Assembly: GCA_035938395.1 (NCBI GenBank)
Contig: DASZGY010000019.1
Coordinates: 1-61,894, forward strand
DNA: 61,894 nt
Direction of reading: 5' to 3'
From: Acidimicrobiia bacterium
Lineage (GTDB): Bacteria; Actinomycetota; Acidimicrobiia; IMCC26256; JACDBD01
Shown: one piece after another, positions 1 to 61,894 of the stretch
Layout: the number at the start of each line of letters is the position of its first letter
Numbering within the stretch: position 1 is the stretch's first letter
The notes under the pieces: model-generated
Database searches by the model: none
The model's input: only the letters and a program-made list of their open reading frames with translations
What the model was told of the DNA's origin: nothing
Made by a program: the position numbers and the translations under genes

Positions 1-262
1 TGCGCTTGGGCGGCGTCGCCAGGATGCGACGAATGATTCGACCCACGAGGTGGGTGACGAGCCAGGCGACGAGCAGGATGAGCGCGACGCGCAGCGGCTT
101 CGCGAAGGCGTCGGCGATCTCGGCGGCGCGGTCGTTGTCGCTCACCCGGAACACCGTCGAGCAGAGCCACGACCGCTGACCGCGTGCTCCGCACACGTCG
201 GTCTCGGGGCTCACCTGGGAGTGCACGGACGCCGCCGCCGGCAGCAGCGCAAGAGCAGACAT
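1..262 (-). CDS. N-terminal part of a membrane protein, probably MscS-family mechanosensitive channel (runs off the window start)
   Basis: Manual translation from ATG at 262: MSALALLPAAA...VCGARGQRSWLCSTVFRVSDNDRAAEIADAFAKPLRVALILLVAWLVTHLVGRIIRR. It has a TM helix and no stop before position 1. TAGCTT lies 8 nt upstream. Family call rests on N-terminal resemblance only. Confidence 0.5.
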   Translation of the reverse strand, partial: MSALALLPAAASVHSQVSPETDVCGARGQRSWLCSTVFRVSDNDRAAEIADAFAKPLRVALILLVAWLVTHLVGRIIRRILATPPKR

Positions 263-323
263 GTCCGCCGAAGCTACCGCCGGCCGGGCCGCCGAATCGG
301 CCCGGGGTCACCGATCGGTCGGG

Positions 324-3300
324 TCAGGCGGGCGCCGGCTCCGCGTTCCGCATGGCCTCCTCCACCCGTTGGCTGACGACTCTGCTGGAGCCGCCGGGCG
401 GCATCGAGACGCCATAGAGAAGGTCGCCCGCCTCCATCGTGCGCTTCTGGTGCGTGACGATGACCAGCTGCGCCTCGTTGCGGAACTCGTCGACGAGGTC
501 GAGGAATCGGTGGAGGTTGACGTCGTCGAGCGCGGCCTCGACCTCGTCGAGCAGATAGAAGGGTGACGGGCGGGCGCGGAACACCGCGAACAGGAACGCC
601 AGCGCCGTGAGCGACCGCTCGCCGCCGGACAGGAGCGACAGTCGACGCACGTTCTTGCCCGACGGGCGCGCCTCGATCTCGATCCCGGTGTTCAGCACGT
701 CGTCGGGCTCGGTGAGGAAGACGCGGCCGGCGCCGCCCGGGAACAGCGTCGCGAACAGGGCGGAGAAATGCTCGCTGACGTCTTCGAACGCGGTTTGGAA
801 CACGCTCACGATCTCGCGGTCGACGGCCCGGATCACGCGCATCAGCTCGCGCCGGCTCTCCTTGACGTCGTCCAGCTGCTGCTGGAGGAACGTGTGGCGT
901 TCGGCCAGCGCGTCGTGCTCCTGGAGCGCCAACGGGTTGATCGGCCCGAGCATGCGCAGCTCGCGTTCGAGCTCGCGGGCGCGGCCGGCGAGCGTCGTGC
1001 CCTCGGGGACCTCGGGCTGGGGCGCGTCGAGGGCGACCGCGGGCTCGCAGTCGAAGTCGGTTCGGAGCTTCTCGATCGCGTTGTCGAGCCGCATGCGCGT
1101 CTCGGCCTCGTCGATCTCGGCCCGGTTGAGCTTCTCGCGGGTCTCGGCGCTCTCCTGCTCCAGCGCGGCCCGTTCGGCCCGCAGGGCGTCGAGGCGTTCG
1201 CCCGACGAGCGCGCCGCCTCCGACTGCCGCCGCCTCCGCTCACGCAGCCGGTCGTGGATCGCCTCGACCTGGGTCAGCAACGCGGTCAGGCGCTGTTCGA
1301 CCTCCCGGTACGCCTGCTGGCGGCCGGAGAGCGCCAACCGCCGGTGTTCGGCTTCGGCGTGCTCGGTCGCGTCGCGGCTCGACAAGCGGGCGTCGACGCC
1401 TTCGAGCCGTCGGGTCAATATGGCCCACCGCTCGGCGAGAGTGGCGACGCGAACCTCGAGGTCACGGCGCATCGCGGCGACATCGGTCGCACGGCGATCG
1501 AGCTCGGCGATGGCGACGTCGCGCGCGGCCTGCGCGTCGCGGTGACGTGCGCGGGCGGCATCGAGGCGCGCGGCCGCTTCGGCCCGAGCAGTCTGCGCGG
1601 CGCCGCGGGCGATCTCGGCGGCCGCGGCTTCGGCGGCGGCGTCGTCGAGGGCGGCCTTGGTGACCGCCGGCGCCGTGCCTCCGCCGAGGCGCCAAGGAGC
1701 CGCACCGCCGAGCCGGTCGCCGTCGGTGGTGACGACAACCACGTCGGGGTGGGCGAGCACGGCGTCGAGCGCCGCCCGCCATCCGCCTTCCACGAGCACG
1801 ATGCCGGCGAGGAGCCGCTCGAGCACCGCGTCGAGGCCGGGCCGGCGCGCCCGCACGCACTCGACGAGCGGACGCGCACCGGCCGGCGCCGCCGCGGGCG
1901 CGCGCGCACCGGCCGGGAGTGCATCGGCGAGGACAACGAGAGCTCGCGCGTCGCCGGCCTTGACGCGCTCGAGCGCGCGTCGGGCCGCGTCGCCGCCGTC
2001 GAGTACGACGGCTTGAAGCGCGTCGCCCAGACCCGCCGCGACCGCTTCTTCGGTGCCGGGGTCGATCTCGACGTGGTCGGCGAGCGGACCGGCGGCGCCA
2101 TCCATGTCGGCGAGCACCTCGGCGCCGGTCCCGGCGCGCGCTTCGCCCAGCGCCATGTCGAGCGCGTCGACGCGGGCGCGCTTGCGGGCTGCTTCTGCTT
2201 CGGCTTCGCGCCAGCGCTCGTCGGCCTCGGCGAGTTGCGTCTCCGCCGCGGGCACGCCCCCGCTTCCGTCCCGCTCGGCGTCCGTCTGCGCCGAGCGCTC
2301 GGCCGCGAGCTCCTGCTCGGCCGCTTCCACCTCCGCGAGCTTCGGCTCGAGCGCCGACGACTCGTCGTCGACCTCGGCGAGCTCGCGTCGCAGCGCGTCG
2401 GCGTCGGCGACCAGCGTCTCGATCACGCCCTCGTCGGCGGCGGCGGTGAGCTCGCGCTCGAGGCCGCGCTGCTTCTCGGCCAGCAGGGCGCGCAGGCCCC
2501 GCGCCCGCTCCCGCATCGTCTCGGCCCGCACGAGAGCTTCGGCGGCGTCGTCGTGGCCGAGAGCGGTGAGCGAGTGCTCGATGTCGAGCACGCTGCGATC
2601 GAGCTCGCGCAGCCGCGCCCGCACGAGCCGCTCCCTCTCGGCGTTCTCGTTGCGGGCGTCGTGCAGGCGCTCCAGCCGGGCCTGGCGCCCGGCGATCTCG
2701 TGGCCGGCGAGGTAGAGGCGGATCGCGCGCAGCTCCGCTTCGACACCGCCGTACCGGCGGGCGGCGTCGGCCTGCTTCTCGAGGGGCCGGAGCTGGCGGC
2801 CGACCTCGCGCACGAGGTCGTTCAGGCGCAGGAGGTTGCCCTCGGTCGCCTCGAGCCGTCGCTCGGCCCGCTCCCGGCGCTTGCGGAACTTGAGCACGCC
2901 GGCGGCTTCCTCGATGACCGCCCGACGATCGCCCGGTTGGGCGGTCAGCACCTCGTCGAGCTGACCCTGGCCGACGATGACGTGCTGCTGGCGGCCGATG
3001 CCCGTGTCGGACAGCAGCTCCTGGATGTCGAGCAGCCGGCACGTGACCCCGTTGAGCTGGTATTCGGACTCGCCGTCGCGGAACAGGGTCCGCGTGATCG
3101 TCACTTCCGTGAACTCGATCGGCAGCAGCCGGGCGCTGTTGTCGATGGTGAGCGACACCTCGGACCGTCCGAGCGCCGACCGCTCCGGCGTCCCGGCGAA
3201 GATGACGTCGTCCATGCGACCACCGCGCAACGTGCGGGGACCTTGCGCACCGAGCACCCAGGCCACCGCATCGACCAGGTTCGACTTGCCCGAGCCGTTC

Positions 3301-3395
3301 GGCCCCACGACGACGGTGACGCCGGGCTCGAACTCGAGCACCGTCTTGTCGGCGAACGACTTGAAGCCCCGCAGGGTCAGGGACTTGAGGAACAC
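324..3395 (-). CDS. smc: Chromosome segregation protein SMC (1023 aa)
   Basis: MFLKSLTLRGFKSF start, Walker A GPNGSGKSN, coiled coils, central hinge, signature LSGGE, Walker B/D-loop LLDEVEAALD, H-loop VTHQ; AGGAG RBS. Confidence 0.97.
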   Translation of the reverse strand: MFLKSLTLRGFKSFADKTVLEFEPGVTVVVGPNGSGKSNLVDAVAWVLGAQGPRTLRGGRMDDVIFAGTPERSALGRSEVSLTIDNSARLLPIEFTEVTITRTLFRDGESEYQLNGVTCRLLDIQELLSDTGIGRQQHVIVGQGQLDEVLTAQPGDRRAVIEEAAGVLKFRKRRERAERRLEATEGNLLRLNDLVREVGRQLRPLEKQADAARRYGGVEAELRAIRLYLAGHEIAGRQARLERLHDARNENAERERLVRARLRELDRSVLDIEHSLTALGHDDAAEALVRAETMRERARGLRALLAEKQRGLERELTAAADEGVIETLVADADALRRELAEVDDESSALEPKLAEVEAAEQELAAERSAQTDAERDGSGGVPAAETQLAEADERWREAEAEAARKRARVDALDMALGEARAGTGAEVLADMDGAAGPLADHVEIDPGTEEAVAAGLGDALQAVVLDGGDAARRALERVKAGDARALVVLADALPAGARAPAAAPAGARPLVECVRARRPGLDAVLERLLAGIVLVEGGWRAALDAVLAHPDVVVVTTDGDRLGGAAPWRLGGGTAPAVTKAALDDAAAEAAAAEIARGAAQTARAEAAARLDAARARHRDAQAARDVAIAELDRRATDVAAMRRDLEVRVATLAERWAILTRRLEGVDARLSSRDATEHAEAEHRRLALSGRQQAYREVEQRLTALLTQVEAIHDRLRERRRRQSEAARSSGERLDALRAERAALEQESAETREKLNRAEIDEAETRMRLDNAIEKLRTDFDCEPAVALDAPQPEVPEGTTLAGRARELERELRMLGPINPLALQEHDALAERHTFLQQQLDDVKESRRELMRVIRAVDREIVSVFQTAFEDVSEHFSALFATLFPGGAGRVFLTEPDDVLNTGIEIEARPSGKNVRRLSLLSGGERSLTALAFLFAVFRARPSPFYLLDEVEAALDDVNLHRFLDLVDEFRNEAQLVIVTHQKRTMEAGDLLYGVSMPPGGSSRVVSQRVEEAMRNAEPAPA

Positions 3396-3494
3396 CCGGG
3401 CGATTCTCCTTCGCCGAACTCAGTACTTATTGGCGCCGTCGGATCGTACCCACGAGGATCGCGCTCGTCGGGGACGCTTCCGTGAAATCGCGCC

Positions 3495-3773
3495 CTAGCG
3501 CACGCGAAATCCCTGCTCCCCGACCGGCGCCTCGTCGAGCACGTCGACGCGGTCGATGCGGGCCCTCCTCGGCCCTCGACGGCACCACTCGAGGACCTCG
3601 TCGACGGCGCCCGGAGGGCCCTCGAGAACGACCTCGACCCGGCCGTCGGCGAGGTTGCGAACCCAACCCGCGACTCCGGCGGCCTGCGCCTGGTCGCGGC
3701 ACGACTCCCGGAACCACACCCCCTGCACCCGGCCGGCGACGAAGACGCGGCGCCGGACGCGATCAGCGGTCAC
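3495..3773 (-). CDS. acyP: Acylphosphatase
   Basis: GRVQGVWFR and GWVRNLADGRVE motifs; typical position between mutM and smc. Confidence 0.95.
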   Translation of the reverse strand: MTADRVRRRVFVAGRVQGVWFRESCRDQAQAAGVAGWVRNLADGRVEVVLEGPPGAVDEVLEWCRRGPRRARIDRVDVLDEAPVGEQGFRVR

Positions 3774-3779
3774 GGTCAG

Positions 3780-4619
3780 TCAGACCTGGCACGCCTCGCA
3801 GAAGAACGTCGACCGCCCACCGATGCGCTGGCGGACGATCGGTTGGCGGCAGCGCCGGCACGCCTCGCCCTCACGGGCGTACACCTTGTGGTGCTGCTGG
3901 TACTCGCCCGGCTTGCCGTTGAGGTCGACGTACTGCTCGTCGGCCAGCGACGAACCGCGGTACTTCACGGCGTCCTGCAGCGTCTCGACCATCGAGCGAT
4001 AGAGCCGGCGGATCTCCTCGCCCGACAGCGAGTCGCTCATTCGGTCCCAGCGCAGTCCGGCGCCGAAGAGGATCTCGTCGCTGTAGATGTTGCCGATGCC
4101 GGCGAGGAACTTCTGGTCCATCAGCAAGCTCTTGAGCTTCATGTGCTTCGACGCGACAAGGCGACCGAAGTTGTCCCACGACATGGCGTCCTCGAGCGGG
4201 TCGATGCCGAGGTGGGAGAGCTCCGCCACCTCCTTCTCGACGCCGTCGAGCTCGGTGACGAACATCTCGCCGAACGTGCGCGGGTCGATGAAGCGGAGCT
4301 GACCGCCCTGGGTGAACGTGATCACGACGTGCGTGTGCTTCGCGGTCGTCTCGCGAGTTCCCTTGGCCCGAATGAGCTGTCCGGACATCCCGAGGTGGAT
4401 CACGAGAACGTCGCCTCCGTCGAGCCTGGCGAGGATGTACTTGCCGCGCCGTTCGATCCCGGTGATCTTCTTGCCGACGAGCCGGTTCGCGAACTGCTTC
4501 CGGTTGTGATGCCGGCGGATCGAGCGCATGCCGTCGGCGTCCACCGCCTTGATGCGCTTCCCCACGATCTCCCGTTCGAGGTCGCGGCGAACGACCTCGA
4601 CCTCAGGCAACTCCGGCAT
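3780..4619 (-). CDS. mutM: Formamidopyrimidine-DNA glycosylase
   Basis: Start reassigned to MPELPEVE (ATG at 4619); RRGKY, HLGMSG, GIGNIYSDE (H2TH) and C-terminal CRRC...CEACQ zinc finger. Confidence 0.97.
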   Translation of the reverse strand: MPELPEVEVVRRDLEREIVGKRIKAVDADGMRSIRRHHNRKQFANRLVGKKITGIERRGKYILARLDGGDVLVIHLGMSGQLIRAKGTRETTAKHTHVVITFTQGGQLRFIDPRTFGEMFVTELDGVEKEVAELSHLGIDPLEDAMSWDNFGRLVASKHMKLKSLLMDQKFLAGIGNIYSDEILFGAGLRWDRMSDSLSGEEIRRLYRSMVETLQDAVKYRGSSLADEQYVDLNGKPGEYQQHHKVYAREGEACRRCRQPIVRQRIGGRSTFFCEACQV

Positions 4620-5397
4620 CGTCTCCCTCCGGTCGGGACGCTTCGGCCCCTGTCGTGACCGCGTGCCCGTCATTGCGCGGGTCCGCGATCTCGCGGAGGT
4701 AACGCCAGGCGACGCGTGCCGCCGCTTGCTCCGCGTGCTTTTTCGATCGGCCTTCACCCGTTCCCCACGGCTCCCCGCGCAGCATCACGGTGGCGAAGAA
4801 GCGCTTCGAGTGGTCAGGTCCTTCGTGGCGCACCTGGTAGCGCGGGAGCTGGTCGAAGGTCTGCGTCGCCAGCTCCTGCAGCCGGGTCTTGTAGTCGTGC
4901 CCGCCGGGTCCGGCCGCGCCCTCGATGATGCGCGACTCGAGCAGCCGCAACACGAGCTTGCGGGCGGCGTCCCATCCACCGTCGAGGTAGACGGCGGCGA
5001 TCACGGCCTCCATGGCGTCGGCGAGGATCGACGGCTTGTCGCGTCCGCCCGTCGCTTCCTCCCCCTTGCCGAGGAGCAGCAGCCCGCCCAGCTGGGCTTC
5101 CCGCGCGACCTCGGCGAGCACCTCACTGTTGACGACCGAGGCGCGCAGCTTGGCCAGCTCGCCTTCCGGCATGTCGGGGTACTCGGCGACCATGTAGTCG
5201 GTGACGATCAGCCCGAGCACGGCGTCACCGAGGAACTCGAGACGCTCGTTCGACAAGGTGTCGGGGTGCTCGGCGCAGTACGAGCGGTGCGCGAGCGCGC
5301 GGTCGATCAGCTCGGGATCGCGGAACTTGAACCCGAGCACGGCGTCCATGCCGCGCGACCTCGCGTCCTTCCTTCTCCTACGACGTCCGGTGCGCAC
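4603..5397 (-). CDS. rnc: Ribonuclease III
   Basis: NERLEFLGDAVL signature, ADAMEAVIAAVYLD, dsRBD DYKTRLQE...GRSKKHAEQAAA; start could alternatively be ATG at 5349. Confidence 0.96.
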   Translation of the reverse strand: MRTGRRRRRKDARSRGMDAVLGFKFRDPELIDRALAHRSYCAEHPDTLSNERLEFLGDAVLGLIVTDYMVAEYPDMPEGELAKLRASVVNSEVLAEVAREAQLGGLLLLGKGEEATGGRDKPSILADAMEAVIAAVYLDGGWDAARKLVLRLLESRIIEGAAGPGGHDYKTRLQELATQTFDQLPRYQVRHEGPDHSKRFFATVMLRGEPWGTGEGRSKKHAEQAAARVAWRYLREIADPRNDGHAVTTGAEASRPEGDDAGVA

Positions 5398-5399
5398 CG

Positions 5400-5693
5400 C
5401 TAACTCCCCAGCCGGGCGACGACGTAGTCGACGGCCTCCTGCACGGTGCGCAGGTCGCCGAGGTCCTCGTCGTCGATGCTGAACCCGACGGTTCGCTCGC
5501 CGAGCTCTTCCTCGAGCGCCTCGACGAGCTCGATGAGCGCGAGCGAGTCGGCGTCGAGGTCCGCGGTGAAGCTCGATTCGAGCTTGATGCGGTCCTCGTC
5601 GATCTCGAGGATCTCCGCCAGCCGCTCGCGCAGGATCCGGTACACCTCGTCGGGTCCGATCGGTCCCTGCGCGACATGCGTCTCAGCCGGCAT
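5400..5693 (-). CDS. acpP: Acyl carrier protein
   Basis: DLDADSLALIELV phosphopantetheine-Ser motif; acidic; start MPAETH at 5693 overlaps the plsX end. Confidence 0.92.
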   Translation of the reverse strand: MPAETHVAQGPIGPDEVYRILRERLAEILEIDEDRIKLESSFTADLDADSLALIELVEALEEELGERTVGFSIDDEDLGDLRTVQEAVDYVVARLGS

Positions 5694-6684
5694 CGATGGA
5701 CTCCCTGAGCCGCCCCACCACGCCGGACTCGACGCATTCCTGCGCGACCCGAACCGCGTTGACGATCGCGCGCGCCGACGACGAGCCGTGCGAGATGACG
5801 CACACACCGTCGACGCCGAGGAGGACCGCGCCGCCTGTCGTGTCGGGATCGAACGCCCCTGCCGCGTCGAGCAGCAGCGGGGCGACGACCTTGCCCGCCT
5901 CCTTCGCCTCCGGCGTCGAGTCGAGCACGCTGAAGACGAGCTCGACGGCGGCTCGCAGCGCGCCTTCGAGCGTCTTGAGCACGACGTTGCCGGTGAACCC
6001 GTCGGTCACGACGACGTCCACCGTCCCGTGCATGAGGTCGCGACCCTCGACGTTGCCTTGGAAGCCCGGCACCGTCTCGAGCAGCGAGAACGTGCGCTTG
6101 CGCAGCTCGTCGCCCTTTCCGGGCTCCTCGCCGTTCGAGAGGAGCCCGACCGTGGGCTCGTCGACCGCCAGGCGGGTGCGTGCGTACTCGCGGCCCATGC
6201 GCGCGAACTGGGCGAGCCATTCCGGAGTGCAGTCGACGGTCGACCCGCCGTCGATGAGCAACTGGTGGCGGGTGCCCGCCGGCACCGGGATCGGCACCGC
6301 GATGGCGGGACGCGAGATGCCGCGCACCCGGCCCATGCGCAGCAGCGCCGCGGCCATCGTCGCACCCGTGTTGCCGGCGCCGACCATGGCCTGGGCGCGA
6401 CCCTCGCGCACGGCCTGCGCGCAACGGACGAGCGACGAGTCCTTCTTGCGCCGAGCCGCCGCCGCCGGGTCCTCGTCCATGGCCACGACCTCGGCGGCGT
6501 GCTCGACATCGATGCCCGGGGCGCGGCCGTCGGGCAGCAAGGGATCGATCGCGTCCTCCTGCCCGACGAGCAGCACGTCGACGCCGAGCTCGGAGACGGC
6601 GTCGACCGCGCCACGGACGATCTCGGCCGGAGCCTTGTCGCCGCCCATGGCGTCGACCGCGACGGTGATGCGCTGTGTGCCCAC
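5683..6684 (-). CDS. plsX: Phosphate acyltransferase PlsX
   Basis: VAVDAMGGD, AGNTGA, SNGEEPGKG, VTDGFTGNVVLK, SHGSS motifs; GTG start at 6684. Confidence 0.96.
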   Translation of the reverse strand: MGTQRITVAVDAMGGDKAPAEIVRGAVDAVSELGVDVLLVGQEDAIDPLLPDGRAPGIDVEHAAEVVAMDEDPAAAARRKKDSSLVRCAQAVREGRAQAMVGAGNTGATMAAALLRMGRVRGISRPAIAVPIPVPAGTRHQLLIDGGSTVDCTPEWLAQFARMGREYARTRLAVDEPTVGLLSNGEEPGKGDELRKRTFSLLETVPGFQGNVEGRDLMHGTVDVVVTDGFTGNVVLKTLEGALRAAVELVFSVLDSTPEAKEAGKVVAPLLLDAAGAFDPDTTGGAVLLGVDGVCVISHGSSSARAIVNAVRVAQECVESGVVGRLRESIDAG

Positions 6685-6689
6685 GTGCG

Positions 6690-6869
6690 CTAGTCGACCT
6701 CGATGACCTGGCGGTCGCGGTACCAGCCGCAGTTGTCGCACACCACGTGCGGCCGCTTCACGGCCCCGCAGTTCGGGCACAGCGACCGAGGCGGCGCCTC
6801 GAGGCGCCAGTTCGCGGCGCGCCGGCTGCGGGTCTTGGCCCGGGGGGTCTTGCGCTTGGGTACCGCCAT
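6690..6869 (-). CDS. rpmF: 50S ribosomal protein L32 (zinc-binding form; below the ORF-track size cutoff)
   Basis: Manual translation MAVPKRKTPRAKTRSRRAANWRLEAPPRSLCPNCGAVKRPHVVCDNCGWYRDRQVIEVD; yceD-rpmF-plsX synteny. Confidence 0.97.
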   Translation of the reverse strand: MAVPKRKTPRAKTRSRRAANWRLEAPPRSLCPNCGAVKRPHVVCDNCGWYRDRQVIEVD

Positions 6870-6885
6870 GGGTTGCCTTTCCGTC

Positions 6886-7377
6886 TCAGCTCAGGTCGAG
6901 TTCGGACAACGCCGACCAGCGCGGGTCCGGCGGCGGTGGCTCTTCGGCGACGACGTCCGGCGTGCAGGGTGCACGACCGGTCGTCTCGCACGTCGGGGCG
7001 AGCGGGAGCTCGAGCAGCACGACATCCCGCACCAGCTGCTCGAGGTCGATCTCGTGGCCCTCGAGCGGGTACGTGTCGCCCTCGACGGGCTCGGGCTCGA
7101 ACAGCTCGCCGACCTCCGGCGTGAGCGTGTGCTCCAGGTCGGTCAGGCACACGCCGCAGGTGCTCCGCCACACGGCTCGGACCGTCCCCCGGACGACCAC
7201 CCCGTCGGAGACCCGCTCGAGCACCAGATCGAGCACGATCGGCTCGTCGTCGGGGACGCGGGCCGCCGACCCGGCCAACGATCCCACCGGCGCCTCGAGG
7301 TGCACGGCACGGCGGGCAGCCGGATGGGTCAGCAGGTCGGCGACGTCGATGCGGAGCGCCGGGTTGTGGGCCGTCAT
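6886..7377 (-). CDS. YceD/DUF177 ribosome-biogenesis protein
   Basis: CGVCL motif, IDLEQLVRDVVLLELP, C-terminal DPRWSAL; upstream of rpmF. Confidence 0.9.
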   Translation of the reverse strand: MTAHNPALRIDVADLLTHPAARRAVHLEAPVGSLAGSAARVPDDEPIVLDLVLERVSDGVVVRGTVRAVWRSTCGVCLTDLEHTLTPEVGELFEPEPVEGDTYPLEGHEIDLEQLVRDVVLLELPLAPTCETTGRAPCTPDVVAEEPPPPDPRWSALSELDLS

Positions 7378-7495
7378 TGTGGGAGGGGCAGAGAGGAAGA
7401 ACTGCGGCCCGGCGTCGCCCCAAAGGACGTCGAAGCCGCTCCAGGGTACCAGGCGGCCCCGTTTTCCAGGATCTGTCAGGTTGGCGGAACGGGAC

Positions 7496-8089
7496 CTATC
7501 GGGCGTCCTGGTCGAAGAAGGTGTCCTCCAGGTCCGCCTCGACCTCGATCGAGACCGGCAGCTCCTCCATCTCCGGCTCGGAGTCGGAGTCGGACTCGGA
7601 GTCGAGGTCCTGCTCGGGCTCGGGTTCGATGACGACCTGCAGGCGCTCGCGGCCCTTCTGGACCGAGTGCATCGTCCGTTCGAGCACGACCTCGAAGGCG
7701 GCGAGCTTCTGGTCGACGTAGTCCTCGGCTTCGTGGCGGAGCTGCCGGCCCGAGGCCTCGGCGTCGTCGACCACGGACTGGGCGACGCGCCGGGCCTCAC
7801 GCACCACCTCGGTCCGCTCCACCATGCGCTCGGCGCGGACGCGCCCCGCCTCGATGATGTCGTCGGCCTCGCGACGGGCTTGGCTGAGGAACTCCTCCCG
7901 CTCCTTGAGCAACCACCGCGAGTGGCGCAGCTCCTGCGGCAGCGTGGCGATCGACTCCTCGAGCAGCTCGAGGAACTCCTCCCGGTTGACGAGCACCGAC
8001 GCCGACATCGGCATCGATCGGCCCGCCTCGACCAACTCCTTGAGGCGCAGGAGGATGCTCTCGACGTCGTACGCGGCCTGGTCGCTCAC
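7496..8089 (-). CDS. SepIVA/DivIVA-like coiled-coil protein with acidic tail
   Basis: RSMPMSASVLVNREE, LPQELRHSRWLLKERE, AEDYVDQKLAAFE; coaD-sepIVA-yceD synteny of actinobacteria. Confidence 0.8.
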   Translation of the reverse strand: MSDQAAYDVESILLRLKELVEAGRSMPMSASVLVNREEFLELLEESIATLPQELRHSRWLLKEREEFLSQARREADDIIEAGRVRAERMVERTEVVREARRVAQSVVDDAEASGRQLRHEAEDYVDQKLAAFEVVLERTMHSVQKGRERLQVVIEPEPEQDLDSESDSDSEPEMEELPVSIEVEADLEDTFFDQDAR

Positions 8090-8592
8090 TGGTCATCCCC
8101 GGCGAGGGCGGCGCGGTCCCCGAACCGCTCGGCCAGCCGTTTCGCGACGGCGGGGGGCACCATGTTGGTCACGTCGCCGCCGAAGCGGGCGACCTCCCGC
8201 ACGAGGCTCGACGACAGGAAGGAGTACTGCGGGCTGGTGGAGATGAAGAAGGTGTCGATCCCCGAGAGCCGCTCGTTCATCTGGGCCATCTGGAGCTCGT
8301 AGTCGAAGTCCGACATCGCCCGCAGGCCCTTCACGATCGCCTGGGCGTCGTGCTCCTTGGCGTAGTCGACGAGCAGGCCCTTGAACGAGCCGATGTGGAT
8401 GTTGGGGAGGTGCGCGGTGACCTCCCGCAGCATCTCCTGGCGCTCCTCGAGCGTGAACAGGGACTCGGACTTCTGCGGGTTGCGGATCACGGCGACGAGG
8501 ACGTCCTCGAAGTGGCGCGCCGTCCGCTCGATGATGTCGAGATGACCGTTCGTCACCGGGTCGAACGATCCCGGGCACAGTGCTCTCGCCAC
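8086..8592 (-). CDS. coaD: Phosphopantetheine adenylyltransferase
   Basis: CPGSFDPVTNGHLD, KGLRAMSDFDYELQMA, SSSLVREVA. Confidence 0.98.
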   Translation of the reverse strand: MARALCPGSFDPVTNGHLDIIERTARHFEDVLVAVIRNPQKSESLFTLEERQEMLREVTAHLPNIHIGSFKGLLVDYAKEHDAQAIVKGLRAMSDFDYELQMAQMNERLSGIDTFFISTSPQYSFLSSSLVREVARFGGDVTNMVPPAVAKRLAERFGDRAALAGDDQ

Positions 8593-8623
8593 GCCCTGTG
8601 ACTCCCCTGCTCTGTGAGGTCTC

Positions 8624-9226
8624 TCAACCCGTCGACGTTGTGAGGACGGTCACGAGCGTATCGCCGTAAGCCCGTTCCCACGTGGCCTTCCACGCCTCGG
8701 GTGCCGGCGCCGGCCCGACGCCCGACGGCCGCTCGACCACCACGGTGGCGCCCTCCGCCAGCCACCCGGAGCCTTCGAGGCCGCTCAGGACCCGGCCCAG
8801 ATCGGCCGACGACGATGCGTAGGGCGGATCGAGGAACACGAGATCGAACGGCTGCTCGGCCGGCGGCTTCCCCGCAAGGAACGTGGCGACGGTGCTCCCC
8901 TGCACGCGGGCCTGCCCGCGCAGGCGCGTGGTCGCGAGGTTGCGGCGCATGGCGGTCACCGCCGCGTGGTCGCGATCGACGAGCACGGCTCGCGCCGCGC
9001 CGCGCGACAACGCTTCGATCGCGAGCGCGCCGCTCCCCGCGTAGAGGTCGAGGACGGATGCGTCCACGAGCCGGTCGGGCCCCAGCGCGCCGAACAGCGA
9101 CTCCTTGACGCGGTCGGTCGTCGGCCGCGCTGCCCCGCCTTTGGGCGCGACCAGCGCCAATCCGCCGGCGACACCGGCAATCACCCGAAGTCCTTCCCGT
9201 CGCGAGCCCCGTCGCGTGCGCGCCAT
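8624..9226 (-). CDS. rsmD: 16S rRNA m2G966 methyltransferase
   Basis: RVIAG, RPTTDRVKESLF, LDLYAGSGAL, FLDPPY. Confidence 0.95.
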   Translation of the reverse strand: MARTRRGSRREGLRVIAGVAGGLALVAPKGGAARPTTDRVKESLFGALGPDRLVDASVLDLYAGSGALAIEALSRGAARAVLVDRDHAAVTAMRRNLATTRLRGQARVQGSTVATFLAGKPPAEQPFDLVFLDPPYASSSADLGRVLSGLEGSGWLAEGATVVVERPSGVGPAPAPEAWKATWERAYGDTLVTVLTTSTG

Positions 9227-9241
9227 CGCCGACCGACTCTG

Positions 9242-11377
9242 TCAACTCTTGAAGAGGAACTCGACCGCGTCGCCGAGCATGTCCTCGACCTCCTCGCGCA
9301 GCTGCGCGTGCTCCGACAACGTCGGGTCGACGTCGAGGATCTGCTCGGCGACGGCGCGCGCCTCCAGGACGATCGGCTCGTCGCGCGGGATCCGTCCGAG
9401 CTTGAGATCGCTGAACCCGGCCTGGCGTTCGCCGAACACCTCCCCCGCGCCGCGAATCTCGAGGTCGCGCTCGGCGAGGAGGAAGCCGTCGGTCGACCCC
9501 GCGACGGCTTCCATGCGGGCGTCGGCCTCGGGGGTCGACGGATCGGCGAACAGGAAGCACCAGGATTCGCCGCCCCCGCGTCCGATGCGACCGCGCAGCT
9601 GATGCAGCTGCGAGAGACCGAAGCGGTCGGCGTCTTCGACGATCATGACCGTCGCGTTGGGAACATCGACGCCGACCTCCACCACTGTCGTGGCCACGAG
9701 CACGTCGACGTCACCGGCGCGGAACGCGTCCATCACCGACTCCTTCTCGCGCGCCGGCAGCTGCCCGTGGAGCAGACCGAGGCGCAGCCCCGCGAGCTCC
9801 TCCTCGCCGAGACGCTCGTACTCCTCGGTCGCGGCCTTGGCCTCGGTGCGCGCCGATTCCTCGACGAGGGGGCACACGACGTACGCCTGCCGGCCGGCGT
9901 CGACCTCGATGCGGAGGCGGTCGTAGGCGGTGGTGCGCTCGAGCGGGCTGGGCCCGATCACCTGCGTGGTCACCGGCGTCCGCCCCGGGGGCATCTCCCG
10001 CAATTCGGACTTGTCGAGATCGCCGTAGACGAGCATCGCGGCGGTGCGCGGGATGGGCGTCGCCGTCATGACGAGGACGTCCGGATCCTCTCCCATGCCG
10101 CGCAGCAAAGCGCGCTGCTCGACGCCGAAGCGGTGCTGCTCGTCGATCACGGCCACGCCGAGGCGGGCGAACTCGACCTCGCCGTAGATCAATGCGTGCG
10201 TGCCCACCACGATGTCGACCTCCCCGGCGTGCAGCCCCTCGGCGATCCGGCGCCGGTCGGCGGCGCCGGTGCGGTTGGTGACGAGCTCGACGCGCACCGG
10301 CCGATGGCCGACCAGCGTCGCCTCCGACGGCACGGAGAGGTTCTCGAGGAGGCGTCGCGACGTGAGGTAGTGCTGCTCGGCCAGCACCTCGGTAGGCGCC
10401 ATGAACGCGCCCTGATAGCCGCTCTGCACCGCGACGAGCAGCGCGCTGAGCGCGACCACTGTCTTCCCCGAGCCGACGTCGCCCTGCAACAGACGGTGCA
10501 TCGGAGCGGGCGACGCAAGGTCGCGGAAGATCTGGTCGATCGCCTGGCTCTGATCGCCGGTGAGCGCGAACGGCAACGCGCCGTGGAACGACTCCACGAG
10601 ATGGCCGTCGACCGCGTGACGGATCCCGGTCTGCTCCTCGGCGAGCGCGCGCTTACGCGCCACCAGCCCGACCTGCATGCGAACGAACTCGTCGAACTTG
10701 AGTCGTTCGGCGGCGCGGGCGTGGTCGGCGTGCGCCTCCGGCCGGTGGATCCCACGGTACGCACGGGTCCGGTCAACGAGCCCGCGCTCGTCGAGGAGCT
10801 CGGTGCCGAGCGGCTCGGCGAAGCCGCGCGGCTTGGTCTTCTGCAGGCACGCGGCAACGAGCTTGCGCAGCTGCCAGGTGAACACCTCCGCCTTCCCCGA
10901 CTGCGGGTACACGGGCACGATCGCGCCCGTGTTCTCGCCGACGCGATCGAGGATGTCGACGATCGGGTTGGTCATCTGCAGCCGGGAGCGCCGGTATTCG
11001 ACCCGTCCGAAGAACGCGGCTTCGGTCCCCTCCGGCAGCTGCTTCTCCCGCCAGCCCTGGTTGAAGAACACGACGCGCAGGTAGGACGAGCCGTCGAACA
11101 CCTCCGCTTCGACCATGGCGCGGCCCTGGCGCGTCCGGAAGCCCCGGATCTTCTTGACCTCGGCGAACACGGTCGCCTCCTCGCCCATCGTGAGCTCGGC
11201 GATCTCGGCCCGCTTCGTGCGGTCGTGGTACCGGCGCGGGTAGTGCTGGAGGAGGTCGAGGACGGTGCGGATCTCCATCTCGGCGAGCGAGGCCTCGAGC
11301 TTGGGGCCGACGGCCTTCAGCTCGGCGACGGGATGCGCGGCAAGCTCGCGCAGCGTCAACCCGTCGGGCCGACCCAC
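9242..11377 (-). CDS. recG: ATP-dependent DNA helicase RecG
   Basis: QGDVGSGKT, DEQHRFGV, TATPIPRT, QLHQLRGRIGRG motifs. Confidence 0.98.
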   Translation of the reverse strand: MGRPDGLTLRELAAHPVAELKAVGPKLEASLAEMEIRTVLDLLQHYPRRYHDRTKRAEIAELTMGEEATVFAEVKKIRGFRTRQGRAMVEAEVFDGSSYLRVVFFNQGWREKQLPEGTEAAFFGRVEYRRSRLQMTNPIVDILDRVGENTGAIVPVYPQSGKAEVFTWQLRKLVAACLQKTKPRGFAEPLGTELLDERGLVDRTRAYRGIHRPEAHADHARAAERLKFDEFVRMQVGLVARKRALAEEQTGIRHAVDGHLVESFHGALPFALTGDQSQAIDQIFRDLASPAPMHRLLQGDVGSGKTVVALSALLVAVQSGYQGAFMAPTEVLAEQHYLTSRRLLENLSVPSEATLVGHRPVRVELVTNRTGAADRRRIAEGLHAGEVDIVVGTHALIYGEVEFARLGVAVIDEQHRFGVEQRALLRGMGEDPDVLVMTATPIPRTAAMLVYGDLDKSELREMPPGRTPVTTQVIGPSPLERTTAYDRLRIEVDAGRQAYVVCPLVEESARTEAKAATEEYERLGEEELAGLRLGLLHGQLPAREKESVMDAFRAGDVDVLVATTVVEVGVDVPNATVMIVEDADRFGLSQLHQLRGRIGRGGGESWCFLFADPSTPEADARMEAVAGSTDGFLLAERDLEIRGAGEVFGERQAGFSDLKLGRIPRDEPIVLEARAVAEQILDVDPTLSEHAQLREEVEDMLGDAVEFLFKS

Positions 11378-11380
11378 CGC

Positions 11381-13033
11381 CTACTCGACGCCGACGAGGT
11401 ACGGGTACAGAGGCTGGTTGCCCTCGTGCACTTCGACCTCGAGCTCCGGATGCGCGAGCGCGAGGTGCTCCTCGAGCCGGGCGGTGTCGCTCGTGACGGC
11501 GTCGGCGCCGACGAGCACGGTGACCAGCTCGCTGTCGTCGACGGCGAGCCGGTCGACGAGCCCGATGGCGGCGTCGACCGCGGTCTTGGCGACCACCGAC
11601 ACGCCGTCGCGACTGATCGCGATCCAGTCGCCGGCCTTGATCGGTCCGCCTTCGCCTACTGCATCGCGCACGGCTTGTGTCACCTCTCCCGTGCGCACAC
11701 GCTGCACGGCTTCGGTCATCGCGGCCACGTTGGCGTCGACATCGGCCTGCGGGTCGTAGGCGACGAGCGCCGCCAGCGCCTCCACGACCGCCTGGGTCGG
11801 GACCACCTCGACGCGGCGCTCGGTCAAGCCGTGGACCTGCTCGGCGACCGGGACGATGTTCTTGTTGTTGGGGAGCACGATCACCGAGTCCGCCGGGCAG
11901 CACTCGACCGCCTCGAGGATCTGCGCCGTCGACGGGTTCATGGACTGACCGCCGGCGACGACCGCTTGGACGCCGAGGCTGTTCAGGAGCCGCTGCACCC
12001 CTTCGCCGACGCCCACCGCGACGACGGCCGTCGTGCAGGGCTCGGCCGCGGTCCGCGGCTCGGGGGCGGATTCCCGCGCCGGGCCCGTGCCCGCTTGCTC
12101 ACGGACCCACTGTTCTTCCTCGACCTGGTCGTGCAGGTCGGTGACGCGGATGTTCAGGGGTCGCCCGGCCTCGATGCCGGCCTCGATCGCAGCGCCGACG
12201 TCATTGGTGTGGACGTGGCAGTTCCACATGCCGTCCCCACCGACGACGACGATCGAGTCGCCGAGTGACGCCCAGGTGTCCTTGAACGCCGGAATCGTCG
12301 CGTCCTTCGCTTCGAGGAGGTACATCACCTCGTAGCGGAGCGACGACGTGTCGTCGCCGTGGAGATGGGCCTCGACCGCGGGTGGCGTCGCCACGACCTC
12401 CGGTTCCGGCAACGGGCGGCCGTCGACGACGGTGAGGAATGCGTCGAGCATCAGCGCGAACCCCTGGCCCCCGGCGTCGACGACGCCTGCTTCCTTGAGC
12501 ACGGGGAGCAGCTCGGGGGTCCGCTCGACCGCATCCCGGGCGGCGGCGGCAGCGCGATCCAGCAGCGCAGTCAGCGACTTCTCTCCGGCCTCGTAGGCGG
12601 CCTCGACCGCCTCCGTCGCCGCGCGCACCACGGTCAGGATCGTGCCTTCGACCGGCCGCAACACGGCCTGGTACGCGGCGTCGGTCGCCCGCCGGAGGCC
12701 GGCGACGAGGTCGGGGGCGGACGCCTCGTCATGGTCGGAGAAGGTGTCGGCGAGCCCGCGCAGGATCTGCGACAGGATGACGCCCGAGTTGCCCCGGGCG
12801 CCCATGAGTGACCCGTGCGAGACCGCGTGGCAGACCTCGGCCATCCCGTCGGCCGAGTCGAGCTCCCCCACGACCGACTCGAGCGTGAGGGCCATGTTGG
12901 TGCCCGTGTCGCCGTCGGGGACGGGATAGACGTTGAGGCGGTTCAGCTCGTCCTGGTGGGAGCGCAGCGCGTCGCGATAGGTGATGACGAAACGCCGCAG
13001 ATCAGCAGGCGCGAGCTCCTCGAGCACACTCAC
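11381..13033 (-). CDS. DAK2-domain protein (fatty acid kinase FakA/YloV family)
   Basis: [46 protein letters not shown]; between rpmB and recG. Confidence 0.93.
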
Positions 13034-13121
13034 GAGCGGATGTTACTGCCGTCACATTCCGGGGCTTCTGTATGCCGTTGCTATCCTTGGCTGTTCCCCG
13101 ACCCGCTTCGAGGTGGTCCCG

Positions 13122-13310
13122 ATGGCATCCGTGTGCGACGTGTGCGGCAAGAAGCCGCAGTTCGGCATGCGCGTGAGCCACTCGCACAGGCGCACGAAGC
13201 GGCGCTGGAACCCGAACGTCCAGCGCGTCCGCGCCATCGTGGACGGCAGCCCGAAGCGAATCCACGTCTGCACGTCCTGCCTGAAGGCAGGCAAGGTGCA
13301 GAAGCCGTAG
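13122..13310 (+). CDS. rpmB: 50S ribosomal protein L28 (CxxC...CxxC form)
   Basis: [34 protein letters not shown]...[10 protein letters not shown]; GAGGTG RBS. Confidence 0.97.
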
Positions 13311-13322
13311 CGAGGAGCACCC

Positions 13323-13550
13323 GTGCAGGGAGTGATCCGGACCTACGACCCCCAGACCCGTGAGGGCGTGGTCATGCGCGACACCGATCGCGAGGAGTTC
13401 ACGCTGTCGCTCGGGGCGCTCGACGGCTCGATCTTCCGGATGCTGCGCCAGGGTCAGCGGGTCGTGTTCGACCTCGACGAAGCCGGGCTGGCGACCAAGG
13501 TGCGCATCGGTGCCGAGATCGACATGGGCCTTCCCACCGCCGACGTCTGA
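13323..13550 (+). CDS. Cold-shock-like OB-fold small protein
   Basis: MQGVIRTYD...G..., LRQGQRVVFD pattern of CSD; GAGGAG RBS; RNP aromatics absent. Confidence 0.65.
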   Translation: MQGVIRTYDPQTREGVVMRDTDREEFTLSLGALDGSIFRMLRQGQRVVFDLDEAGLATKVRIGAEIDMGLPTADV

Positions 13551-13593
13551 CGGGTTCCCCGCCCGGCTCCAATCGCTCCTCCTCGCCGCGGCT

Positions 13594-13857
13594 TCAGCGC
13601 CGCCGCCGGCCGCCGCCCGTGAGCGCGCCGTAGACGAAGAGCAGCAGCGTCGCGCCGACGAACGCGACGAGCAGCGAGTAGATGCTGAAGTCGTTGATGC
13701 CCTCGCCGCCGGCGGCCGAGAAGATGATGCCGCCGAGGATGCCGCCCGCGATCCCGATCAGGACCGTGCCGATGCACCCTGCGCCTTTCACCCCGGTGAC
13801 GCCCTTCGCCAGCGCGCCGGCGATGAACCCGACCACGATCCACGACAGCCAGCTCAT
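13594..13857 (-). CDS. GlsB/YeaQ/YmgE transglycosylase-associated membrane protein
   Basis: WIVVGFIAGALAK...GIAGGILGG...AFVGATLLL; GGAGG RBS. Confidence 0.9.
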   Translation of the reverse strand: MSWLSWIVVGFIAGALAKGVTGVKGAGCIGTVLIGIAGGILGGIIFSAAGGEGINDFSIYSLLVAFVGATLLLFVYGALTGGGRRRR

Positions 13858-14009
13858 GACGTCCTCCCCGAACGGTGCGCGGCCGGCGTCAACCTAGCCG
13901 TGTCCCCGTATGCACCGGGGGCTTCCGGGGTACACCGGGCGACGGTTCGGCCGGTTTGGGCGGTCGCCGATAGGCTGTTCGAACCGTTTCCCCGCAAGGA
14001 GTCGGCTTC

Positions 14010-15815
14010 GTGTCCGTCACGTTGAACGCCCCACCCACTCGGAATCAGAGGCTCCTGGGGTGGGTGAACGAGATGGTCGCCCTCTGCGAGCCGGATTCCG
14101 TCCACTGGTTCGAAGGGACAGACGAGGAGTACGAGCTGCTGAGCAAGCAGCTGGTCGAGGCGGGCACGCTCGTCGAGCTCGATCCGGCCAAGCGCCCCGG
14201 CTCGTACTGGGCGGCATCCGACCCGGGTGACGTCGCCCGCGTCGAGGACCGGACCTTCGTGTGCTCCGAACGCGAGGCCGACGCCGGGCCGACCAACAAC
14301 TGGGAGGACCCGTCAGAGATGCGGGCCCGCCTCCGGCAGCTGTTCGCGGGCTCGATGCGGGGTCGGACGATGTACGTGGTGCCCTTCAGCATGGGCCCGC
14401 TCGGCTCGCCGCTCTCCTACATCGGCGTGGAGATCACCGACTCGCCTTACGTCGCCCTGAGCATGCGCATCATGACCCGGGCCGGCACTCCTGCCCTCGA
14501 GGTGCTCGGCGACGGCGAGTTCGTGCCGTGCATGCATTCGGTCGGCGCGCCGCTCGAGCCGGGCGAGGTCGACGTCGCCTGGCCGTGCAACAACGAGGAG
14601 AAGTGGATCGTCCACTTCCCCGAGTCCCGCGAGATCTGGTCATACGGATCGGGCTACGGAGGCAACGCGCTCCTCGGCAAGAAGTGCTTCGCGCTCCGGA
14701 TCGCGTCCGTGATCGCACGTGACGAGGGCTGGCTCGCGGAGCACATGCTCATCCTCAAGCTCACCAACCCGGAGGGCGTGAGCCGCTACATCGCAGCTGC
14801 GTTCCCGTCGGCGTGCGGCAAGACGAACCTCGCCATGCTGATCCCGACAGTGCCGGGCTGGGAAGCCGAGACCATCGGCGACGACATCGCGTGGATGAAG
14901 TTCGGCGACGACGGCCGCCTGTACGCGATCAACCCCGAGTTCGGGTTCTTCGGCGTCGCCCCCGGGACGAGCATGGACACGAACCCGAACGCCATGCTGA
15001 CCCTCACCAAGAACACCGTGTTCACGAACACCGCTCTCACCGACGACGGCGACGTGTGGTGGGAGGGCATGACCTCCACGCCGCCCGCGCACTGCACCGA
15101 CTGGCGGCGCAACGACTGGACGTCCGAGTCGGAGACGCCCGCCGCGCATCCCAACTCGCGGTTCTGCGTGCCCGCATCGCAGTGCCCGGTGATCGCCCCC
15201 GAGTGGGAGGACCCGAAGGGCGTCCCGATCTCGGCGTTCTTGTTCGGCGGCCGCCGCGCCACGACCGTCCCCCTCGTGTTCGAGGCGCGCAACTGGCGCC
15301 ACGGCGTGTTCATCGGGTCGACCATGGGCTCCGAGAAGACCGCGGCCGCGGTCGGCGGGCTCGGTCAGCTCCGCCGCGACCCGTTCGCGATGCTGCCGTT
15401 CTGCGGCTACCACATGGCCGACTACTTCTCCCACTGGCTGAGCATGCCCGGCCGTACCGACGAGTCGCAGCTGCCGCGCATCTACGGCGTCAACTGGTTC
15501 CGGAAGGACGCCGACGGCAAGTTCCTGTGGCCCGGCTTCGGTGAGAACTCCCGGGTGCTCGAGTGGGTCTTCGGCCGCTGCGAGGGAACGGCCGGAGCCG
15601 AGGAGACCGCCATCGGATTCGTGCCGGGCGCCGGCCACCTCGACGTCGACGGGCTCGACGCGTCCACGGACGCGGTCGACGCCGCGGTGCGCGTCGATCC
15701 CGACGAGTGGCGGGCCGAGGTGCCGCTCATCCGCGAGCACTTCGAGTCGCTGGGCGACAAGCTCCCGACGCCGTTGTGGGACGAGCTGAGCGCGCTGGAG
15801 GCCCGGCTCGGCTAG
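14010..15815 (+). CDS. pckG: Phosphoenolpyruvate carboxykinase (GTP)
   Basis: [56 protein letters not shown]. Confidence 0.98.
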
Positions 15816-15847
15816 AACGGTCCCCGCGTAGGAAAGGGGAACCGCCG

Positions 15848-17029
15848 ATGGCCGATCGCGTGATCCACGACGCCGACGCGCACCTCTTGGAGCCGCCGGA
15901 TCTGTTCACGGAGCACGCCGATCCCGACGTGCGCGATCGCATCGACGAGCTCACCGTCGGATTCCGGATCAACGACGACGGCACGAGCGAGAACGAGATC
16001 GTCGAGCATTTCCGCCGCCGCCACGGCGATCCCGAGTTCCGTAGCCACGACGAAGAGGAGATCTGGCTGCGCAAGAACTTCGAGGCCACGGGCTCTTTCA
16101 TCGCCGAGGACCGTCCCGCCGCCATCGACATGCTCGGCGTCGCCAGCCAGCTCATCTTCAACACGTTCACCAACAAGACGCTGCAACGCGTGGAGCACGG
16201 CGACGATCTCGACCTGGCGTACGGCCTCGCCCGGGCGCACAACCGCGCTGTCGTCGAGTTCTGTTCCGTCGACGCTCGCCTCCTGCCGACGGGATACGTG
16301 CCGCTCGCCGATTTCGAGCGGTCGGCCGCGTTCGCGGGCGACGCGCTCGAGATGGGCTGCAAGGCGCTGCTGATCGCGTCGGCGTCCCCGCGGCGCCACT
16401 CTCCGAGCCACGTCGGCCTCGACCCGGTGTGGGCCCAGGCGCAGGAGGCGGGCATCCCGATCGTCTTCCACGTCGGCGGGGGCGGACGCCTCGTCGACCC
16501 GATGATCTTCGAGAACGGCCTGCCACCCGTGCCGGACTTCCACGGCGGCGACGGCAACTTCCGTTCCGTCGACTACATCGCCATCCAGTACCCGGTGATG
16601 CAGGTGCTCGGGACGCTGATCATCGACCGCGTGCTCGACCGCTTCCCCACCCTCCGCTTCGGGGTCATCGAGCAGGGCGGGACCTGGCTCCCCGGGCTCA
16701 TGCGGACGCTCGACTCCGCCGCCGACGCCTTCCGCCGGAACGAGGAGCGGCTCCAGCAGCTCGAGCTGCGCCCGAGCGAGTACATCACCCGCCAGGTGCG
16801 CGTGACGCCGTACCCCCACGAGGACGCGGGCTGGATCATCGAGCAGTCGGGCGACGACATCTGCATGTTCTCCTCCGACTACCCGCACGTCGAAGGCGGT
16901 CGGAACCCACTCGGGCGATTCGAGCGGAGCCTGGCGCCCGTGTCGGAGCACGCCAAGCAGCGCTTCTACTGCGACAACTTCGTCGACCTCATGGGCGCGG
17001 GCCTCCCCGCCACGGTGCAGATCGGATAG
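15848..17029 (+). CDS. Amidohydrolase family protein (Amidohydro_2)
   Basis: HDADAH, FHVGG, FSSDYPHVE metal-binding motifs; start at ATG 15848 after GGGGA. Confidence 0.88.
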   Translation: MADRVIHDADAHLLEPPDLFTEHADPDVRDRIDELTVGFRINDDGTSENEIVEHFRRRHGDPEFRSHDEEEIWLRKNFEATGSFIAEDRPAAIDMLGVASQLIFNTFTNKTLQRVEHGDDLDLAYGLARAHNRAVVEFCSVDARLLPTGYVPLADFERSAAFAGDALEMGCKALLIASASPRRHSPSHVGLDPVWAQAQEAGIPIVFHVGGGGRLVDPMIFENGLPPVPDFHGGDGNFRSVDYIAIQYPVMQVLGTLIIDRVLDRFPTLRFGVIEQGGTWLPGLMRTLDSAADAFRRNEERLQQLELRPSEYITRQVRVTPYPHEDAGWIIEQSGDDICMFSSDYPHVEGGRNPLGRFERSLAPVSEHAKQRFYCDNFVDLMGAGLPATVQIG

Positions 17030-17101
17030 CAGGAGGCCGAGCGGACGCGCCGGAACCCGGCGCTACCATGCGCGCCCGAGCCGGTTGCACAGGGGGCCCG
17101 C

Positions 17102-17338
17102 ATGACCGTCACCGCGTACGTGCTCATCCAGACCGAGGTCGGCAAGGCCGTCGCCGTGGCCGAGCAGGCCCGCAAGATCACCGGAGTCCTGTCGGCGGAC
17201 GACGTCACCGGTCCGTACGACGTGATCGTCAAGACGGAAGCTCCCAGCCTGGACGAGCTCGGCAAGATGGTCGTTTCCCAGATCCAGTCGGTCGAGGGGA
17301 TCACCCGCACGTTCACGTGCCCGGTGGTGAACCTCTAG
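17102..17338 (+). CDS. Stand-alone Lrp/AsnC ligand-binding (RAM) domain protein
   Basis: AYVLIQTEVGK, VTGPYDVIV, ITRTFTCPV; convergent with ddl as is usual in actinobacteria. Confidence 0.9.
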   Translation: MTVTAYVLIQTEVGKAVAVAEQARKITGVLSADDVTGPYDVIVKTEAPSLDELGKMVVSQIQSVEGITRTFTCPVVNL

Positions 17339-17347
17339 CTGGATTGA

Positions 17348-18505
17348 CTACTCGTCGCGCTGGCGGCCGGCTCGTTTCGCCCGCCGCTCGTGGCGCGCGA
17401 ACGCCAGCTCGATCAGGCGGTCCAGCAGCTCGGGATAGCTGACGCCTGACTCCTCCCAGAGGCGGGGGTACTGGGAGACGCCGGCGACGAACCCCGGGAT
17501 GGTGTTGATCTCGTTGACGAGGAAGCCGCGCCCCGCACCGCCGTCGGCGCGCTGCTCCTCGAAGAAGAAGTCCACCCGGGCCATCGCTTCGCAGCGGCAC
17601 GCCTCGAACGCGCGCACCCCGAGCGCTCGCACCTCATCGGTCAGCTCCGGCGTCAGCGGCGCCGGGATCAGGAGCTGCGCGTCGTCGCGCTCGTACTTGT
17701 CCGCATACGAGTAGAACTCGTCACCGGGGACGACCTCCCCCGGCACCGACACCTCCGGCGGGTCGTCACCGAGGACCGCGACCTCGACTTCCCGCCCGTC
17801 GATCGCCTCTTCGACGATCGCCCACTCGTCGAAGCTCAGGGCGAGGTCGAGGGAGGCGTCGAAGCTCGCCCGATCGCGCGCCTTCGACACGCCGACGGAC
17901 GAGCCGAGATTGGCGGGCTTGACGAAGCAGGGATATCCGATCTCGGACTCCACGTGAGCTGCGAACGCGACCCGATCGTGGCCGTCCCGGAACGACGCGT
18001 ACTTCGCGATCGGAAGTCCGCACGCCGCGAACGCCCGCTTCATCATCACCTTGTCCATCCCGACCGCCGAGCCCACGACGCCGGCGCCGACGTACGGCAG
18101 GCCGGCCAGCTCCAGCAGTCCCTGGACGGTGCCGTCCTCCCCGTACGGGCCGTGGAGGAGCGGGAGCACCACATCCGCGTCGAGCGCCGAGCGCACCGCG
18201 TGCTCCTCGAGCGCACCGTGCTCGCCGCGCGCCACCAGGTCACCCAGCTCCGAGACCGGCTCGCCCTCGACGGGCAACGCGGCCGGCAGCGCGTCCAGCC
18301 CCTGTTCGATCATCCGCCGCGCCTGGTCGGCGAAGAGCCATCGCCCGTCGGTCGTGATCGCGACCGGGAGCACCTCGTAGCGCGCGGGGTCGAGCGCTCG
18401 CGCGACCGCGACGGCGGTGACGCGCGACACGTCGTGCTCGGCCGAGCGCCCGCCGAAGAGCAGCAGCACGCGCACTCGACGGTGTGACGAACTCGAAGGG
18501 CTCAT
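17348..18505 (-). CDS. ddl: D-alanine--D-alanine ligase
   Basis: LFGGRSAEHDVS, LHGPYGEDGTVQG, KPANLGSSVG, FYSYADKY, EINTIPG. Confidence 0.96.
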   Translation of the reverse strand: MSPSSSSHRRVRVLLLFGGRSAEHDVSRVTAVAVARALDPARYEVLPVAITTDGRWLFADQARRMIEQGLDALPAALPVEGEPVSELGDLVARGEHGALEEHAVRSALDADVVLPLLHGPYGEDGTVQGLLELAGLPYVGAGVVGSAVGMDKVMMKRAFAACGLPIAKYASFRDGHDRVAFAAHVESEIGYPCFVKPANLGSSVGVSKARDRASFDASLDLALSFDEWAIVEEAIDGREVEVAVLGDDPPEVSVPGEVVPGDEFYSYADKYERDDAQLLIPAPLTPELTDEVRALGVRAFEACRCEAMARVDFFFEEQRADGGAGRGFLVNEINTIPGFVAGVSQYPRLWEESGVSYPELLDRLIELAFARHERRAKRAGRQRDE

Positions 18506-18873
18506 CAGACCACCTGGAACACTGCCCGGATCCCGAGACCCATGAGGAACAACCCGACGAGACCGTACAGCAGCTCGGTTCGTCCCCGCATCGACTCGCG
18601 GTACTGGAACGCCAGCCCGACGGTGATGAACACGAGGAACCCGTAGAACATGTGAATGCCCGGTGGCTTGAACTTGTACGCGGCGACCAGCGCAGTGCCG
18701 ACGACGACGTCGAACAGGAAGAGCACCTCGGCGACGATCGTCAGAATCCAGACCCAGCGCCCGCGCCAGCGCGCGACGCGCCACGCGACGAGGCACACGG
18801 TGCCCGCGATCGCGTTGGCCACGACCGCGACGAACCCGACCCACTTGTGTGTGTCGAACAGGATCGTTTCGAT
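18505..18873 (-). CDS. Small multi-pass membrane protein of unknown function (start uncertain)
   Basis: About four hydrophobic segments and an HMFYGF motif; high-GC3 codon usage; fills the gap between fadD and ddl; no canonical start upstream of the first TM. Confidence 0.7.
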   Translation of the reverse strand: METILFDTHKWVGFVAVVANAIAGTVCLVAWRVARWRGRWVWILTIVAEVLFLFDVVVGTALVAAYKFKPPGIHMFYGFLVFITVGLAFQYRESMRGRTELLYGLVGLFLMGLGIRAVFQVV

Positions 18874-18901
18874 CGCCGGTTCCCGAGGCCTCGAGCGTGC
18901 G

Positions 18902-20653
18902 TCAGAGCGCGGAGTCGTCCGCGGGATCGGCCGAGAACGACGTCTCGTCGCCGCGCAGGATGTTCTTGAGCACCTTGCCGGCGGGATTTCGGGGCAACGG
19001 CTCGTCACGCAGCTCGACGTACTCGGGCACCTTGAAGTTGGCGAGGCGAGCGGAGCAGTGGGTGCGGAGGTCCTCGCCCGTGGCGGACGACCCGGGCTTC
19101 AGCTGCACGACCGCCTTGACCTCCTCGCCGAGCACCTTGTGCGGGACCCCGACGACGGCGGCGTCGACGACGTCGGGATGCTCGAACAGCACCTGCTCGA
19201 CCTCCACGCAGTACACGTTCTCGCCGCCCCGGATGATCATGTCCTTCGCCCGGTCGACGAGGTACAGGAAGCCGTCCTCGTCGAAGCGGCCGATGTCGCC
19301 GCTGCGGAACCAGCCGTCGGAGGTGATGGCCTCGGCGGTTGCCTCCGGTCGGTTCCAGTACCCGCGGCGCATGATCGTCGGGCCGCGCAGCCAGATCTCA
19401 CCGGTCGCGCCGGTGGGCACGGGCCGGCCGTCGGTGTCGACGACGCCGATCTCGACCGTCGGCGCGGGACGCCCGACCGAGTCGGGGTGGGTCCGGTAGT
19501 CGTCGCCCGTGTTCGACGTAGCCACGGACGCGCTCTCGGTCAGGCCGTAGGCGGTAGCGAGGGTCTTGCGAACCTTCGGGAACCGCTCGTGGATCCGCTG
19601 CACCAGCTCGGGCGCGGCCGGCGCCCCGCCGTAGCTGACGCGCACGACCGTCGACAGGTCGTAGTCGTCGAAGGTGGGCGACTCGACGATCCGCCACATG
19701 ATCGTCGGGACACCGCCGAAGCCCGTGACCTTCTCGCGTTCGATGGTCGCCATCGCCGCGTCCGGGTCGAACCGGCCCGGAGGCATGAGGACGAGCTTGG
19801 CGCCCGACGCGTAGCCGAGCATCATCGTCGACAGGCATCCGGTCACGTGGAAGAGCGGCACGACGAGCAGGGTGGCGGACTGCACTGTGCTCGACAGCTC
19901 GGGCGCGGCTTCGCCGCCGCGGCTGGCGTTCGCGACGCCGAGGCAGAAGATGTTCTGCAGGTTCGCGAGCGCCTGGCGGTGCGTGAGCGTGGCCCCCTTC
20001 GGCCGACCGGTCGTCCCCGACGTGTACAGGATCGCGAACAGGTCGTCTTCGTCGACGCCGCCGGCGGGGAGCGTCCCGGGGTCGTCACCGTGCAGCAGCT
20101 CGTCGCCGGGCCGGGCGACGCCGTCCGGTTCGTCGAAATCCGTCACGAACACGTGCTCGAGCTCCGGCAGCCCTTCCACTCGATCGCGGACCGCCTGCCA
20201 CCGCTTCGGGTCGCAGAACAACAGCTTGGCGCCCGAGTCGCGCAAACCGAACTCCAGCTCGTCGGTCTTCCACCACGCGTTCAATGGCACGACCACCGCG
20301 CCGATCGCCGCCGCCGCCCACCACAGCACGACCCACTCGACGTTGTTCGCCGAGACGATGGCGACGCGGTCGCCGTGGCCGACGCCCAACTCCCCGAGCG
20401 ATGCGGCGACGCGACGAACCAGCGTGTTGTGCTCGTCGTAGGTCAGGCGACGATCGCCCTGGACGAGGAAGTCGACCCCGGCGCGCCCGTCCGCCATCGC
20501 GATCAGCTCGCCCAGCGAGTGCAGCCGGTTCCTGTACACCTGGAGCGGGACGCCGAGGACATCCTCGGTGACGATCTCGAACGCGCCGCCCGGCCCCGTG
20601 AGCTCGGCGAGGACGGGGTCCTCGAACCCGGCGCTGACCTTGTTGGCGGTCAT
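18902..20653 (-). CDS. Long-chain acyl-CoA synthetase (class I adenylate-forming enzyme)
   Basis: YTSGTTGRPKG, YGLTE, SGDIG, DRAKDMIIRGGENVY, GKVLK. Confidence 0.93.
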   Translation of the reverse strand: MTANKVSAGFEDPVLAELTGPGGAFEIVTEDVLGVPLQVYRNRLHSLGELIAMADGRAGVDFLVQGDRRLTYDEHNTLVRRVAASLGELGVGHGDRVAIVSANNVEWVVLWWAAAAIGAVVVPLNAWWKTDELEFGLRDSGAKLLFCDPKRWQAVRDRVEGLPELEHVFVTDFDEPDGVARPGDELLHGDDPGTLPAGGVDEDDLFAILYTSGTTGRPKGATLTHRQALANLQNIFCLGVANASRGGEAAPELSSTVQSATLLVVPLFHVTGCLSTMMLGYASGAKLVLMPPGRFDPDAAMATIEREKVTGFGGVPTIMWRIVESPTFDDYDLSTVVRVSYGGAPAAPELVQRIHERFPKVRKTLATAYGLTESASVATSNTGDDYRTHPDSVGRPAPTVEIGVVDTDGRPVPTGATGEIWLRGPTIMRRGYWNRPEATAEAITSDGWFRSGDIGRFDEDGFLYLVDRAKDMIIRGGENVYCVEVEQVLFEHPDVVDAAVVGVPHKVLGEEVKAVVQLKPGSSATGEDLRTHCSARLANFKVPEYVELRDEPLPRNPAGKVLKNILRGDETSFSADPADDSAL

Positions 20654-20982
20654 CGAGGGTCGGGGGTCCTCGCCGGCGCGTCCTCGTGCTGGATCACGTC
20701 GAAGGACCAGAGCTCGCTCCCGGTGCCGACCGGCCCCTCATTGCTGTGGGCCTTGTGCCCGTGCTGGAACGCGGGGCTGTTGACCCACGCCTGGAACGCG
20801 TCCTCGGACCGCCAGCGCGTGTAGACGAGATAGACGTCACGGCCGTCGGTCGGCCGCATCAGCTCGAACGTCTCGAAGCCGGGGGCCTTCGATACCTCCC
20901 CGGCGCGGGCGGCGAACCGGCGCTCGAACTCCTCGACCCGCTCGGCCGGCACGGTGATGGCATTGATTCGGACGACACTCAT
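20650..20982 (-). CDS. mhuD: MhuD/IsdG-like heme-degrading monooxygenase (ABM family)
   Basis: MSVVRINAI (catalytic Asn), RFAARA, WRSEDAFQAW, downstream His; closely resembles the mycobacterial MhuD pattern. Confidence 0.75.
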   Translation of the reverse strand: MSVVRINAITVPAERVEEFERRFAARAGEVSKAPGFETFELMRPTDGRDVYLVYTRWRSEDAFQAWVNSPAFQHGHKAHSNEGPVGTGSELWSFDVIQHEDAPARTPDPR

Positions 20983-21065
20983 GGTGTCTTTCTACCGTCT
21001 CCGGCCCGCCAGCGGATCCGCCCGTGCCTCCGATGCCGGGACGGCCGCCGGGTGAAAATATGCTG

Positions 21066-21247
21066 ATGGAAGGGTCTGGTAGGACCTTCCGGTTCGTGGT
21101 TTACTCGTCCCTAGCGAGGGGAAACATCCGGTGCGCAACCCCTTCGGGGGATGCGCGAAGATCGCGGTGATCCCGGTCTCGTCCGGGAGCCCAGTTTGGT
21201 GAGTCGGCGGGCCGTCCCTGCCCCGGTCCGTCGACTCGCCTTTTTTT
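21066..21247 (+). ncRNA. Candidate structured small RNA (~180 nt), family not recognised
   Basis: Consecutive hairpins including GCGCA-ACCCC-TTCG-GGGG-ATGCGC, then a long terminator with T7 on the + strand; both neighbouring CDSs are on the - strand. Confidence 0.65.
21198..21247 (+). terminator. Intrinsic terminator
   Basis: GGTGAGTCGGCGGGCCG / CGGTCCGTCGACTCGCC 17-bp stem with G-U pairs followed by TTTTTTT. Confidence 0.85.
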
Positions 21248-21267
21248 GTCCCCTTTTCTCCGGCGTC

Positions 21268-22095
21268 TCAGCCCTGTTCGCGGAGAAACCGTTCGATCTC
21301 CGACGCGAGCTCGTCGCCGCTGGGGATCTCGCCCGAGTCTTCGGAGGCTTCGATGTTGCGCACCATCTCGGCGACGTCGGGCCGCTCTGACAAGCCCTCC
21401 TCGACTCGCCGGAGGTACTCGTCGACCTGGCTGTCGAGCGCGGTGAGGTCGGTTTCTACGCCGGCAAGCTCGCGCACCCGCGACAGCAGCGCGCTGATCG
21501 CGGGCGGTGACGGGGTCGCCGACACGTAGTGAGGCACCTGGGCCCACAGCCCGAGCCCGGGAATCCCCGCGTCGCCAAGAGCAACTTGGAGCGCGGTCTG
21601 CGCGCCGGTCGGACCGGTGTAGTCGGCGCGCCACGCGCCGACCTCCTGCGCAAGTGAGCGGCTCGTCGCCGTCGTGAGCACGGACAGGGGCCGCCGGTGC
21701 GACACGAGCGTCGGCATGCCCCCGAGGCCGACCATCATGCTCACGCCGAGCCGCTGCGCCATCTCCACGAGCTCCTCGCTGAACGCCCGCCAGCGCAGCG
21801 ACGGCTCCGGCCCGTGGCACAGCACGACGTCGCGACCCGCCCTTCCCGCGACCAAATCGATCGCGGGCCACTTGATCTCGCGGGTCGCGCCGTCGACGAG
21901 ATGGACGGAAGGCCGTGTCTGCTGGAGATCGACAAGATCCGTGAGGTCGACGCGACCGAACGCGGCTGCCGAGTCGAGCTGGTCGCTCAGGACGGCCGCG
22001 GCGCCGGCGCCGGCCAGTCCGGCGTCGACCCAGCCTGACAACGCGACGACGAGCACCGGATCGCGTAGATCAGGCCACCGATCGACATCCAACAA
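21268..22095 (-). CDS. PAC2-family (proteasome assembly chaperone-like) protein
   Basis: GWVDAG, RP, GPEPSLRW, YTGPTG, WAQVPHYV, SGDELASEIERFLR. Confidence 0.9.
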   Translation of the reverse strand: MLDVDRWPDLRDPVLVVALSGWVDAGLAGAGAAAVLSDQLDSAAAFGRVDLTDLVDLQQTRPSVHLVDGATREIKWPAIDLVAGRAGRDVVLCHGPEPSLRWRAFSEELVEMAQRLGVSMMVGLGGMPTLVSHRRPLSVLTTATSRSLAQEVGAWRADYTGPTGAQTALQVALGDAGIPGLGLWAQVPHYVSATPSPPAISALLSRVRELAGVETDLTALDSQVDEYLRRVEEGLSERPDVAEMVRNIEASEDSGEIPSGDELASEIERFLREQG

Positions 22096-22220
22096 TTTCT
22101 CTCCTGTCGCCGTGCAAGCTCCGGCTTTGCGGAACGGTCGGCAAAGCCGCCGTCTCCGCGAACACCTTACGGGCGTTCGCTCGCGGGCGCGAGCGGCCCG
22201 CCCGATAGATTCACGATCCC

Positions 22221-23171
22221 ATGCGTTTGCGCATCTTCACGGAGCCGCAGCAAGGCGCGTCGTACGACGACCTGCTCGCAGTGGCCCGGACCGCAGAGGA
22301 GCTCGGCTTCGACGCGTTCTTTCGCTCGGACCACTACCTGCGCATGGGCGACGGCGACGCCGGGCCCGGTCCCAGCGACGCGTGGATCACCCTCGCGGGC
22401 CTGGCGCGGGAGACGTCGCGAGTGCGTCTGGGAACGCTTGTCACGGCGAGCACGTTCCGGTTGCCCGGGCCGCTCGCGATCGCCGTAGCACAAGTCGACG
22501 CCATGAGTCGCGGGCGCGTCGAGCTCGGGATCGGCGCCGGCTGGTACGAGGACGAGCATCGCGCGCACGGCATTCCGTTCCCGTCGACGCGAGAGAGGTT
22601 CGACCGGCTCGAGGAGCAGCTGGCGATCATCACCGGCATGTGGACCACGCCCGCCGGTGAGCGGTTCTCGTACCACGGCCGCTACTACGAGCTCACCGAT
22701 TCCCCGGCACTTCCGAAGCCGGTACAGCAGCCGCATCCGCCGATCATCATCGGCGGCTACGGCACGGAGCGGACGCCGGCGCTGGCGGCGCGGTACGCGC
22801 AGGAGTTCAACCTGCCCTTTCCGCCCCTCGAGGTGTACGGCGAGTACGTCGAGCGCGTGAGGCAGGCCTGCACCGACGCGGGACGCGACCCGGCGACGCT
22901 GCGCACGACGGTCGCGCTCGTCGTGTGCTGCGGGCGCGACGAAGCCGAGTTCCGGCGGCGCGCCGACGCCATCGGCCGGGAGCCCGACGAGTTGCGCGCG
23001 AACGGCGCCGCCGGACTGCCAGGTGAGGTCGTCGACAAGCTGCGGGCGTTCGCGGCGGCAGGCGCCGAGGCGGCGTACCTCCAGGTCCTCGACGTGTCCG
23101 ACCTCGACCAGCTCGGGCTCATCGCAGCCGAGGTCATGCCCGAGGTCGGCGCGCAGTTGGGGGCGGCGTGA
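22221..23171 (+). CDS. LLM-class F420-dependent oxidoreductase (Rv1855c-like)
   Basis: MRLRIFTEPQQGA, FFRSDHY, DAWITLAGLARET, GRVELGIGAGW. Confidence 0.9.
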   Translation: MRLRIFTEPQQGASYDDLLAVARTAEELGFDAFFRSDHYLRMGDGDAGPGPSDAWITLAGLARETSRVRLGTLVTASTFRLPGPLAIAVAQVDAMSRGRVELGIGAGWYEDEHRAHGIPFPSTRERFDRLEEQLAIITGMWTTPAGERFSYHGRYYELTDSPALPKPVQQPHPPIIIGGYGTERTPALAARYAQEFNLPFPPLEVYGEYVERVRQACTDAGRDPATLRTTVALVVCCGRDEAEFRRRADAIGREPDELRANGAAGLPGEVVDKLRAFAAAGAEAAYLQVLDVSDLDQLGLIAAEVMPEVGAQLGAA

Positions 23172-24067
23172 AGTTCGGCGTCCACGCCGGGCTGCAGAAC
23201 ACGACGACCGACGAGCTACGCGCGCTGTGGGGGCGGATCGAAGGCCACGGCTTCGATTGGATCTCCGTCTGGGACCACTTCTACGCCGCCGACGCCACCG
23301 GCGGCGCGGTGTGCCTCGAAGCGGTCGCCACGCACGCCGCCCTCGCGCTCGAGACCGAGCGGGTGAGTTGCGGAAGCCTCGTCTACTCGGTGGGCTACCG
23401 CCATCCGGCTGTGCTCGCGAACGCCATGGCCACCCTCGACCAGCTCAGCGGTGGGCGCATCGTGCTCGGCCTCGGCGGCGGCTGGCACCAGGGCGAGTAC
23501 GACGCGTACGGCATCCCCTTCCCGCCCGTGCCCGTTCGGCTCCGCATGCTCGACGAGGGGATCCAGTGCATCCGCACGCTGCTCACCCAGGATGTCGCCA
23601 ACTTCGACGGCGAGTTCTTCCATTTGCGTGACGCCCGCTGCGAACCGAAGCCCGTGCAGAAGCGGCTGCCGATATGGATCGGCGGCGCGGGCGAGAAGCT
23701 GACGTTGCGCACGGCGGCTCGGCACGCCGACGGCTGGAACGTGCCTTTCCTCGCACCTGACACGTATCGCCACAAGGTGCAGGTGCTCAACGATCACTGC
23801 GACGCCGTCGGTCGCGATCCGGCGACGATCACGAAGTCGGTGAACCTCGGGCTGGCGTGGCGGCAGGGCGACCTCGAAGCGCAGTTCGGGAACATCGCCG
23901 AGTTCGTGAAGCCGGGCGTGTTGATGGGCAGCGTCCAGGAGGTCGTCGACCGGATCGGCGAGTACACGGACGCCGGCGCCGAGTGGGTGATCCTGGCCAT
24001 GCGGGCGCCGTTCGACGTGGATGGCCTCGACCGGTTCGCGGCCGAGGTGCTGCCCGCGCTGGGCTGA
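23168..24067 (+). CDS. LLM-class oxidoreductase, probably F420-dependent
   Basis: WISVWDHF, YRHPAVLANAMATLD, GLGGGW, PKPVQ, IWIGGAGE; GTGA overlap with the upstream gene. Confidence 0.88.
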   Translation: MKFGVHAGLQNTTTDELRALWGRIEGHGFDWISVWDHFYAADATGGAVCLEAVATHAALALETERVSCGSLVYSVGYRHPAVLANAMATLDQLSGGRIVLGLGGGWHQGEYDAYGIPFPPVPVRLRMLDEGIQCIRTLLTQDVANFDGEFFHLRDARCEPKPVQKRLPIWIGGAGEKLTLRTAARHADGWNVPFLAPDTYRHKVQVLNDHCDAVGRDPATITKSVNLGLAWRQGDLEAQFGNIAEFVKPGVLMGSVQEVVDRIGEYTDAGAEWVILAMRAPFDVDGLDRFAAEVLPALG

Positions 24068-24068
24068 C

Positions 24069-25196
24069 GTGGAACCGCGCGCCGCAGCCATCACGGACCG
24101 GCTCGGCGGCGCCGCCGGTCTGCGCTGGTTCCGCGCGCCGGGGCGCGTGAACCTGATCGGCGACCATACCGACTACCACGACGGCTTCGTGGTGCCGCTG
24201 GCCGTGGACCGTGATTGCGTCGTTGCTTCCCACCCGCGCGACGACGGGCGCGTTACGGTCCGCTCGGTCGAGGTCGCAGGCGCAGTCGACGTCGCCGCCG
24301 ACGGTGCCGATGAGCCGGCGGTCGTCGAGCCGGCGTGGGGGCGGTACGTGGCCGGCGTCGTGCGGGCGCTCGCCGACGCCGGACGCGCGCCCGCGGGCAT
24401 CGACGCCGCCCTGTCGTCGACAGTGCCGGTGGGCTCGGGCCTGTCCTCGAGCGCCGCGCTGGAGGTGGCGATCGCGCTCGCACTGGCGGACGCGGCGGGG
24501 TTCAGGCTCCCGGCAATGGAGCTGGCGCGCGCGTGCCAGCACGGCGAGCACCTCGCCACCGGCGTGCCGAGCGGCGTGATGGACCAGCTCGTCGCGCTCC
24601 TCGGGCGAGCCGACCACGCGTTGCTCATCGACTGCCGCACGTTCGCCGCCGAGCCGATCGCGTTGCCGGACGCGCTCGCAGTGCTCGTGCTGCATTCCGG
24701 GCTCCCACGCAGACTGGCGGAGAGTGCCTACGCCGAACGGCGCGCCGACGGCGAACGCGTCGCCGCCCAGCTCGGCGTGCGCGCGCTGCGGGACGCGTCG
24801 TTCGAGGCGGTGCGCGACGAACCGAGAGGCCGTCACGTCGTCACCGAGAACCAGCGCGTCCTCCAGTTCGCCGACGCCCTGCGCGCCGGAGACACCGCCG
24901 CGCTCGGCTCGCTGATGTTCGCCAGCCACGCCAGCCTGCGCGACGACTACGAAGTCTCGACACCTGAGCTCGACCTGGCTGTCGATCTCCTCGTCGAGCA
25001 CGGCGCGGCCGGCGCCCGGCTGACCGGCGCGGGCTTCGGCGGCTGCGTCGTCGCGCTGGTCCCGCGCGGACAGGTTCGAGTCGCCGCGAGCAGGACGGTC
25101 GCGAGGTACCGGGCCGAGACCGGCCTCGACGCCGACGCCTTCGAGGTGCATGCGGTCGACGGCGCCGGCCGCCTCACCGCTCCGGTCGGCGCATGA
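24069..25196 (+). CDS. galK: Galactokinase
   Basis: APGRVNLIGDHTDY, PVGSGLSSSAA (GHMP), GVMDQ, GARLTGAGFGG. Confidence 0.92.
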   Translation: MEPRAAAITDRLGGAAGLRWFRAPGRVNLIGDHTDYHDGFVVPLAVDRDCVVASHPRDDGRVTVRSVEVAGAVDVAADGADEPAVVEPAWGRYVAGVVRALADAGRAPAGIDAALSSTVPVGSGLSSSAALEVAIALALADAAGFRLPAMELARACQHGEHLATGVPSGVMDQLVALLGRADHALLIDCRTFAAEPIALPDALAVLVLHSGLPRRLAESAYAERRADGERVAAQLGVRALRDASFEAVRDEPRGRHVVTENQRVLQFADALRAGDTAALGSLMFASHASLRDDYEVSTPELDLAVDLLVEHGAAGARLTGAGFGGCVVALVPRGQVRVAASRTVARYRAETGLDADAFEVHAVDGAGRLTAPVGA

Positions 25197-27691
25197 CGCT
25201 CCGGCTGTCGGCGGCGGACCGCCCCCGTCCCGGCCCCGCGCCGGTCGCGCCCCATTCGGAGTTCGAAGCGGTCGCGACCGCGCGCCCGGTCCCCTGGTCG
25301 ACGGTCGAGCCGGGCAACGCGCCCGCGGGCAGCGGCCGCATCGAGGTGTCGCAGTCGGGCCGGTGGGAGCGGTGGGAAGACGTCGACGGTGACCCCTCGT
25401 TCCCGGAGGCGGGGGCACGCGCCGCGACGGGGCCACCCCACGACGTGGCGTGGCGCAAGGTTGTGGTCCCCGAGAACTACGGCTTCGACGAGGAGCTCTC
25501 GCGCCAGTTCGCGCCGGTCTGGTACCGGCGCACGTTCGCCGATCCCAGACACGGCGGGCTGCCCGAGTCGCCACCGCGTGTCCGACTCCGCTTCGCCGCC
25601 GTCGACTATCTCGCCGACGTATGGCTGAACGGCGATCACCTCGGTCATCACGAGGGCGCGTTCGCGCCGTTCGGGTTCGACGTGACCGACCAGCTGGCGA
25701 AGAACAACACCCTCCTGGTCGCGGTGCAGGACCCGCTCGAGCCGCTGGACCCGTCGGCGCTGTTCTTCGACCACCGCAAGCGCGTCATCAAGGGCACGCT
25801 GAAGTACCACGACAGCCGGCCCGGCGGCCTGCCGGGACGCATGGTCGGTCCGCTCGTCGAGGGCGGCGACCCGTGGGTGTGGACGCCCGAGTGGGGTCAG
25901 TCGATGACGACGGGGGGCATCGTCGGACCGGTCACGCTCGAGCGCACCGGCGACGCGTCGCTCGACGCGCTGTTCGTGACGCCGCTCGGCGAACGCACCG
26001 TGCAGGTCGCGGTAGTGGCGACGAACCACGCGGACGACGACGTCGTAACGCGCGTCGATGTCGAGCTGGCCGGCGAGCGGGCGCAGCTCGACGTGACCCT
26101 GCCTCCAGGGCCGGGGCGTGTCGACGTGGTGATCGAGCTCGACGGCGTGGACCTCGCGCCGTGGGAGCCGGCGGGCGAAGAATCCGGAGATCCGGCCGTG
26201 CACGAGCTCCGGGCCGCGCTGGCGACGCCGGACGGGCACGCCCTCGACCGGCGCCGGACGCGCTTCGGCCTGCGCGCCGCCCGCATCGTGACCGACGACG
26301 CCGGGCATGCTCGACATCTCGAGGTGAACGGCCGGCCGGTGTTCGTGAAGGCCGTGAACTACATCCCGTGGCAGCACTTCGCCGAGGTCGGCCGCAGCTT
26401 CTACGACCGCGACATGCGCATGCTGCTCGACGCGCACTGCAACTCGGTCGGCGTTCACGCGCACGTCCAGTCGCCGCACTGCTACGACGCCGCCGACGAC
26501 GCCGGCGTGCTCGTGTTCCAGGACTTCGCGCTGCAGTGGTCCTACGACTCGGGCACCAAGACCAACCCGGGGTTCGTCGACACCGCCCGCCGTCAGATCG
26601 CGGAGATGGCGTACCTGCTGCACAACCACCCGAGCGTCGTCTACTACGCGTGCCACAACGAGCCCGCCCGGATGTTCGACCCGCGCCGGGCCGACGACGG
26701 GCCCGAGACCGACCGGGGTGAGACGCACCTCGACGCCGAGCTCGACGCGACGCTGCAGGCCGTCGACACCGGCCGGCACGTGCACCGGGCGTCGGGCATC
26801 GGCGACGACGTCCACAACTACGCGGGATCGCTCACCGGCGGGAGCCTCTACCGGGTGCGCGAGCGGCCGGCGTGGTTCGTCTCCGAGTACGGCTTCTGGA
26901 CGGTCGGGCCGCAGGCCGGCAAGTTCGGCGATCGCGGATGGCCGCCCGATCCGGAGCAGATGCGCGAGTGGGTCAGCCGCCTGTCGTTCATCGGCTCGAC
27001 GTGCGCGTTCGCGGGACTGCCGTCACGGTACGGGTCGCGGGACGAGTGGGCCGACGCGACGCAGGAGTACGGCGCGGCCCTGGCGAAGTACCAGACCGAG
27101 TGGTTCCGGGCCCACCGCCGCGATCCGTTCATGGGCTACCGGTGGCACTTCTGGGCCGACTGGTGGGGTTACGCCGGCGGCGGCCTCGTCGACGTGGAGC
27201 GCGCCCCGAAGGCGACGTACGCAGCGTTCCGGGACGCGAGCCGGCCGCGACTGCTCGTCGGACTGCACGACGCCTCGGTCGTCGCGGCGGGAGTGCGCGT
27301 CGTGCCCATCGTGGCACTGAACGACCGGCTCAAGGGATGGCGGGGCACGGCCTCGTGGGAAGTGGTCGAGGCGACGTCAGCCGTGTTCGCGCCCGACTTC
27401 GACGGGGCCCGCATCGGCCTCCCCATGCCTCCCGACGCCGACGCCCGCGTCGCCGTGCCGCGATCACGCGGCGCTTCGATCTCGCGCGGCGACCTGCACT
27501 TCGACGCCGCCGCGTCCTCCGCCACCCCGGCCGGCGAAGTGACCGTGACGCTCGAGCCGGGCGAGTCGCGCACGATGCTCCTGCGGTGGGACGACCCGGA
27601 CGTCGACGCCGCGAGCGCTCAGGAGAACTTCGTGCACTTCCACTGCCCGGCTCCCGGCGAGGAGCACGGTCCGGGTCTCACTGCCGTCTGA
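25193..27691 (+). CDS. Cytoplasmic glycoside hydrolase family 2 (beta-mannosidase/galactosidase-like)
   Basis: WYRRTF, AVDYLADVWLNG...HEG, NHPSVVYYACHNEP (acid/base), VSEYG (nucleophile); ATGA overlap with galK. Confidence 0.85.
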   Translation: MTLRLSAADRPRPGPAPVAPHSEFEAVATARPVPWSTVEPGNAPAGSGRIEVSQSGRWERWEDVDGDPSFPEAGARAATGPPHDVAWRKVVVPENYGFDEELSRQFAPVWYRRTFADPRHGGLPESPPRVRLRFAAVDYLADVWLNGDHLGHHEGAFAPFGFDVTDQLAKNNTLLVAVQDPLEPLDPSALFFDHRKRVIKGTLKYHDSRPGGLPGRMVGPLVEGGDPWVWTPEWGQSMTTGGIVGPVTLERTGDASLDALFVTPLGERTVQVAVVATNHADDDVVTRVDVELAGERAQLDVTLPPGPGRVDVVIELDGVDLAPWEPAGEESGDPAVHELRAALATPDGHALDRRRTRFGLRAARIVTDDAGHARHLEVNGRPVFVKAVNYIPWQHFAEVGRSFYDRDMRMLLDAHCNSVGVHAHVQSPHCYDAADDAGVLVFQDFALQWSYDSGTKTNPGFVDTARRQIAEMAYLLHNHPSVVYYACHNEPARMFDPRRADDGPETDRGETHLDAELDATLQAVDTGRHVHRASGIGDDVHNYAGSLTGGSLYRVRERPAWFVSEYGFWTVGPQAGKFGDRGWPPDPEQMREWVSRLSFIGSTCAFAGLPSRYGSRDEWADATQEYGAALAKYQTEWFRAHRRDPFMGYRWHFWADWWGYAGGGLVDVERAPKATYAAFRDASRPRLLVGLHDASVVAAGVRVVPIVALNDRLKGWRGTASWEVVEATSAVFAPDFDGARIGLPMPPDADARVAVPRSRGASISRGDLHFDAAASSATPAGEVTVTLEPGESRTMLLRWDDPDVDAASAQENFVHFHCPAPGEEHGPGLTAV

Positions 27692-28397
27692 GCGAGTCCC
27701 GCAGTCTCGACGCCGCCGCCGGCGTGCGGACACCCCACCAGAACAGGTCGCGCCCGCCCACGAGGCGGACGTCGGTATCGGCGACGGCGGCGGAGACCTC
27801 CTGGACGTGCCGGTCGCGGAACGCGTACGGCTCGTCGGGGAGGAGGACGAGGTCGGGCCGGCGCTCCGCGATCTCCTCGAGCGCCACCCTCGGATAGCGC
27901 GCGTTCGAGTCGGCGAAGACGTTGTCGACGCCGAGCAGCTCCAGGAGCGACGAGCCGTACGTGTCCGCGTTCGTCGTCATCCACGGCCGTCGCCAGATGA
28001 GGACGGCGGACCGGCGTCGCTCGCTCGGCGCGGCGGCGCGCTGGTCGTCCAGCCATCGGTCCCATTGCGGCGACCGCAGCGACGCGGGCACGTCGGCACC
28101 GATCGCGTCACCCAACGCGACGACCGCGGGACCGACGTCGGCGACCGAGCGGGGCGACATCGAATGCACGCGCAGCCCGGCGGCGACGAGCGCGTCGGCA
28201 TCCTCGACGCGGTTCTCCTCGTCGTTCACGATCACGATCTCGGGCGCGAGGGCGACAATCGCCTCGACGTCCGGGTTCTTCGTCCCGCCGACGGTTGGCA
28301 AGTCGGGTTGCTCGCAGAACCGGGTGCACGCCACCGGATCCACGCCGATGGCGCGCAGCGTCTCGGTTGCGGACGGGACGAGCGAGACGACGCGCAG
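27678..28397 (-). CDS. BtuF-like helical-backbone metal/cobalamin-binding protein
   Basis: RVVSLVPSATE, TRFC, VGGTKNPD, EENR, LLPDEPYAF, DLFWWG; start uncertain (probable CTG at 28397). Confidence 0.85.
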   Translation of the reverse strand: MRVVSLVPSATETLRAIGVDPVACTRFCEQPDLPTVGGTKNPDVEAIVALAPEIVIVNDEENRVEDADALVAAGLRVHSMSPRSVADVGPAVVALGDAIGADVPASLRSPQWDRWLDDQRAAAPSERRRSAVLIWRRPWMTTNADTYGSSLLELLGVDNVFADSNARYPRVALEEIAERRPDLVLLPDEPYAFRDRHVQEVSAAVADTDVRLVGGRDLFWWGVRTPAAASRLRDSLRRQ

Positions 28398-28405
28398 AGC
28401 CGTGG

Positions 28406-29038
28406 CTACATCCGCTCGAGGAGCGCGGCCTTCTTGGTCTCGAACTCCTCGGCGGTGATGTGCCCCTTGTCGCGCAGGGCGGCGAGCTGCTCGATCTGGT
28501 CGGGGATGTTGGCGGCACCACCGGCGGTTGCCGGCGGGGCCGACCAGCTCGCGGTCTCCTTCGCGTTGATCTCCATCTGGCGGTAGATCTCCTGCTGCAC
28601 CGCGTCGGGGTGGCGGACGTCCTCGAAGTGTGACTGGCCCTCTCGGCCCGCCGACTCGATGTCGAGGTCGCCGGCGCCGATCAGTCGCTCGAAGATCCGC
28701 TGGTCGAAGTTGATGTTGTTGATCCGCTCGAGCGGGATCTCGACCCCGTGCTTCGAGAGCATGCCGGTGCGGAAGATCACGCGGTCGTCGGTCACCACGA
28801 AATGCGTGTACTGCCACTGGAAGTACTTGATGGCGAGCCACCCCGCCCAGATGACCGCGAGGATCGCCCATGCCCACCCGGCGACCGTCTGCACGCTGCC
28901 CGAGAGCATGAGCACGCCGATGAGCGCGAGGAAAAGCGGGATCCCGGTGAGGATGTGCTTCGAGAAGTACCACCAGTGCGGATGGAGATCGAGCGCGACC
29001 GTCTCGCCCTCGTTGAGCAGATGCCGCGGGTAAGGCAT
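28406..29038 (-). CDS. Membrane protein with bacterial PH domain and C-terminal SHOCT
   Basis: HPHW, two TM helices, VTDDRVIFRTG...EIPLERIN...GDLDIESAG, LAALRDKGHITAEEFETKKAALL. Confidence 0.88.
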   Translation of the reverse strand: MPYPRHLLNEGETVALDLHPHWWYFSKHILTGIPLFLALIGVLMLSGSVQTVAGWAWAILAVIWAGWLAIKYFQWQYTHFVVTDDRVIFRTGMLSKHGVEIPLERINNINFDQRIFERLIGAGDLDIESAGREGQSHFEDVRHPDAVQQEIYRQMEINAKETASWSAPPATAGGAANIPDQIEQLAALRDKGHITAEEFETKKAALLERM

Positions 29039-29047
29039 GGCCCGAGG

Positions 29048-30364
29048 TTACGGCGACGCGACCGGGCCGAGCACGCGATCCAGGTACGGGTTCCGGAACC
29101 GACCCTCGGGGTCGAGGCGGGCGCGGACGGCCTGGAAGCGCGTCCAGTCGTGATACCTCGGTGCGAGGGTCTCGGCTGTCTGGTAGTGCATCTTCCCCCA
29201 GTGGGGTCGGCCGCCGACGTCGTCCATGATCGCCTCGACGCCCCGGAAGTACTGATCGAACGGCGTTCCCGCCGACAGGTGCACCGCGAGATAGCCCGTC
29301 TCGCGCCCGCTCGCCGTGCTCAGTGGGATGTCGTCGGCCGCCGCGACTCGTAGCTCGATCGGGAAGTTCACCGCCAAGCCCTCGCGCTCGATGAGATCGC
29401 GCACGCGGAGCAGCGTCTTGCCGAGCTCGGCGCGCGGGATGGCGTATTCCATCTCGACGAACCGCACGAGCCGCCGGCTGCACAGCACCCGATGGCTCAC
29501 GTCGACGACCTCGGTCTTGCCGATCCCGCCGGCGACGAGGTTCATGAGCTTCGGGACCGCATCGGGACGCCGGCGTCCGAGCGCGGCCGCGGCGCCGAAC
29601 GCGAAGTTGGCGAGCAGGATGTCGTCGCGCCACGCCTTCCACGACGACTTGGTGCGGAGTGGCTCGTCGGTCCGGTTGGCGACCTTGACGGTGGCGACGT
29701 CGGTGTGCGGGAACCAGTAACAGTCGATGTGCTCGTTGTGGTCGACGATGTCGTCGAGGTCGTCGATGAGCGACTCGAGGGGCCGGGGCTTCTCGATCGA
29801 GTGCAGACGGAACGACGGTTGGCACTGGAGCGTCACCTTCGTCACCACGCCGAGCGCGCCGAGGCCGACGCGTGCGCTCGCGAACACCTCGGGCTCTTCG
29901 TCGCGCGAGCAGCGCAGCACCTCGCCGTCGGCCGTGACGAGCTCCAGCGCGGTCACGAAGGTGGCCAGGCCGCCGAAGCCCTTCCCGCCGCCGTGCGTGG
30001 CGGTCGCGATCGCGCCCGAGATCGACTGCCGGTCGATGTCGCCCAGGTTTGCCAGCGCCAGGTGGCGCGTCTCCAGCTCGTCGTTGAGCTGCCACAGCGG
30101 GATGCCGCCCTCGACGGTGACCGTGCGCGCGTCGCGGTCCATCGCGACGATCCGGTTGAGCCCGCCCAGGCGCAGCATCCGGCCGTCGGTGCAGGCGATA
30201 CCGGTGAACGAGTGACCGGCGCCCACGACCTTGACCGTCTGTCCCGCTCGCTTCGCCCGCTGCACCGCCTCGACGACCTCGAGCTCGCTCGTGGGCGTCT
30301 CGACGGCCGCGGGGCTGCACTGCTGGTTGCGACCCCAGTTGCGCCAGCGGGCCCCGTCGCGCAT
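29048..30364 (-). CDS. FAD-linked aldonolactone oxidase (D-arabinono-1,4-lactone/L-gulonolactone oxidase family)
   Basis: WRNWG, VGAGHSF (covalent FAD His), TATHG, EMEYA, GRPHWGK. Confidence 0.9.
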   Translation of the reverse strand: MRDGARWRNWGRNQQCSPAAVETPTSELEVVEAVQRAKRAGQTVKVVGAGHSFTGIACTDGRMLRLGGLNRIVAMDRDARTVTVEGGIPLWQLNDELETRHLALANLGDIDRQSISGAIATATHGGGKGFGGLATFVTALELVTADGEVLRCSRDEEPEVFASARVGLGALGVVTKVTLQCQPSFRLHSIEKPRPLESLIDDLDDIVDHNEHIDCYWFPHTDVATVKVANRTDEPLRTKSSWKAWRDDILLANFAFGAAAALGRRRPDAVPKLMNLVAGGIGKTEVVDVSHRVLCSRRLVRFVEMEYAIPRAELGKTLLRVRDLIEREGLAVNFPIELRVAAADDIPLSTASGRETGYLAVHLSAGTPFDQYFRGVEAIMDDVGGRPHWGKMHYQTAETLAPRYHDWTRFQAVRARLDPEGRFRNPYLDRVLGPVASP

Positions 30365-30394
30365 CGGCCGAGAGCCTAGGTGGTCGGCGAAGCC

Positions 30395-30760
30395 CTAGCT
30401 CCAGCCCAGCTCGCGGAGGCGGGCATCGTCGATGCCGAAGTGGTGCCCGATCTCGTGGACCACGGTGACCCGGATCTGGTGGGCGAGGTGCGCTTCGTCT
30501 TGTGACCGCTCGCACAATGGTCCCCGGAAGATCGTGACGCGGTCCGGCATCACGCCCGCGTAGTTGAGCGGCGAGCGGTTGGTGAGCTGTACGCCTTCGT
30601 ACAGACCGAGGAGCGTGCCCGGCCGACCACCGAGCTGCTCGCGTGTCGGCCAGTCCTCGACGAGGACCACCACGTTGTCCATGTGCACGGCCAGGTCGGG
30701 GGGAATGGAGTCGAGCGCGTCGGCGACGAGCTCTTCGAACCGGGGGCGCGACACGTGCAT
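30395..30760 (-). CDS. Minimal zincin-like metallopeptidase (Zincin_1)
   Basis: FEELVADALD, LLGLYEG, PDRVTIFR, VVHEIGHHFGIDD. Confidence 0.9.
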   Translation of the reverse strand: MHVSRPRFEELVADALDSIPPDLAVHMDNVVVLVEDWPTREQLGGRPGTLLGLYEGVQLTNRSPLNYAGVMPDRVTIFRGPLCERSQDEAHLAHQIRVTVVHEIGHHFGIDDARLRELGWS

Positions 30761-30791
30761 CAAACGAAAGTACCCGAGGTCGCGAAGTCCC

Positions 30792-30820
30792 TTGACGGCG
30801 CGCGGTCGCGGTCGTATGTT
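30792..30820 (+). promoter_or_regulatory. Primary-sigma promoter of the candidate ncRNA
   Basis: TTGACG (30792-30797), 17-bp spacer, TATGTT (30815-30820). Confidence 0.8.
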
Positions 30821-30827
30821 CCGTGGC

Positions 30828-31056
30828 ACCGGTGACAAGGGCACGGCACTGGTGATGTCTGCAAGGACAGCAGCCGGAATACGGGTCCGAGGAGTCGGTC
30901 GGCGACCGAACGTCGGAGCGATCCGGCGCCGGGGGCCGGGACAGAGCCGATGGGGACGCCCCGCCCGCCGGGGAGCCCCCGAAGCAATCGTCCGAACGGG
31001 AGGCCCCGAGGAGATCGGAGCTGCGACGCAGCGAAGACTACTCGGGGCCTTTTCCA
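30828..31056 (+). ncRNA. Candidate structured non-coding RNA (~230 nt), family not recognised
   Basis: Bounded by a consensus promoter and a terminator; several hairpins with GNRA loops (TGTCT-GCAA-GGACA; GTCGGA-GCGA-TCCGGC); no credible ORF. Confidence 0.7.
31001..31056 (+). terminator. Intrinsic terminator-like composite hairpin
   Basis: AGGCCCCGAG (31001-31010) pairs with CTCGGGGCCT (31041-31050), apical GCTGC-GAC-GCAGC, followed by TTTCCATTT. Confidence 0.75.
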
Positions 31057-31122
31057 TTTCCGCGTGTGCGACTCGAGGGACGGTCCGCGGTTCCTGTCGT
31101 ACCCGATCGGTATGGTCCACGA

Positions 31123-33168
31123 GTGCGTCCTGACCAATTGCTCGAGGACCCGTTGCTCGAGGGCCTCGACGAGGCGCAGCGTGAGGCCGTCACCACGCGT
31201 GCCGTACCGCTCGCGATTCTCGCCGGCGCCGGCGCGGGCAAGACGCGCGTCCTGACCCGTCGCATCGCCTGGCAGGCCCGGCACGCGCACATCGACCCGG
31301 GGCACACGCTCGCCGTCACGTTCACGCGCAAGGCCGCCGGCGAGCTCGGCGATCGCCTCACCCGGCTCGGGGTCCGCCGCCAGGTCGCCGCGGGCACGTT
31401 CCACGCCATCGCGCTGGCCCAGCTTCGGCGGCGGTGCGAGGACCACGACCAGCCGATGCCGAAGCTGCTCGACCGGAAAGCGCGCCTCCTCGTGCCGATG
31501 CTGCCGGGGCGGGGCGGGGAGCGCGCGCTGCTCGCCGCCGAGGTCGCCACCGAGATCGAGTGGGCCAAGGCACGCCTCGTCCGCGCCGACGGCTACCAGG
31601 CTGCCGCGGAGGCGGCGCGGCGGGACCCGCCGCGACCCCCGGCCGAGATCGCCGTGTTCTTCGAGCGGTACGAACGCGAGCGCCGCCGGCGGGGGCTCGT
31701 CGATTTCGACGACCTCATCACGTGGTGCGCCCACGCGCTCGAGACCGACGCCGAGTTCCAGGCCGCGCAGCGATGGCGGTTCCAGCACGTCTTCGTCGAC
31801 GAGTTCCAGGACGCCAACCCCGCCCAGTTCCGCCTCGTCCGCGCCTGGCTCGGCGACCGCCCCGACCTGTGCGTCGTCGGTGACGGCGACCAGGCGATCT
31901 ATGGGTTCGCGGGCGCCGACGCGTCGTATCTCACCTCGTTCGGCGACCACTTCCCCGACGCGTCCGTCGTGCGGCTCGGCACGAACTACCGCTCCTCGCC
32001 GCAGGTGGTGTCGGCGGCGGCCGCGGTGCTGGAGACGAGCGGTGATCGAGCCGACGTCCGCAGCTCGCGACCCGAGGGCCCGCTCCCCGTCGTCCGTTCG
32101 TACCCCAGCGACGAAGCCGAAGCCGAGGGCGTCGCCCGTACGTTGCGGCGCGACCACGCGCCGGGGACCCCGTGGTCGTCGGCGGCGGTGCTGTACCGGA
32201 CGAACGCCCAGTCGGCGCTGTTCGAGGAGGCACTCCGGCGCGAAGGCGTCCCGTTCCGCGTTCGGGGCGGCGGACGGTTCCTCGACCGACCGGAGGTCCA
32301 GGTCGCGCTGGAGACGCTGCGCGAGCGGACCCGCGAACAGCCCGGCGTCCCGTTCGCGGGACATCTGGAAGCCCTCACCGAGAGCACCGCCGACGCGTCC
32401 GAGGAACGACGCGAGCACGTCGAGGCGATCGGCCGCCTCGGCCGCGACTACCTCGTCGCCGACGGCGGCATCGGCTCACTCGCCGGGTTCCTCGAGTTCC
32501 TGCAGACCGCGTTGCGGGCCGGCGACGACACCGGCGCCACGAGCGCCGATGCAGTGGAGCTGCTCAGCTTCCATCGCGCCAAGGGGCTCGAGTTCGACAC
32601 CGTGTTCGTCGCCGGCTTGGAGACGGGGCTCGTGCCGATCGTGCACGCCGAGACGCCGCAGGAGAAGGCCGAGGAGCTGCGCCTCCTGTACGTGGCGTTG
32701 TCGCGCGCCGAGCGCTCGCTGCACGTGAGCTGGGCCCAGAAGCGCACCGTTGGGATGCGTACGTACCGCCGTACGCCCAGCCCGTGGCTGGCTCCGATCG
32801 AGGCGACGGTGTCGGCGGCGCGCACGCCGGAACGCGGCAGCGGCGCGCGCGACCGGCAGGGTCACGGGCTCGCCGCCGCCCGTGAGCAGGTCGCCGGGGC
32901 GCGACGCCAGTCCGGAGCCGACCGCGAGCGCCCGCTCGACGCCGAGGCAACCGAGCTCCTGGGCGCGCTGCTCGAATGGCGTCGAAACCTCGCGCGCGCG
33001 TCGGGCGTGCCGGCGTACGTGATCTTCCACGACACGACCCTCGAGGCCGTCGCCCGCGACCGGCCGCAGTCCCGGGGCGACCTGCTGACGATCCCGGGCA
33101 TCGGGCCGGTCAAGCTCCAGCGGCACGGCCAGGCTCTGCTCGAGATGGTCGGCCGCCACGCCGGCTGA
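31123..33168 (+). CDS. uvrD2: ATP-dependent DNA helicase UvrD2 (C-terminal HRDC)
   Basis: AGAGAGKT, TFTRKAA, VDEFQD, VGDGDQAIY, NYRS, HRAKGLEF, LLYVALSRA; HRDC WRR...VPAYVIFHDTTL; leaderless GTG 6 nt after TATGGT. Confidence 0.92.
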   Translation: MRPDQLLEDPLLEGLDEAQREAVTTRAVPLAILAGAGAGKTRVLTRRIAWQARHAHIDPGHTLAVTFTRKAAGELGDRLTRLGVRRQVAAGTFHAIALAQLRRRCEDHDQPMPKLLDRKARLLVPMLPGRGGERALLAAEVATEIEWAKARLVRADGYQAAAEAARRDPPRPPAEIAVFFERYERERRRRGLVDFDDLITWCAHALETDAEFQAAQRWRFQHVFVDEFQDANPAQFRLVRAWLGDRPDLCVVGDGDQAIYGFAGADASYLTSFGDHFPDASVVRLGTNYRSSPQVVSAAAAVLETSGDRADVRSSRPEGPLPVVRSYPSDEAEAEGVARTLRRDHAPGTPWSSAAVLYRTNAQSALFEEALRREGVPFRVRGGGRFLDRPEVQVALETLRERTREQPGVPFAGHLEALTESTADASEERREHVEAIGRLGRDYLVADGGIGSLAGFLEFLQTALRAGDDTGATSADAVELLSFHRAKGLEFDTVFVAGLETGLVPIVHAETPQEKAEELRLLYVALSRAERSLHVSWAQKRTVGMRTYRRTPSPWLAPIEATVSAARTPERGSGARDRQGHGLAAAREQVAGARRQSGADRERPLDAEATELLGALLEWRRNLARASGVPAYVIFHDTTLEAVARDRPQSRGDLLTIPGIGPVKLQRHGQALLEMVGRHAG

Positions 33169-33175
33169 CTCCCCG

Positions 33176-33204
33176 TTGACGGGGCCGGCAGCCTCGGCCA
33201 CGAT
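33176..33204 (+). promoter_or_regulatory. Putative promoter of the sigma-region-4-like gene
   Basis: TTGACG-N17-CACGAT; the -35 sits inside palindrome CCCCGT-TG-ACGGGG (33171-33184). Confidence 0.55.
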
Positions 33205-33235
33205 GCGGGCACGGCAGCGGCAACGGAGTGACGCG

Positions 33236-33553
33236 ATGGCTTGGTCGAGCTTTCCGGTCTTCCCCTCCGACGACGGCTGGCCGTACCCCGATCTCCCCGC
33301 CGGGTTCGACGATCCCGCCACGGACGACGAAGTCGACCTCGACGCCCTGGAGCTCCGGGCCGACCCGCACGCGTTCGAGTGCCTCGACCCCACCGAGTAC
33401 GAGCTCGTGGCCCGCCGGTTCGGGTTCAACGGCGCCGCCACGTCGATGAAGGACCTCGCCCACGAGCGCGGCTGGTCACACACCCAGACTCGCGCCGTGC
33501 TGGGCGGCGCCATCGACAAGCTCCGCACCCGGCTCACCACCGACCCGCTCTGA
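33236..33553 (+). CDS. Stand-alone sigma-70 region-4-like HTH protein (105 aa)
   Basis: GGAG RBS; LDPTEYELVARRFGF...SMKDLAHERGWSHTQTRAVLGGAIDKLR parallels sigma4 (L..RE..V...RFG....TL.EI....G.....VR.....AL.KLR); no region 2. Confidence 0.65.
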   Translation: MAWSSFPVFPSDDGWPYPDLPAGFDDPATDDEVDLDALELRADPHAFECLDPTEYELVARRFGFNGAATSMKDLAHERGWSHTQTRAVLGGAIDKLRTRLTTDPL

Positions 33554-33583
33554 ATCACGCGCGCTCCGTACGTCGCAGCGCGC

Positions 33584-34072
33584 TCAGCACTCGCTCCAGA
33601 GACCACGGCCGGCACGCTTGGCGTCGAGCTCCTCTCGCAGCATCGTGCGGGCGTGTGCGTGATTGGGCTCGATGACCAGGAGGCGGGCGTATCCGCGGCG
33701 CAGTAGCTCGTCGTTGAACCGCTCGCCGTCGACGACGACGTACGCGAGGCGGCGGCCGTACCGATCGCGTCCCTCGATGTCGTCCTCCAGCTGCACCGCC
33801 CGTCCCGCCAGGTGCTCCTCGGTGAACGTGGCGGCCTCGGGCCCGAAGCATTCGACCGGCTTGGTCGGATGATGGGTCTCGGGCGTGTTGATGCCCAGCA
33901 GCCGGACCGTGTCGGTGTCGTTGCCGCCGCGGGCCACCTCGATCGTGTCGCCGTCGACGACGCGGACGACAGTCCATTCGGCGGTCGCGGCGTGGTGAGC
34001 TCGTCCGAGCCGCCAACCCCCGAGTGAGGCGGCGGCGAGGATCACCACGACCACGACCCGGGAGCGGGTCAT
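33584..34072 (-). CDS. Thermonuclease (SNase) family secreted/anchored nuclease
   Basis: N-terminal hydrophobic helix, VVDGDT, VRLLGINTPE, DRYGRRLAYV, RGLW. Confidence 0.92.
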   Translation of the reverse strand: MTRSRVVVVVILAAASLGGWRLGRAHHAATAEWTVVRVVDGDTIEVARGGNDTDTVRLLGINTPETHHPTKPVECFGPEAATFTEEHLAGRAVQLEDDIEGRDRYGRRLAYVVVDGERFNDELLRRGYARLLVIEPNHAHARTMLREELDAKRAGRGLWSEC

Positions 34073-34110
34073 ACAGGGATCGTACCGAGGCGGTGTGACG
34101 GCTTCCCGGG

Positions 34111-34590
34111 TCAGTACTGCGCGAAGTACGGCTTCTCGGGCTCGCGCTTCTCCAAGAGGATGAACACCAGCCCGTGCGGATCGGCGAACCACGTAGTGCG
34201 CAGGCCGACGATCTCGGCGGTCCCCTGAGTGAGGAAGTGCACACCCTTGCCCTCGAGCTCGACGCGGGTCTCGGCGATGTCGTCGCACACCAGCCCGACG
34301 TGGGTGAACCCGTGGTCCGTCACCGACGCGTCCTGCGGCCGGGGGTGGCCGGGCGCCCGCGGATACTCGATGACCTCGAGCACACGGTCGCCGCCATCCG
34401 GGAACCCGAGGATGGCGGCCTTCACCGCCACCGGGCTCGGCACCAGCTCGCCCATGTCGTGCTCGATGGCGTCGCCCTCCACGAGGTAGGGCGGCGAGAG
34501 GATGGTGAGGCCGAGCACGGACCGGTACCACTCGACGGCCGCCTCGACGTCCGGCACGCACACCGCCGTGTGGGCGATCCCGGTGATCAC
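34111..34590 (-). CDS. VOC/glyoxalase family protein
   Basis: IAHTAVCVPD...WYRSVLG, LEVIEY, GFTHVGLVCDD, WFADPHG...LE. Confidence 0.85.
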   Translation of the reverse strand: MITGIAHTAVCVPDVEAAVEWYRSVLGLTILSPPYLVEGDAIEHDMGELVPSPVAVKAAILGFPDGGDRVLEVIEYPRAPGHPRPQDASVTDHGFTHVGLVCDDIAETRVELEGKGVHFLTQGTAEIVGLRTTWFADPHGLVFILLEKREPEKPYFAQY

Positions 34591-34646
34591 CCGACGGACG
34601 TTAGGGGATGAGCGATCAGCGGCAAGCCCGCCGCTAGCTTTCCCCG

Positions 34647-35207
34647 ATGATGGCTCGTCGGGTCCGGCGTCTCGCGGTCGTCGTGCTCGTGCTGCTCGTG
34701 ATCGGGGGGATCGCGCTCGTGCTGACGACCCGCCCCAAGCTCGAGGACGCGCGAGACGGCGTCGACCGCGCGTGGACGCCGCTGCGGGGGCCGCTCTCCG
34801 AGAGGTACGCCAAGCTCGCGGAAGCGAACACGCAACTCGTTGCGGCGGGGGGCGGCGAACGAAACGTGTCCCGGGCTCTTGGGCTCCGGCTGGGCCGTTG
34901 GGACGAGCTGCGACGTGCCAAGGACGGCGATGCCGACGCCGACGCCGAGGCCCAGACCGCCGACCAGCTCGAAGGGCTCGCCACCCGGCTCCAAGCCGTC
35001 GTGTCGAGCTCCGACCGGCTGCGGGCGTCCGAACCCCTGAACCAGGCGATCGCCGCCTTCCAGGGCACGTTGCCGTCCCCACCGGCGGTCACGGCGTACA
35101 ACCGCACCGCCCGCGACTACGAGGACGAACGCAACGGCCTCCTGCGCGGCCCGGTCGCGAGCCTGTTCGGCTACGAGTCGCGACCGCAGCTGGTGCTCGG
35201 GACGTAG
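34647..35207 (+). CDS. LemA-like membrane-anchored protein
   Basis: N-terminal TM, VDRAW...L..RY, C-terminal AYN...RDY...GPVASLFGY. Confidence 0.7.
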   Translation: MMARRVRRLAVVVLVLLVIGGIALVLTTRPKLEDARDGVDRAWTPLRGPLSERYAKLAEANTQLVAAGGGERNVSRALGLRLGRWDELRRAKDGDADADAEAQTADQLEGLATRLQAVVSSSDRLRASEPLNQAIAAFQGTLPSPPAVTAYNRTARDYEDERNGLLRGPVASLFGYESRPQLVLGT

Positions 35208-35221
35208 CTCGAGCGTTCAGG

Positions 35222-37267
35222 TCAGCCGCTGACCACGTTCCCGAGCACGTCGACGCAGAAGTGGCCGTCGGTGCGGACGCCGAACGCGAGGCCGCCGCCG
35301 GCGCAGGTCGGGATCGCGGTGGTCGTGTCGGCCGAGCTGTTGAAGGCCGCGCCTGCCACCGCCGCGTTGCCGGCGCCGTTGGCGTTGCTCGTGGCCTGGC
35401 TGTTGGCGATGGCGCCGGATGCGGCGATCCCGCCGTTGTTGGACGACGCCGAGCTGCCGTTGCTGTTGAAAGCAGCGCCCGTGAACGACTGACTGCCGGT
35501 GCTGGCCGAAGAGCTGTTGCCGTTGCTGCCGAAGGCCGCGGTGGTGTTCGCTTGCCCGCCGTTGATCGCCGCGGCGGAGTTGCCGTTGCTGGCGAAGGAC
35601 GCATCGACATTCGCCACGCCGCCGTTGTTGGCGGCCGCCGAGTTGCCGTTGCTGCCGGCTGCCGCACTCACGTTCGCCTTTCCGCCATTTTGGGCGGCGC
35701 TGGCATTGCTGTTGCTCCCGAGGGACGCGTCCACGACCGCCGTCCCGCCGGTCTGGGCGGCGGCGGCGTTGCTGTTGCTGGCACCGGCCGCGATCACATG
35801 CGCCGTCCCTCCGAGGTTGGCGGCGGCGGCGTTGGCGTTACTGAAGTCGGATGCATCCACGCTCGCCGTGCCCCGGGCGTTGCCCACGGCCGAGTTGGCG
35901 TTGCTCTGGTTGCTGGTGTTCACGACTGCCGAACTGTCGATGTTGGCGACGGCGGAGTTCGCGGTGCTGCCGTCTGCGTTCAGCACCGCCAGGCTCCTGA
36001 TGATGGCGGTGGCGCTGTTGATGCCGGAACCGTTCGATGCATTGAGGACCGCCACGCTTTGGTCCTCTGCGTCTACCGCATTGCTGTTGCTGCCGGTCGT
36101 GGCGTTCAGGAGCGCCGCACTCGCTGTCTTGGCCACCGCGGTATTGACGTTGCTGGCGTTCGACGCGTTGACCTGAGCCGCGGCGAAGTTCTCCGCCTGC
36201 GCCGTGTTCGCAGTGCTGCCGTTGTCCGCGTTCACCAGGGCCGCGCTCGACCCCTGCGCGGACGCTACGTTCACACCTGCGCCGCTCGTCGCGTTCACGA
36301 CCGCCGCGCTCCCCTGCTGAGCCTGCGCGACGTTGCCGTTGCTGCCGCCGGTCGCGTTCACGAGCGCCGCGCTCGTGGTCTTTGCCTGCGCCACGTTGGC
36401 GTTGCTGACGTCGCTGGCGTCCACCCGCGCCGCGCTGAGGTCGCTCGCCTGGGCGACGTTGGAGGTGGCGCCACCTTCTGCGTTCACGAGCGCCGCGCTC
36501 AGGCTCCGCGCCTGCGCATTGTTCGCACCGGCGCCATTCGTGGCGTTGACCACTGCGACGCTGGCCCCGTTGGCCCCGGCGCTATTGCCGTTGCTGCCGT
36601 TCGCCGCGTTCACCTGGGCCGCGCCCGTGTTGGACGCCTGCGAGACGTTCCCGTTGCTCCCGTTGATCGCGTTCACTGCGGCCGCGCTTCCAGAGACCGC
36701 TTGCGCGACGTTCCCGCTGCTGCCGTTCGCCGCGATCACCTGCGCCGCGCTGAGACTGCTCGCCTGCGAGACGTTTCCGCCGCTGCCGTTCCCCGCGTTG
36801 ACGATGGCTACGGCCGCGTTGCTCGCCTGCGAAACGTTCCCGTTGCTGTTGTTCGCCGCGTCCACGAGCGCCGCGCTCGCGCTGCTCGCCTGGGCGACAT
36901 TTCCGTTGCTGTTGTCCGCCGCCCCGACCGCCGCTGAGCTCAGTCCCGCCGCCTGAGCAGAGTTCCCCCCGCTGTTGTTGGTCGAGTTGGCCAGGGCGAT
37001 GCTCGAGGTGGCGGCCTGCGCGTCCGCACTGCTCGAGTCGGCGGCCTGCGCGGCGGCAAAGCTGCCGGGATTGCTCGACGAAGTACAGGTACTGCCGACG
37101 CCGACGTTGACGGTGACACCCTGGACGCTGACGCACGAGTCGCCCGCTGCGCCGCTTGCCGGCGCGAGCGCGATGCCGGTTGCCAGCGCGCCCACCGTGA
37201 CCGCGATGCCGATCGAGATTCGCCGCGCGCGGCGCACCGCACGCTTCGCCGAGAGAACCCTGCCCAT
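35222..37267 (-). CDS. Secreted Ala/Asn/Ser-rich tandem-repeat protein (predicted beta-solenoid), function unknown
   Basis: Signal peptide (basic N-region, hydrophobic core, ASG/A cleavage), ~25 x 21-aa repeats, one Cys pair at each end. Confidence 0.85.
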   Translation of the reverse strand: MGRVLSAKRAVRRARRISIGIAVTVGALATGIALAPASGAAGDSCVSVQGVTVNVGVGSTCTSSSNPGSFAAAQAADSSSADAQAATSSIALANSTNNSGGNSAQAAGLSSAAVGAADNSNGNVAQASSASAALVDAANNSNGNVSQASNAAVAIVNAGNGSGGNVSQASSLSAAQVIAANGSSGNVAQAVSGSAAAVNAINGSNGNVSQASNTGAAQVNAANGSNGNSAGANGASVAVVNATNGAGANNAQARSLSAALVNAEGGATSNVAQASDLSAARVDASDVSNANVAQAKTTSAALVNATGGSNGNVAQAQQGSAAVVNATSGAGVNVASAQGSSAALVNADNGSTANTAQAENFAAAQVNASNASNVNTAVAKTASAALLNATTGSNSNAVDAEDQSVAVLNASNGSGINSATAIIRSLAVLNADGSTANSAVANIDSSAVVNTSNQSNANSAVGNARGTASVDASDFSNANAAAANLGGTAHVIAAGASNSNAAAAQTGGTAVVDASLGSNSNASAAQNGGKANVSAAAGSNGNSAAANNGGVANVDASFASNGNSAAAINGGQANTTAAFGSNGNSSSASTGSQSFTGAAFNSNGSSASSNNGGIAASGAIANSQATSNANGAGNAAVAGAAFNSSADTTTAIPTCAGGGLAFGVRTDGHFCVDVLGNVVSG
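35432..37003 (-). repeat. Degenerate 63-bp (21-codon) intragenic tandem repeat, ~25 copies
   Basis: Consensus approx. SAAxVNAxNGSNGNVAQAxxx, counted by eye from the translation; one unit is 20 aa. Confidence 0.9.
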
Positions 37268-37300
37268 GTCCGACCCCTACCCGTATCCGAGACTCGGGCC

Positions 37301-37365
37301 AGCCAATCCGAACGGCGTTCGGAAGTCAAGGCTTCGCGCGCAGAAAGGCGGTCCTCGCGCGCAGA
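37301..37365 (-). promoter_or_regulatory. Putative regulated promoter of the repeat-protein gene
   Basis: Minus strand TTGACT-N17-TTGGCT; the spacer is a perfect palindrome TCCGAACG-N-CGTTCGGA; upstream direct repeat TCGCGCGCAGA at 37334 and 37355. Confidence 0.6.
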
Positions 37366-37386
37366 GTGTCCGGAATCTCCCCTGAA

Positions 37387-40300
37387 TCAGCGCGCGGCGC
37401 CGATGACGTTCTGGTTGGCACGCTCGATCCGGGCCACCTCGCCGACGGGCGCGACGCGCCAGAAGCTCCTGAGCGTCGTGTCCCAATCACCGAGCATCGC
37501 GGCTGCACGAGCCGATCCGGTGAGCTCACGGTGCCGCTCGAGCAGGAACCGCAGCTCCGCTGCCTGCGGATCGTCGAGCTTCGACGCCTCCACCAGCTGC
37601 GGGTTCAGCCGCGCCGCCAGCAGTCCTTCGGGATCGAACACGAACGCCTGACCGCCGGTCATCCCGGCGCCGAGGTTGTAGCCGAACGGGCCCAGGACGA
37701 CGCACGTGCCGCCGGTCATGTACTCGCACGTGTGGTCGCCCGTCCCCTCGACGACAGCGGTCGCGCCGCTGTTGCGCACCATGAAGCGCTCGCCGACCCG
37801 GCCGGCGACAAAGAGTTGCCCGCCCGTCGCGCCGTACAGGACCGTGTTGCCGGCGAGGACGGCGTCGCCTGCGTCCCCTTCGGGCGGGCGCACGGTGACG
37901 CGTCCGCCGCCCATACCCTTGCCGAGGTAGTCGTTCGCCTCGCCCACGAGCTCGAGCGCGACGCCGTCGGCGAGGAACGCGCCGAAGCTCTGCCCGGCCG
38001 AGCCCGTGAGCCGCGCCGTCACCGACCCGGGCGGCAGTCCTTCGCCCCACTCGAGCCCGATCGCACCGCCGAGCGACGCGCCGACGGTGCGGTCGGCGTT
38101 GGTGATCTCGTACTCGAGCACGGCGTCGCCGCCGTCCCACAACGCGGAGAACGCGTCGGCGAGGAGCCGCTCGTCCAATGCCGACCGCGGCCGCTGGATC
38201 GGCACCGTCGCCACGAAATGCCGCGGTCCCTCCGACGAGGGCGTCGAGAGCAGGGGTGACAGGTCGAGCGAATCAGCGCGCGCGTCGCCCGTCGAGCGCT
38301 GGCGGAGCATGTCGACGCGCCCGATGGCTTCGTCGAGGGTTCGCATCCCCAGCGAGGCGAGTGTGCGACGAACCTCTTCGGCGATGAAGATCATGTACGT
38401 CGCGACACCTTCCGGCGTGCCCGTGAACTTGGCCCGCAGGTTCGGCCGCTGCGTCGCGATGCCGGTTGGGCAGGTGTCGCGGTGGCAGGCGCGCACCATG
38501 ATGCAGCCCTCGGCGAGCATCGCCGCCGTGCCGAACGAGTACTCGTCGGCGCCCAGGAGCGCCGCCATGACGACGTCGCGTCCCGTCCTGAAGCCGCCGT
38601 CCACGCGGACACGCACCCGGTCTCGCAGATCGTTCTCTATGAGCGCCTGCTGCGTCTCGGCGAGACCCAGCTCCCACGGCATGCCCGCGTTCTTGATCGA
38701 CGACAGCGGCGACGCGCCGGTGCCTCCATTGCTGCCCGAGATCTGCACCACGTCGGCGAGCGCCTTGACGACGCCGGCCGAGATCGTGCCGACGCCGTCC
38801 TCGGCGACGAGCTTCACCGACACCTCGGCCAGCGGATTGACCTGCTTGAGGTCGTAGATGAGCTGGGCGAGGTCCTCGATCGAGTAGATGTCGTGGTGCG
38901 GAGGCGGCGAGATCAGCCCGACGCCCGGCTGCGTGTGGCGGAGGCGCGCGATCTCGCCGCTCACCTTGTGGCCCGGCAGCTGGCCGCCTTCCCCGGGCTT
39001 CGATCCCTGGGCGATCTTGATGTTGAACTCGTCCGCGAACGCGCAGTACTCGGGCGTGACCCCGAACCGGCCCGACGCGATCTGCTTGATGCGCGAGTTG
39101 CGGTCGCGCTCGGTCCCGCGGGTGCGGTAGCGGGCCGGGTCCTCGCCGCCCTCGCCGCAGTTGCTCTTGCCTCCGAGCATGTTCATCGCGATCGCGAGCG
39201 TCTCGTGCGCTTCCGCCGACAGCGCGCCGTGGGACATGGCCCCGGTCGAGAACCGCGCCGTGATCGCCTCGACCGGCTCAACCTCGTCGATCGGGATCGG
39301 CTCACCGCCGGGAACGAGATCGAGCAGGTCCCGCAGCTCGGTCGTGGGTCGTGACTCGACGAGCTCGCGGAACCTCTCGTACAGGTCGGCGCGTCCGCCC
39401 TTGATCGCGCCCTGCAGGAGATGCGCCGCACGCAGGTCGGCCGGGTCCGGCTCGGGCAACGGCTCGGCGTCCGGGCCCTGCAGCACGATGACCTTGCCCT
39501 GGTCCTCGCTCGGCGCCGGCTCGACGCCGGCGAGCTTCCCGCTGACTTCGCTCTTCTTCTTGGGCTTGCGGTCGCCGTTCTCACCGTCGCCCTCGGGCGT
39601 GAGCCCGAGCGAGTCGTGCAGCGCGTCGACGACGTCGGGGTTGTTGCCGTGGTACTCGCCGCCGCGCTTGCGGTAGCGGAAGAACCCGGGCTCGTCGAGC
39701 GACGCCTTCTCGCCCTCGAACGCGGCTTCGTGCCGTCCGAGGATGTCGGCGCCGAGCGTGTCGAAGCCGACGCCGCCCACCTCGGACACCGTGAACCGCA
39801 GGCACGTCTCGATGACCTCGGGCCCGAGCCCGATGGCCTCGAAGATCTGCGCCGCCCGGTAGCCGTCGACGGTCGAGATGCCCATCTTCGAGAAGATCTT
39901 GAGGACGCCGTCTTCGAGCGCGGCTTGCAGCTGCGCCTGCGCCTCCGACGAATGGAGCTCCCCGAGCTGGTCGTCGTCGGCCATGCTCGCCACCGTCTCG
40001 AGCGCGAGGCGCGGGCATACCGCGTCGGCGCCGAACCCGAGCAGGCAGGCGACGCCGTGGACGTCGCGGGCGTCGCCCGAGGCGACGACGATCGACGCCT
40101 GCTGACGCGTGTGCTCGGCGACGAGCCGGTGGTGCACCGCCCCCAGCGCGAGCAGCGACGGGATCGGCGCGCGGTCGGCGCCGACGCCGCGGTCCGAGAT
40201 CACGAGGAGGCCGGCGCCGGCGGCGACGGCCTCGACGGCGGCGTCGGCCAGGGCCCGGATGGCGGGCTCGAGGCCGCCCGGACCGTCCGTGACCGGGAAG

Positions 40301-42099
40301 GTCGCGCCGAGACGGACCGCCTTGAACACGGACCGGTCGGAGTCGAGCAGCGACTCGACGGCCGCCGGATACAGGAAGAAGGAGGGCAGTTCGAGCAGGC
40401 GGGCGGCGCCGGGCTCCTCGGTGAGCAGGGGGCGGCGCGGCCCGAGGCACGTGCGCAACGACATCACCAGCCGCTCGCGTAGGTGGTCGATGGGCGGGTT
40501 CGTGACCTGTGCGAAGCGCTGCTTCAGGTAGTTGAACATCGGCCGGGGGCGCGTGGCGACGGCCGCGAACGGCACGTCGTCACCCATCGAGAAGGTCGGC
40601 TCCTTGGCGTCGGTGGCCATGGGCTTCAGCACCATTGCCACCTCTTCCCGGGTGAGACCGAAGGCGACCTGCTGTCGCACGAGGTCTTCGGGGGCAGGCG
40701 GCATCTCGACGGGCCCACCGATGTCCGCCGGGAGGAGGCCGTCGCGCGCCCACTGGGAGTACGGCTGCAGCCGCGCCAGCCACGTCTTGACGTCGGTGTC
40801 GTCCTGCACTGCGGCTGTCGTCGCCGCATCATCGCCATCGCCGGTCGCGCGTTCGGGGTCGACGCAGATCATGTCGCCGGGACCGAGGCGGCCGCGACGC
40901 ACCGAGCCGTGGCCCGAGACCGGCACGGCGCCGACCTCCGACGCGCAGACGACCAGGCCGTCCTCGCACACCTGCCAGCGCAGCGGACGCAGCCCGTTTC
41001 GGTCGAGCGCGGCGCCGACGCGCCGGCCGTCACTGAACACGAGCCCGGCGGGCCCGTCCCACGGGTCGGTGAGGCACGCGTGGTAGCGGAAGAAGCTGCG
41101 CACCCCGCGCGGCAGGTCGCGCTGGCCCTCCCACGCCTCGGGCACGAGCATGGCGACGGCGTGGCGTATGTCGCGGCCACCGCGCACCAGCAGTTCGACG
41201 GCGGAATCGAGCTTCCCGGAGTCGGAGTCCTCGGGATCGAGCACGGGACGGAACAGCTCTTCGGGGCCGAGGCCCACGTCCTCGGTGCCGAGGCGGCCGC
41301 GGGCGATCATGCGCAGCTCGTTGCCGCGCACGGTGTTGATCTCGCCGTTGTGGCACAGGTGCCGGAAGGGCTGGGCGCGCTCCCACGCCGGGGTCGTGTT
41401 CGTCGAGAAGCGGCTATGGAAGATCGCCAGCGACGCGCCGAACTCGTCGTCGGCGAGATCGGGATAGAAGGCGGCGAGCCGGTCGCTCAGGACGAGCGCC
41501 TTGTACGTCACGGTGACGAACGAGAAGCTCGCGAAGTAGTACCGCACGCGCGCCTCGCGGCATGTGGCCTCCGCCCGCCGGCGGGCGCGATACGCGCGCC
41601 GTTCCGCGTCGACGTCGTCGACGTCCGCGGGCCGCTGCAGGATCCCGTGCCAGAGCGAGGGCTGGTCGACCCGCGCCGCCGCGCCGAGGTGCGTCTCGTC
41701 GACGGGGACCTGACGCCATCCCGCCAGCTCGATCCCCTCGGCCGCGCAGGCGTCGGCGGCGGCGGTCTGGGCGACGCGCACGGCGTCGTCGTCAGCGACG
41801 TCGAGGAACGCGGACACGACACCCAGGCGATCGGCGTCGAGCGCGCGACCGAGCTCCTTGCCGCCGACGCGGGCGAAGAACGGGCGCGGGATGGGGACGA
41901 GGAGGCCGGCGCCGTCGCCCGAGATTCCGTCGGCGGCGATGGCCTGTCGGTGGCGGACGCACGCCAGCCCGGTCAGGGCGAGGTCGACGATCTCGCGGCT
42001 GGTGCCGCCGGATGCGTGCGCGACGAAGCCGATGCCACAGGCATCGAGGTCAGTGCGTTGGCGCGCCCGTTGCCGCGCCGCGCGATTGAAGTCGGCCAA
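37387..42099 (-). CDS. gltB: Glutamate synthase large subunit
   Basis: Propeptide then CGIGF, HSRFSTNT, HNGEIN, KIAQGSKPGEGGQLPG, CIMVRACHRDTCP (3Fe-4S), GXGXG C-terminal domain. Confidence 0.97.
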   Translation of the reverse strand: MADFNRAARQRARQRTDLDACGIGFVAHASGGTSREIVDLALTGLACVRHRQAIAADGISGDGAGLLVPIPRPFFARVGGKELGRALDADRLGVVSAFLDVADDDAVRVAQTAAADACAAEGIELAGWRQVPVDETHLGAAARVDQPSLWHGILQRPADVDDVDAERRAYRARRRAEATCREARVRYYFASFSFVTVTYKALVLSDRLAAFYPDLADDEFGASLAIFHSRFSTNTTPAWERAQPFRHLCHNGEINTVRGNELRMIARGRLGTEDVGLGPEELFRPVLDPEDSDSGKLDSAVELLVRGGRDIRHAVAMLVPEAWEGQRDLPRGVRSFFRYHACLTDPWDGPAGLVFSDGRRVGAALDRNGLRPLRWQVCEDGLVVCASEVGAVPVSGHGSVRRGRLGPGDMICVDPERATGDGDDAATTAAVQDDTDVKTWLARLQPYSQWARDGLLPADIGGPVEMPPAPEDLVRQQVAFGLTREEVAMVLKPMATDAKEPTFSMGDDVPFAAVATRPRPMFNYLKQRFAQVTNPPIDHLRERLVMSLRTCLGPRRPLLTEEPGAARLLELPSFFLYPAAVESLLDSDRSVFKAVRLGATFPVTDGPGGLEPAIRALADAAVEAVAAGAGLLVISDRGVGADRAPIPSLLALGAVHHRLVAEHTRQQASIVVASGDARDVHGVACLLGFGADAVCPRLALETVASMADDDQLGELHSSEAQAQLQAALEDGVLKIFSKMGISTVDGYRAAQIFEAIGLGPEVIETCLRFTVSEVGGVGFDTLGADILGRHEAAFEGEKASLDEPGFFRYRKRGGEYHGNNPDVVDALHDSLGLTPEGDGENGDRKPKKKSEVSGKLAGVEPAPSEDQGKVIVLQGPDAEPLPEPDPADLRAAHLLQGAIKGGRADLYERFRELVESRPTTELRDLLDLVPGGEPIPIDEVEPVEAITARFSTGAMSHGALSAEAHETLAIAMNMLGGKSNCGEGGEDPARYRTRGTERDRNSRIKQIASGRFGVTPEYCAFADEFNIKIAQGSKPGEGGQLPGHKVSGEIARLRHTQPGVGLISPPPHHDIYSIEDLAQLIYDLKQVNPLAEVSVKLVAEDGVGTISAGVVKALADVVQISGSNGGTGASPLSSIKNAGMPWELGLAETQQALIENDLRDRVRVRVDGGFRTGRDVVMAALLGADEYSFGTAAMLAEGCIMVRACHRDTCPTGIATQRPNLRAKFTGTPEGVATYMIFIAEEVRRTLASLGMRTLDEAIGRVDMLRQRSTGDARADSLDLSPLLSTPSSEGPRHFVATVPIQRPRSALDERLLADAFSALWDGGDAVLEYEITNADRTVGASLGGAIGLEWGEGLPPGSVTARLTGSAGQSFGAFLADGVALELVGEANDYLGKGMGGGRVTVRPPEGDAGDAVLAGNTVLYGATGGQLFVAGRVGERFMVRNSGATAVVEGTGDHTCEYMTGGTCVVLGPFGYNLGAGMTGGQAFVFDPEGLLAARLNPQLVEASKLDDPQAAELRFLLERHRELTGSARAAAMLGDWDTTLRSFWRVAPVGEVARIERANQNVIGAAR

Positions 42100-42254
42100 C
42101 CGAGGGACTCCTCGCTCCCGGGACGGTGCTGTCGTTTCGGGGATCCAGCAGGAGCGACGACGCTGTCGCGGAAAGGCTCACGATAGCGGACGGACACTGG
42201 GGCGCCGCCCGCTTTGGGGCGGCGACGGCGGCTTTGGGCGTGCCAGCATGCAGC

Positions 42255-43391
42255 GTGCCCGAAGCCCATGGCGGCCGGCCCGCACCGCTCGTCGCCGTGC
42301 TCGGCGGCGGGCAACTCGGCCGGATGCTCGCGCTGGCCGGGATCCCCCTCGGCGTCGGATTCCGGTTCCTCGATCCCAGCCCGGACGCCACGGCCGGCGC
42401 CCTCGGCCCCCTCGTCGTCGGCGCGCTCGGCGACGAGACCGCGCTCACGCACGTGACCGAGGGCGCCGCCGTCGTCACGTACGAATGGGAGGGCGTTCCG
42501 GCGGCGGGGGCACGCTTCGTCGCCGCGACCGGCACGGCGGTGCTGCCGCCGCCAGTGGCGCTCGACGTGACGCAGGACCGCCTGCGTGAGAAGGAGTTGT
42601 GCCGCCGGCTCGGGATCGGTACGCCCGAGTTCGCGGTGGTCGACGACCGCGCCGATCTCGAGCGCGCCGTGAAGGACGTCGGTCTGCCTGCGGTGCTCAA
42701 GACCCGGCGCGGCGGGTACGACGGCAAAGGGCAGGCGGCTCTGCGCGAGCCCCGGGACGTCGAGCGCGCCTGGTCGGAGCTCGGTGGCGTCCCGCTCGTC
42801 CTCGAGTCGCTCGTGCCGTTCGATCGGGAGCTGTCGGTGCTCGCCGTGCGGGGCCGCGATGGCGCGACCGCTTGCTGGCCGCTCGTCGAGAACCACCACG
42901 ACGGCGGGATCCTCCGTCGCAGCTACGCCCCGGCGCCCGCCCTGACCGAGCAGCTCCAAGACGCGGCCGAGCGCGTCGCCGGGAAGCTCCTCGACGAGCT
43001 CGAGTACGTGGGTGTCCTCGCCGTCGAGCTCTTCGACGTGCACGGGGAGCTGCTCGTCAACGAGCTTGCGCCGCGCGTGCACAACTCCGGCCACTGGTCG
43101 ATCGAAGGCGCGGACACGAGCCAGTTCGAGAACCATCTGCGGGCGATCCTCGGCTGGCCGCTCGGCTCGACCGCCGCGATCGGCGTGAATGCCATGGTCA
43201 ACTGCGTCGGCGCCTTGCCCGACCCGGCCGCGGTGCTCGCGATCCCGGGCGTGCACCTGCACGACTACGCGAAGGCGCCCCGCCCCGGCCGGAAGGTCGG
43301 CCACGTCACGGTCACCGCGCCCGACCCCCGCGAGCTGCGAGCGCGCGTCGCCCGCCTCGCGGGTCTGCCCGGGGTGGACGTCCCCGCATGA
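42255..43391 (+). CDS. purK: N5-carboxyaminoimidazole ribonucleotide synthase
   Basis: [45 protein letters not shown]; start approximate. Confidence 0.95.
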
Positions 43392-44329
43392 CGTCCGAGC
43401 CGTTCTCGCCATACGTCCGGTTCACGCGCGACGAATGGGCTCGCCTGCGGGCGGCGACGCCACTCACGCTCACCGAGGGAGACCTCGAGGACCTACGCGG
43501 CATCAACGAGCAGATCGCGCTCGACGAGGTCGCCGACATCTATCTGGCCCTGTCCCGGCTGCTGAACCTGTACGTCGCAGCCAGCCGGAACCTCTACCGC
43601 GTCAGCGACACGTTCCTCGGCAGCCCGGCCGCGGAGGTCCCCTACGTCATCGCGATCGCCGGGAGCGTCGCCGTCGGCAAGAGCACGACGGCCCGTATCC
43701 TGCAGGCGTTGCTCGGCCGGTGGCCCGATCACCCACAGGTCGACCTCGTGACGACCGACGGCTTCCTCTTCCCGAACCGGGTGCTCGAAGAGCGCGGGCT
43801 CATGGAGCGGAAGGGCTTCCCCGAGAGCTACGACCTCCGCCGGCTGGTGCGGTTCCTCGCCGACGTGAAGTCGGGCCGGCCCGAGGTGAGCGCGCCCGTC
43901 TACTCCCATCTCACGTATGACATCGTCCCGGGCGAGGAGCAGGTCGTACGGCAGCCGGACATCGTGATCGTCGAGGGCCTGACCGTTCTCCAGACGAGCG
44001 ACGGCGGCGGCCGGGCGCCGCAGCTGTTCGTCTCGGACTTCTTCGACTTCTCGCTCTACGTCGACGCCGACGAGGCCGACATCGAGCAGTGGTACCTCGA
44101 CCGGTTCCTCACGCTCCGAGAGACGGCGTTCGCCGACGAGCGGTCGTTCTTCCACCACTTCGCCTCGCTGTCGGAGGACGAGGCGATCCAGGTCGCCCGC
44201 GGCATCTGGCGGTCGATCAACGGCGTGAACCTGCACGAGAACATCCTCCCGACGCGTGAGCGCGCTCGGCTCATCCTGGAGAAGGACCCCGACCATTCCG
44301 TCCGGGCGGTCCGGCTGCGGAAGCTGTGA
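43388..44329 (+). CDS. coaA: Type I pantothenate kinase
   Basis: [46 protein letters not shown]; ATGA overlap with purK. Confidence 0.97.
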
Positions 44330-44402
44330 GCAAACCGGCGCAGAGCGAAGAAATCGCATGCCCACCCGTAGGGGTTCGGTCGCTCGGAGCGATGATGGGT
44401 TC

Positions 44403-44957
44403 GTGAGCGAATGGCCGGAAGCGGCCGTGAGTGAGGGGTCCGGAGCCGGCGAGCCCGATCGCGCTGCGTTCCTCGCCTTCTACCAGGAGGCGGTGCCCGA
44501 GGTGTACGGGTACTTCCTCCATCGGTGCGGCGACTCGACAACCGCCGAGGACCTCACCTCCGAGACGTTCCTCGCCGCCGTGCGCAATCTCGAGGACGGC
44601 CGGCCCGCCCCCCTCGACGTTCCCTGGGTGATCGGCGTCGCCCGCCACAAGCTCGCCGACCACTGGCGTCGCCGCGCGCGCGAGGACCGGCTGCGCGACG
44701 CACTCGAACAAGATCCCGCACCCGACGAGGACCCGTGGGACGTGCGCCTCGACCGGCTGCGCGCCAACGAGGTGCTCGCCGCGCTCGGTCCGCACCACCG
44801 ACTCGCGCTCACGCTTCGGTACGTCGACGGCCTGCCCGTGGCCGAGGTGGCGGAGCTGCTCGGGCGCACGCCCAACGCCACCGAGGCGCTGCTGGTCCGA
44901 GCGCGGACGGCCTACCGCCGCGTCTACCTGGAAGGAGAAGGAGGCGATCATGACTGA
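44403..44957 (+). CDS. ECF RNA polymerase sigma factor
   Basis: AEDLTSETFL (region 2), WVIGVARHKLADHWR, LRYVDGLPVAEVAELLG (region 4); start 44403 or 44427. Confidence 0.92.
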   Translation: MSEWPEAAVSEGSGAGEPDRAAFLAFYQEAVPEVYGYFLHRCGDSTTAEDLTSETFLAAVRNLEDGRPAPLDVPWVIGVARHKLADHWRRRAREDRLRDALEQDPAPDEDPWDVRLDRLRANEVLAALGPHHRLALTLRYVDGLPVAEVAELLGRTPNATEALLVRARTAYRRVYLEGEGGDHD

Positions 44958-45873
44958 TCCCTTCGAGGCCCTGCGGCGCACGCGCGACGCGGCGCCGCCC
45001 CGACCCGCGTTCGTCGCCGAGCTGGCCGACCGGCTCCGCGTCGAACTGGGCATCAGAGAAGGAGACGCGGCCACCGTGACGATGCGAACCGCGATGGGCG
45101 ACATGCCCGTGCAGGGCGGCGTCCCCAACGCGCTGCTCGACGTCATCGAGGACCAGGGCTACGCGGTGCTCGAGAACGCACTGTCCGCCACCGACGTGGC
45201 AACCGTGCGGGACGCGCTGGCGCCGTACCTCGGTGAGGGCCCCTTCGGGCGCAACGACTTCGAGGGCTTCCGCACCAAGCGCGTCTACAGCCTCCCGGCC
45301 AAGTCGCGCGCCTTCGACCGGCTCATCGAAGACGAGCGCGTCCTCGACGTGGCGGGCGGGCTGCTCGGACCGAACTTCCTGCTCACCGCGGCGCTGGCGA
45401 TCAACCTCGGCCCGGACGAGACCGCGCAGGACCTGCACTACGACGAGGCGTTCTATTACGGGTTACCGCGGCCGCGCCGGCCGCTGTCGCTCAGCACGCT
45501 GTGGGCGATCGACGACTTCACGGCCGAGAACGGCGGAACGCTCATCGCTCCCGGGAGCACGCACTGGGGTGACGGCCGGCCCGACCCGTCCGTCGAGCTC
45601 GTGCCGCTCGAGATGCCGGCGGGGTCGGTCGCCATCTACCCGGGCACGTTGTGGCACGCCGGCGGCGCGAACACCACCGACCGGTTCCGGCTCGGCATCT
45701 CGATCCAGTACGTCGTGGCCTGGGCCCGTCAGCAGGAGAGCTACCTGCTCGCCGTCCCGCCCGAGATGGCGAGGGACCTGTCACCCCGCCTACGCCAGCT
45801 CCTCGGCTACAGCATCCACCCGCCGTTCATGGGCCACGTCGACGGCCGCCATCCCGAGAAGATGGTGGGCTAG
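44950..45873 (+). CDS. Phytanoyl-CoA dioxygenase (PhyH) family Fe(II)/2OG enzyme with N-terminal extension
   Basis: QGYAVLEN, QDLHYD (HxD), WAIDDFTAENGGT, LWHAGGAN...R, RQQE; overlaps the sigma stop codon. Confidence 0.9.
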   Translation: MTDPFEALRRTRDAAPPRPAFVAELADRLRVELGIREGDAATVTMRTAMGDMPVQGGVPNALLDVIEDQGYAVLENALSATDVATVRDALAPYLGEGPFGRNDFEGFRTKRVYSLPAKSRAFDRLIEDERVLDVAGGLLGPNFLLTAALAINLGPDETAQDLHYDEAFYYGLPRPRRPLSLSTLWAIDDFTAENGGTLIAPGSTHWGDGRPDPSVELVPLEMPAGSVAIYPGTLWHAGGANTTDRFRLGISIQYVVAWARQQESYLLAVPPEMARDLSPRLRQLLGYSIHPPFMGHVDGRHPEKMVG

Positions 45874-46959
45874 CTACTCGCGCTCCGGCCACAGGGAGAG
45901 GACGTAGCCGACGGCGGGGTCGCTGCGGCCCTCGACGAGCTCCAGGTACGCCGACTGCACCGCGTCCGAGCCGGAGCCGTGGCGGATCTGGATCCAGCCG
46001 TCGCTGAATTCGGCGAAGTGCCGCCACGCGTCGGTTGCCCGGTCGTCGAGGCCGGCGCGCCCCCACTCCTTGGTGCGCTTGCCGATCTGATCCGGCGCGA
46101 AGAAGAAGGACGGCGCCGGGCCGGGGAGCTCACCGGCGGGCGCGCGGGGCAAGTCCCAGTGGGTGGCGCCGACCAGCATGCTGTGCGTCAGCCGGTCGCC
46201 GTAGGTGTGGTGCACGGCGGCACGAACGTCTGCGTTCCCGGCGATGTCGACGAACGCCGCTCGCCCTCCTCCCAATTTACCGATGTCGTCGTAGGCGAGG
46301 ACACGGTCGTAGACGCCGAGCGCTTCGACGAACGCGACGTTGCGTGCCGAGGTCAGACCGATGACCTCCATGGGGGCGCGTTGCTGGAGCAGGAAGGCGG
46401 TACCGATCGCGGTCTTGCTCGACGCGCTGGACACGACGACCTCCTCGGCATCGAAGAAAGCGTTGTCGTCGAGAAAGTCGTCGATGAGGAACGACGTGAA
46501 GAACAGGGGCCAGAGCACCATTCGGTGGTACTCGTAGACGGGATCCTCCGGCGCATCGGTGTCGACGCGGCGGTACCCGTTGTACGCCCCCGGCAGGGAA
46601 GCGCGGTGCGGCGCGGCGTCGACGAATCCCCTCGGGTCGACCCGACCGGGTGTGACCACGAGGTGCGTCGATGTCGGGAGATAGCCGTAGACACGCGTGC
46701 CGGAAGTGACGTCGTCGGCTGCACTGGCGATGACGTCGGCGAATCCCCACACGGGAATCCGCCCCCACACGTCTGGCTCCGACGTGGGGAAGAAATCCCA
46801 GTACTTGAGTGCTTCGCCCATCACGGCATAGGTGATGTTGTTGGTCGTGAGCGCGAAGCGGTCGACGCGCAAGAGCGCCTGCCCGAGCGCGAGCTCCGGC
46901 GGGATGTCGTCGACGACCCGGTACTCGTGGATGTCGTCCCGATTGACCTCGAAGTCCAT
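45874..46959 (-). CDS. DUF2855 family protein
   Basis: [55 protein letters not shown]. Confidence 0.8.
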
Positions 46960-46961
46960 CG

Positions 46962-47423
46962 TCAACCTCGAACGGCGAGGGCGTCGGCGGCGAGCTCCAT
47001 GTGGCCGAGGTGCTGGTACAGCTCCTCGAGAACGTGGAGGACGATCGCACCGTCCGACTCGTCGCCGCCCTCGAGGAACTGCCGCCCGGTCCGGTCCGCT
47101 TGCGTCCTTCCCTCGTCCATCGCCGCGAGGTCTTCGCCGACCTGCGCGAGCGTCTCGCCGACGAGCGCGTGGAGCTGGGAAACGGTCGCGGTACACGAGA
47201 ACTCCGACTCGCGATCCCGGTCGGTGCGACGTCCGAGGGCGACGTGGCCGATCCAGAACTCGGTGACGGCGCAGGAGTGGACGACGAGCGCGGCGACCGC
47301 GTTGGTCTCGTGTCCGAGGGGCCGGTCGTTCACTCGCTCGTCGCCGAGGCGATCGGCGACGTCCAGCATCTGGCCGAACGCGTGGCGCATATAGAGCTCG
47401 GCCGTCCGGCGCAGCAGCTCCAT
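46962..47423 (-). CDS. DinB/DUF664 family protein
   Basis: [32 protein letters not shown]. Confidence 0.8.
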
Positions 47424-47471
47424 CCCCGCAGTGTGGCACGGCGCGGATCCGTCCGAAGTAGCTTCGGAGTA

Positions 47472-48485
47472 GTGACGATCTCGACCCGCACACTCGGCCA
47501 AGGTCTCGAGGTCTCCGCTCAGGGTCTCGGGTGCATGGGGATGAGCCAGGTCTACGGGCCCGCCGACGAAACCGAATCGCTGGCGACGATCGACCGGGCG
47601 CTCGAGCTCGGCGTGACGTTCCTCGACACCGCCGACGTGTACGGGCTGGGACACAACGAGGAGCTCGTCGGCCGGGCGATCGCCGGCCGGCGCGACGGCG
47701 TCGTCCTGGCGACGAAGTTCGGCATCGTCCGTCGGGCCGACGACCCGAGCTTCCGCGCCATCAACGGCCGGCCCGATTACGTGCGCAGCGCCTGCGACGC
47801 GTCGCTGCAGCGGCTCGGCGTCGACCACATCGACCTCTATTACCAGCACCGCGCCGACCCAAACGTGCCCATCGAAGAGACCGTGGGCGCCATGGCCGAG
47901 CTGGTCGCAGCGGGCAAGGTGCGCCACCTGGGCCTGTCGGAAGCCGCCGGCGACACGATCCGGCGCGCGCACGCCGTCCACCCGATCAGCGCACTGCAGA
48001 GCGAGTGGTCGCTGTGGAGTCGCGACATCGAGGAGGACGCGCTGCCGGCGGCCCGCGCGCTCGGCGTCGGGATCGTGCCCTACAGCCCGCTCGGGCGCGG
48101 GATGCTGACAGGCCAGATCCGCAGCGCCGACGACCTGTCGCGCGGCGACTTCCGCCGCGGCACGCCGCGCTTCGAAGGTGACAACTTCTCCCGCAACCTC
48201 GAGGTCGTCGAACGCGTTCGGACGATCGCGACCGAGAAGGGCGTCACGCCCGGTCAGCTCGCGCTGGCGTGGGTGCAGGCCCAAGGCGACGATGTCGCGC
48301 CGATCCCGGGCACCAAGCGCCGCACCTACCTGGAGGAGAACGTCGCTGCCCTCGACGTGCAGCTCAACCCGGACGATCTCGCCGAGCTCGAAGCGGTGGC
48401 GTCGACGAGCGCGGTGGCGGGCGAGCGGACCGCCGACATGACGTGGGTCGCGGGAACGACGCCCGCTCAGACGGCGTCGAACTGA
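47472..48485 (+). CDS. Aldo/keto reductase
   Basis: [35 protein letters not shown]. Confidence 0.95.
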
Positions 48486-49159
48486 GCGACGTACGCAAAC
48501 GGCGAGCCGTACCGCCGCACGAACCGGAAGCCGCTCGACTCGGCGAGTGATCGCAGCTCGCGCAGTGACGCGTAGTCGGGGTCGAGGAGCACCTCGCCGA
48601 CGGCGAGCCGCCCGCCGGGCCTCAGGACGCGGCGCAGCTCGCGCAGCGCGACGTCAGGGTCGGGGATCTCGCCGAACACGGTGACGAGGTAGGCGGCGTT
48701 GAAGCGTCCGTCGGGGTACGGCAGTTGGTCGCCGGCCTGCCCCCGCGACGGGATGATGTTCGACAACCCCTGATCGAATCCCCTGCGCATCACGGCATCG
48801 AGCATGTCCTGCTGGATGTCGAAGACGTCGAGCGTTCCCGTCGGCCCGATCCATTGCGCGACCTGCACCGCGTGCCGGCCCGTCCCCGGCCCGATCTCCA
48901 AGATGTGGTTCCCGGCCTCCGGCTCGACGCCCCGGCGCAGCAGGCCCGGCGAGATCGGATGCGGCACCGCCAGGAACCAGCGCAGCGAGTACGGGAAGGG
49001 ACCTCGCGAGTTGCGGCTCCACCGTCGAGACGCGACGCCGAACCCGACGGCGCCCAGCCCCAGGGCCGCTGCGAACCTCAGGCGCCTCCGGAACATCGCG
49101 TACGCGGCGGCGACGAGCGCCGCGAGCGCACCGAACCACGCGCCGTCTTGCTTCCTCAC
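48467..49159 (-). CDS. Class I SAM-dependent methyltransferase with N-terminal membrane segments
   Basis: [32 protein letters not shown]. Confidence 0.85.
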
Positions 49160-49165
49160 GGGCGA

Positions 49166-50308
49166 CTACTTGATGGCGCCCGCGTCGCGCAGCTTGGCCA
49201 GCTCGTCAGGACCGAAGCCCCAATCGCCGAGCGCTTCGTCGGTGTGCTGCCCGGGCTGGGCCGCTCGTCGAGAGATCGCGCCCGGCGTGCGCGAGAACCG
49301 CGGTGCGGGAGCGGGCTGGAGCACGCCGTCGTGCTCCACGACCGTGTCGCGTGCCCGGATGTGCGGGTGGTCCGCCGCCTCGCTCATCGTGAGGACGGGC
49401 GCGAAGCACGTGTCGGTGTGCTCGAGAATCGTGGACCACTCGTCGCGCGTCTTCATCTTGAACAGGGCCGTGAACTTCTCTCGCAGCGTGTCCCACCCGC
49501 TGCGGTCCATCTGCGCGGGAAGGTCCGCATCGGACAGCCCGAGCTTCTCGATGAGCTCGGCGTAGAACTGCGGCTCGAGCGAGCCCACGGAGATGAACTT
49601 GCCGTCGGCCGTCTCGTAGGTGTCGTAGAACGGCGCGCCGGTGTCGAGGACGTTCCCGCCCAGGTGCTCCTCGTCGAACGCGCCCAGGGCCCGCAACCCC
49701 CACGTCATCGCCATGAGAATGGCGCTGCCGTCGACCATCGCCGCGTCGACCACCTGCCCCTCGCCGGACGACCGCGCCTCGAGGAGCGCGCACGCCACAC
49801 CGAACGCGAGCAACATCCCGCCGCCGCCGAAGTCGCCGACGACGTTCATCGGCGGAGTGGGCTTGCCACCGGCACGCCCGAAGTGCGCCAGCGCGCCGGC
49901 CAGCGAGATGTAGTTGATGTCGTGGCCGGCCGCTTGCGCGTACGGACCGTCCTGGCCCCAACCCGTCATGCGCCCGTACACGAGCTTCGGGTTGCGGGCG
50001 CGGCAGGTGTCTGGCCCGATCCCGAGCCGCTCCGCCACGCCGGGCCGGAAGCCCTCGATGAGCGCGTCCGCCTGCTCGACCATGCGCAGCACGGTCTCGA
50101 CGCCGTCGGCCTGCTTGAGGTCGACGCCGATCGATCGCCGACCGCGGTTCAGCACCTCCATCCACCCGGGGTCGAATCCGCGCTCGACCGATTGCGCTCG
50201 GTCGACGCGCACCACGTCGGCGCCCATGTCGGAGAGCAGCATCGCCGCGAACGGACCCGGCCCGATGCCCGCGATCTCGATCACTCTCACATTCGACAGC
50301 GGTCCCAT
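49166..50308 (-). CDS. CaiB/BaiF family III CoA-transferase / alpha-methylacyl-CoA racemase
   Basis: GIGPGPFAAM, EGFRPGVAERLG, GHDINY, GDFGGG. Confidence 0.92.
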   Translation of the reverse strand: MGPLSNVRVIEIAGIGPGPFAAMLLSDMGADVVRVDRAQSVERGFDPGWMEVLNRGRRSIGVDLKQADGVETVLRMVEQADALIEGFRPGVAERLGIGPDTCRARNPKLVYGRMTGWGQDGPYAQAAGHDINYISLAGALAHFGRAGGKPTPPMNVVGDFGGGGMLLAFGVACALLEARSSGEGQVVDAAMVDGSAILMAMTWGLRALGAFDEEHLGGNVLDTGAPFYDTYETADGKFISVGSLEPQFYAELIEKLGLSDADLPAQMDRSGWDTLREKFTALFKMKTRDEWSTILEHTDTCFAPVLTMSEAADHPHIRARDTVVEHDGVLQPAPAPRFSRTPGAISRRAAQPGQHTDEALGDWGFGPDELAKLRDAGAIK

Positions 50309-50335
50309 GCAGCGACCCTAGCTACGGTTCTCTGC

Positions 50336-51163
50336 ATGGTCGAAACGCTCGCGTCGGGATTCGGGCTCGTCGAAGGGCCCACCGTCGACGGCGACGGGAA
50401 CCTGTATTTCAGCGACGTGCTCGGGGGCGGCGTGTACCGGCGTGACCCCGACGGCGACATCACGACCGTCGTGCCGAAACGCCGCGGCGTCGGCGGCATC
50501 GCGCTCCACGCCGACGGCGGCGTCGTGGTGTCGGGTCGCGACATCGCGCACGTGCGCGCCGGCGAGACTCGGAAGCTTCTCGCCGTCGACGGCGTTCTCG
50601 GGTGGAACGACATCTGCGCCGATTCGTCTGGCCGCGTGTATGCGGGTGCGCTCCGCTTCGCCGTCTTCGATCCCGAGGCCGAGCCCGTACCGGGCGAGCT
50701 GTGGCGGATCGACGGCACCGACCAGGCGATCGCTCTGTATCACGGGGTCGTCCACGCCAACGGCGTCTCGCTCTCACCAGGCGAACGCAGCATCTATCAC
50801 TCGGATACGCACAGCAACGTGATCCTCGTGCACACGATCGCCGACGACGGCACGGCCGGCGATCGCCGCGCCTTCCACTTCCCACCCGGCGCCCCCGACG
50901 GCATGGCCTTCGATGCTCAGGGGCTCCTCTGGGTCGCATCGGCGCGGGCCGGGTGTGTCGCCCGCCTGACGCCCGACGGCGAGATCGACCGCGTCCTCGA
51001 GGTGCCCGCCCAGACCGTCACCTCGGTCTGTTTCGCCGCCGACGGCGAGCACGACCTCTACGTCGTGACCGCCGACAACACGGACGAGCCCGACCGGCGC
51101 GGCACCATCTTCCGCCTGAGCGCCGGCGTGGGCGGCGCGCCGGTGCACCCGGCGCGGATCTAA
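50336..51163 (+). CDS. SMP-30/gluconolactonase family protein
   Basis: EGP, WND, ANG, PDGMAFD, TSVCF beta-propeller motifs. Confidence 0.9.
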   Translation: MVETLASGFGLVEGPTVDGDGNLYFSDVLGGGVYRRDPDGDITTVVPKRRGVGGIALHADGGVVVSGRDIAHVRAGETRKLLAVDGVLGWNDICADSSGRVYAGALRFAVFDPEAEPVPGELWRIDGTDQAIALYHGVVHANGVSLSPGERSIYHSDTHSNVILVHTIADDGTAGDRRAFHFPPGAPDGMAFDAQGLLWVASARAGCVARLTPDGEIDRVLEVPAQTVTSVCFAADGEHDLYVVTADNTDEPDRRGTIFRLSAGVGGAPVHPARI

Positions 51164-51190
51164 CGGGACCTGGCGGGCGGATCGCGACGA

Positions 51191-51227
51191 TGGTTGGCTG
51201 GAACACTTGCGCAAGCAAGTGCGACCA
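51191..51227. terminator. Hairpin between convergent SMP-30 genes
   Basis: CACTTGC-GCAA-GCAAGTG stem-loop extended by TGGTTG/CGACCA; no U-tract. Confidence 0.4.
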
Positions 51228-51232
51228 GAGAG

Positions 51233-52153
51233 CTAGAACGCGAGCTTCAGGCCGGGCCGCGGCCACGGCGTCGACACGAGCTTGCCGGTGGCCGAGCACG
51301 TCACGTACGCGGTGCGGAGGTCGTCACCCCCGAAGCACACGTTCGTGACCATCGGGTCCGGGAACGGCACGTGATCGACGCTGCTCCCGTCGGGTGAGAT
51401 CACCGTGAGCCCGCCGTTCACCAACGTGCCCACGACGACGTTCCCGTCGCCGTCGACGGCGAGCGAGTCGAACAGCTGCATCCCCGACAGCCCGCACAGG
51501 AGTTCGCCGCCGTTGCCGACCGGTGGCGGCGGCGCGGCAAGCTCGCCCGGGCCAGACAGGCCCCACGCGAACACCCTTCCGGTGTACGTCTCCGCGGCGT
51601 AGACGCGTCGGCCGTCGGGCGACAGGCCGACGCCGTTCGGACCGTCGAGCGGGTACACGACTTCGCGGATCTCCGAGCCGTCGGGACGTGCGTAGTAGAG
51701 GCCGCCGTGCGTCTTGTCGCGCTCGCGCCAGCGGCCGTGGTCGGTGAACCAGAACCCACCGGTGTCATCGAAGACCAAGTCGTTCGGGCCGATCAGATCG
51801 TGCCCGTCGCTTTCGCGGTAGAGCACCATGACCTCGCCGGTGGCGAGGTCGACGCGCTCGATGCGGCCGCCCGAGTGGTGACCCGGCAGGTAGCTGTCGG
51901 GGATCGTGAGCCCGCCCATGTCGTGCGACCCGTAGCCGCCGCTGTTGCACACGTATACCGCGCCGTCGGGGCCGATGGCGAGCCCGTTCGGGCTGCCGCC
52001 GTTCTCCGACACGATCTCCTTCTTGCCGTCGGGTTGCACCCGAACGACCGTCCCGCCGAGGAGCTCGACGCACAACACGCTCCCGTCCGGCATCCACACC
52101 GGGCCTTCCGGGAAGCGCAATCCGGCCGTGATCTCGGTGATGTCCACATCCAT
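51233..52153 (-). CDS. SMP-30/gluconolactonase family protein
   Basis: FPEGP, PNGLA, PNDLVFD, PNGVGLSPDG, FDSLAVD, TNVCFGG. Confidence 0.92.
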   Translation of the reverse strand: MDVDITEITAGLRFPEGPVWMPDGSVLCVELLGGTVVRVQPDGKKEIVSENGGSPNGLAIGPDGAVYVCNSGGYGSHDMGGLTIPDSYLPGHHSGGRIERVDLATGEVMVLYRESDGHDLIGPNDLVFDDTGGFWFTDHGRWRERDKTHGGLYYARPDGSEIREVVYPLDGPNGVGLSPDGRRVYAAETYTGRVFAWGLSGPGELAAPPPPVGNGGELLCGLSGMQLFDSLAVDGDGNVVVGTLVNGGLTVISPDGSSVDHVPFPDPMVTNVCFGGDDLRTAYVTCSATGKLVSTPWPRPGLKLAF

Positions 52154-52173
52154 GAGGCGGAGCGAAGCACTTG

Positions 52174-52191
52174 CTTGACCGGTCGGTCAAG
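52174..52191. promoter_or_regulatory. Palindromic operator-like site between divergent genes
   Basis: CTTGACCG-GT-CGGTCAAG, perfect 8-bp arms in a 48-bp intergenic region. Confidence 0.6.
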
Positions 52192-52201
52192 GCCGACTTG
52201 C

Positions 52202-53224
52202 ATGGCGCGCATGAAGCTGCGCCTGGAGCCGTCCGACGAGCACATGCACCCGCTGGAGTCGGCCAAGAACTTCAACGAGTCGATGTACTTCAACTTCTTC
52301 GACCCGGCCGAACGCATCGGCGGGTGGTTCCGACTCGGCAACCGGGCCAACGAGGGCTACGCCGAGATGACGACGTGCGTCTACCTCCCCGACGGGCGGG
52401 TCGGCTTCATGTTCAGCCGGCCCGAGATCGCCGACAACGACGCGTTCGACGCCGGCGGGATGCGATTCGAGATGATCGAGCCGTTCGAAGCGCAGCGCGT
52501 CTCGTTCACGGGAAAGGTCGCCCTGCTCGAGCGACCACTCGAGATGGTGAACCCGCGCCAGGCGTTCACCGAGAACCCGTGGGTCGATGCCGCCGTCGTG
52601 CTCGACTACCGCGGCGTTTCGCCGATGTGGGGCGGCGAGCCCGTGAACGACGACGGCTCCCCCATCACGGAGAACACCGAGCAGGGCTTCGCCCGCGGTC
52701 ACTACGAGCAGCACGTCGGCGCTCGCGGGGTCGTGCGCGTCGCCGACCAGGAGTGGGAGGTCGACGGCTTCGGGCTCCGCGACCACTCGTGGGGGCCGCG
52801 CTACTGGCAGTCGCCGTGGTGGTACCGGTGGCTCACCGCCAACTTCGGCGAGGACTTCGGGTTCGTCATCTCGATCGTCACCTCGCGCGACGGCGGCCAG
52901 CGCGTGGGCGGCGTCGTGCTCGAGGACGGCGAGTACCGCACGATCGACGAGGTCAAGCTCGAGACCGAGTGGCACGGCGCGGACTCGTACCACCAGGACC
53001 TGCGTGCGGTCGCGCACACCGCCGATCGCGACTACGAGATCGAGGGCAGCGTCCTGTCGCTCATCCCGCTGCGGAACCGTCGGCAGACGCCCGACGGCGA
53101 CATGCTCGTGACGCGCATCTCGGAGGGCATGACCGAGTGGCGCTGCGACGGCAAGGTCGGCTTCGGGCTGTCGGAGTACCTCGACCAGATGGTCGACGGG
53201 CAGCCGGTCGGCGTCACGGCCTGA
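52202..53224 (+). CDS. Conserved hypothetical protein (probable tocopherol-cyclase/AttH-like beta fold)
   Basis: NESMYFNF, GHYEQ, GLRDHSWGPRYW motifs; GC3-biased codons; fold assignment tentative. Confidence 0.65.
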   Translation: MARMKLRLEPSDEHMHPLESAKNFNESMYFNFFDPAERIGGWFRLGNRANEGYAEMTTCVYLPDGRVGFMFSRPEIADNDAFDAGGMRFEMIEPFEAQRVSFTGKVALLERPLEMVNPRQAFTENPWVDAAVVLDYRGVSPMWGGEPVNDDGSPITENTEQGFARGHYEQHVGARGVVRVADQEWEVDGFGLRDHSWGPRYWQSPWWYRWLTANFGEDFGFVISIVTSRDGGQRVGGVVLEDGEYRTIDEVKLETEWHGADSYHQDLRAVAHTADRDYEIEGSVLSLIPLRNRRQTPDGDMLVTRISEGMTEWRCDGKVGFGLSEYLDQMVDGQPVGVTA

Positions 53225-53227
53225 CCC

Positions 53228-53737
53228 TCACGCGGTCGTGCGGTCCCCGTTTCTCTGCGCTCGACGGAACTGGGGCCGCCACCCCTCCTGACGCCGCTCG
53301 TGCTCCAGGTACCGGCTTCGCGCCCGCAACAGGTCGGTTCGCGTACAGATCCCGATGAGCCGATCGTGCTCGACGACGGGAACGTGGTCGACGCCCTCCT
53401 CGGTGATGCGTTCGAGCACGGTCAGCAAGGCGTCGTCGGGTCGAACCGTCACGACATCTGCGGTTGCGATCTCTTTCACGGGCGTGCCGTCCGGGAGGTC
53501 GCGCACCAGGAGGTCGCCGCGGGTCACGATCCCCGCGAGAGTGAGGTCCTCGTCCACCAACGGGTATGCGCCGTGGCCGCCGTTCTCGAGCACGCGGCGC
53601 GCGTCGGCAATAGCCGCGTCCTCCGGGAGCGTCTCGACACCAGTGGTCATCGCCTCGCGGACGGAGTGCACCTGAAGCACATCCGGCGCGTATCGCCGCG
53701 GCACGACCACTCCTCGGCGCGCGAGCTTCTCGGTCAT
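53228..53737 (-). CDS. Stand-alone CBS-pair protein resembling a ClC channel C-terminus
   Basis: MTEKLARRG...VREAMT, AYPLVD...GIVTRGDL, HVPVV...GICTRTDL. Confidence 0.75.
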   Translation of the reverse strand: MTEKLARRGVVVPRRYAPDVLQVHSVREAMTTGVETLPEDAAIADARRVLENGGHGAYPLVDEDLTLAGIVTRGDLLVRDLPDGTPVKEIATADVVTVRPDDALLTVLERITEEGVDHVPVVEHDRLIGICTRTDLLRARSRYLEHERRQEGWRPQFRRAQRNGDRTTA

Positions 53738-53823
53738 CACTCGAAGAACTGGCCCGCCTCTCGCCCCGCCTCCGCCCGGTATGGGCGGGCTTGGACGCGC
53801 CGCGCGGGCCCGCCTGACGCCGG

Positions 53824-55668
53824 CTACCAGCTGCCGCCGCCCCCGCCACCGGCGCCACCGCCTGAGAACCCACCGCCGGAGAAGCCGCTCGAGCCCGACG
53901 TCGACGGGGGCGTCGACGTGAGCGTCCCCGACGTCGACACGGTGAAGCCGTCGATCGCGCTCGAGAACGCGAGGAACGTGAACGGCGTCGACGCGATGTA
54001 CCACGACGAGGTGTCCGGCGGCTGGTCGTCGAGACCGGCGAACGCCGCCGCCCACTTGCCGGTCGCGCCGAACACGATCGCGTAGGGGAGATACTCGGAG
54101 AACAGGTTCTTCCGCTCGGCGAACCGGGCGCGCTCCTTCTCCGACTCGTTGATGAATCTCCGGAATCCCTCGGTGTGCCGGAGGACGGCGGTGCCCTTGG
54201 CCGTGCGCTGGGGGCTCCAGTACGCCCCGAAAGTGAACAGGATTCCCGCCACGAGCAGCGGGATGCCGAGCAGAGCCGCGTGCGTGAACAGGATCAGCAA
54301 GGTCAGCAGGCCCGCGCCCGCCAGCAGCACGAGGACGCCGAGGCAGCCCCACTGCGCCCGCGAGCGCGACGGCGGTCGAACGAACCACCCGTGGTCGATC
54401 GCGTCCTGGAGGAGCGCCCCTTGCACCTCTTGCATCTTCGTGTGGAAGGTGTAGCGGAGGTCGGAGAGCTGCACCTCGTTCCCGTCCTCGAACAACCCAT
54501 TGAGGAGCTTCTGCTCGTAGTCCTTGAGCTCGGCGTCGGGCTCCTTCTTCTTGGTCAGCTTCCAGTCCGGCTTGTGCAGAAAACCTCCCTCGCCCGGGAT
54601 CTCCTCGATCACGAGGTAGCCGCGCACGGCGAGGTCGACGATGGTCGCGGTCACGTCGAGGGGGTTGGCCGTGAAGTCGACGAGCGTCCCGAGCTGGCCC
54701 GGCCGCAGATTGTCCGGCGGCACGAACTCGACCGGCGTCTCCTCGTGATGGAAGACGGGAACGATCTCGTCCGCGCCGCTGTCGCTGCCGTACGCCTGGT
54801 CGACGGCGGAGCCGCGGTAGCGCCGGTCGCGCCCGAACCGGTACATGAAGAACGCGAACACGAGGATCACGACGAGCAAGAGGGCGCCGCCGACCCCGGC
54901 GGTCACCGGCGTGATCGAGAACGCCGTTCCGAGGTTGAAGCGTTCCTCGAGGATCGGCTTCGGCGGCGGGACCGCACCCTTTGGTAGGCCCACCACGACG
55001 GTCAAGGCGGCCGCCGGCGGGATGTCGCTCTGGGTGAACGTCGCCGTCGCGCCGCTGCTGGTCGCGCTCGCGCACGGGAGCGTCGATCGGAGCGGACCGC
55101 TGAAGCAGGCGACCTGCGTGATGTCGGCCGGCGCATCGACCGTGACGGTGGCCCGCTGGATCGGGACCGTCCATCCGGGACCGATCGCGTTGAGATTCAG
55201 TTCGTCGTGGTCCGGAAACCCGTTCAGCACGCCGCGCAGCGTGTACGTGATGTCGTAGGAGTGTGGACCACTGATCGTGCGGTTCGGATCGCCGATCTTG
55301 ATCCGTTTCAGTCCGACGCCGTCGACGTCGCCGCTCTCGATCGTGTATTGCGACGGCGTCCCTTCGGATGCGCGGACGGATTCGACGGTGAGCGGGTAGA
55401 CGCGGTCGTGATTCGACTTGGGCGGGTAGTCGAACCGGACGGGGATATCCCGAAAGATCCCGTGCTTCGGGATGACGCCGAAGTCGTAGTCGATCACCTC
55501 GTGGACCCGGACCAGCCCCGTCGATTCGACATGCACGTCGACGGCGTAGTTCCGGATCTGCTCCGGCCCGAATTGCGCGCGGCTCTCGGACGCGGCGGGA
55601 GCGGAGAGCGCGAGGACGCCGACGACCGAGACCAAACCCCCGAGAAGAGCAACCCGCCCTAGGCGCAC
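53824..55668 (-). CDS. DUF2207 family membrane protein
   Basis: Signal peptide, VHEVIDYDF...HGIFRDIP, ATIVDLAVRGYL, YLPYAIVFG, C-terminal GGGFSGGGAGGGGGGSW. Confidence 0.88.
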   Translation of the reverse strand: MRLGRVALLGGLVSVVGVLALSAPAASESRAQFGPEQIRNYAVDVHVESTGLVRVHEVIDYDFGVIPKHGIFRDIPVRFDYPPKSNHDRVYPLTVESVRASEGTPSQYTIESGDVDGVGLKRIKIGDPNRTISGPHSYDITYTLRGVLNGFPDHDELNLNAIGPGWTVPIQRATVTVDAPADITQVACFSGPLRSTLPCASATSSGATATFTQSDIPPAAALTVVVGLPKGAVPPPKPILEERFNLGTAFSITPVTAGVGGALLLVVILVFAFFMYRFGRDRRYRGSAVDQAYGSDSGADEIVPVFHHEETPVEFVPPDNLRPGQLGTLVDFTANPLDVTATIVDLAVRGYLVIEEIPGEGGFLHKPDWKLTKKKEPDAELKDYEQKLLNGLFEDGNEVQLSDLRYTFHTKMQEVQGALLQDAIDHGWFVRPPSRSRAQWGCLGVLVLLAGAGLLTLLILFTHAALLGIPLLVAGILFTFGAYWSPQRTAKGTAVLRHTEGFRRFINESEKERARFAERKNLFSEYLPYAIVFGATGKWAAAFAGLDDQPPDTSSWYIASTPFTFLAFSSAIDGFTVSTSGTLTSTPPSTSGSSGFSGGGFSGGGAGGGGGGSW

Positions 55669-55721
55669 GGCGGGAATCTAACCGCAGGCCCGCGCAGTGT
55701 GTCGGGCTACCGTTCCGCGCC

Positions 55722-56717
55722 GTGCCCTCCCACGTGGACGAGCAGACGCTCGCGGCCGCGGTCGGCCGCCATCTCGGGCAGCCGGTCACGATCGAGGATC
55801 TGCGCCGGCTGTCGGGCGGCGCATCGCGCGAGACGTGGTCGTTCGACGCCGTCGGCGCCGGCGCCGCCCGTCATGCTCTGGTGCTTCGCCGCGATCCCGG
55901 GCCCTCGGTCGGTCTGTCGGACCGGTCGGTCGAGTTCGCGTTGCTGGACGCCGCGCACGAGGGCGGTGTCACCACGCCGCGGGTCTGGTTCCTGCTCGAG
56001 GCGGACGACGGGTTGGGTTCGGGGTTCGTGATGGAGCGAGTCGAGGGGGAGACGATCCCCCGCCGCATCCTGCGGGACGACGCGTACGCGTCTGCCCGCC
56101 CGATGCTCGCCCGGCAGTGCGGCGAGCAAGCGGCGCGCATCCACGCCCTCGACCCGGCGCGCCTGCCGGCGCTCCCGGCGCAGGGCGCGCGCGACCAGAT
56201 CGCCCTGTACCGCGGGTACCTCGACGGCTTCGGCGAGCCGCACCCCGCGTTCGAGCTCGGTCTGCGCTGGCTCGCCGAGCACGCGCCGCCCGACCCGCCT
56301 CGGCCGGCGCTCGTACACGGCGACTTCCGCAACGGCAACCTCGTCGTCGGTCCGGATGGCATCCGAGCCGTGCTCGACTGGGAGCTCGCGCACCTCGGCG
56401 ACCCGGTCGAGGACCTCGGCTGGCTGTGCGTCAAGTCGTGGCGCTTCGGCGTGACCGACCAGCGCGTGGGTGGGTTCGGAACCGTGGACGACCTGCTCAC
56501 GGCGTACCGGGCCGCCGGCGGTCGGGACGTCGACCCGGCCGAGCTCCGCTACTGGGAGGCGATGGGCACGCTGAAGTGGGGGGTGATCTGCGAGATCCAG
56601 GCGTTCACCCACCTCCAGGGCACGGTCCGCTCGGTGGAGCTGGCGACGCTCGGCCGGCGGGTCGCCGAGATGGAGTGGGATCTCCTCGAGGTCATCGACC
56701 GCTTCGGCGACAAGTAG
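55722..56717 (+). CDS. APH-family phosphotransferase (ACAD10/11-kinase-like)
   Basis: LSGGASRETW, VHGDFRNGN, LDWELAHLGDPVEDLGW. Confidence 0.9.
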   Translation: MPSHVDEQTLAAAVGRHLGQPVTIEDLRRLSGGASRETWSFDAVGAGAARHALVLRRDPGPSVGLSDRSVEFALLDAAHEGGVTTPRVWFLLEADDGLGSGFVMERVEGETIPRRILRDDAYASARPMLARQCGEQAARIHALDPARLPALPAQGARDQIALYRGYLDGFGEPHPAFELGLRWLAEHAPPDPPRPALVHGDFRNGNLVVGPDGIRAVLDWELAHLGDPVEDLGWLCVKSWRFGVTDQRVGGFGTVDDLLTAYRAAGGRDVDPAELRYWEAMGTLKWGVICEIQAFTHLQGTVRSVELATLGRRVAEMEWDLLEVIDRFGDK

Positions 56718-56730
56718 GAAAGGAGGCGTC

Positions 56731-57093
56731 ATGCAGGATCGACCGACGGCCGTCGAGCTCCTCGAGGCGGTCCGCGAGTTCCTCGGGGAGGACGTGATGC
56801 CTGCGGTCGAGGGCCGCGTGCGGTTCCACACCCGCGTCGCGGTCAACGCGCTTGGGATGCTCGAACGAGAGCTCCGCCTCGGCCCCGAGCTCGACGCCGC
56901 CGAGCGGGCTCGGCTGGGTGCGCTCCTGGGCCACGATGCCGACCTCGCCGCGCTGACGGCGGAGCTGGCGGGCCGCATCCGGGACGGGGCGCTCGACGAC
57001 CGGCGCGACGACGTGGTCGCCGTCGTCCGGGAATCGGTTCGGGCGAAGCTCCTGGTCTCGAACCCGGACTACGTCGGGGACCACGTCGGGTAG
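56731..57093 (+). CDS. DUF6285-like partner of the phosphotransferase
   Basis: MQDRPTAVELLEAVREFL, FHTRVAVNAL, KLLVSNPDY; AGGAGG RBS. Confidence 0.75.
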   Translation: MQDRPTAVELLEAVREFLGEDVMPAVEGRVRFHTRVAVNALGMLERELRLGPELDAAERARLGALLGHDADLAALTAELAGRIRDGALDDRRDDVVAVVRESVRAKLLVSNPDYVGDHVG

Positions 57094-57106
57094 GTTCCAA
57101 AACGCT

Positions 57107-57898
57107 GTGCGCTTCGCCACCTGGAACGTCAACTCGCTGAAAGCCCGTCTCCCCCGCGTCGAGGAGTGGCTCCAGTACGCGCATCCCGACGTCTTGTGCC
57201 TCCAGGAGACCAAGCTCGCCGACGACTCGTTCCCGCAGCTGACCTTCCAGTCGCTCGGGTACGACTCCGTGCACCACGGGCCCGGGCAATGGAACGGTGT
57301 GGCGATCCTGTCTCGCGCCGGCGTCGAGGACGTCACCTCCGGGTTCGACGGCACCGAGCTCGTCGATCCGTACGAGGGAGACGCCCGGCTCCTCTCCGCC
57401 ATGTGCGGCGGCGTGCGCGTGATCTGCGTGTACGTGCCCAACGGCCGCCAGGTCGGCACCGACTTCTACGACCGCAAGCTGGTGTGGCTCGAGAGCCTCC
57501 ACGACTGGATCGCCAGCACGTACAAGCCGAGCGATCCGATCATCATGATGGGGGACTTCAACGTCGCGCCCGAGGACCGTGACGTGTGGTCGCCGAAGGC
57601 TTTCATCGGCGACACGCACGTCACCGAGCCCGAACGCGCCGCGGTCGCGCGGCTGCGCGACTGGGGGTTCGTCGACGCGTTCCGAGCCCTGTACCCACAG
57701 GACAAGTTGTTCACGTACTGGGACTACCGCCGGGGCGACTTCCACGAGCATCGCGGCATGCGCATCGATCTCGCCTACGTCACCGAGCCGCTGGTCGATC
57801 GCATCCGGTGGGCTCTCGTCGACCGGTTCGCCCGCAAGGGCAAGCTGCCGTCCGACCACGCCCCGATGCTCGTCGACATCGACGTCGACGCCGCGTAA
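57107..57898 (+). CDS. xth: Exodeoxyribonuclease III
   Basis: ATWNVNS, LQETK, YVPNG, GDFNVAP, RIDL, SDHAP. Confidence 0.96.
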   Translation: MRFATWNVNSLKARLPRVEEWLQYAHPDVLCLQETKLADDSFPQLTFQSLGYDSVHHGPGQWNGVAILSRAGVEDVTSGFDGTELVDPYEGDARLLSAMCGGVRVICVYVPNGRQVGTDFYDRKLVWLESLHDWIASTYKPSDPIIMMGDFNVAPEDRDVWSPKAFIGDTHVTEPERAAVARLRDWGFVDAFRALYPQDKLFTYWDYRRGDFHEHRGMRIDLAYVTEPLVDRIRWALVDRFARKGKLPSDHAPMLVDIDVDAA

Positions 57899-57938
57899 GC
57901 CCGTCGCCACGAGGGCTTCGCGGGCGTACCGTGGCCGT

Positions 57939-58514
57939 ATGGCCATGTACAACGACGGGTCGCGTGAGATCCAGGACCGCTTCGACACTCGGCGGATCGC
58001 CGACCGCCTCGAGCAGATCACCGTCCACGACACGTTCAGCGACGACGACCGCGCGTTCATCGAACGCGTCCCGATGTTCTTCCTTGCCACTGCCGACGCC
58101 GACGGCTGGCCGGACTGCTCGTACAAGGGCGGGCTGCCCGGCTTCGTCCGAGTGGTCGACGAGAACACGCTCGCTTTCCCGAGCTACGACGGCAACGGCA
58201 TGTTCCGCAGTCTCGGGAACGTGCTCATGAACCCGAAGGTCGGCATGCTGTTCGTCGACTTCGAACATCCGAATCGCATGCGCATCAACGGCGTCGCCTC
58301 GCTGCACGATGACGACGAGCTCCTGAGCTCGTTCGAGGGCGCGCAACTCATCGTGCGCGTGCGCGCCGAGCGGATCTTCCCGAACTGTCCCCGCTACATC
58401 CACAAGATGCAGGTGGTCGAGCACTCCGTGTACTCCCCTCGCCCCGGTCACGTGCCACCAGTCCCGGAGTGGAAGCAGATGGACGTCTTCCGGGACTACC
58501 TCCCGGAGGGTTAG
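57939..58514 (+). CDS. Pyridoxamine 5'-phosphate oxidase-like flavin-binding protein
   Basis: FFLATAD, CSYKGG.PGFV, YDGNGMFRSLGN, NCPRYIH. Confidence 0.88.
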   Translation: MAMYNDGSREIQDRFDTRRIADRLEQITVHDTFSDDDRAFIERVPMFFLATADADGWPDCSYKGGLPGFVRVVDENTLAFPSYDGNGMFRSLGNVLMNPKVGMLFVDFEHPNRMRINGVASLHDDDELLSSFEGAQLIVRVRAERIFPNCPRYIHKMQVVEHSVYSPRPGHVPPVPEWKQMDVFRDYLPEG

Positions 58515-58551
58515 GCGCGCGACCCGGCGACGTGGCAACGCGGCAAATCGC

Positions 58552-59637
58552 CTATCCGGCGACGGGCGCGCCGTCGACGAAGGTCAACCTCACCACGAAG
58601 AGATTGCGCGCGCCCTGGGGGTAGCCGACCTTGCCGCGCACCCAGGCGTGCAGAGTCATCCAGGGCTGGCCGTTCGCGTCGACGAACACGTCCTCGCCAC
58701 CAGGTCCCTCGGCTCTGCTGGTCGAGGCGAGCCACGGTCCGCCCGCCGGCTTCGTGCACGGCCCCGTCGGTGAATCGCACACCGCGTATCCGATGGCGTA
58801 CCCGGCCGTCGACCAGTTGTTCCCCGAGTAGAAGAGGTAGTAACGGCCGGCGTAGCCGACCATGCTCGGCGCCTCGACGACGCCGGACTCCCACGCCTGG
58901 TCGGCTTGCACGAGCGGCCGCTGGTCGCCCACGAGGGAGAGGCCGTCGGGCGCGAGCTCCTGGGCGACGATGCCTGCGGTGGCGTCGCTCTTCCACAGCA
59001 GGTACGCGCGGCCGTCAGCGGTGACAAAGGGGCTCGGATCGATCGCTCCTCCGTCGGGCGGACAGACGAGCGGACCGCTCGAGTCGTCGACGAACGGGCC
59101 CCCGGGTTCCTTCGAGACCGCACGCGACAGACACTCGCGGTCCGGATCGTGCGCCCGCGTCGTGTAATAGAGGACGAACCCGCCCGGCCGTGGGAGCACG
59201 GCCGGGCCCCAGACGCCGCCGGGCGACGACCAGGCGGGAAGCTTCGGCAGCGCGTCGGCCGTGTGTGCGTTGCCGAACAGCCCGCTCGAGGTGAGGACCG
59301 GGATGTGATCGTCCTGGTTGTTGGTCGCGTACGCGTAATAAGTGTTCCCCGCTCGAAGGACGAACGGGTCGGCGAAGTCGTGGCAGTAGACGGCCGAGCC
59401 CTGAGGTCGGAGCGCCGCGCGCACCTTCCCCGCGAGGCCCCCCGTGCCTCCGATCGGAGGTCGCCCGGCAGGTTCACTCGCCGGGCCGGACGCTCCGGCC
59501 CGGAACACGATGCCGGAGCACGGGGCGTCCTCGAACAGCGGCACGACGACGGCGAGGGCGAGCCACACCAGGAGCCAGAGCGCGGCCACCAGCGCGAGGG
59601 CAATCCCGACGGTCGTGCGCGACCTCCGCTCCATCAT
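58552..59637 (-). CDS. Membrane-anchored glycoside hydrolase family 43
   Basis: N-terminal TM; DFADP, WGP, IDPSPF, VEAP catalytic-motif series. Confidence 0.88.
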   Translation of the reverse strand: MMERRSRTTVGIALALVAALWLLVWLALAVVVPLFEDAPCSGIVFRAGASGPASEPAGRPPIGGTGGLAGKVRAALRPQGSAVYCHDFADPFVLRAGNTYYAYATNNQDDHIPVLTSSGLFGNAHTADALPKLPAWSSPGGVWGPAVLPRPGGFVLYYTTRAHDPDRECLSRAVSKEPGGPFVDDSSGPLVCPPDGGAIDPSPFVTADGRAYLLWKSDATAGIVAQELAPDGLSLVGDQRPLVQADQAWESGVVEAPSMVGYAGRYYLFYSGNNWSTAGYAIGYAVCDSPTGPCTKPAGGPWLASTSRAEGPGGEDVFVDANGQPWMTLHAWVRGKVGYPQGARNLFVVRLTFVDGAPVAG

Positions 59638-59743
59638 CTCGTTCGACCCGCTCCGAAGATCAGAGGTCGCGTGTCCCGCCCCGGCCTGTGACCGACGTCA
59701 TCTGGCCCTGTCCGGGGGCGCAGGCCCATGATGAACCGGCTTA

Positions 59744-59760
59744 ACTTATCGGTGATAACT
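59744..59760. promoter_or_regulatory. AT-rich inverted repeat upstream of the MMPL gene (possible TetR-type operator)
   Basis: TTATC-GGT-GATAA overlapping TAACTT, 13 bp before the ATG. Confidence 0.5.
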
Positions 59761-59771
59761 CACCCTCGGGG

Positions 59772-61894
59772 ATGCTCGTGCTCGCTCGCCTCGGTCGATT
59801 CACGGTCGCCCATCGCAAGTCCGTGCTCGCCGGCACGGCGCTGTTCTTCGTCCTCGCGGTCACGCTCGGCGGCGGCGTCGCCTCCCATCTGACGAGCGGA
59901 GGCTTCACCGACCCGGACTCCGAATCGAGCCGCGCCGACGACGCGATCAAGCACAACTTCGGCAAGCAGGAGCCCGATCTCGTGCTGCTCGTGACGGCGA
60001 AGCGCGGCACTGTCGACGATGCCGAGGTGGGCAGCGCGGCGAACGCCTTGACGTCCGAGCTGTCGGGCGAGCCGCAGGTCGCGCGGGCGGTCTCGTACTG
60101 GAGCGTCGGGAGCCCGCCGCCGTTGCGCAGCACCGACGGCCGTCAGGCGCTCGTGCTGGCGTCATTGCACGGCGGTGAAGACAAGATGCACGACGCCGCC
60201 GAGAAGCTGTCGCCCCGCTACTCCGGTGACCACGGCGCGGTCACGGTACGCGTCGGCGGGTTCGCCGAAGTCTTCCGGCAGGTCAATCAGCAGGTCCAGT
60301 CGGATCTGCTGCGGGCCGAGCTCATCGCGTTCCCCATCACGCTCGCGTTGATGGTGCTCGTGTTCGGAAGTGTCGTGGCAGCCGGTCTTCCCCTACTCGT
60401 CGGCCTGCTCGCGATCGTCGGGACGTTCCTGGTCCTGCTCGTCATCGCCGCGCTCACGGACGTGTCGATCTTCGCCCTCAACCTCACCACCGGCATGGGT
60501 CTCGGGCTGGCGATCGACTACAGCCTGTTCATCGTGTCGCGCTACCGGGAGGAGCTCCACGCCGGGCGCGCGCCGAACGACGCGGTGGTCCGCACGGTCC
60601 AGACCGCAGGAAAGACGGTCGCGTTCAGCGCGCTCACCGTGGCGGTCGCGCTCGCGGCGCTGCTCGTCTTTCCGCTCGCGTTCCTGCGGTCGTTCGCGTA
60701 CGCCGGGATCGGCGTGGCGCTGCTCGCCGGCATCGCCGCGGTCGTCGCCCTCCCGGCGCTCCTCGCCGTGCTCGGCCCGAGGGTCAACTCGCTGCGATTG
60801 CTGCGGCGGGACCCGAAGCCCGTCGGTGAGGGCGTCTGGCACCGGATCGCGATGTTCGTGATGCGTCGTCCCGTGCCGGTCGCCCTGGCCGTCGTCGCCC
60901 TGCTCGTCGTGCTCGGGCTGCCGTTCCTGCGGATCCAGTTCGGCCTTCCCGACGACCGCGTATTGCCGTCAAGCGTCTCCAGCCGCCAGGTCCAGGACGA
61001 CATCCGGTCGCGCTTCGCGTCCAACGAGGCCCGCACGCTCGCGGTGGTCGCGCGCGGCATCGGCGACCCGGCCGGCCGCAGTGACCAGATCGATCGCTAC
61101 GCAGCCGCGTTGTCGCAACGGCGCGGTGCCGCCCGAGTCGACGCCGTCACGGGCAGCTACATCAACGGGCAGCAAGTTGCCGGGCCGGGACCGGTGACGG
61201 CGCGCTTCCAAGCCCGCGACGCCACCTGGCTGTCTGTCGTCCCGTCGGTCGAGCCGTACTCGGATGCGGGCGAGCGGCTCGCCCACGCCGTTCGCGACAC
61301 GCCCGCGCCGTTCCCCGTGCTCGTCGGCGGGGCTTCGGCCGAGCTCGTCGACTCCAAGGCGTCGCTGTTCTCGCGATTGCCGCTCGCCGCGGGGTTGATC
61401 GCGCTGGCGACGTTCGTGCTGCTGTTCCTCATGTTCGGGAGCATCCTGGTTCCGATCAAGGCGCTCGTCCTCAACGTCCTCAGCCTCAGCGCGACGTTCG
61501 GGGCGCTGGTGTGGATCTTCCAGGACGGCCACCTGTCGGGGTTCCTCGACTTCACACCCACCGGCACGCTGCCGGCGACGGTCCCACTCCTGCTCTTCTG
61601 TCTCGCGTTCGGCCTCTCGATGGACTACGAGGTGTTCCTGCTCTCACGCATCAAGGAGGAACACGACCGCACCGGCGACAACACGCGATCGGTCGCCGTC
61701 GGCCTCGAACGGACGGGTCCGATCGTCACGGCCGCGGCCGTGCTCATCAGCGTCGTGTTCATCGCGTTCGCGACGTCGGGCGTGTCCTTCATCAAGATCT
61801 TCGGCTTGGGACTGACGATCGCCGTGCTCATGGACGCGTTCGTGATCCGGGCGACGTTGGTGCCGGCGTTCATGCGCATCGCCGGCGAGGCGAA
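59772..61894 (+). CDS. MMPL/RND family transporter (runs off the window end; absent from the ORF track)
   Basis: Manual translation MLVLARLGRF...GGFTDPDSES...GLAIDYSLFIVSRYREE...FGLSMDYEVFLLSRIKEE...DAFVIRATLVPA. Confidence 0.93.
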   Translation, partial: MLVLARLGRFTVAHRKSVLAGTALFFVLAVTLGGGVASHLTSGGFTDPDSESSRADDAIKHNFGKQEPDLVLLVTAKRGTVDDAEVGSAANALTSELSGEPQVARAVSYWSVGSPPPLRSTDGRQALVLASLHGGEDKMHDAAEKLSPRYSGDHGAVTVRVGGFAEVFRQVNQQVQSDLLRAELIAFPITLALMVLVFGSVVAAGLPLLVGLLAIVGTFLVLLVIAALTDVSIFALNLTTGMGLGLAIDYSLFIVSRYREELHAGRAPNDAVVRTVQTAGKTVAFSALTVAVALAALLVFPLAFLRSFAYAGIGVALLAGIAAVVALPALLAVLGPRVNSLRLLRRDPKPVGEGVWHRIAMFVMRRPVPVALAVVALLVVLGLPFLRIQFGLPDDRVLPSSVSSRQVQDDIRSRFASNEARTLAVVARGIGDPAGRSDQIDRYAAALSQRRGAARVDAVTGSYINGQQVAGPGPVTARFQARDATWLSVVPSVEPYSDAGERLAHAVRDTPAPFPVLVGGASAELVDSKASLFSRLPLAAGLIALATFVLLFLMFGSILVPIKALVLNVLSLSATFGALVWIFQDGHLSGFLDFTPTGTLPATVPLLLFCLAFGLSMDYEVFLLSRIKEEHDRTGDNTRSVAVGLERTGPIVTAAAVLISVVFIAFATSGVSFIKIFGLGLTIAVLMDAFVIRATLVPAFMRIAGEA

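What the first reader, a model, noticed from the sequence alone, without database searches (positions are those of the whole stretch)
30792..31056. Stand-alone ~230-nt structured RNA with a near-consensus promoter and its own terminator
Seen: TTGACG-N17-TATGTT, then hairpins ACCGGTG/CACTGGT, TGTCT-GCAA-GGACA, TCGGTC/GACCGA, GTCGGA-GCGA-TCCGGC and a GGGGGC/GCCCCC-closed domain, ending in a composite terminator hairpin. About ten GGA trinucleotides occur in it. The downstream uvrD2 has its own leaderless -10 (TATGGT-6 nt-GTG), so the RNA need not be its 5' UTR. Known: actinobacteria have abundant RNAP-binding RNAs (Ms1/scr3559 type) of 200-300 nt. Inference: an abundant regulatory or structural RNA, either an Ms1/6S analogue, a protein sponge or a new class. 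I do not recognise it as SRP, RNase P, tmRNA or a known riboswitch.
Basis: partly seen in the sequence, partly recalled or inferred. Interest (0 to 1): 0.78.

Follow-up and report, generated by a model that had tools for sequence, protein, structure and literature searches.

The report
Conserved small RNA gene beside uvrD2
The gap between a zincin peptidase gene and the repair helicase gene uvrD2 holds a separate, expressed gene for a structured RNA of about 235 bases from an undescribed family common in soil Acidimicrobiia; its function is still unknown.

Summary
A near-consensus promoter (30792-30820) precedes a structured plus-strand RNA that ends in a long hairpin (about 30827-31064).

It is a stand-alone gene, not the uvrD2 leader:
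- It is conserved in 51 of 61 related genomes.
- It is inverted relative to both neighbours in one relative.
- It sits in unrelated contexts in other lineages.
- uvrD2 keeps its own conserved leaderless -10.
- Contigs from four soil metatranscriptome studies cover only the RNA (30836-31020, no mismatch), not the flanking genes.

Rfam 15 has no match, and three literature searches found no description.

The family (138-330 nt) has three defining parts:
- a TTGACN promoter;
- a fast-evolving body of helices capped by GNRA or UNCG-type tetraloops;
- a 3' rod whose 10-bp helix with a G·A mismatch (GCCCCGAGGAG / CUACUCGGGGC) is invariant across the order and recurs in other Actinomycetota, while its distal stem and its extension covary.

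The ten GGA triplets are no more than chance, and the genome has no CsrA.

My best reading is a trans-acting, protein-binding RNA. RNA polymerase is only a candidate partner, as in 6S and Ms1. No 6S was found in this genome.

The scan found this family twice before on other DNA (e1-5127668, e1-2245852).

The parts
30792..30797 (+). -35 hexamer TTGACG of the RNA's promoter
   Evidence: TTGACN-N16-19-YANNNT lies upstream on the RNA strand in 110 of 137 non-identical family members. The opposite strand has it in 1 of 137 and the downstream region in 1 of 131.
30815..30820 (+). -10 hexamer TATGTT. The transcription start is inferred at about 30826-30828.
   Evidence: RNA-library contigs begin at 30836. 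The start itself is inferred, not mapped.
30827..31064 (+). Predicted RNA of about 235 nt. The 5' end is inferred from the promoter. The 3' end is inferred to lie beyond the paired tail.
   Evidence: The strand is set by three things: the promoter; the model score of 83-91 bits on + against 33 on -; and G-U pairs and GNRA loops that exist only on +.
30827..30993 (+). Variable structured body. It comprises a 5' hairpin (30827-30854), a GCAA-capped hairpin (30856-30869), a long arm with GCGA and triloop caps (30870-30929) and a branched GGGGGC/GCCCCC domain (30931-30980).
   Evidence: Fold. Within the genus 88% of cells stay paired against 36-45% when partners are slid, but covariation is weak. 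Across the family the body differs in sequence and length.
30994..31064 (+). 3' rod, a long irregular hairpin. It consists of a helix extension (about 30994-31002 with 31049-31062), the invariant helix and a distal stem-loop.
   Evidence: The extension pairs better with its own partner than with swapped partners: -17.35 against -14.98 kcal/mol, with 0 of 5000 permutations as low.
31003..31013 (+). Invariant 5' strand GCCCCGAGGAG
   Evidence: Invariant in all 30 sequences of A1. In A3, 9 of the 12 basal pairs never vary across 33 sequences. The same strand is found in other classes of the phylum.
31014..31037 (+). Distal part: bulge and internal loop (GGA/GAA), then stem GCUGC/GCAGC with a GAC loop
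   Evidence: 4 of 5 distal pairs change on both sides and stay paired. In relatives the loop is UUCG, GAC, GAAA, GCAA and others.
31038..31048 (+). Invariant 3' strand CUACUCGGGGC. A31040 lies opposite G31011, giving the G·A mismatch.
31111..31125 (+). uvrD2's own -10 (TATGGT), a 6-nt spacer and the GTG start (leaderless arrangement)
   Evidence: The block cGGTAnnGTc, 5-7 nt, then GTG/ATG is conserved across 23 aligned relatives from several families.
30395..30760 (-). Upstream divergent gene: zincin-like metallopeptidase (PF06262)
   Evidence: E = 6.9e-32
31123..33168 (+). Downstream gene uvrD2 (UvrD helicase, UvrD_C and HRDC domains)

Best explanation
Bases 30792-31064 are a stand-alone gene for a structured non-coding RNA of about 235 nt on the + strand. 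A strong primary-sigma-type promoter drives it, and it ends in a long 3' rod.

It belongs to an undescribed family (138-330 nt) present at one locus per genome. The family occurs in most high-G+C, soil-type Acidimicrobiia and in a few other Actinomycetota lineages.

Shown here:
- The gene is independent of its neighbours.
- Its promoter is conserved.
- It is expressed in soil.
- Its body is a fast-evolving set of helices capped by stable tetraloops.
- Its 3' rod holds a 10-bp helix with one G·A mismatch that does not change, while the parts around it covary.

Inferred:
- The RNA works in trans as the RNA part of a ribonucleoprotein.
- The invariant helix with its G·A mismatch is the docking site of a conserved protein, and the variable tetraloop-capped arms act as scaffold.
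- The leading candidate partner is RNA polymerase. That would make this the Acidimicrobiia counterpart of 6S, Ms1 or CoRP RNA. This last step is a guess, at about 1 in 4.
For: Independent gene:
- The promoter pattern lies upstream on the RNA strand in 110 of 137 members. The other strand has it in 1 of 137 and the downstream region in 1 of 131.
- In L020 the RNA is inverted relative to both zincin and uvrD2.
- 31 of 119 pattern loci have neither gene beside the RNA, and 19 of those have at least 900 nt on both sides. Their flanks are unrelated: LigD-PrimPol/XdhC, TetR/ACT, SLT/amine oxidase, cupin/acylphosphatase.
- uvrD2 has its own conserved -10.

Expression:
- In 4 of 4 laid soil metatranscriptome runs from 4 studies, contigs match 30836-31020 (30836-31004 in X5) without a mismatch.
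- Nothing from this organism covers 30600-30835 or 31021-31300.
- 16 of 24 listed runs are RNA libraries.

Conservation:
- 51 of 61 relatives match by BLAST.
- About 22 of 35 genomes from families also sampled among same-order relatives match the hairpin model. Some of these are weak matches near the E = 0.01 limit.
- 6 of 10 genomes of a family outside the class match.

Structure:
- In A3, 99.5% of cells pair against 31-44% when slid. Five pairs change on both sides, and 0 of 500 shuffles reach this.
- The extension covaries.
- 144 of 285 predicted body loops are GNRA (93) or YNYG (51), against 12.2 and 2.9 in shuffles.

Protein binding rather than base pairing: little of the predicted fold is single-stranded, and the loops are structural tetraloops rather than seed-like.

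An open niche for a polymerase-binding RNA:
- 6S was not found in this 96% complete genome nor in 60 of 61 relatives.
- PMC11077062 (passages read) proposes that each species has one abundant polymerase-binding RNA of varying type.
Against: - No protein partner is identified, and nothing here tests binding.
- The fold is not a 6S-like rod with a central bubble.
- The neighbourhood gives no functional hint.
- At least five well-assembled genomes of the same order lack the RNA, both upstream of uvrD2 and genome-wide. No 6S was found in them either, so the open-niche argument is weak.
- Sequence-invariant double helices are unusual protein targets. The invariance could serve another purpose, such as pairing in trans, processing or RNA-RNA contacts.
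- Contigs cannot show RNA ends, strand or level.
- Body structure within the genus has little covariation: 6 pairs against 4.4 in shuffles.
Confidence: 0.5

Rival explanations
1. Base-pairing regulatory sRNA. The RNA acts in trans by pairing with mRNAs, like 6C or other actinobacterial sRNAs. The 3' rod would serve as a stabiliser, terminator or chaperone handle.
For: - It is a stand-alone gene with its own promoter and 3' hairpin.
- Some members have C-rich loops: CCCGC in this genus, ACCC/AUCC in the 143-nt forms, CCCCGA/UUCCC in family f49.
- 6C was not found in this genome.
Against: - C-rich loops are a minority. Half of all predicted loops are GNRA or YNYG tetraloops.
- No single-stranded stretch is conserved across the family. 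The only invariant part is a closed helix.
- The body changes too fast for a conserved seed.
Confidence: 0.15
2. Cis-acting leader or attenuator of uvrD2. Transcription from the strong promoter stops at the hairpin or reads through into uvrD2 depending on a signal.
For: - uvrD2 lies downstream on the same strand in 83 of 119 pattern loci and in 28 of 30 relatives' loci.
- The hairpin lacks a strong U-tract, so read-through is conceivable.
Against: - L020 is inverted.
- 31 of 119 loci are elsewhere, and in f49 the next gene is convergent.
- uvrD2 has a conserved leaderless -10 of its own.
- RNA contigs stop before uvrD2 in 4 of 4 runs, which is only a weak hint.
- Five relatives have uvrD2 without the RNA.
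Confidence: 0.07
3. RNA that works mainly as RNA: a compact tertiary fold, RNA-only assembly or ribozyme. The many GNRA tetraloops would make tertiary contacts, and the invariant helix would be part of an active or assembly core.
For: GNRA and YNYG loops are about ten-fold in excess. One helix is conserved at an rRNA-like level. The RNA is abundant in soil RNA libraries.
Against: - No conserved junction, pseudoknot or internal loop was found outside the rod.
- The number of arms varies from one to about six, which is hard to square with one defined 3D core.
- No ribozyme family in Rfam matches.
Confidence: 0.1
4. DNA-level element. The inverted repeat would be a protein-binding or recombination site rather than an RNA.
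For: CCCCGAG...CUCGGGG is an inverted repeat with invariant arms.
Against: - The spacer varies from about 20 to 30 nt and covaries as a stem.
- G-U pairs and tetraloops are strand-specific.
- The promoter is strand-specific.
- RNA contigs cover it.
Confidence: 0.02

Closest known systems
Ms1 RNA (Mycobacterium Ms1/MTS2823, Streptomyces scr3559), which binds the RNA polymerase core
   Same: Both are actinobacterial, stand-alone, abundant, structured RNAs of a few hundred nt with a strong promoter. Both occur at one locus per genome. Neither was found in several small genomes. For Ms1 this comes from passages read in PMC9130861. For this RNA, families with 1.1-1.8 Mb genomes scored 0 of 4 and 0 of 35.
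   Different: Ms1 lies between HAD-IB hydrolase / 'inhibition of morphological differentiation' genes and oxidoreductase genes (PMC9130861). This RNA lies between zincin and uvrD2, or elsewhere. The invariant hairpin was not found in two Streptomyces-like 6C neighbourhoods. In the phylum sample it matched only in f49 and f75. I had no Ms1 sequence or model, so homology is untested.
6S RNA (Rfam RF00013)
   Same: Both are abundant housekeeping small RNAs that are conserved in structure more than in sequence. 6S was not found in this genome or in 60 of 61 relatives, so its role may be open.
   Different: The 6S model does not match. The predicted fold is multi-branched or two hairpins, not one rod with a central bubble. 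The 3' end pairs about 60 nt upstream, not with the 5' end.
CoRP RNA of Corynebacterium glutamicum
   Same: CoRP is a precedent for a lineage-specific, abundant polymerase-binding RNA that homology and synteny searches missed (PMC11077062, passages read).
   Different: CoRP is 516 nt, lies between tRNA genes and is cleaved into two fragments.
raiA motif RNA (Rfam RF03072)
   Same: Both are single-copy, abundant, highly structured RNAs of about 200 nt and unknown biochemical function, with variable gene context. The raiA motif is reported in Bacillota and Actinomycetota, including some Acidimicrobiia (PMC10861870, passages read).
   Different: The raiA model does not match the window, and its best hit in the genome is 17 bits against a cut-off of 101. 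raiA has many conserved nucleotides spread over P1-P8 and pseudoknots. Here only one helix is invariant.
6C RNA (Rfam RF01066)
   Same: Both are small actinobacterial stand-alone RNAs made of hairpins.
   Different: 6C is about 75 nt and is defined by C-rich loops. Here the loops are mostly GNRA or UNCG-type, and the 6C model matches neither the window nor the genome.

Membership tests
6S RNA (RF00013) | Match to the covariance model at or above 46.4 bits | tested here: not met
   No match in the window at the gathering score or at E <= 10, nor in the whole genome at E <= 1. The control rang in 5 known genomes.
6S RNA (RF00013) | One long rod with a large central bubble, closed by pairing of the 5' and 3' ends | tested here: not met
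   The predicted fold is multi-branched or two hairpins in the 143-nt forms. The 3' tail pairs with a strand about 60 nt upstream. This rests on prediction only.
6S RNA (RF00013) | Binds the sigma-A holoenzyme and templates pRNA | not testable with these tools
   Needs RIP-seq or a pull-down.
Ms1 RNA | Conserved synteny: HAD-IB hydrolase / 'inhibition of morphological differentiation' gene on one side, oxidoreductase on the other (PMC9130861) | tested here: not met
   The flanks are zincin PF06262 and uvrD2. Other family contexts also differ.
Ms1 RNA | Sequence or structure homology to Ms1 | not testable with these tools
   No Ms1 sequence or model was at hand. The name was not accepted as a family. 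Rfam scans of two Streptomyces-like 6C neighbourhoods named no Ms1 family, so I cannot say whether Rfam 15 holds one. The hairpin model finds nothing there.
Ms1 RNA | Binds the RNA polymerase core | not testable with these tools
   Experimental.
CsrB/RsmZ-type sponge of CsrA | GGA motifs in excess, presented in loops | tested here: not met
   There are 10 GGA against 9.7 +/- 2.1 in dinucleotide shuffles.
CsrB/RsmZ-type sponge of CsrA | CsrA encoded in the genome | tested here: not met
   PF02599 was not found in the 96% complete genome, while the control rang in 3 genomes.
6C RNA (RF01066) | Model match and C-rich hairpin loops | tested here: not met
   No model match. The loops are mainly GNRA or YNYG.
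raiA motif RNA (RF03072) | Model match at or above 101.3 bits | tested here: not met
   No match in the window. The best hit in the genome is 17.3 bits at another place.
Y RNA / YrlA | Ro60 (TROVE) protein encoded in the genome | tested here: not met
   PF05731 was not found. No Rfam Y RNA match.
Cis-acting 5' leader or attenuator of uvrD2 | Always upstream of and co-oriented with the regulated gene, which lacks its own promoter | tested here: not met
   Co-oriented upstream of uvrD2 in 83 of 119 loci only. L020 is inverted. uvrD2 has a conserved -10 of its own.
Canonical intrinsic terminator | G+C-rich hairpin directly followed by a U-tract | tested here: inconclusive
   The hairpin is present. 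The window has UUUU and then CCAUUU. The tool's scan, which needs at least 5 T in 8, found none. In most members the tail is CCUUCCCGCG and is paired.
The undescribed family itself (also earlier scan findings e1-5127668 and e1-2245852) | TTGACN promoter, structured body, and a 3' rod with GCCCCGAGGAG ... CUACUCGGGGC | tested here: met
   (91 bits).

The most novel reading that the evidence does not exclude
This is the missing abundant RNA-polymerase-binding RNA of Acidimicrobiia. It would be a fourth type beside 6S, Ms1 and CoRP. Its invariant 10-bp helix with a G·A mismatch would be the docking site on the polymerase or on a polymerase-associated factor. Its tetraloop-capped arms would vary freely.
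Probability: 0.25. Interest if true: 0.8.

Novelty: new variant of a known kind. Interest (0 to 1): 0.62.

Why it matters
Acidimicrobiia are common in soils and sediments but are mostly uncultured, and almost nothing is known about their RNA biology.

This RNA gene has a near-consensus promoter, shows up in small soil metatranscriptomes and has one helix conserved at an rRNA-like level. It is therefore probably one of the main non-ribosomal RNAs of these cells, yet no described family matches it.

If it binds RNA polymerase, it would support the proposal that every bacterial lineage has its own abundant polymerase-binding RNA. It would also add a structurally new type.

If it binds something else, the invariant helix is a ready-made bait for finding a new RNA-protein pair. 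It is also a sharp 22-base marker for these bacteria in transcriptomes.

Tried and rejected
Readings tested and rejected:
- CsrA sponge: GGA is not enriched and no CsrA was found.
- Y RNA: no Ro60.
- Unusual SRP RNA: a normal SRP RNA lies elsewhere in the genome.
- 6C-like seed loops: C-rich loops are few.
- raiA motif: no match. The raiA search over 61 relatives found nothing, but its control rang nowhere, so it shows nothing.
- Coding: the long + frame 30564-31133 is broken by 1-nt indels among genus members, so I did not pursue it.

Ms1 comparison, which could not be completed:
- The name was not accepted as a family.
- I found no accession in the passages read of PMC6582537.
- Rfam scans of two Streptomyces-like 6C neighbourhoods named no Ms1 family.
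- I started but did not finish locating an Ms1 gene there.

Searches that gave no lead:
- Gene neighbourhood as a clue to function: contexts outside Acidimicrobiia are unrelated to each other.
- Complementary sites in the genome to either invariant strand: only counts of the kind expected from codon usage.
- A second sequence module (CGGUACCGG ... CCGGAACACG): it occurs only in this family-level clade, with both halves in 40 of 167 loci, and is not family-wide.
- Body covariation within the genus: too little divergence.

Read data:
- The parts of 30600-31300 without cover, and the 20 listed runs that I did not lay, are not evidence of absence or of habitat.
- Pieces at 31215-31255 with 3 mismatches and loose ends are other organisms' helicase motifs.

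One search repeated it more efficiently.

Full report
**What is there.**
The gap between a zincin-like peptidase gene (30395-30760, minus strand, PF06262) and uvrD2 (31123-33168, plus strand; UvrD and HRDC domains) is about 360 bases long.

- It holds TTGACG-N17-TATGTT at 30792-30820. This is the only sigma-70-like site in 1.2 kb, where shuffles give none.
- The plus strand folds at -117.9 kcal/mol with z = -2.46, and 2 of 200 shuffles fold as well. The minus strand gives z = -1.67. Energy alone is therefore weak evidence.
- Rfam 15 gives no match at gathering scores over the whole window. At E <= 10 over 30650-31250 it gives only three chance-level matches, the best 17.8 bits against a cut-off of 60.

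**Conservation.**
BLAST of 30780-31070 against 61 related genomes matched in 51.

- All 18 other genomes of the genus match over nearly the full length, at 73-97% identity.
- Beyond the genus only two pieces match: the promoter, and above all the 3' hairpin. The hairpin is 80-100% identical over about 50 bases in many families of the order.
- In an alignment of 30 hairpins, 38 of 66 columns are invariant.
- A model of the hairpin matched at E <= 0.01 in 29 of 151 sampled genomes of the class. That is about 22 of 35 genomes in families also sampled among same-order relatives, plus four convincing hits in other orders. Some matches near the E limit are weak or false, such as L058.
- A second model matched 8 of 151 genomes of the phylum sample, counting this genome. 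These include 6 of 10 genomes of a family outside the class (f49) and one of f75.
- Each genome has one locus. The second matches listed are the opposite strand of the same place, at 28-40 bits against 43-91.
One is a chance match inside an Alistipes gene. The rest are MAGs, nearly all labelled Acidimicrobiia or unclassified Actinomycetota.

**It is RNA, and it is on the plus strand.**
In 33 diverse hairpins, 99.5% of cells form pairs, against 31-44% when partners are slid.

- Nine of the twelve basal pairs never vary.
- Four of the five distal pairs change on both sides and stay paired.
- No shuffle out of 500 reaches the observed values.
- G-U pairs, the G·A mismatch and the stable tetraloops exist only on the plus strand.
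- The promoter pattern TTGACN-N16-19-YANNNT lies within 420 bases upstream on that strand in 110 of 137 non-identical members. The other strand has it in 1 of 137, and the downstream region in 1 of 131.

**It is a gene of its own.**

- uvrD2 follows on the same strand in 28 of 30 relatives' loci and in 83 of 119 pattern loci. Zincin lies upstream in 25 of 30 and 52 of 119.
- In L020 the RNA is turned round between the same two genes and points at zincin.
- 31 of 119 loci have neither gene beside the RNA, and 19 of these have enough flank to tell.
- The other contexts are unrelated to each other: LigD primase-polymerase and XdhC in f49, TetR and an ACT protein in f75, and transglycosylase/amine oxidase or cupin/acylphosphatase in two Acidimicrobiales groups.
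- uvrD2 keeps a conserved cGGTAnnGTc block 5-7 bases before its start codon across families. In the window this is TATGGT at 31111-31116 and GTG at 31123, which fits a leaderless promoter of its own.
- Five well-assembled genomes of the order have no hairpin match. They have uvrD2 but no such RNA upstream.

**Expression.**
Twenty-four runs hold words of 30600-31300. Sixteen are on record as RNA, mostly small soil metatranscriptomes.

- I laid four runs from four studies. Each holds one contig that matches 30836-31020 (30836-31004 in X5) without a mismatch.
- Nothing from this organism lies on the zincin or uvrD2 parts of the same stretch.
- These are contigs, so they show presence in RNA libraries with silent flanks. 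They do not show ends, strand or level.
- The contig ends probably reflect assembly graph breaks, because the conserved hairpin is shared by many species.

**Anatomy of the family.**
With the start set 6-8 bases after the -10, the 77 dereplicated members are 138-330 nt long, median 245.

- The body is not conserved in sequence beyond close relatives.
- The body is clearly selected for structure. Of 285 predicted hairpin loops, 93 are GNRA and 51 are YNYG (UUCG, CUCG, CUUG, UCCG). Shuffles give 12.2 and 2.9. Mean energy is -102.5 against -90.9 kcal/mol.
- The shortest forms, about 143 nt, are two hairpins.
- The 3' module is longer than the invariant helix. The 14 bases before and after it pair better with each other than with partners from other members: -17.35 against -14.98 kcal/mol, with 0 of 5000 permutations as low.
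- The RNA therefore runs at least 12-14 bases past CUACUCGGGGC and ends inside a long rod.
- Most tails read CCUUCCCGCG rather than a U-tract, and the terminator scan found none in the window.
- How the 3' end is made is open.

**What it is not.**

- The ten GGA triplets are real but expected from composition, and the genome has no CsrA.
- The genome has no Ro60, and a normal SRP RNA lies elsewhere.
- 6S, 6C and raiA models match neither the window nor the genome.
- Ms1 has a different synteny (PMC9130861, passages read). I had no Ms1 model or sequence, so homology to Ms1 remains untested.

**Mechanism.**
Shown: an independent, promoter-driven, expressed, single-locus structured RNA with an invariant helix.

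Inferred: it acts in trans as part of a ribonucleoprotein. The reasons are that almost nothing in the predicted fold is single-stranded, that the loops are structural tetraloops, and that the one thing selection holds fixed is a closed 10-bp helix with a G·A mismatch. That combination suits a protein docking site better than a pairing seed.

RNA polymerase is the leading candidate only by analogy.
- 6S was not found in this genome or in 60 of 61 relatives.
- Lineage-specific polymerase-binding RNAs such as Ms1 and CoRP escaped homology searches before (PMC11077062, passages read).
- Against this, the fold is not 6S-like, and relatives without the RNA also lack a detectable 6S.

**Novelty.**
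Three full-text searches listed no paper that describes this RNA. I read passages of five papers only, and supplements were closed.

The scan met the same family twice before on other genomes (e1-5127668 and e1-2245852). Both follow-ups also called it an undescribed RNA beside uvrD2.

New here:
- the invariant G·A helix as the defining element;
- its covarying extension;
- the tetraloop-rich body;
- the members outside Acidimicrobiia and outside the uvrD2 context;
- the conserved uvrD2 -10;
- the rejection of the GGA-sponge idea.

**Unpublished genomes.**
G012 (L018) and G021 (L024) are rows in alignments A1 and A3. L018 is also in A4. Both are in the dereplicated sets. G020 and G022 count only in the tallies. 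No conclusion depends on them alone. For example, the 143-nt form is also seen in L028-L030 and L119.

Noticed in passing
L072:4500-5420 (Microthrixaceae MAG contig): The whole RNA gene, promoter included, is present twice as a perfect 353-nt tandem duplication (100% identity, copies 518 nt apart). It is either a very recent duplication or an assembly artefact.
   Followed up: partly
L020:1-3058: In this relative of the same family the RNA gene is inverted between the same two neighbours. uvrD2 lies upstream on the opposite strand, and zincin lies 22 nt downstream on the RNA's strand.
   Followed up: partly
window 31088-31125: uvrD2 appears leaderless. A block cGGTAnnGTc lies 5-7 nt before the GTG/ATG start, preceded by GTCGTAC, and is conserved across several families of the order.
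   Followed up: partly
L048, L086 and L160, the 35 nt after the hairpin: In three members the tail that follows the invariant helix is directly repeated once (short tandem duplications of 13-16 nt). This looks like slippage at the 3' end of the gene.
   Followed up: no
L073, L102, L115, L155, L182, L184: Contigs in MAGs labelled Bifidobacteriaceae, Bifidobacterium, Burkholderiales or Acidoferrales carry this hairpin. All but L155 also have an Acidimicrobiia-type uvrD2 beside it. These are probably mis-binned or mislabelled contigs.
   Followed up: no
L200 (G019:C362:1904-2060): This is the only 6S RNA match among the 61 relatives, at 48.2 bits, just over the cut-off. It is in a MAG that is 78% complete and 5% contaminated, so it may come from a contaminating contig.
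   Followed up: no
L197, L198, L199: The genomes of the order that lack the RNA look lower in G+C by eye around uvrD2. Families with 1.1-1.8 Mb genomes had no match. Loss may go with streamlined, perhaps aquatic, lineages.
   Followed up: no

What the first reader, a model, noticed from the sequence alone, without database searches (positions are those of the whole stretch)
35222..37267. Secreted 681-aa protein of ~25 x 21-aa repeats with Cys-paired caps: candidate beta-solenoid fibre, functional amyloid or ice-binding protein
Seen: a signal peptide, an N-cap CVSVQGVTVNVGVGSTC, repeats such as SAAQVIAANGSSGNVAQAVSG / SAAAVNAINGSNGNVSQASNT with a near-invariant Asn and alternating small residues, and a C-cap CAGGGLAFGVRTDGHFC. 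Charged and aromatic residues are scarce. The repeat consensus drifts from an 'SAA..VN' type to a 'GxA.V' type along the protein. Known: curlin repeats are ~22-aa strand-arc-strand units with Asn/Gln ladders, and many ice-binding proteins are beta-solenoids. Inference: a curli-like architecture with Ala in place of the inward Gln, in an actinobacterium with no csg genes in this window. The caps loosely recall short mycobacterial DUF6764 proteins (from memory, unverified).
Basis: partly seen in the sequence, partly recalled or inferred. Interest (0 to 1): 0.76.

Follow-up and report, generated by a model that had tools for sequence, protein, structure and literature searches.

The report
Capped curli-like solenoid, soil actinobacterium
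This is a real gene for a secreted protein built from 27 near-identical 21-residue turns closed at both ends by cysteine loops, predicted to fold like the curli fibre subunit but belonging to a very rare, strain-variable family of unknown function in uncultured soil actinobacteria.

Summary
Window 35222-37267 (-) encodes a 681-aa protein with a signal-peptide-like N-terminus, two Cys loops (C45-C61, C655-C671) and 27 in-register 21-aa units (lag-21 identity 0.50 vs 0.15 shuffled, z=26).

The gene is real. Its dN/dS against an 87%-identical ortholog is 0.23. An independent soil contig reproduces it without indels, and RNA-library contigs from three studies lie on it.

AlphaFold2 gives an all-beta model with two strands per unit. 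Its best structural match is curli CsgA (Z=22.8, rmsd 7.9 A), well above generic beta-helices.

It is not a curlin. There is no HMM hit, no Gln ladder and no CsgG, and the ends are capped.

The DUF6764 resemblance is real in architecture but fails the statistical tests.

The family is tiny: 20 hits among 1.84 billion representatives, all located members in one genus. It is an accessory gene. At one fixed slot the body is swapped, resized, degraded or absent while the caps persist.

Best reading: a disulfide-capped, discrete-length extracellular rod. Fibre and ice-binding roles remain untested.

The parts
35222..37267 (-). Complete CDS of the 681-aa repeat protein (stop codon at 35222-35224)
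   Evidence: ORF list and translation. GC3 is 0.888, like the neighbours at 0.887-0.921. dN/dS against ortholog L036 is 0.225. An independent DNA contig covers it with no indel.
37142..37267 (-). Signal-peptide-like N-terminus (about residues 1-42). Basic n-region, hydrophobic I17-A34, Ala/Gly-rich c-region; cleavage site not predicted by a tool
   Evidence: Read from the sequence. The 'MGR...' start and hydrophobic core are conserved in homologs. It differs from L036 at 2 of 42 residues.
37085..37135 (-). N-cap Cys loop C45-C61 (CVSVQGVTVNVGVGSTC), Cys at i/i+16
   Evidence: C45 and C61 are invariant in alignment A1. Cys spacing is 16 in 5 and 15 in 3 of the 8 sequences with an N-cap pair. 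The AF2 hairpin has low pLDDT, 52-60.
37022..37084 (-). Transition segment (residues 62-82) between N-cap and regular units
   Evidence: Layout; strands predicted.
35954..37021 (-). Repeat units 1-17 (residues 83-438), 'AQAxxxSAAxVNAxNGSNGNV' type
   Evidence: Register and profile. TRF 63-nt arrays at 36281-36500 and 36588-36922. AF2 pLDDT is 80-90.
35321..35953 (-). Repeat units 18-27 (residues 439-649), 'AAAxNGGxAxVxAxxxSNxNS' type, with a Phe row at unit position 15 in the last units
   Evidence: TRF array at 35516-35843. This type resembles the units of the G011 paralogs.
35225..35320 (-). C-terminal cap (residues 650-681). The Cys loop C655-C671 lies at 35255-35305; motif IPTC.G.G....R.DGHFC.D..G...SG
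   Evidence: It holds a long run of invariant columns in A1 and A4. Cys i/i+16 holds in 13 of 13 sequences with a C-cap. It differs from L036 at 2 of 32 residues.
37274..37278 (-). Shine-Dalgarno-like AGGGG, 7-11 nt before the ATG
   Evidence: Read; AGGGG or AAGGG is conserved in the 4-sequence alignment.
37301..37329 (-). Candidate own promoter: TTGACT (37324-37329), 17-nt spacer, TTGGCT (37301-37306). The spacer is the perfect palindrome TCCGAACGGCGTTCGGA (37307-37323)
   Evidence: Sequence. Both hexamers are conserved in L036 and L043; the palindrome only in L036. The palindrome is unique in the window. The sigma-70 consensus scan found nothing, so this is inference.

Best explanation
The gene encodes an exported, acidic protein of about 58 kDa (pI about 4). 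It folds into a long two-sheet beta-solenoid, with each 21-residue unit forming one strand-arc-strand turn.

The thin core is built from an Asn ladder (N20) and small residues (A1, A3 on one strand; A9, V11, A13 on the other), with S17 and S/G7 in the arcs. Twenty-seven turns would give a rod of roughly 13 nm, assuming the usual 4.8 A rise per turn.

Each end is closed by a conserved 17-residue Cys loop that most likely forms an intramolecular disulfide outside the cell. I infer that these caps keep the solenoid at a discrete length and block the open-ended beta-sheet extension by which uncapped curli subunits polymerise.

I therefore read it as a self-contained, strain-variable extracellular or cell-surface structural rod (spacer, coat or adhesin-like). 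It has a curli-like fold but is not a curlin and is not made by a curli pathway.

Shown here: the gene is real and under purifying selection; the periodicity; kernel and cap conservation; rarity; and locus variability.
Predicted: the fold.
Inferred: export, disulfides, monomeric state and role.
For: Real gene:
- GC3 is 0.888.
- dN/dS is 0.225 overall, 0.071 at kernel positions, 0.391 at other repeat positions and 0.128 for signal peptide plus caps.
- An independent contig of run X2 covers 34000-38122 with 13 mismatches and no indel.
- RNA-library contigs of three studies lie on the gene with 0-2 mismatches.

Fold:
- AF2 gives mean pLDDT 74.7 and pTM 0.65, with 80-90 over most of the array and two strands per unit.
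- All top Foldseek rows are beta-helices, though none reaches E<=0.001.
- VIA-align over 48,161 chains ranks P. korlensis CsgA (8c50_A) first, with Z=22.8, 304 residues aligned and rmsd 7.9 A. The next row is at 18.1, and generic beta-helices reach at most 16.3 in the second look.

Support independent of AF2:
- Positions 1, 3, 7, 9, 13, 17 and 20 are the least variable both in 26 units of P0001 and in 28 units of two G011 paralogs, while positions 2, 4, 5, 19 and 21 vary freely.
- Against ortholog L036, kernel positions differ at 13 of 216 and others at 69 of 350 (Fisher p=3.8e-6).

Caps:
- All four Cys are invariant.
- Cys i/i+16 holds in 13 of 13 C-caps.
- The caps plus signal peptide differ from L036 at 5 of 114 residues, the repeats at 82 of 567 (p=0.002).
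- Two DsbA-type genes are present in the genome.

Stand-alone and variable:
- No partner gene is shared across three genomic contexts.
- At the gltB/ORF186 slot the body is swapped, resized by whole units, degraded or absent.

From the literature: open-ended solenoids that lack caps polymerise (Discussion passage of PMC10192328).
Against: - The fold rests on one AF2 model from a 4-sequence alignment. [quoted passage not shown]
- The caps themselves are modelled with low confidence: pLDDT about 52-60 for the N-cap, and below 50 for residues 640-658.
- The CsgA match has a high rmsd (7.9 A) and 7% identity.
- No disulfide, export, monomeric state or localisation was shown.
- No known wall-anchoring motif or domain was found, so a 'surface' location is a guess.
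- VKOR was not found.
- RNA-library contigs do not prove transcription, a caveat the tool itself gives.
- The high conservation of both caps would equally fit a subunit-subunit interface.
Confidence: 0.45

Rival explanations
1. Cap-mediated fibre (a Gram-positive functional amyloid or pilus-like polymer). The conserved N- and C-caps would be complementary head-to-tail connectors, possibly with intermolecular disulfides. Subunits would stack into long curli-like filaments without any Csg machinery.
For: - The best fold match is the curli subunit.
- The caps are the most conserved parts: 3 of 72 residues differ from L036, against 82 of 567 in the body. An interface would be conserved in this way.
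- Both caps have the same i/i+16 Cys geometry.
- The body length varies by whole units, as curlin repeat numbers do (4-62; PMC10192328 section 6).
Against: - Natural amyloid-forming solenoids such as CsgA have open ends. Caps are what the curli paper contrasts them with.
- There is no nucleator paralog or accessory gene in the own genome or near any copy.
- The kernel lacks the Gln ladders of curlin.
Confidence: 0.2
2. Ice-binding or ice-structuring protein. One flat, repetitive, uncharged face of the solenoid would organise water and bind ice in seasonally frozen soil.
For: - Face 1 (unit positions 19/21/2) has 1 charged residue in 81 cells. It is almost all G/A/S/T/V, with a Gln row in the N-terminal units. 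Charges sit in arc 1 and on face 2.
- This fits the criteria quoted from PMC5744647 (passages): flat, repetitive, short relatively hydrophobic side chains, with charges elsewhere.
- LpAFP also has Asn rows in its core (same passages).
- MpAFP (3p4g_A) is a structural match at Z=14.8, rmsd 4.2 A, 266 residues aligned.
- All 20 runs that hold the gene are soil metagenomes.
Against: - No Pfam family of any kind matches above threshold, ice-binding families included.
- The face is not conserved. In the G011 paralogs positions 2, 19 and 21 are D/H/F-rich with entropy 3.0-3.3. In L043-type alleles at the same slot the whole body is a different Gly/Val repeat.
- Non-kernel dN/dS is 0.39.
- There is no regular T-x-T or T-x-N array.
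- The MpAFP match is no better than those to dozens of unrelated beta-helices.
Confidence: 0.1
3. Not a folded solenoid. The protein would be a secreted low-complexity, largely disordered or gel-forming Ala/Ser/Asn/Gly-rich polymer, and the AF2 solenoid would be an artefact of its repeat bias.
For: - AF2's documented bias (PMC11795689, abstract).
- The alignment was shallow, with 4 rows.
- The five AF2 models range from pLDDT 59 to 75.
- The composition is 68% A/S/N/G.
- The DUF6764 control fold came out at only pLDDT 49.
Against: - The strict i/i+2/i+4 conservation of small or hydrophobic residues and of one Asn on two segments per unit is shared by paralogs whose other positions have diverged.
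- dN/dS is 0.07 at those positions against 0.39 elsewhere.
- An exact 21-residue register is kept from cap to cap in three proteins.
- Two compensating 1-aa indels keep the ortholog at 681 aa.
- Pro is almost absent, and there are no uncompensated buried charges.
Confidence: 0.12

Closest known systems
Curli subunit CsgA / curlin repeat (Pfam PF07012; structure 8c50, Pontibacter korlensis CsgA)
   Same: - It is secreted.
- It has tandem strand-arc-strand units of about 21-23 aa (21 here; 23+/-5 in curlins, PMC10192328 section 6).
- An Asn starts the first strand, with small hydrophobic inward residues at i+2 and i+4.
- The arcs are Gly/Ser-rich.
- The number of units is variable.
- CsgA is the best structural match to the AF2 model (Z=22.8, 304 residues aligned, rmsd 7.9 A).
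   Different: - There is no Curlin_rpt HMM hit at E<=10 for P0001 or at E<=1 for 9 other members.
- The kernel is N-x-A-x-A / A-x-V-x-A (5 residues, no Gln ladder) instead of N-$-Psi-$-Psi-$-Q twice.
- Both ends carry conserved Cys-loop caps, whereas curlins are open-ended.
- The host is an Actinomycetota MAG with no CsgG or curlin gene found.
- It is a solitary accessory gene, not part of an operon.
DUF6764 (Pfam PF20550), short secreted proteins of unknown function
   Same: - The architecture matches: signal peptide, Cys-bracketed N-cap, Gly/Ala-rich beta units, and a C-cap with 'PTC.GG.AF' and Cys at i/i+16 (3 of 3 DUF6764 proteins fetched; 13 of 13 family C-caps).
- Both occur in the phylum Actinomycetota.
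- The nearest ESM Atlas cluster by features is named 'DUF6764 domain-containing protein' (score 0.87, 184 of 256 features; PF20550 on 17% of its 52 members).
- Sub-threshold HMM hits recur: E=0.063, 0.021 and 0.41.
   Different: - All HMM scores are 11-15 bits against a cut-off of 27.
- P0001 itself gives no hit.
- hhalign gives E=0.068 and 0.016, with probability at most 3%.
- The cap profile did not retrieve the three DUF6764 loci among its 22 weak hits in the two genomes.
- DUF6764 proteins are about 165 aa with a few irregular units. This protein has 27 regular units.
- The DUF6764 N-cap spacing is 17, not 15-16.
- The AF2 model of DUF6764 was too poor to compare (pLDDT 49).
Beta-solenoid ice-binding proteins (LpAFP of ryegrass; MpAFP region IV, 3p4g)
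   Same: - It is a repetitive solenoid with internal Asn rows and a small-residue core.
- One face is flat and uncharged (criteria from passages of PMC5744647).
- MpAFP matches at Z=14.8.
   Different: - The period differs: 21 aa here, 14-15 aa in LpAFP per PMC5744647.
- There is no NXVXG or T-x-T array.
- The candidate face is not conserved in paralogs or alleles.
- There is no family HMM hit.
Beta-helical adhesins of Gram-negative bacteria (Ag43, TibA, HMW1, EtpA, Vag8)
   Same: - They are long secreted rods of about 19-21-residue turns that are poor in charge.
- They give structural matches at Z 13-17 with rmsd 3-5 A.
- Strain-variable surface proteins are typical of this class (my own knowledge).
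   Different: - Those are three-sided helices exported by type V systems through an outer membrane (my own knowledge).
- Here there are two strands per turn, no translocator or TPS domain, and a monoderm-type phylum.
Chaplins (Pfam PF03777), actinobacterial surface amyloids with one Cys pair (features recalled)
   Same: Small-residue-rich secreted actinobacterial proteins with a conserved Cys pair (recalled, not tested beyond the HMM scan).
   Different: - No chaplin HMM hit.
- Chaplins are single or double domains of about 40 aa, not long periodic arrays (recalled).

Membership tests
Curlin (CsgA/CsgB, PF07012) | Significant match to the Curlin_rpt HMM | tested here: not met
   No hit at E<=10 for P0001. 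None at E<=1 in the whole genome, while the control rang in E. coli. 0 of 9 other family members at E<=1.
Curlin (CsgA/CsgB, PF07012) | Kernel N-$-Psi1-$-Psi2-$-Q twice per repeat, with inward Gln ladders (PMC10192328 section 6) | tested here: not met
   The conserved positions are N20, A1, A3 and A9, V11, A13. Gln occurs only at the variable position 2, in 12 of 27 units. The definition was read.
Curlin (CsgA/CsgB, PF07012) | Strand-arc-strand repeat of 23+/-5 aa forming a two-sheet beta-solenoid | tested here: met
   The period is 21 aa. AF2 gives two strands per unit. The best structural match is CsgA 8c50_A at Z=22.8. This is prediction only, and the AF2 repeat bias applies.
Curlin (CsgA/CsgB, PF07012) | Co-occurrence with the CsgG secretion channel (98% of CsgA genomes, PMC10192328) | tested here: not met
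   CsgG (PF03783) was not found at E<=1 in the 96.5%-complete genome; the control rang in E. coli.
Curlin (CsgA/CsgB, PF07012) | Open, uncapped solenoid ends that allow polymerisation | tested here: not met
   Conserved Cys-loop segments lie at both ends. That they act as caps is inferred.
DUF6764 (PF20550) | HMM score at or above the 27-bit gathering cut-off | tested here: not met
   P0001 whole and its caps alone give no hit. The best scores in the family are 15.1 bits (P0002), 13.6 (G004 C-terminus) and 11 (P0022).
DUF6764 (PF20550) | Profile-profile or reciprocal sequence similarity to true members | tested here: not met
   hhalign gives E=0.068 (probability 0.8%) and E=0.016 (probability 2.8%). 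The cap profile gave 22 hits at E 0.15-9.4 in G305 and G581, none at the 3 DUF6764 loci.
DUF6764 (PF20550) | Architecture: signal peptide, N-terminal Cys pair, Gly/Ala-rich units, C-terminal Cys pair at i/i+16 preceded by PTC | tested here: met
   Seen in 3 of 3 true members fetched and in the family.
DUF6764 (PF20550) | Likeness by language-model features or predicted fold | tested here: inconclusive
   The top ESM Atlas cluster is DUF6764-named at 0.87, which is under the 0.9 level and so only a lead. The cap alone gave at most 0.79, to unnamed clusters. The DUF6764 AF2 model is unusable at pLDDT 49.
Ice-binding proteins | Match to a described ice-binding or ice-nucleation family | tested here: not met
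   The whole Pfam-A and NCBIfam scans gave no family above threshold.
Ice-binding proteins | Flat, repetitive, uncharged ice-binding face | tested here: inconclusive
   It is present in P0001: face 19/21/2 has 1 charged residue in 81 cells. It is not conserved in paralogs or alleles.
Ice-binding proteins | Ice recrystallisation inhibition, thermal hysteresis or nucleation activity | not testable with these tools
   Needs recombinant protein.
Functional amyloid (generic) | Fibrils with cross-beta signature; ThT/Congo red binding; SDS resistance | not testable with these tools
   Needs recombinant protein.
Chaplin (PF03777) | Match to the chaplin HMM | tested here: not met
   No hit at E<=10.

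The most novel reading that the evidence does not exclude
This would be a third, independently evolved bacterial curli-type system, and the first in a monoderm phylum. A single gene would make a curli-fold solenoid whose conserved disulfide caps serve as head-to-tail connectors. Strain-specific extracellular fibres would then assemble with no chaperone, nucleator or secretion channel. The solenoid body would be free to be swapped and resized at a fixed chromosomal slot.
Probability: 0.15. Interest if true: 0.8.

Novelty: new variant of a known kind. Interest (0 to 1): 0.5.

Why it matters
If the predicted fold holds, this is a curli-like two-sheet solenoid that differs from known curli in three ways. 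It occurs in Gram-positive-type soil bacteria, it needs no Csg machinery, and it carries built-in disulfide caps.

It would be a natural example of how a cross-beta solenoid is kept at a defined length, which is a design problem in amyloid-based materials.

The family also offers a natural experiment. One chromosomal slot holds bodies of different repeat type and number between conserved ends.

The family is absent from Pfam and almost absent from 15 billion predicted proteins, so any function found would be new. On present evidence it remains an orphan structural protein.

Tried and rejected
- Complex prediction. N-end (residues 44-210) against C-end (500-681) was sent to test head-to-tail docking. 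After repeated 'queue full' answers the job ran. Result: no verdict (score 0.00, mark 0.32, controls not folded).
- Word-index homolog searches. The full protein gave none among 8,000 scored candidates. Residues 600-681 gave none among 2,328. P0007 gave only itself and one 80% relative.
- PDB by sequence. Only a spurious GldM match at E=0.023.
- Foldseek against PDB. 0 matches at E<=0.001.
- DUF6764 searches. Not found in the own genome or in 201 genomes of the class (where the control rang nowhere). Found in 2 of 401 genomes of the phylum.
- AF2 of a true DUF6764 protein. pLDDT 49, so it was not sent to fold search.
- ESM Atlas with the cap region alone. Scores at most 0.79, to unnamed clusters.
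- Phage link. No relative among 54 pattern matches on viral contigs and no PHROG hit for 3 members.
- Mobile-element origin. No direct repeats at the slot borders.
- RNA element. No Rfam family in 34900-37500.
- Consensus promoter and terminator scan. Nothing found.
- N-glycosylation sequons. 27 against 20.4+/-3.7 in shuffles, too weak to build on.
- My own 'LemA' label for the neighbour at 34647-35204. It has no Pfam hit, so I dropped the label and call it ORF186.
- RNA coverage of the neighbours. It cannot be ranked against the gene, because the runs were chosen with this gene.
- P0017 (978 aa, E=4e-6). It is an unrelated repeat protein without caps.
Full report
OBSERVATION. The ORF at window 35222-37267 on the minus strand is present and encodes 681 residues.
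The N-cap is residues 45-61 and the C-cap loop is residues 655-671.
- Composition is A 26%, S 16%, N 14%, G 12%, V 9%. There are only 4 Cys, 10 Phe and no Trp or Tyr.
- Residue identity at lag 21 is 0.504, against 0.153 in 200 shuffles (z=26.1). Lags 42 and 63 follow at z=23.9 and 17.8.
- Tandem Repeats Finder reports 63-nt arrays with 71-74% matches.
- Laid out in register there are 27 units from residue 83 to 649, one of them a residue short.

IS IT A REAL GENE?
- GC3 in this frame is 0.888, like the neighbours at 0.887-0.921. The antisense frame that shares third positions has the same value, so GC3 alone does not settle the strand.
- The minus-strand protein has homologs with conserved ends.
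- Against an ortholog at the same locus (L036: 681 aa, 594 of 682 aligned columns identical) dN/dS is 0.225, with dS 0.34.
- The 63-nt units are only 50-78% identical to each other, so the array is old and can be assembled.
- A 5,065-nt contig of an independent soil run (X2) covers 34000-38122 with 13 mismatches and no indel.
- Twenty runs from 17 studies, all labelled soil metagenome, hold the gene or parts of it, and 7 hold at least half of its sampled words.
- Contigs from three metatranscriptome libraries of three studies lie on the gene with 0-2 mismatches. X17: 35271-35527, 35628-35778, 36076-36321. X18: 35394-35630, 35950-36100, 36084-36234. X19: 36926-37188. The tool warns that DNA can be present in RNA libraries and that these runs were picked with this gene. 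This is compatible with transcription but does not prove it.
- An AGGGG lies 7-11 nt before the ATG. A TTGACT / 17 nt / TTGGCT pair lies in the 119-nt gap after gltB and is conserved in L036 and L043. The consensus scan found no promoter or terminator.
- The ESM Atlas holds the protein only from residue 11. The 'MGR' start is conserved in homologs, so I keep the ATG at 37267.

ANATOMY.
- Residues 1-42 look like a signal peptide: six Arg/Lys, then an 18-residue hydrophobic stretch, then an Ala/Gly-rich region. No predictor was available. Arg pairs recur in homologs, so Tat export cannot be excluded.
- The mature protein would be about 58 kDa with pI about 4.05, and without Trp, Tyr or Met.
- In the 27 units the least variable positions are A1 (74%), A3 (89%), A9 (96%), V11 (70%), A13 (93%), S17 (89%) and N20 (89%). 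The positions between them vary. That gives two i/i+2/i+4 triplets per unit, N20-A1-A3 and A9-V11-A13, separated by an S/G7 arc and an N-G-S-N arc.
- Both Cys pairs are spaced i/i+16. In the G011 paralogs the C-cap loop occupies exactly one 21-residue register step.

FOLD.
- AlphaFold2 on a 4-row alignment gave mean pLDDT 74.7 and pTM 0.65. The five models scored 74.7, 73.3, 71.3, 69.0 and 59.1. Confidence is 80-90 over most of the array and low over 1-43 and 640-658. There are two six-residue strands per unit.
- Foldseek against the PDB found nothing at E<=0.001. The best hit was Ag43b at E=0.047, and the top rows are all beta-helices.
- VIA-align against 48,161 representative chains ranked the curli subunit CsgA of Pontibacter korlensis first (8c50_A: Z=22.8, rmsd 7.9 A, 304 of 355 residues aligned, 7% identity). 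UspA1 followed at 18.1 and many three-sided beta-helices at 10-17.
- In a second look at Foldseek's 89 chains the best was TibA at Z=16.3.
- Three observations independent of AF2 speak for a real strand-arc-strand unit.
  - First, the same kernel positions are least variable in 26 units of P0001 and in 28 units of two diverged paralogs.
  - Second, against the ortholog, kernel positions differ at 13 of 216 and other repeat positions at 69 of 350 (p=3.8e-6). The matching dN/dS values are 0.071 and 0.391.
  - Third, three proteins keep an exact 21-residue register from cap to cap, and two compensating one-residue indels keep the ortholog at 681 aa.
- I could not read the model's coordinates, so which side of each strand faces inward is inferred from conservation.

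FAMILY AND DISTRIBUTION.
- No Pfam or NCBIfam family matches.
- An exhaustive profile search of 1.84 billion representatives found 20 proteins at E<=0.001, 10 at E<=1e-10 and 4 at E<=1e-30. Most are fragments and one (P0017) is unrelated.
- Among about 185,000 species genomes, 4 loci were confirmed out of 115 pattern matches, all from uncultured Actinomycetota MAGs.
- In the metagenome collection, 12 loci were confirmed out of 197 pattern matches.
- With the full protein, 5 of 18 other genomes of the genus matched and 0 of 22 genomes outside it. With the cap profile, 5 of 18 matched and 0 of 7 from other genera of the family. Taken together that is 6 of the 18 other genus genomes (G001, G004, G005, G009, G011, G012); with G000, 7 of 19. 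G012 is an unpublished genome.
- The own genome has one copy. G011 has two copies in tandem.
I did not check that.

A VARIABLE SLOT. In the window the gene fills the 2.18 kb between the convergent ends of gltB and a 186-aa membrane-anchored ORF (ORF186, which has no Pfam hit).
- Empty: in five loci of four genus members that hold an ORF186 ortholog (found in 4 of 5 genomes queried) the two ends abut, with 11-38 nt between the alignment ends.
- Same type: L036 and the partial L037 carry the 27x21 type.
- Different body: L043, L044 and L045 carry the same signal peptide and caps around a different body of about 16-18 units of 20 aa (TGVGSTVGLGAAAANDGSAA). L044 differs from L043 by an exact 40-aa, two-unit indel plus one substitution.
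- Degraded: L016 (whose degraded reading frame also appears in G012's locus L005) holds a roughly 570-nt frameshifted remnant with both caps and no array. L047 keeps only the last 21 residues.
- Elsewhere: G004-type copies (22-aa period) and the G011 pair lie in unrelated neighbourhoods. No partner gene is shared.
- The slot borders carry no direct repeats. No relative was found on viral contigs and there is no PHROG hit.

COMPARISON WITH KNOWN FAMILIES.
- Curlin. The fold prediction, the period and the leading Asn agree. The HMM, the Gln ladders, the CsgG partner and the open ends do not (definitions from PMC10192328 section 6 and Discussion passages).
- DUF6764. Three true members fetched from another class show the same architecture and C-cap geometry. 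The nearest ESM Atlas cluster carries that name (0.87, 184 of 256 features). All HMM scores are sub-threshold, hhalign is not significant, and the reciprocal cap search missed the DUF6764 loci. I treat it as a possible distant relative, not a member.
- Ice-binding solenoids. P0001 has one strikingly uncharged, small-residue face, with 1 charged residue in 81 cells. This fits the criteria in passages of PMC5744647. The face is not kept in paralogs or alleles.
- Literature. A search for DUF6764 found one unrelated paper. A search for beta-solenoid, functional amyloid and Actinobacteria listed nothing on such a family among the 12 titles shown. Subscription journals are not covered by these searches.

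MECHANISM.
- I commit to a disulfide-capped, discrete-length, two-sheet solenoid rod exported by the general secretion route. It would act alone as a strain-variable extracellular or surface structural protein (confidence 0.45).
- The caps, which are the best conserved parts, most plausibly nucleate folding and block end-to-end beta-sheet extension. The body is a spacer whose length and surface are free to change.
- Two DsbA-type genes make extracellular disulfides plausible. VKOR was not found.
- Rivals: a cap-mediated fibre (0.20), an unfolded low-complexity polymer with an AF2 artefact (0.12), and ice binding (0.10).

LIMITS.
- No signal-peptide predictor, model coordinates or second structure predictor were available.
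- The alignments are shallow.
- Expression is not proven.
- The organism is uncultured.

Noticed in passing
window 37307-37323: The perfect palindrome TCCGAACGGCGTTCGGA exactly fills the 17-nt spacer between TTGACT and TTGGCT upstream of the gene, so it may be an operator. It is unique in the window, although 9 of 100 shuffles also gave one match. It is identical in ortholog L036 and absent from L043 and L016.
   Followed up: partly
L043 6001-7269, L044 5149-6537, L045 6001-7269: Near-identical metagenome alleles at the same slot differ by an exact two-unit (40-aa) indel in a 20-aa Gly/Val-rich repeat body. This points to recent repeat copy-number change between strains.
   Followed up: yes
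window 34647-35207 (+): The convergent neighbour is a conserved 186-aa protein with one N-terminal hydrophobic helix and no Pfam match at E<=0.001. It looked LemA-like to me by eye only. It is present in 4 of 5 genus genomes queried.
   Followed up: partly
P0016 (71-aa fragment from the representative library): Its first 28 residues equal P0001, and it then continues like the L043-type allele (APTSGAVSNAC.SVQGATVN) before breaking off. It may be a recombinant between allele types, or a frameshifted fragment.
   Followed up: no
L047 374-694: At the same slot (ORF186 follows) an ORF ends with the last 21 residues of P0001 (100% identical), fused to an unrelated N-terminal part. It is either a deletion remnant or a chimeric contig.
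   Followed up: no
L015 4084-5457 (+): About 1.4 kb upstream of the G004-type copy, across two intervening genes, lies a 457-aa secreted-looking protein that is extremely rich in Gly (long GGGGxGG runs) and has no Pfam match.
   Followed up: no
G011a (L002 506-1693), G011b (L007 2-1417): N-x-S/T sequons are enriched in the paralogs: 14 against 6.4+/-2.1, and 18 against 9.2+/-2.6 in shuffles. They arise mostly from the N-[AG]-S arc. In P0001 the excess is weak (27 against 20.4+/-3.7).
   Followed up: partly
window 37363-37386 (minus strand), L036, L043, L016 (alignment A5): A block GGGAGATTCCGGACACTCTGCGCG directly after the gltB stop is conserved in all four loci aligned, including the degraded one. 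Its function is unknown.
   Followed up: no
G012:C237:1024-1182 and G001:C10:24426-24554: Two further cap-bearing ORFs (493 and 235 aa open frames) match the cap profile at E about 6e-13. They were not examined. G012 is an unpublished genome.
   Followed up: no
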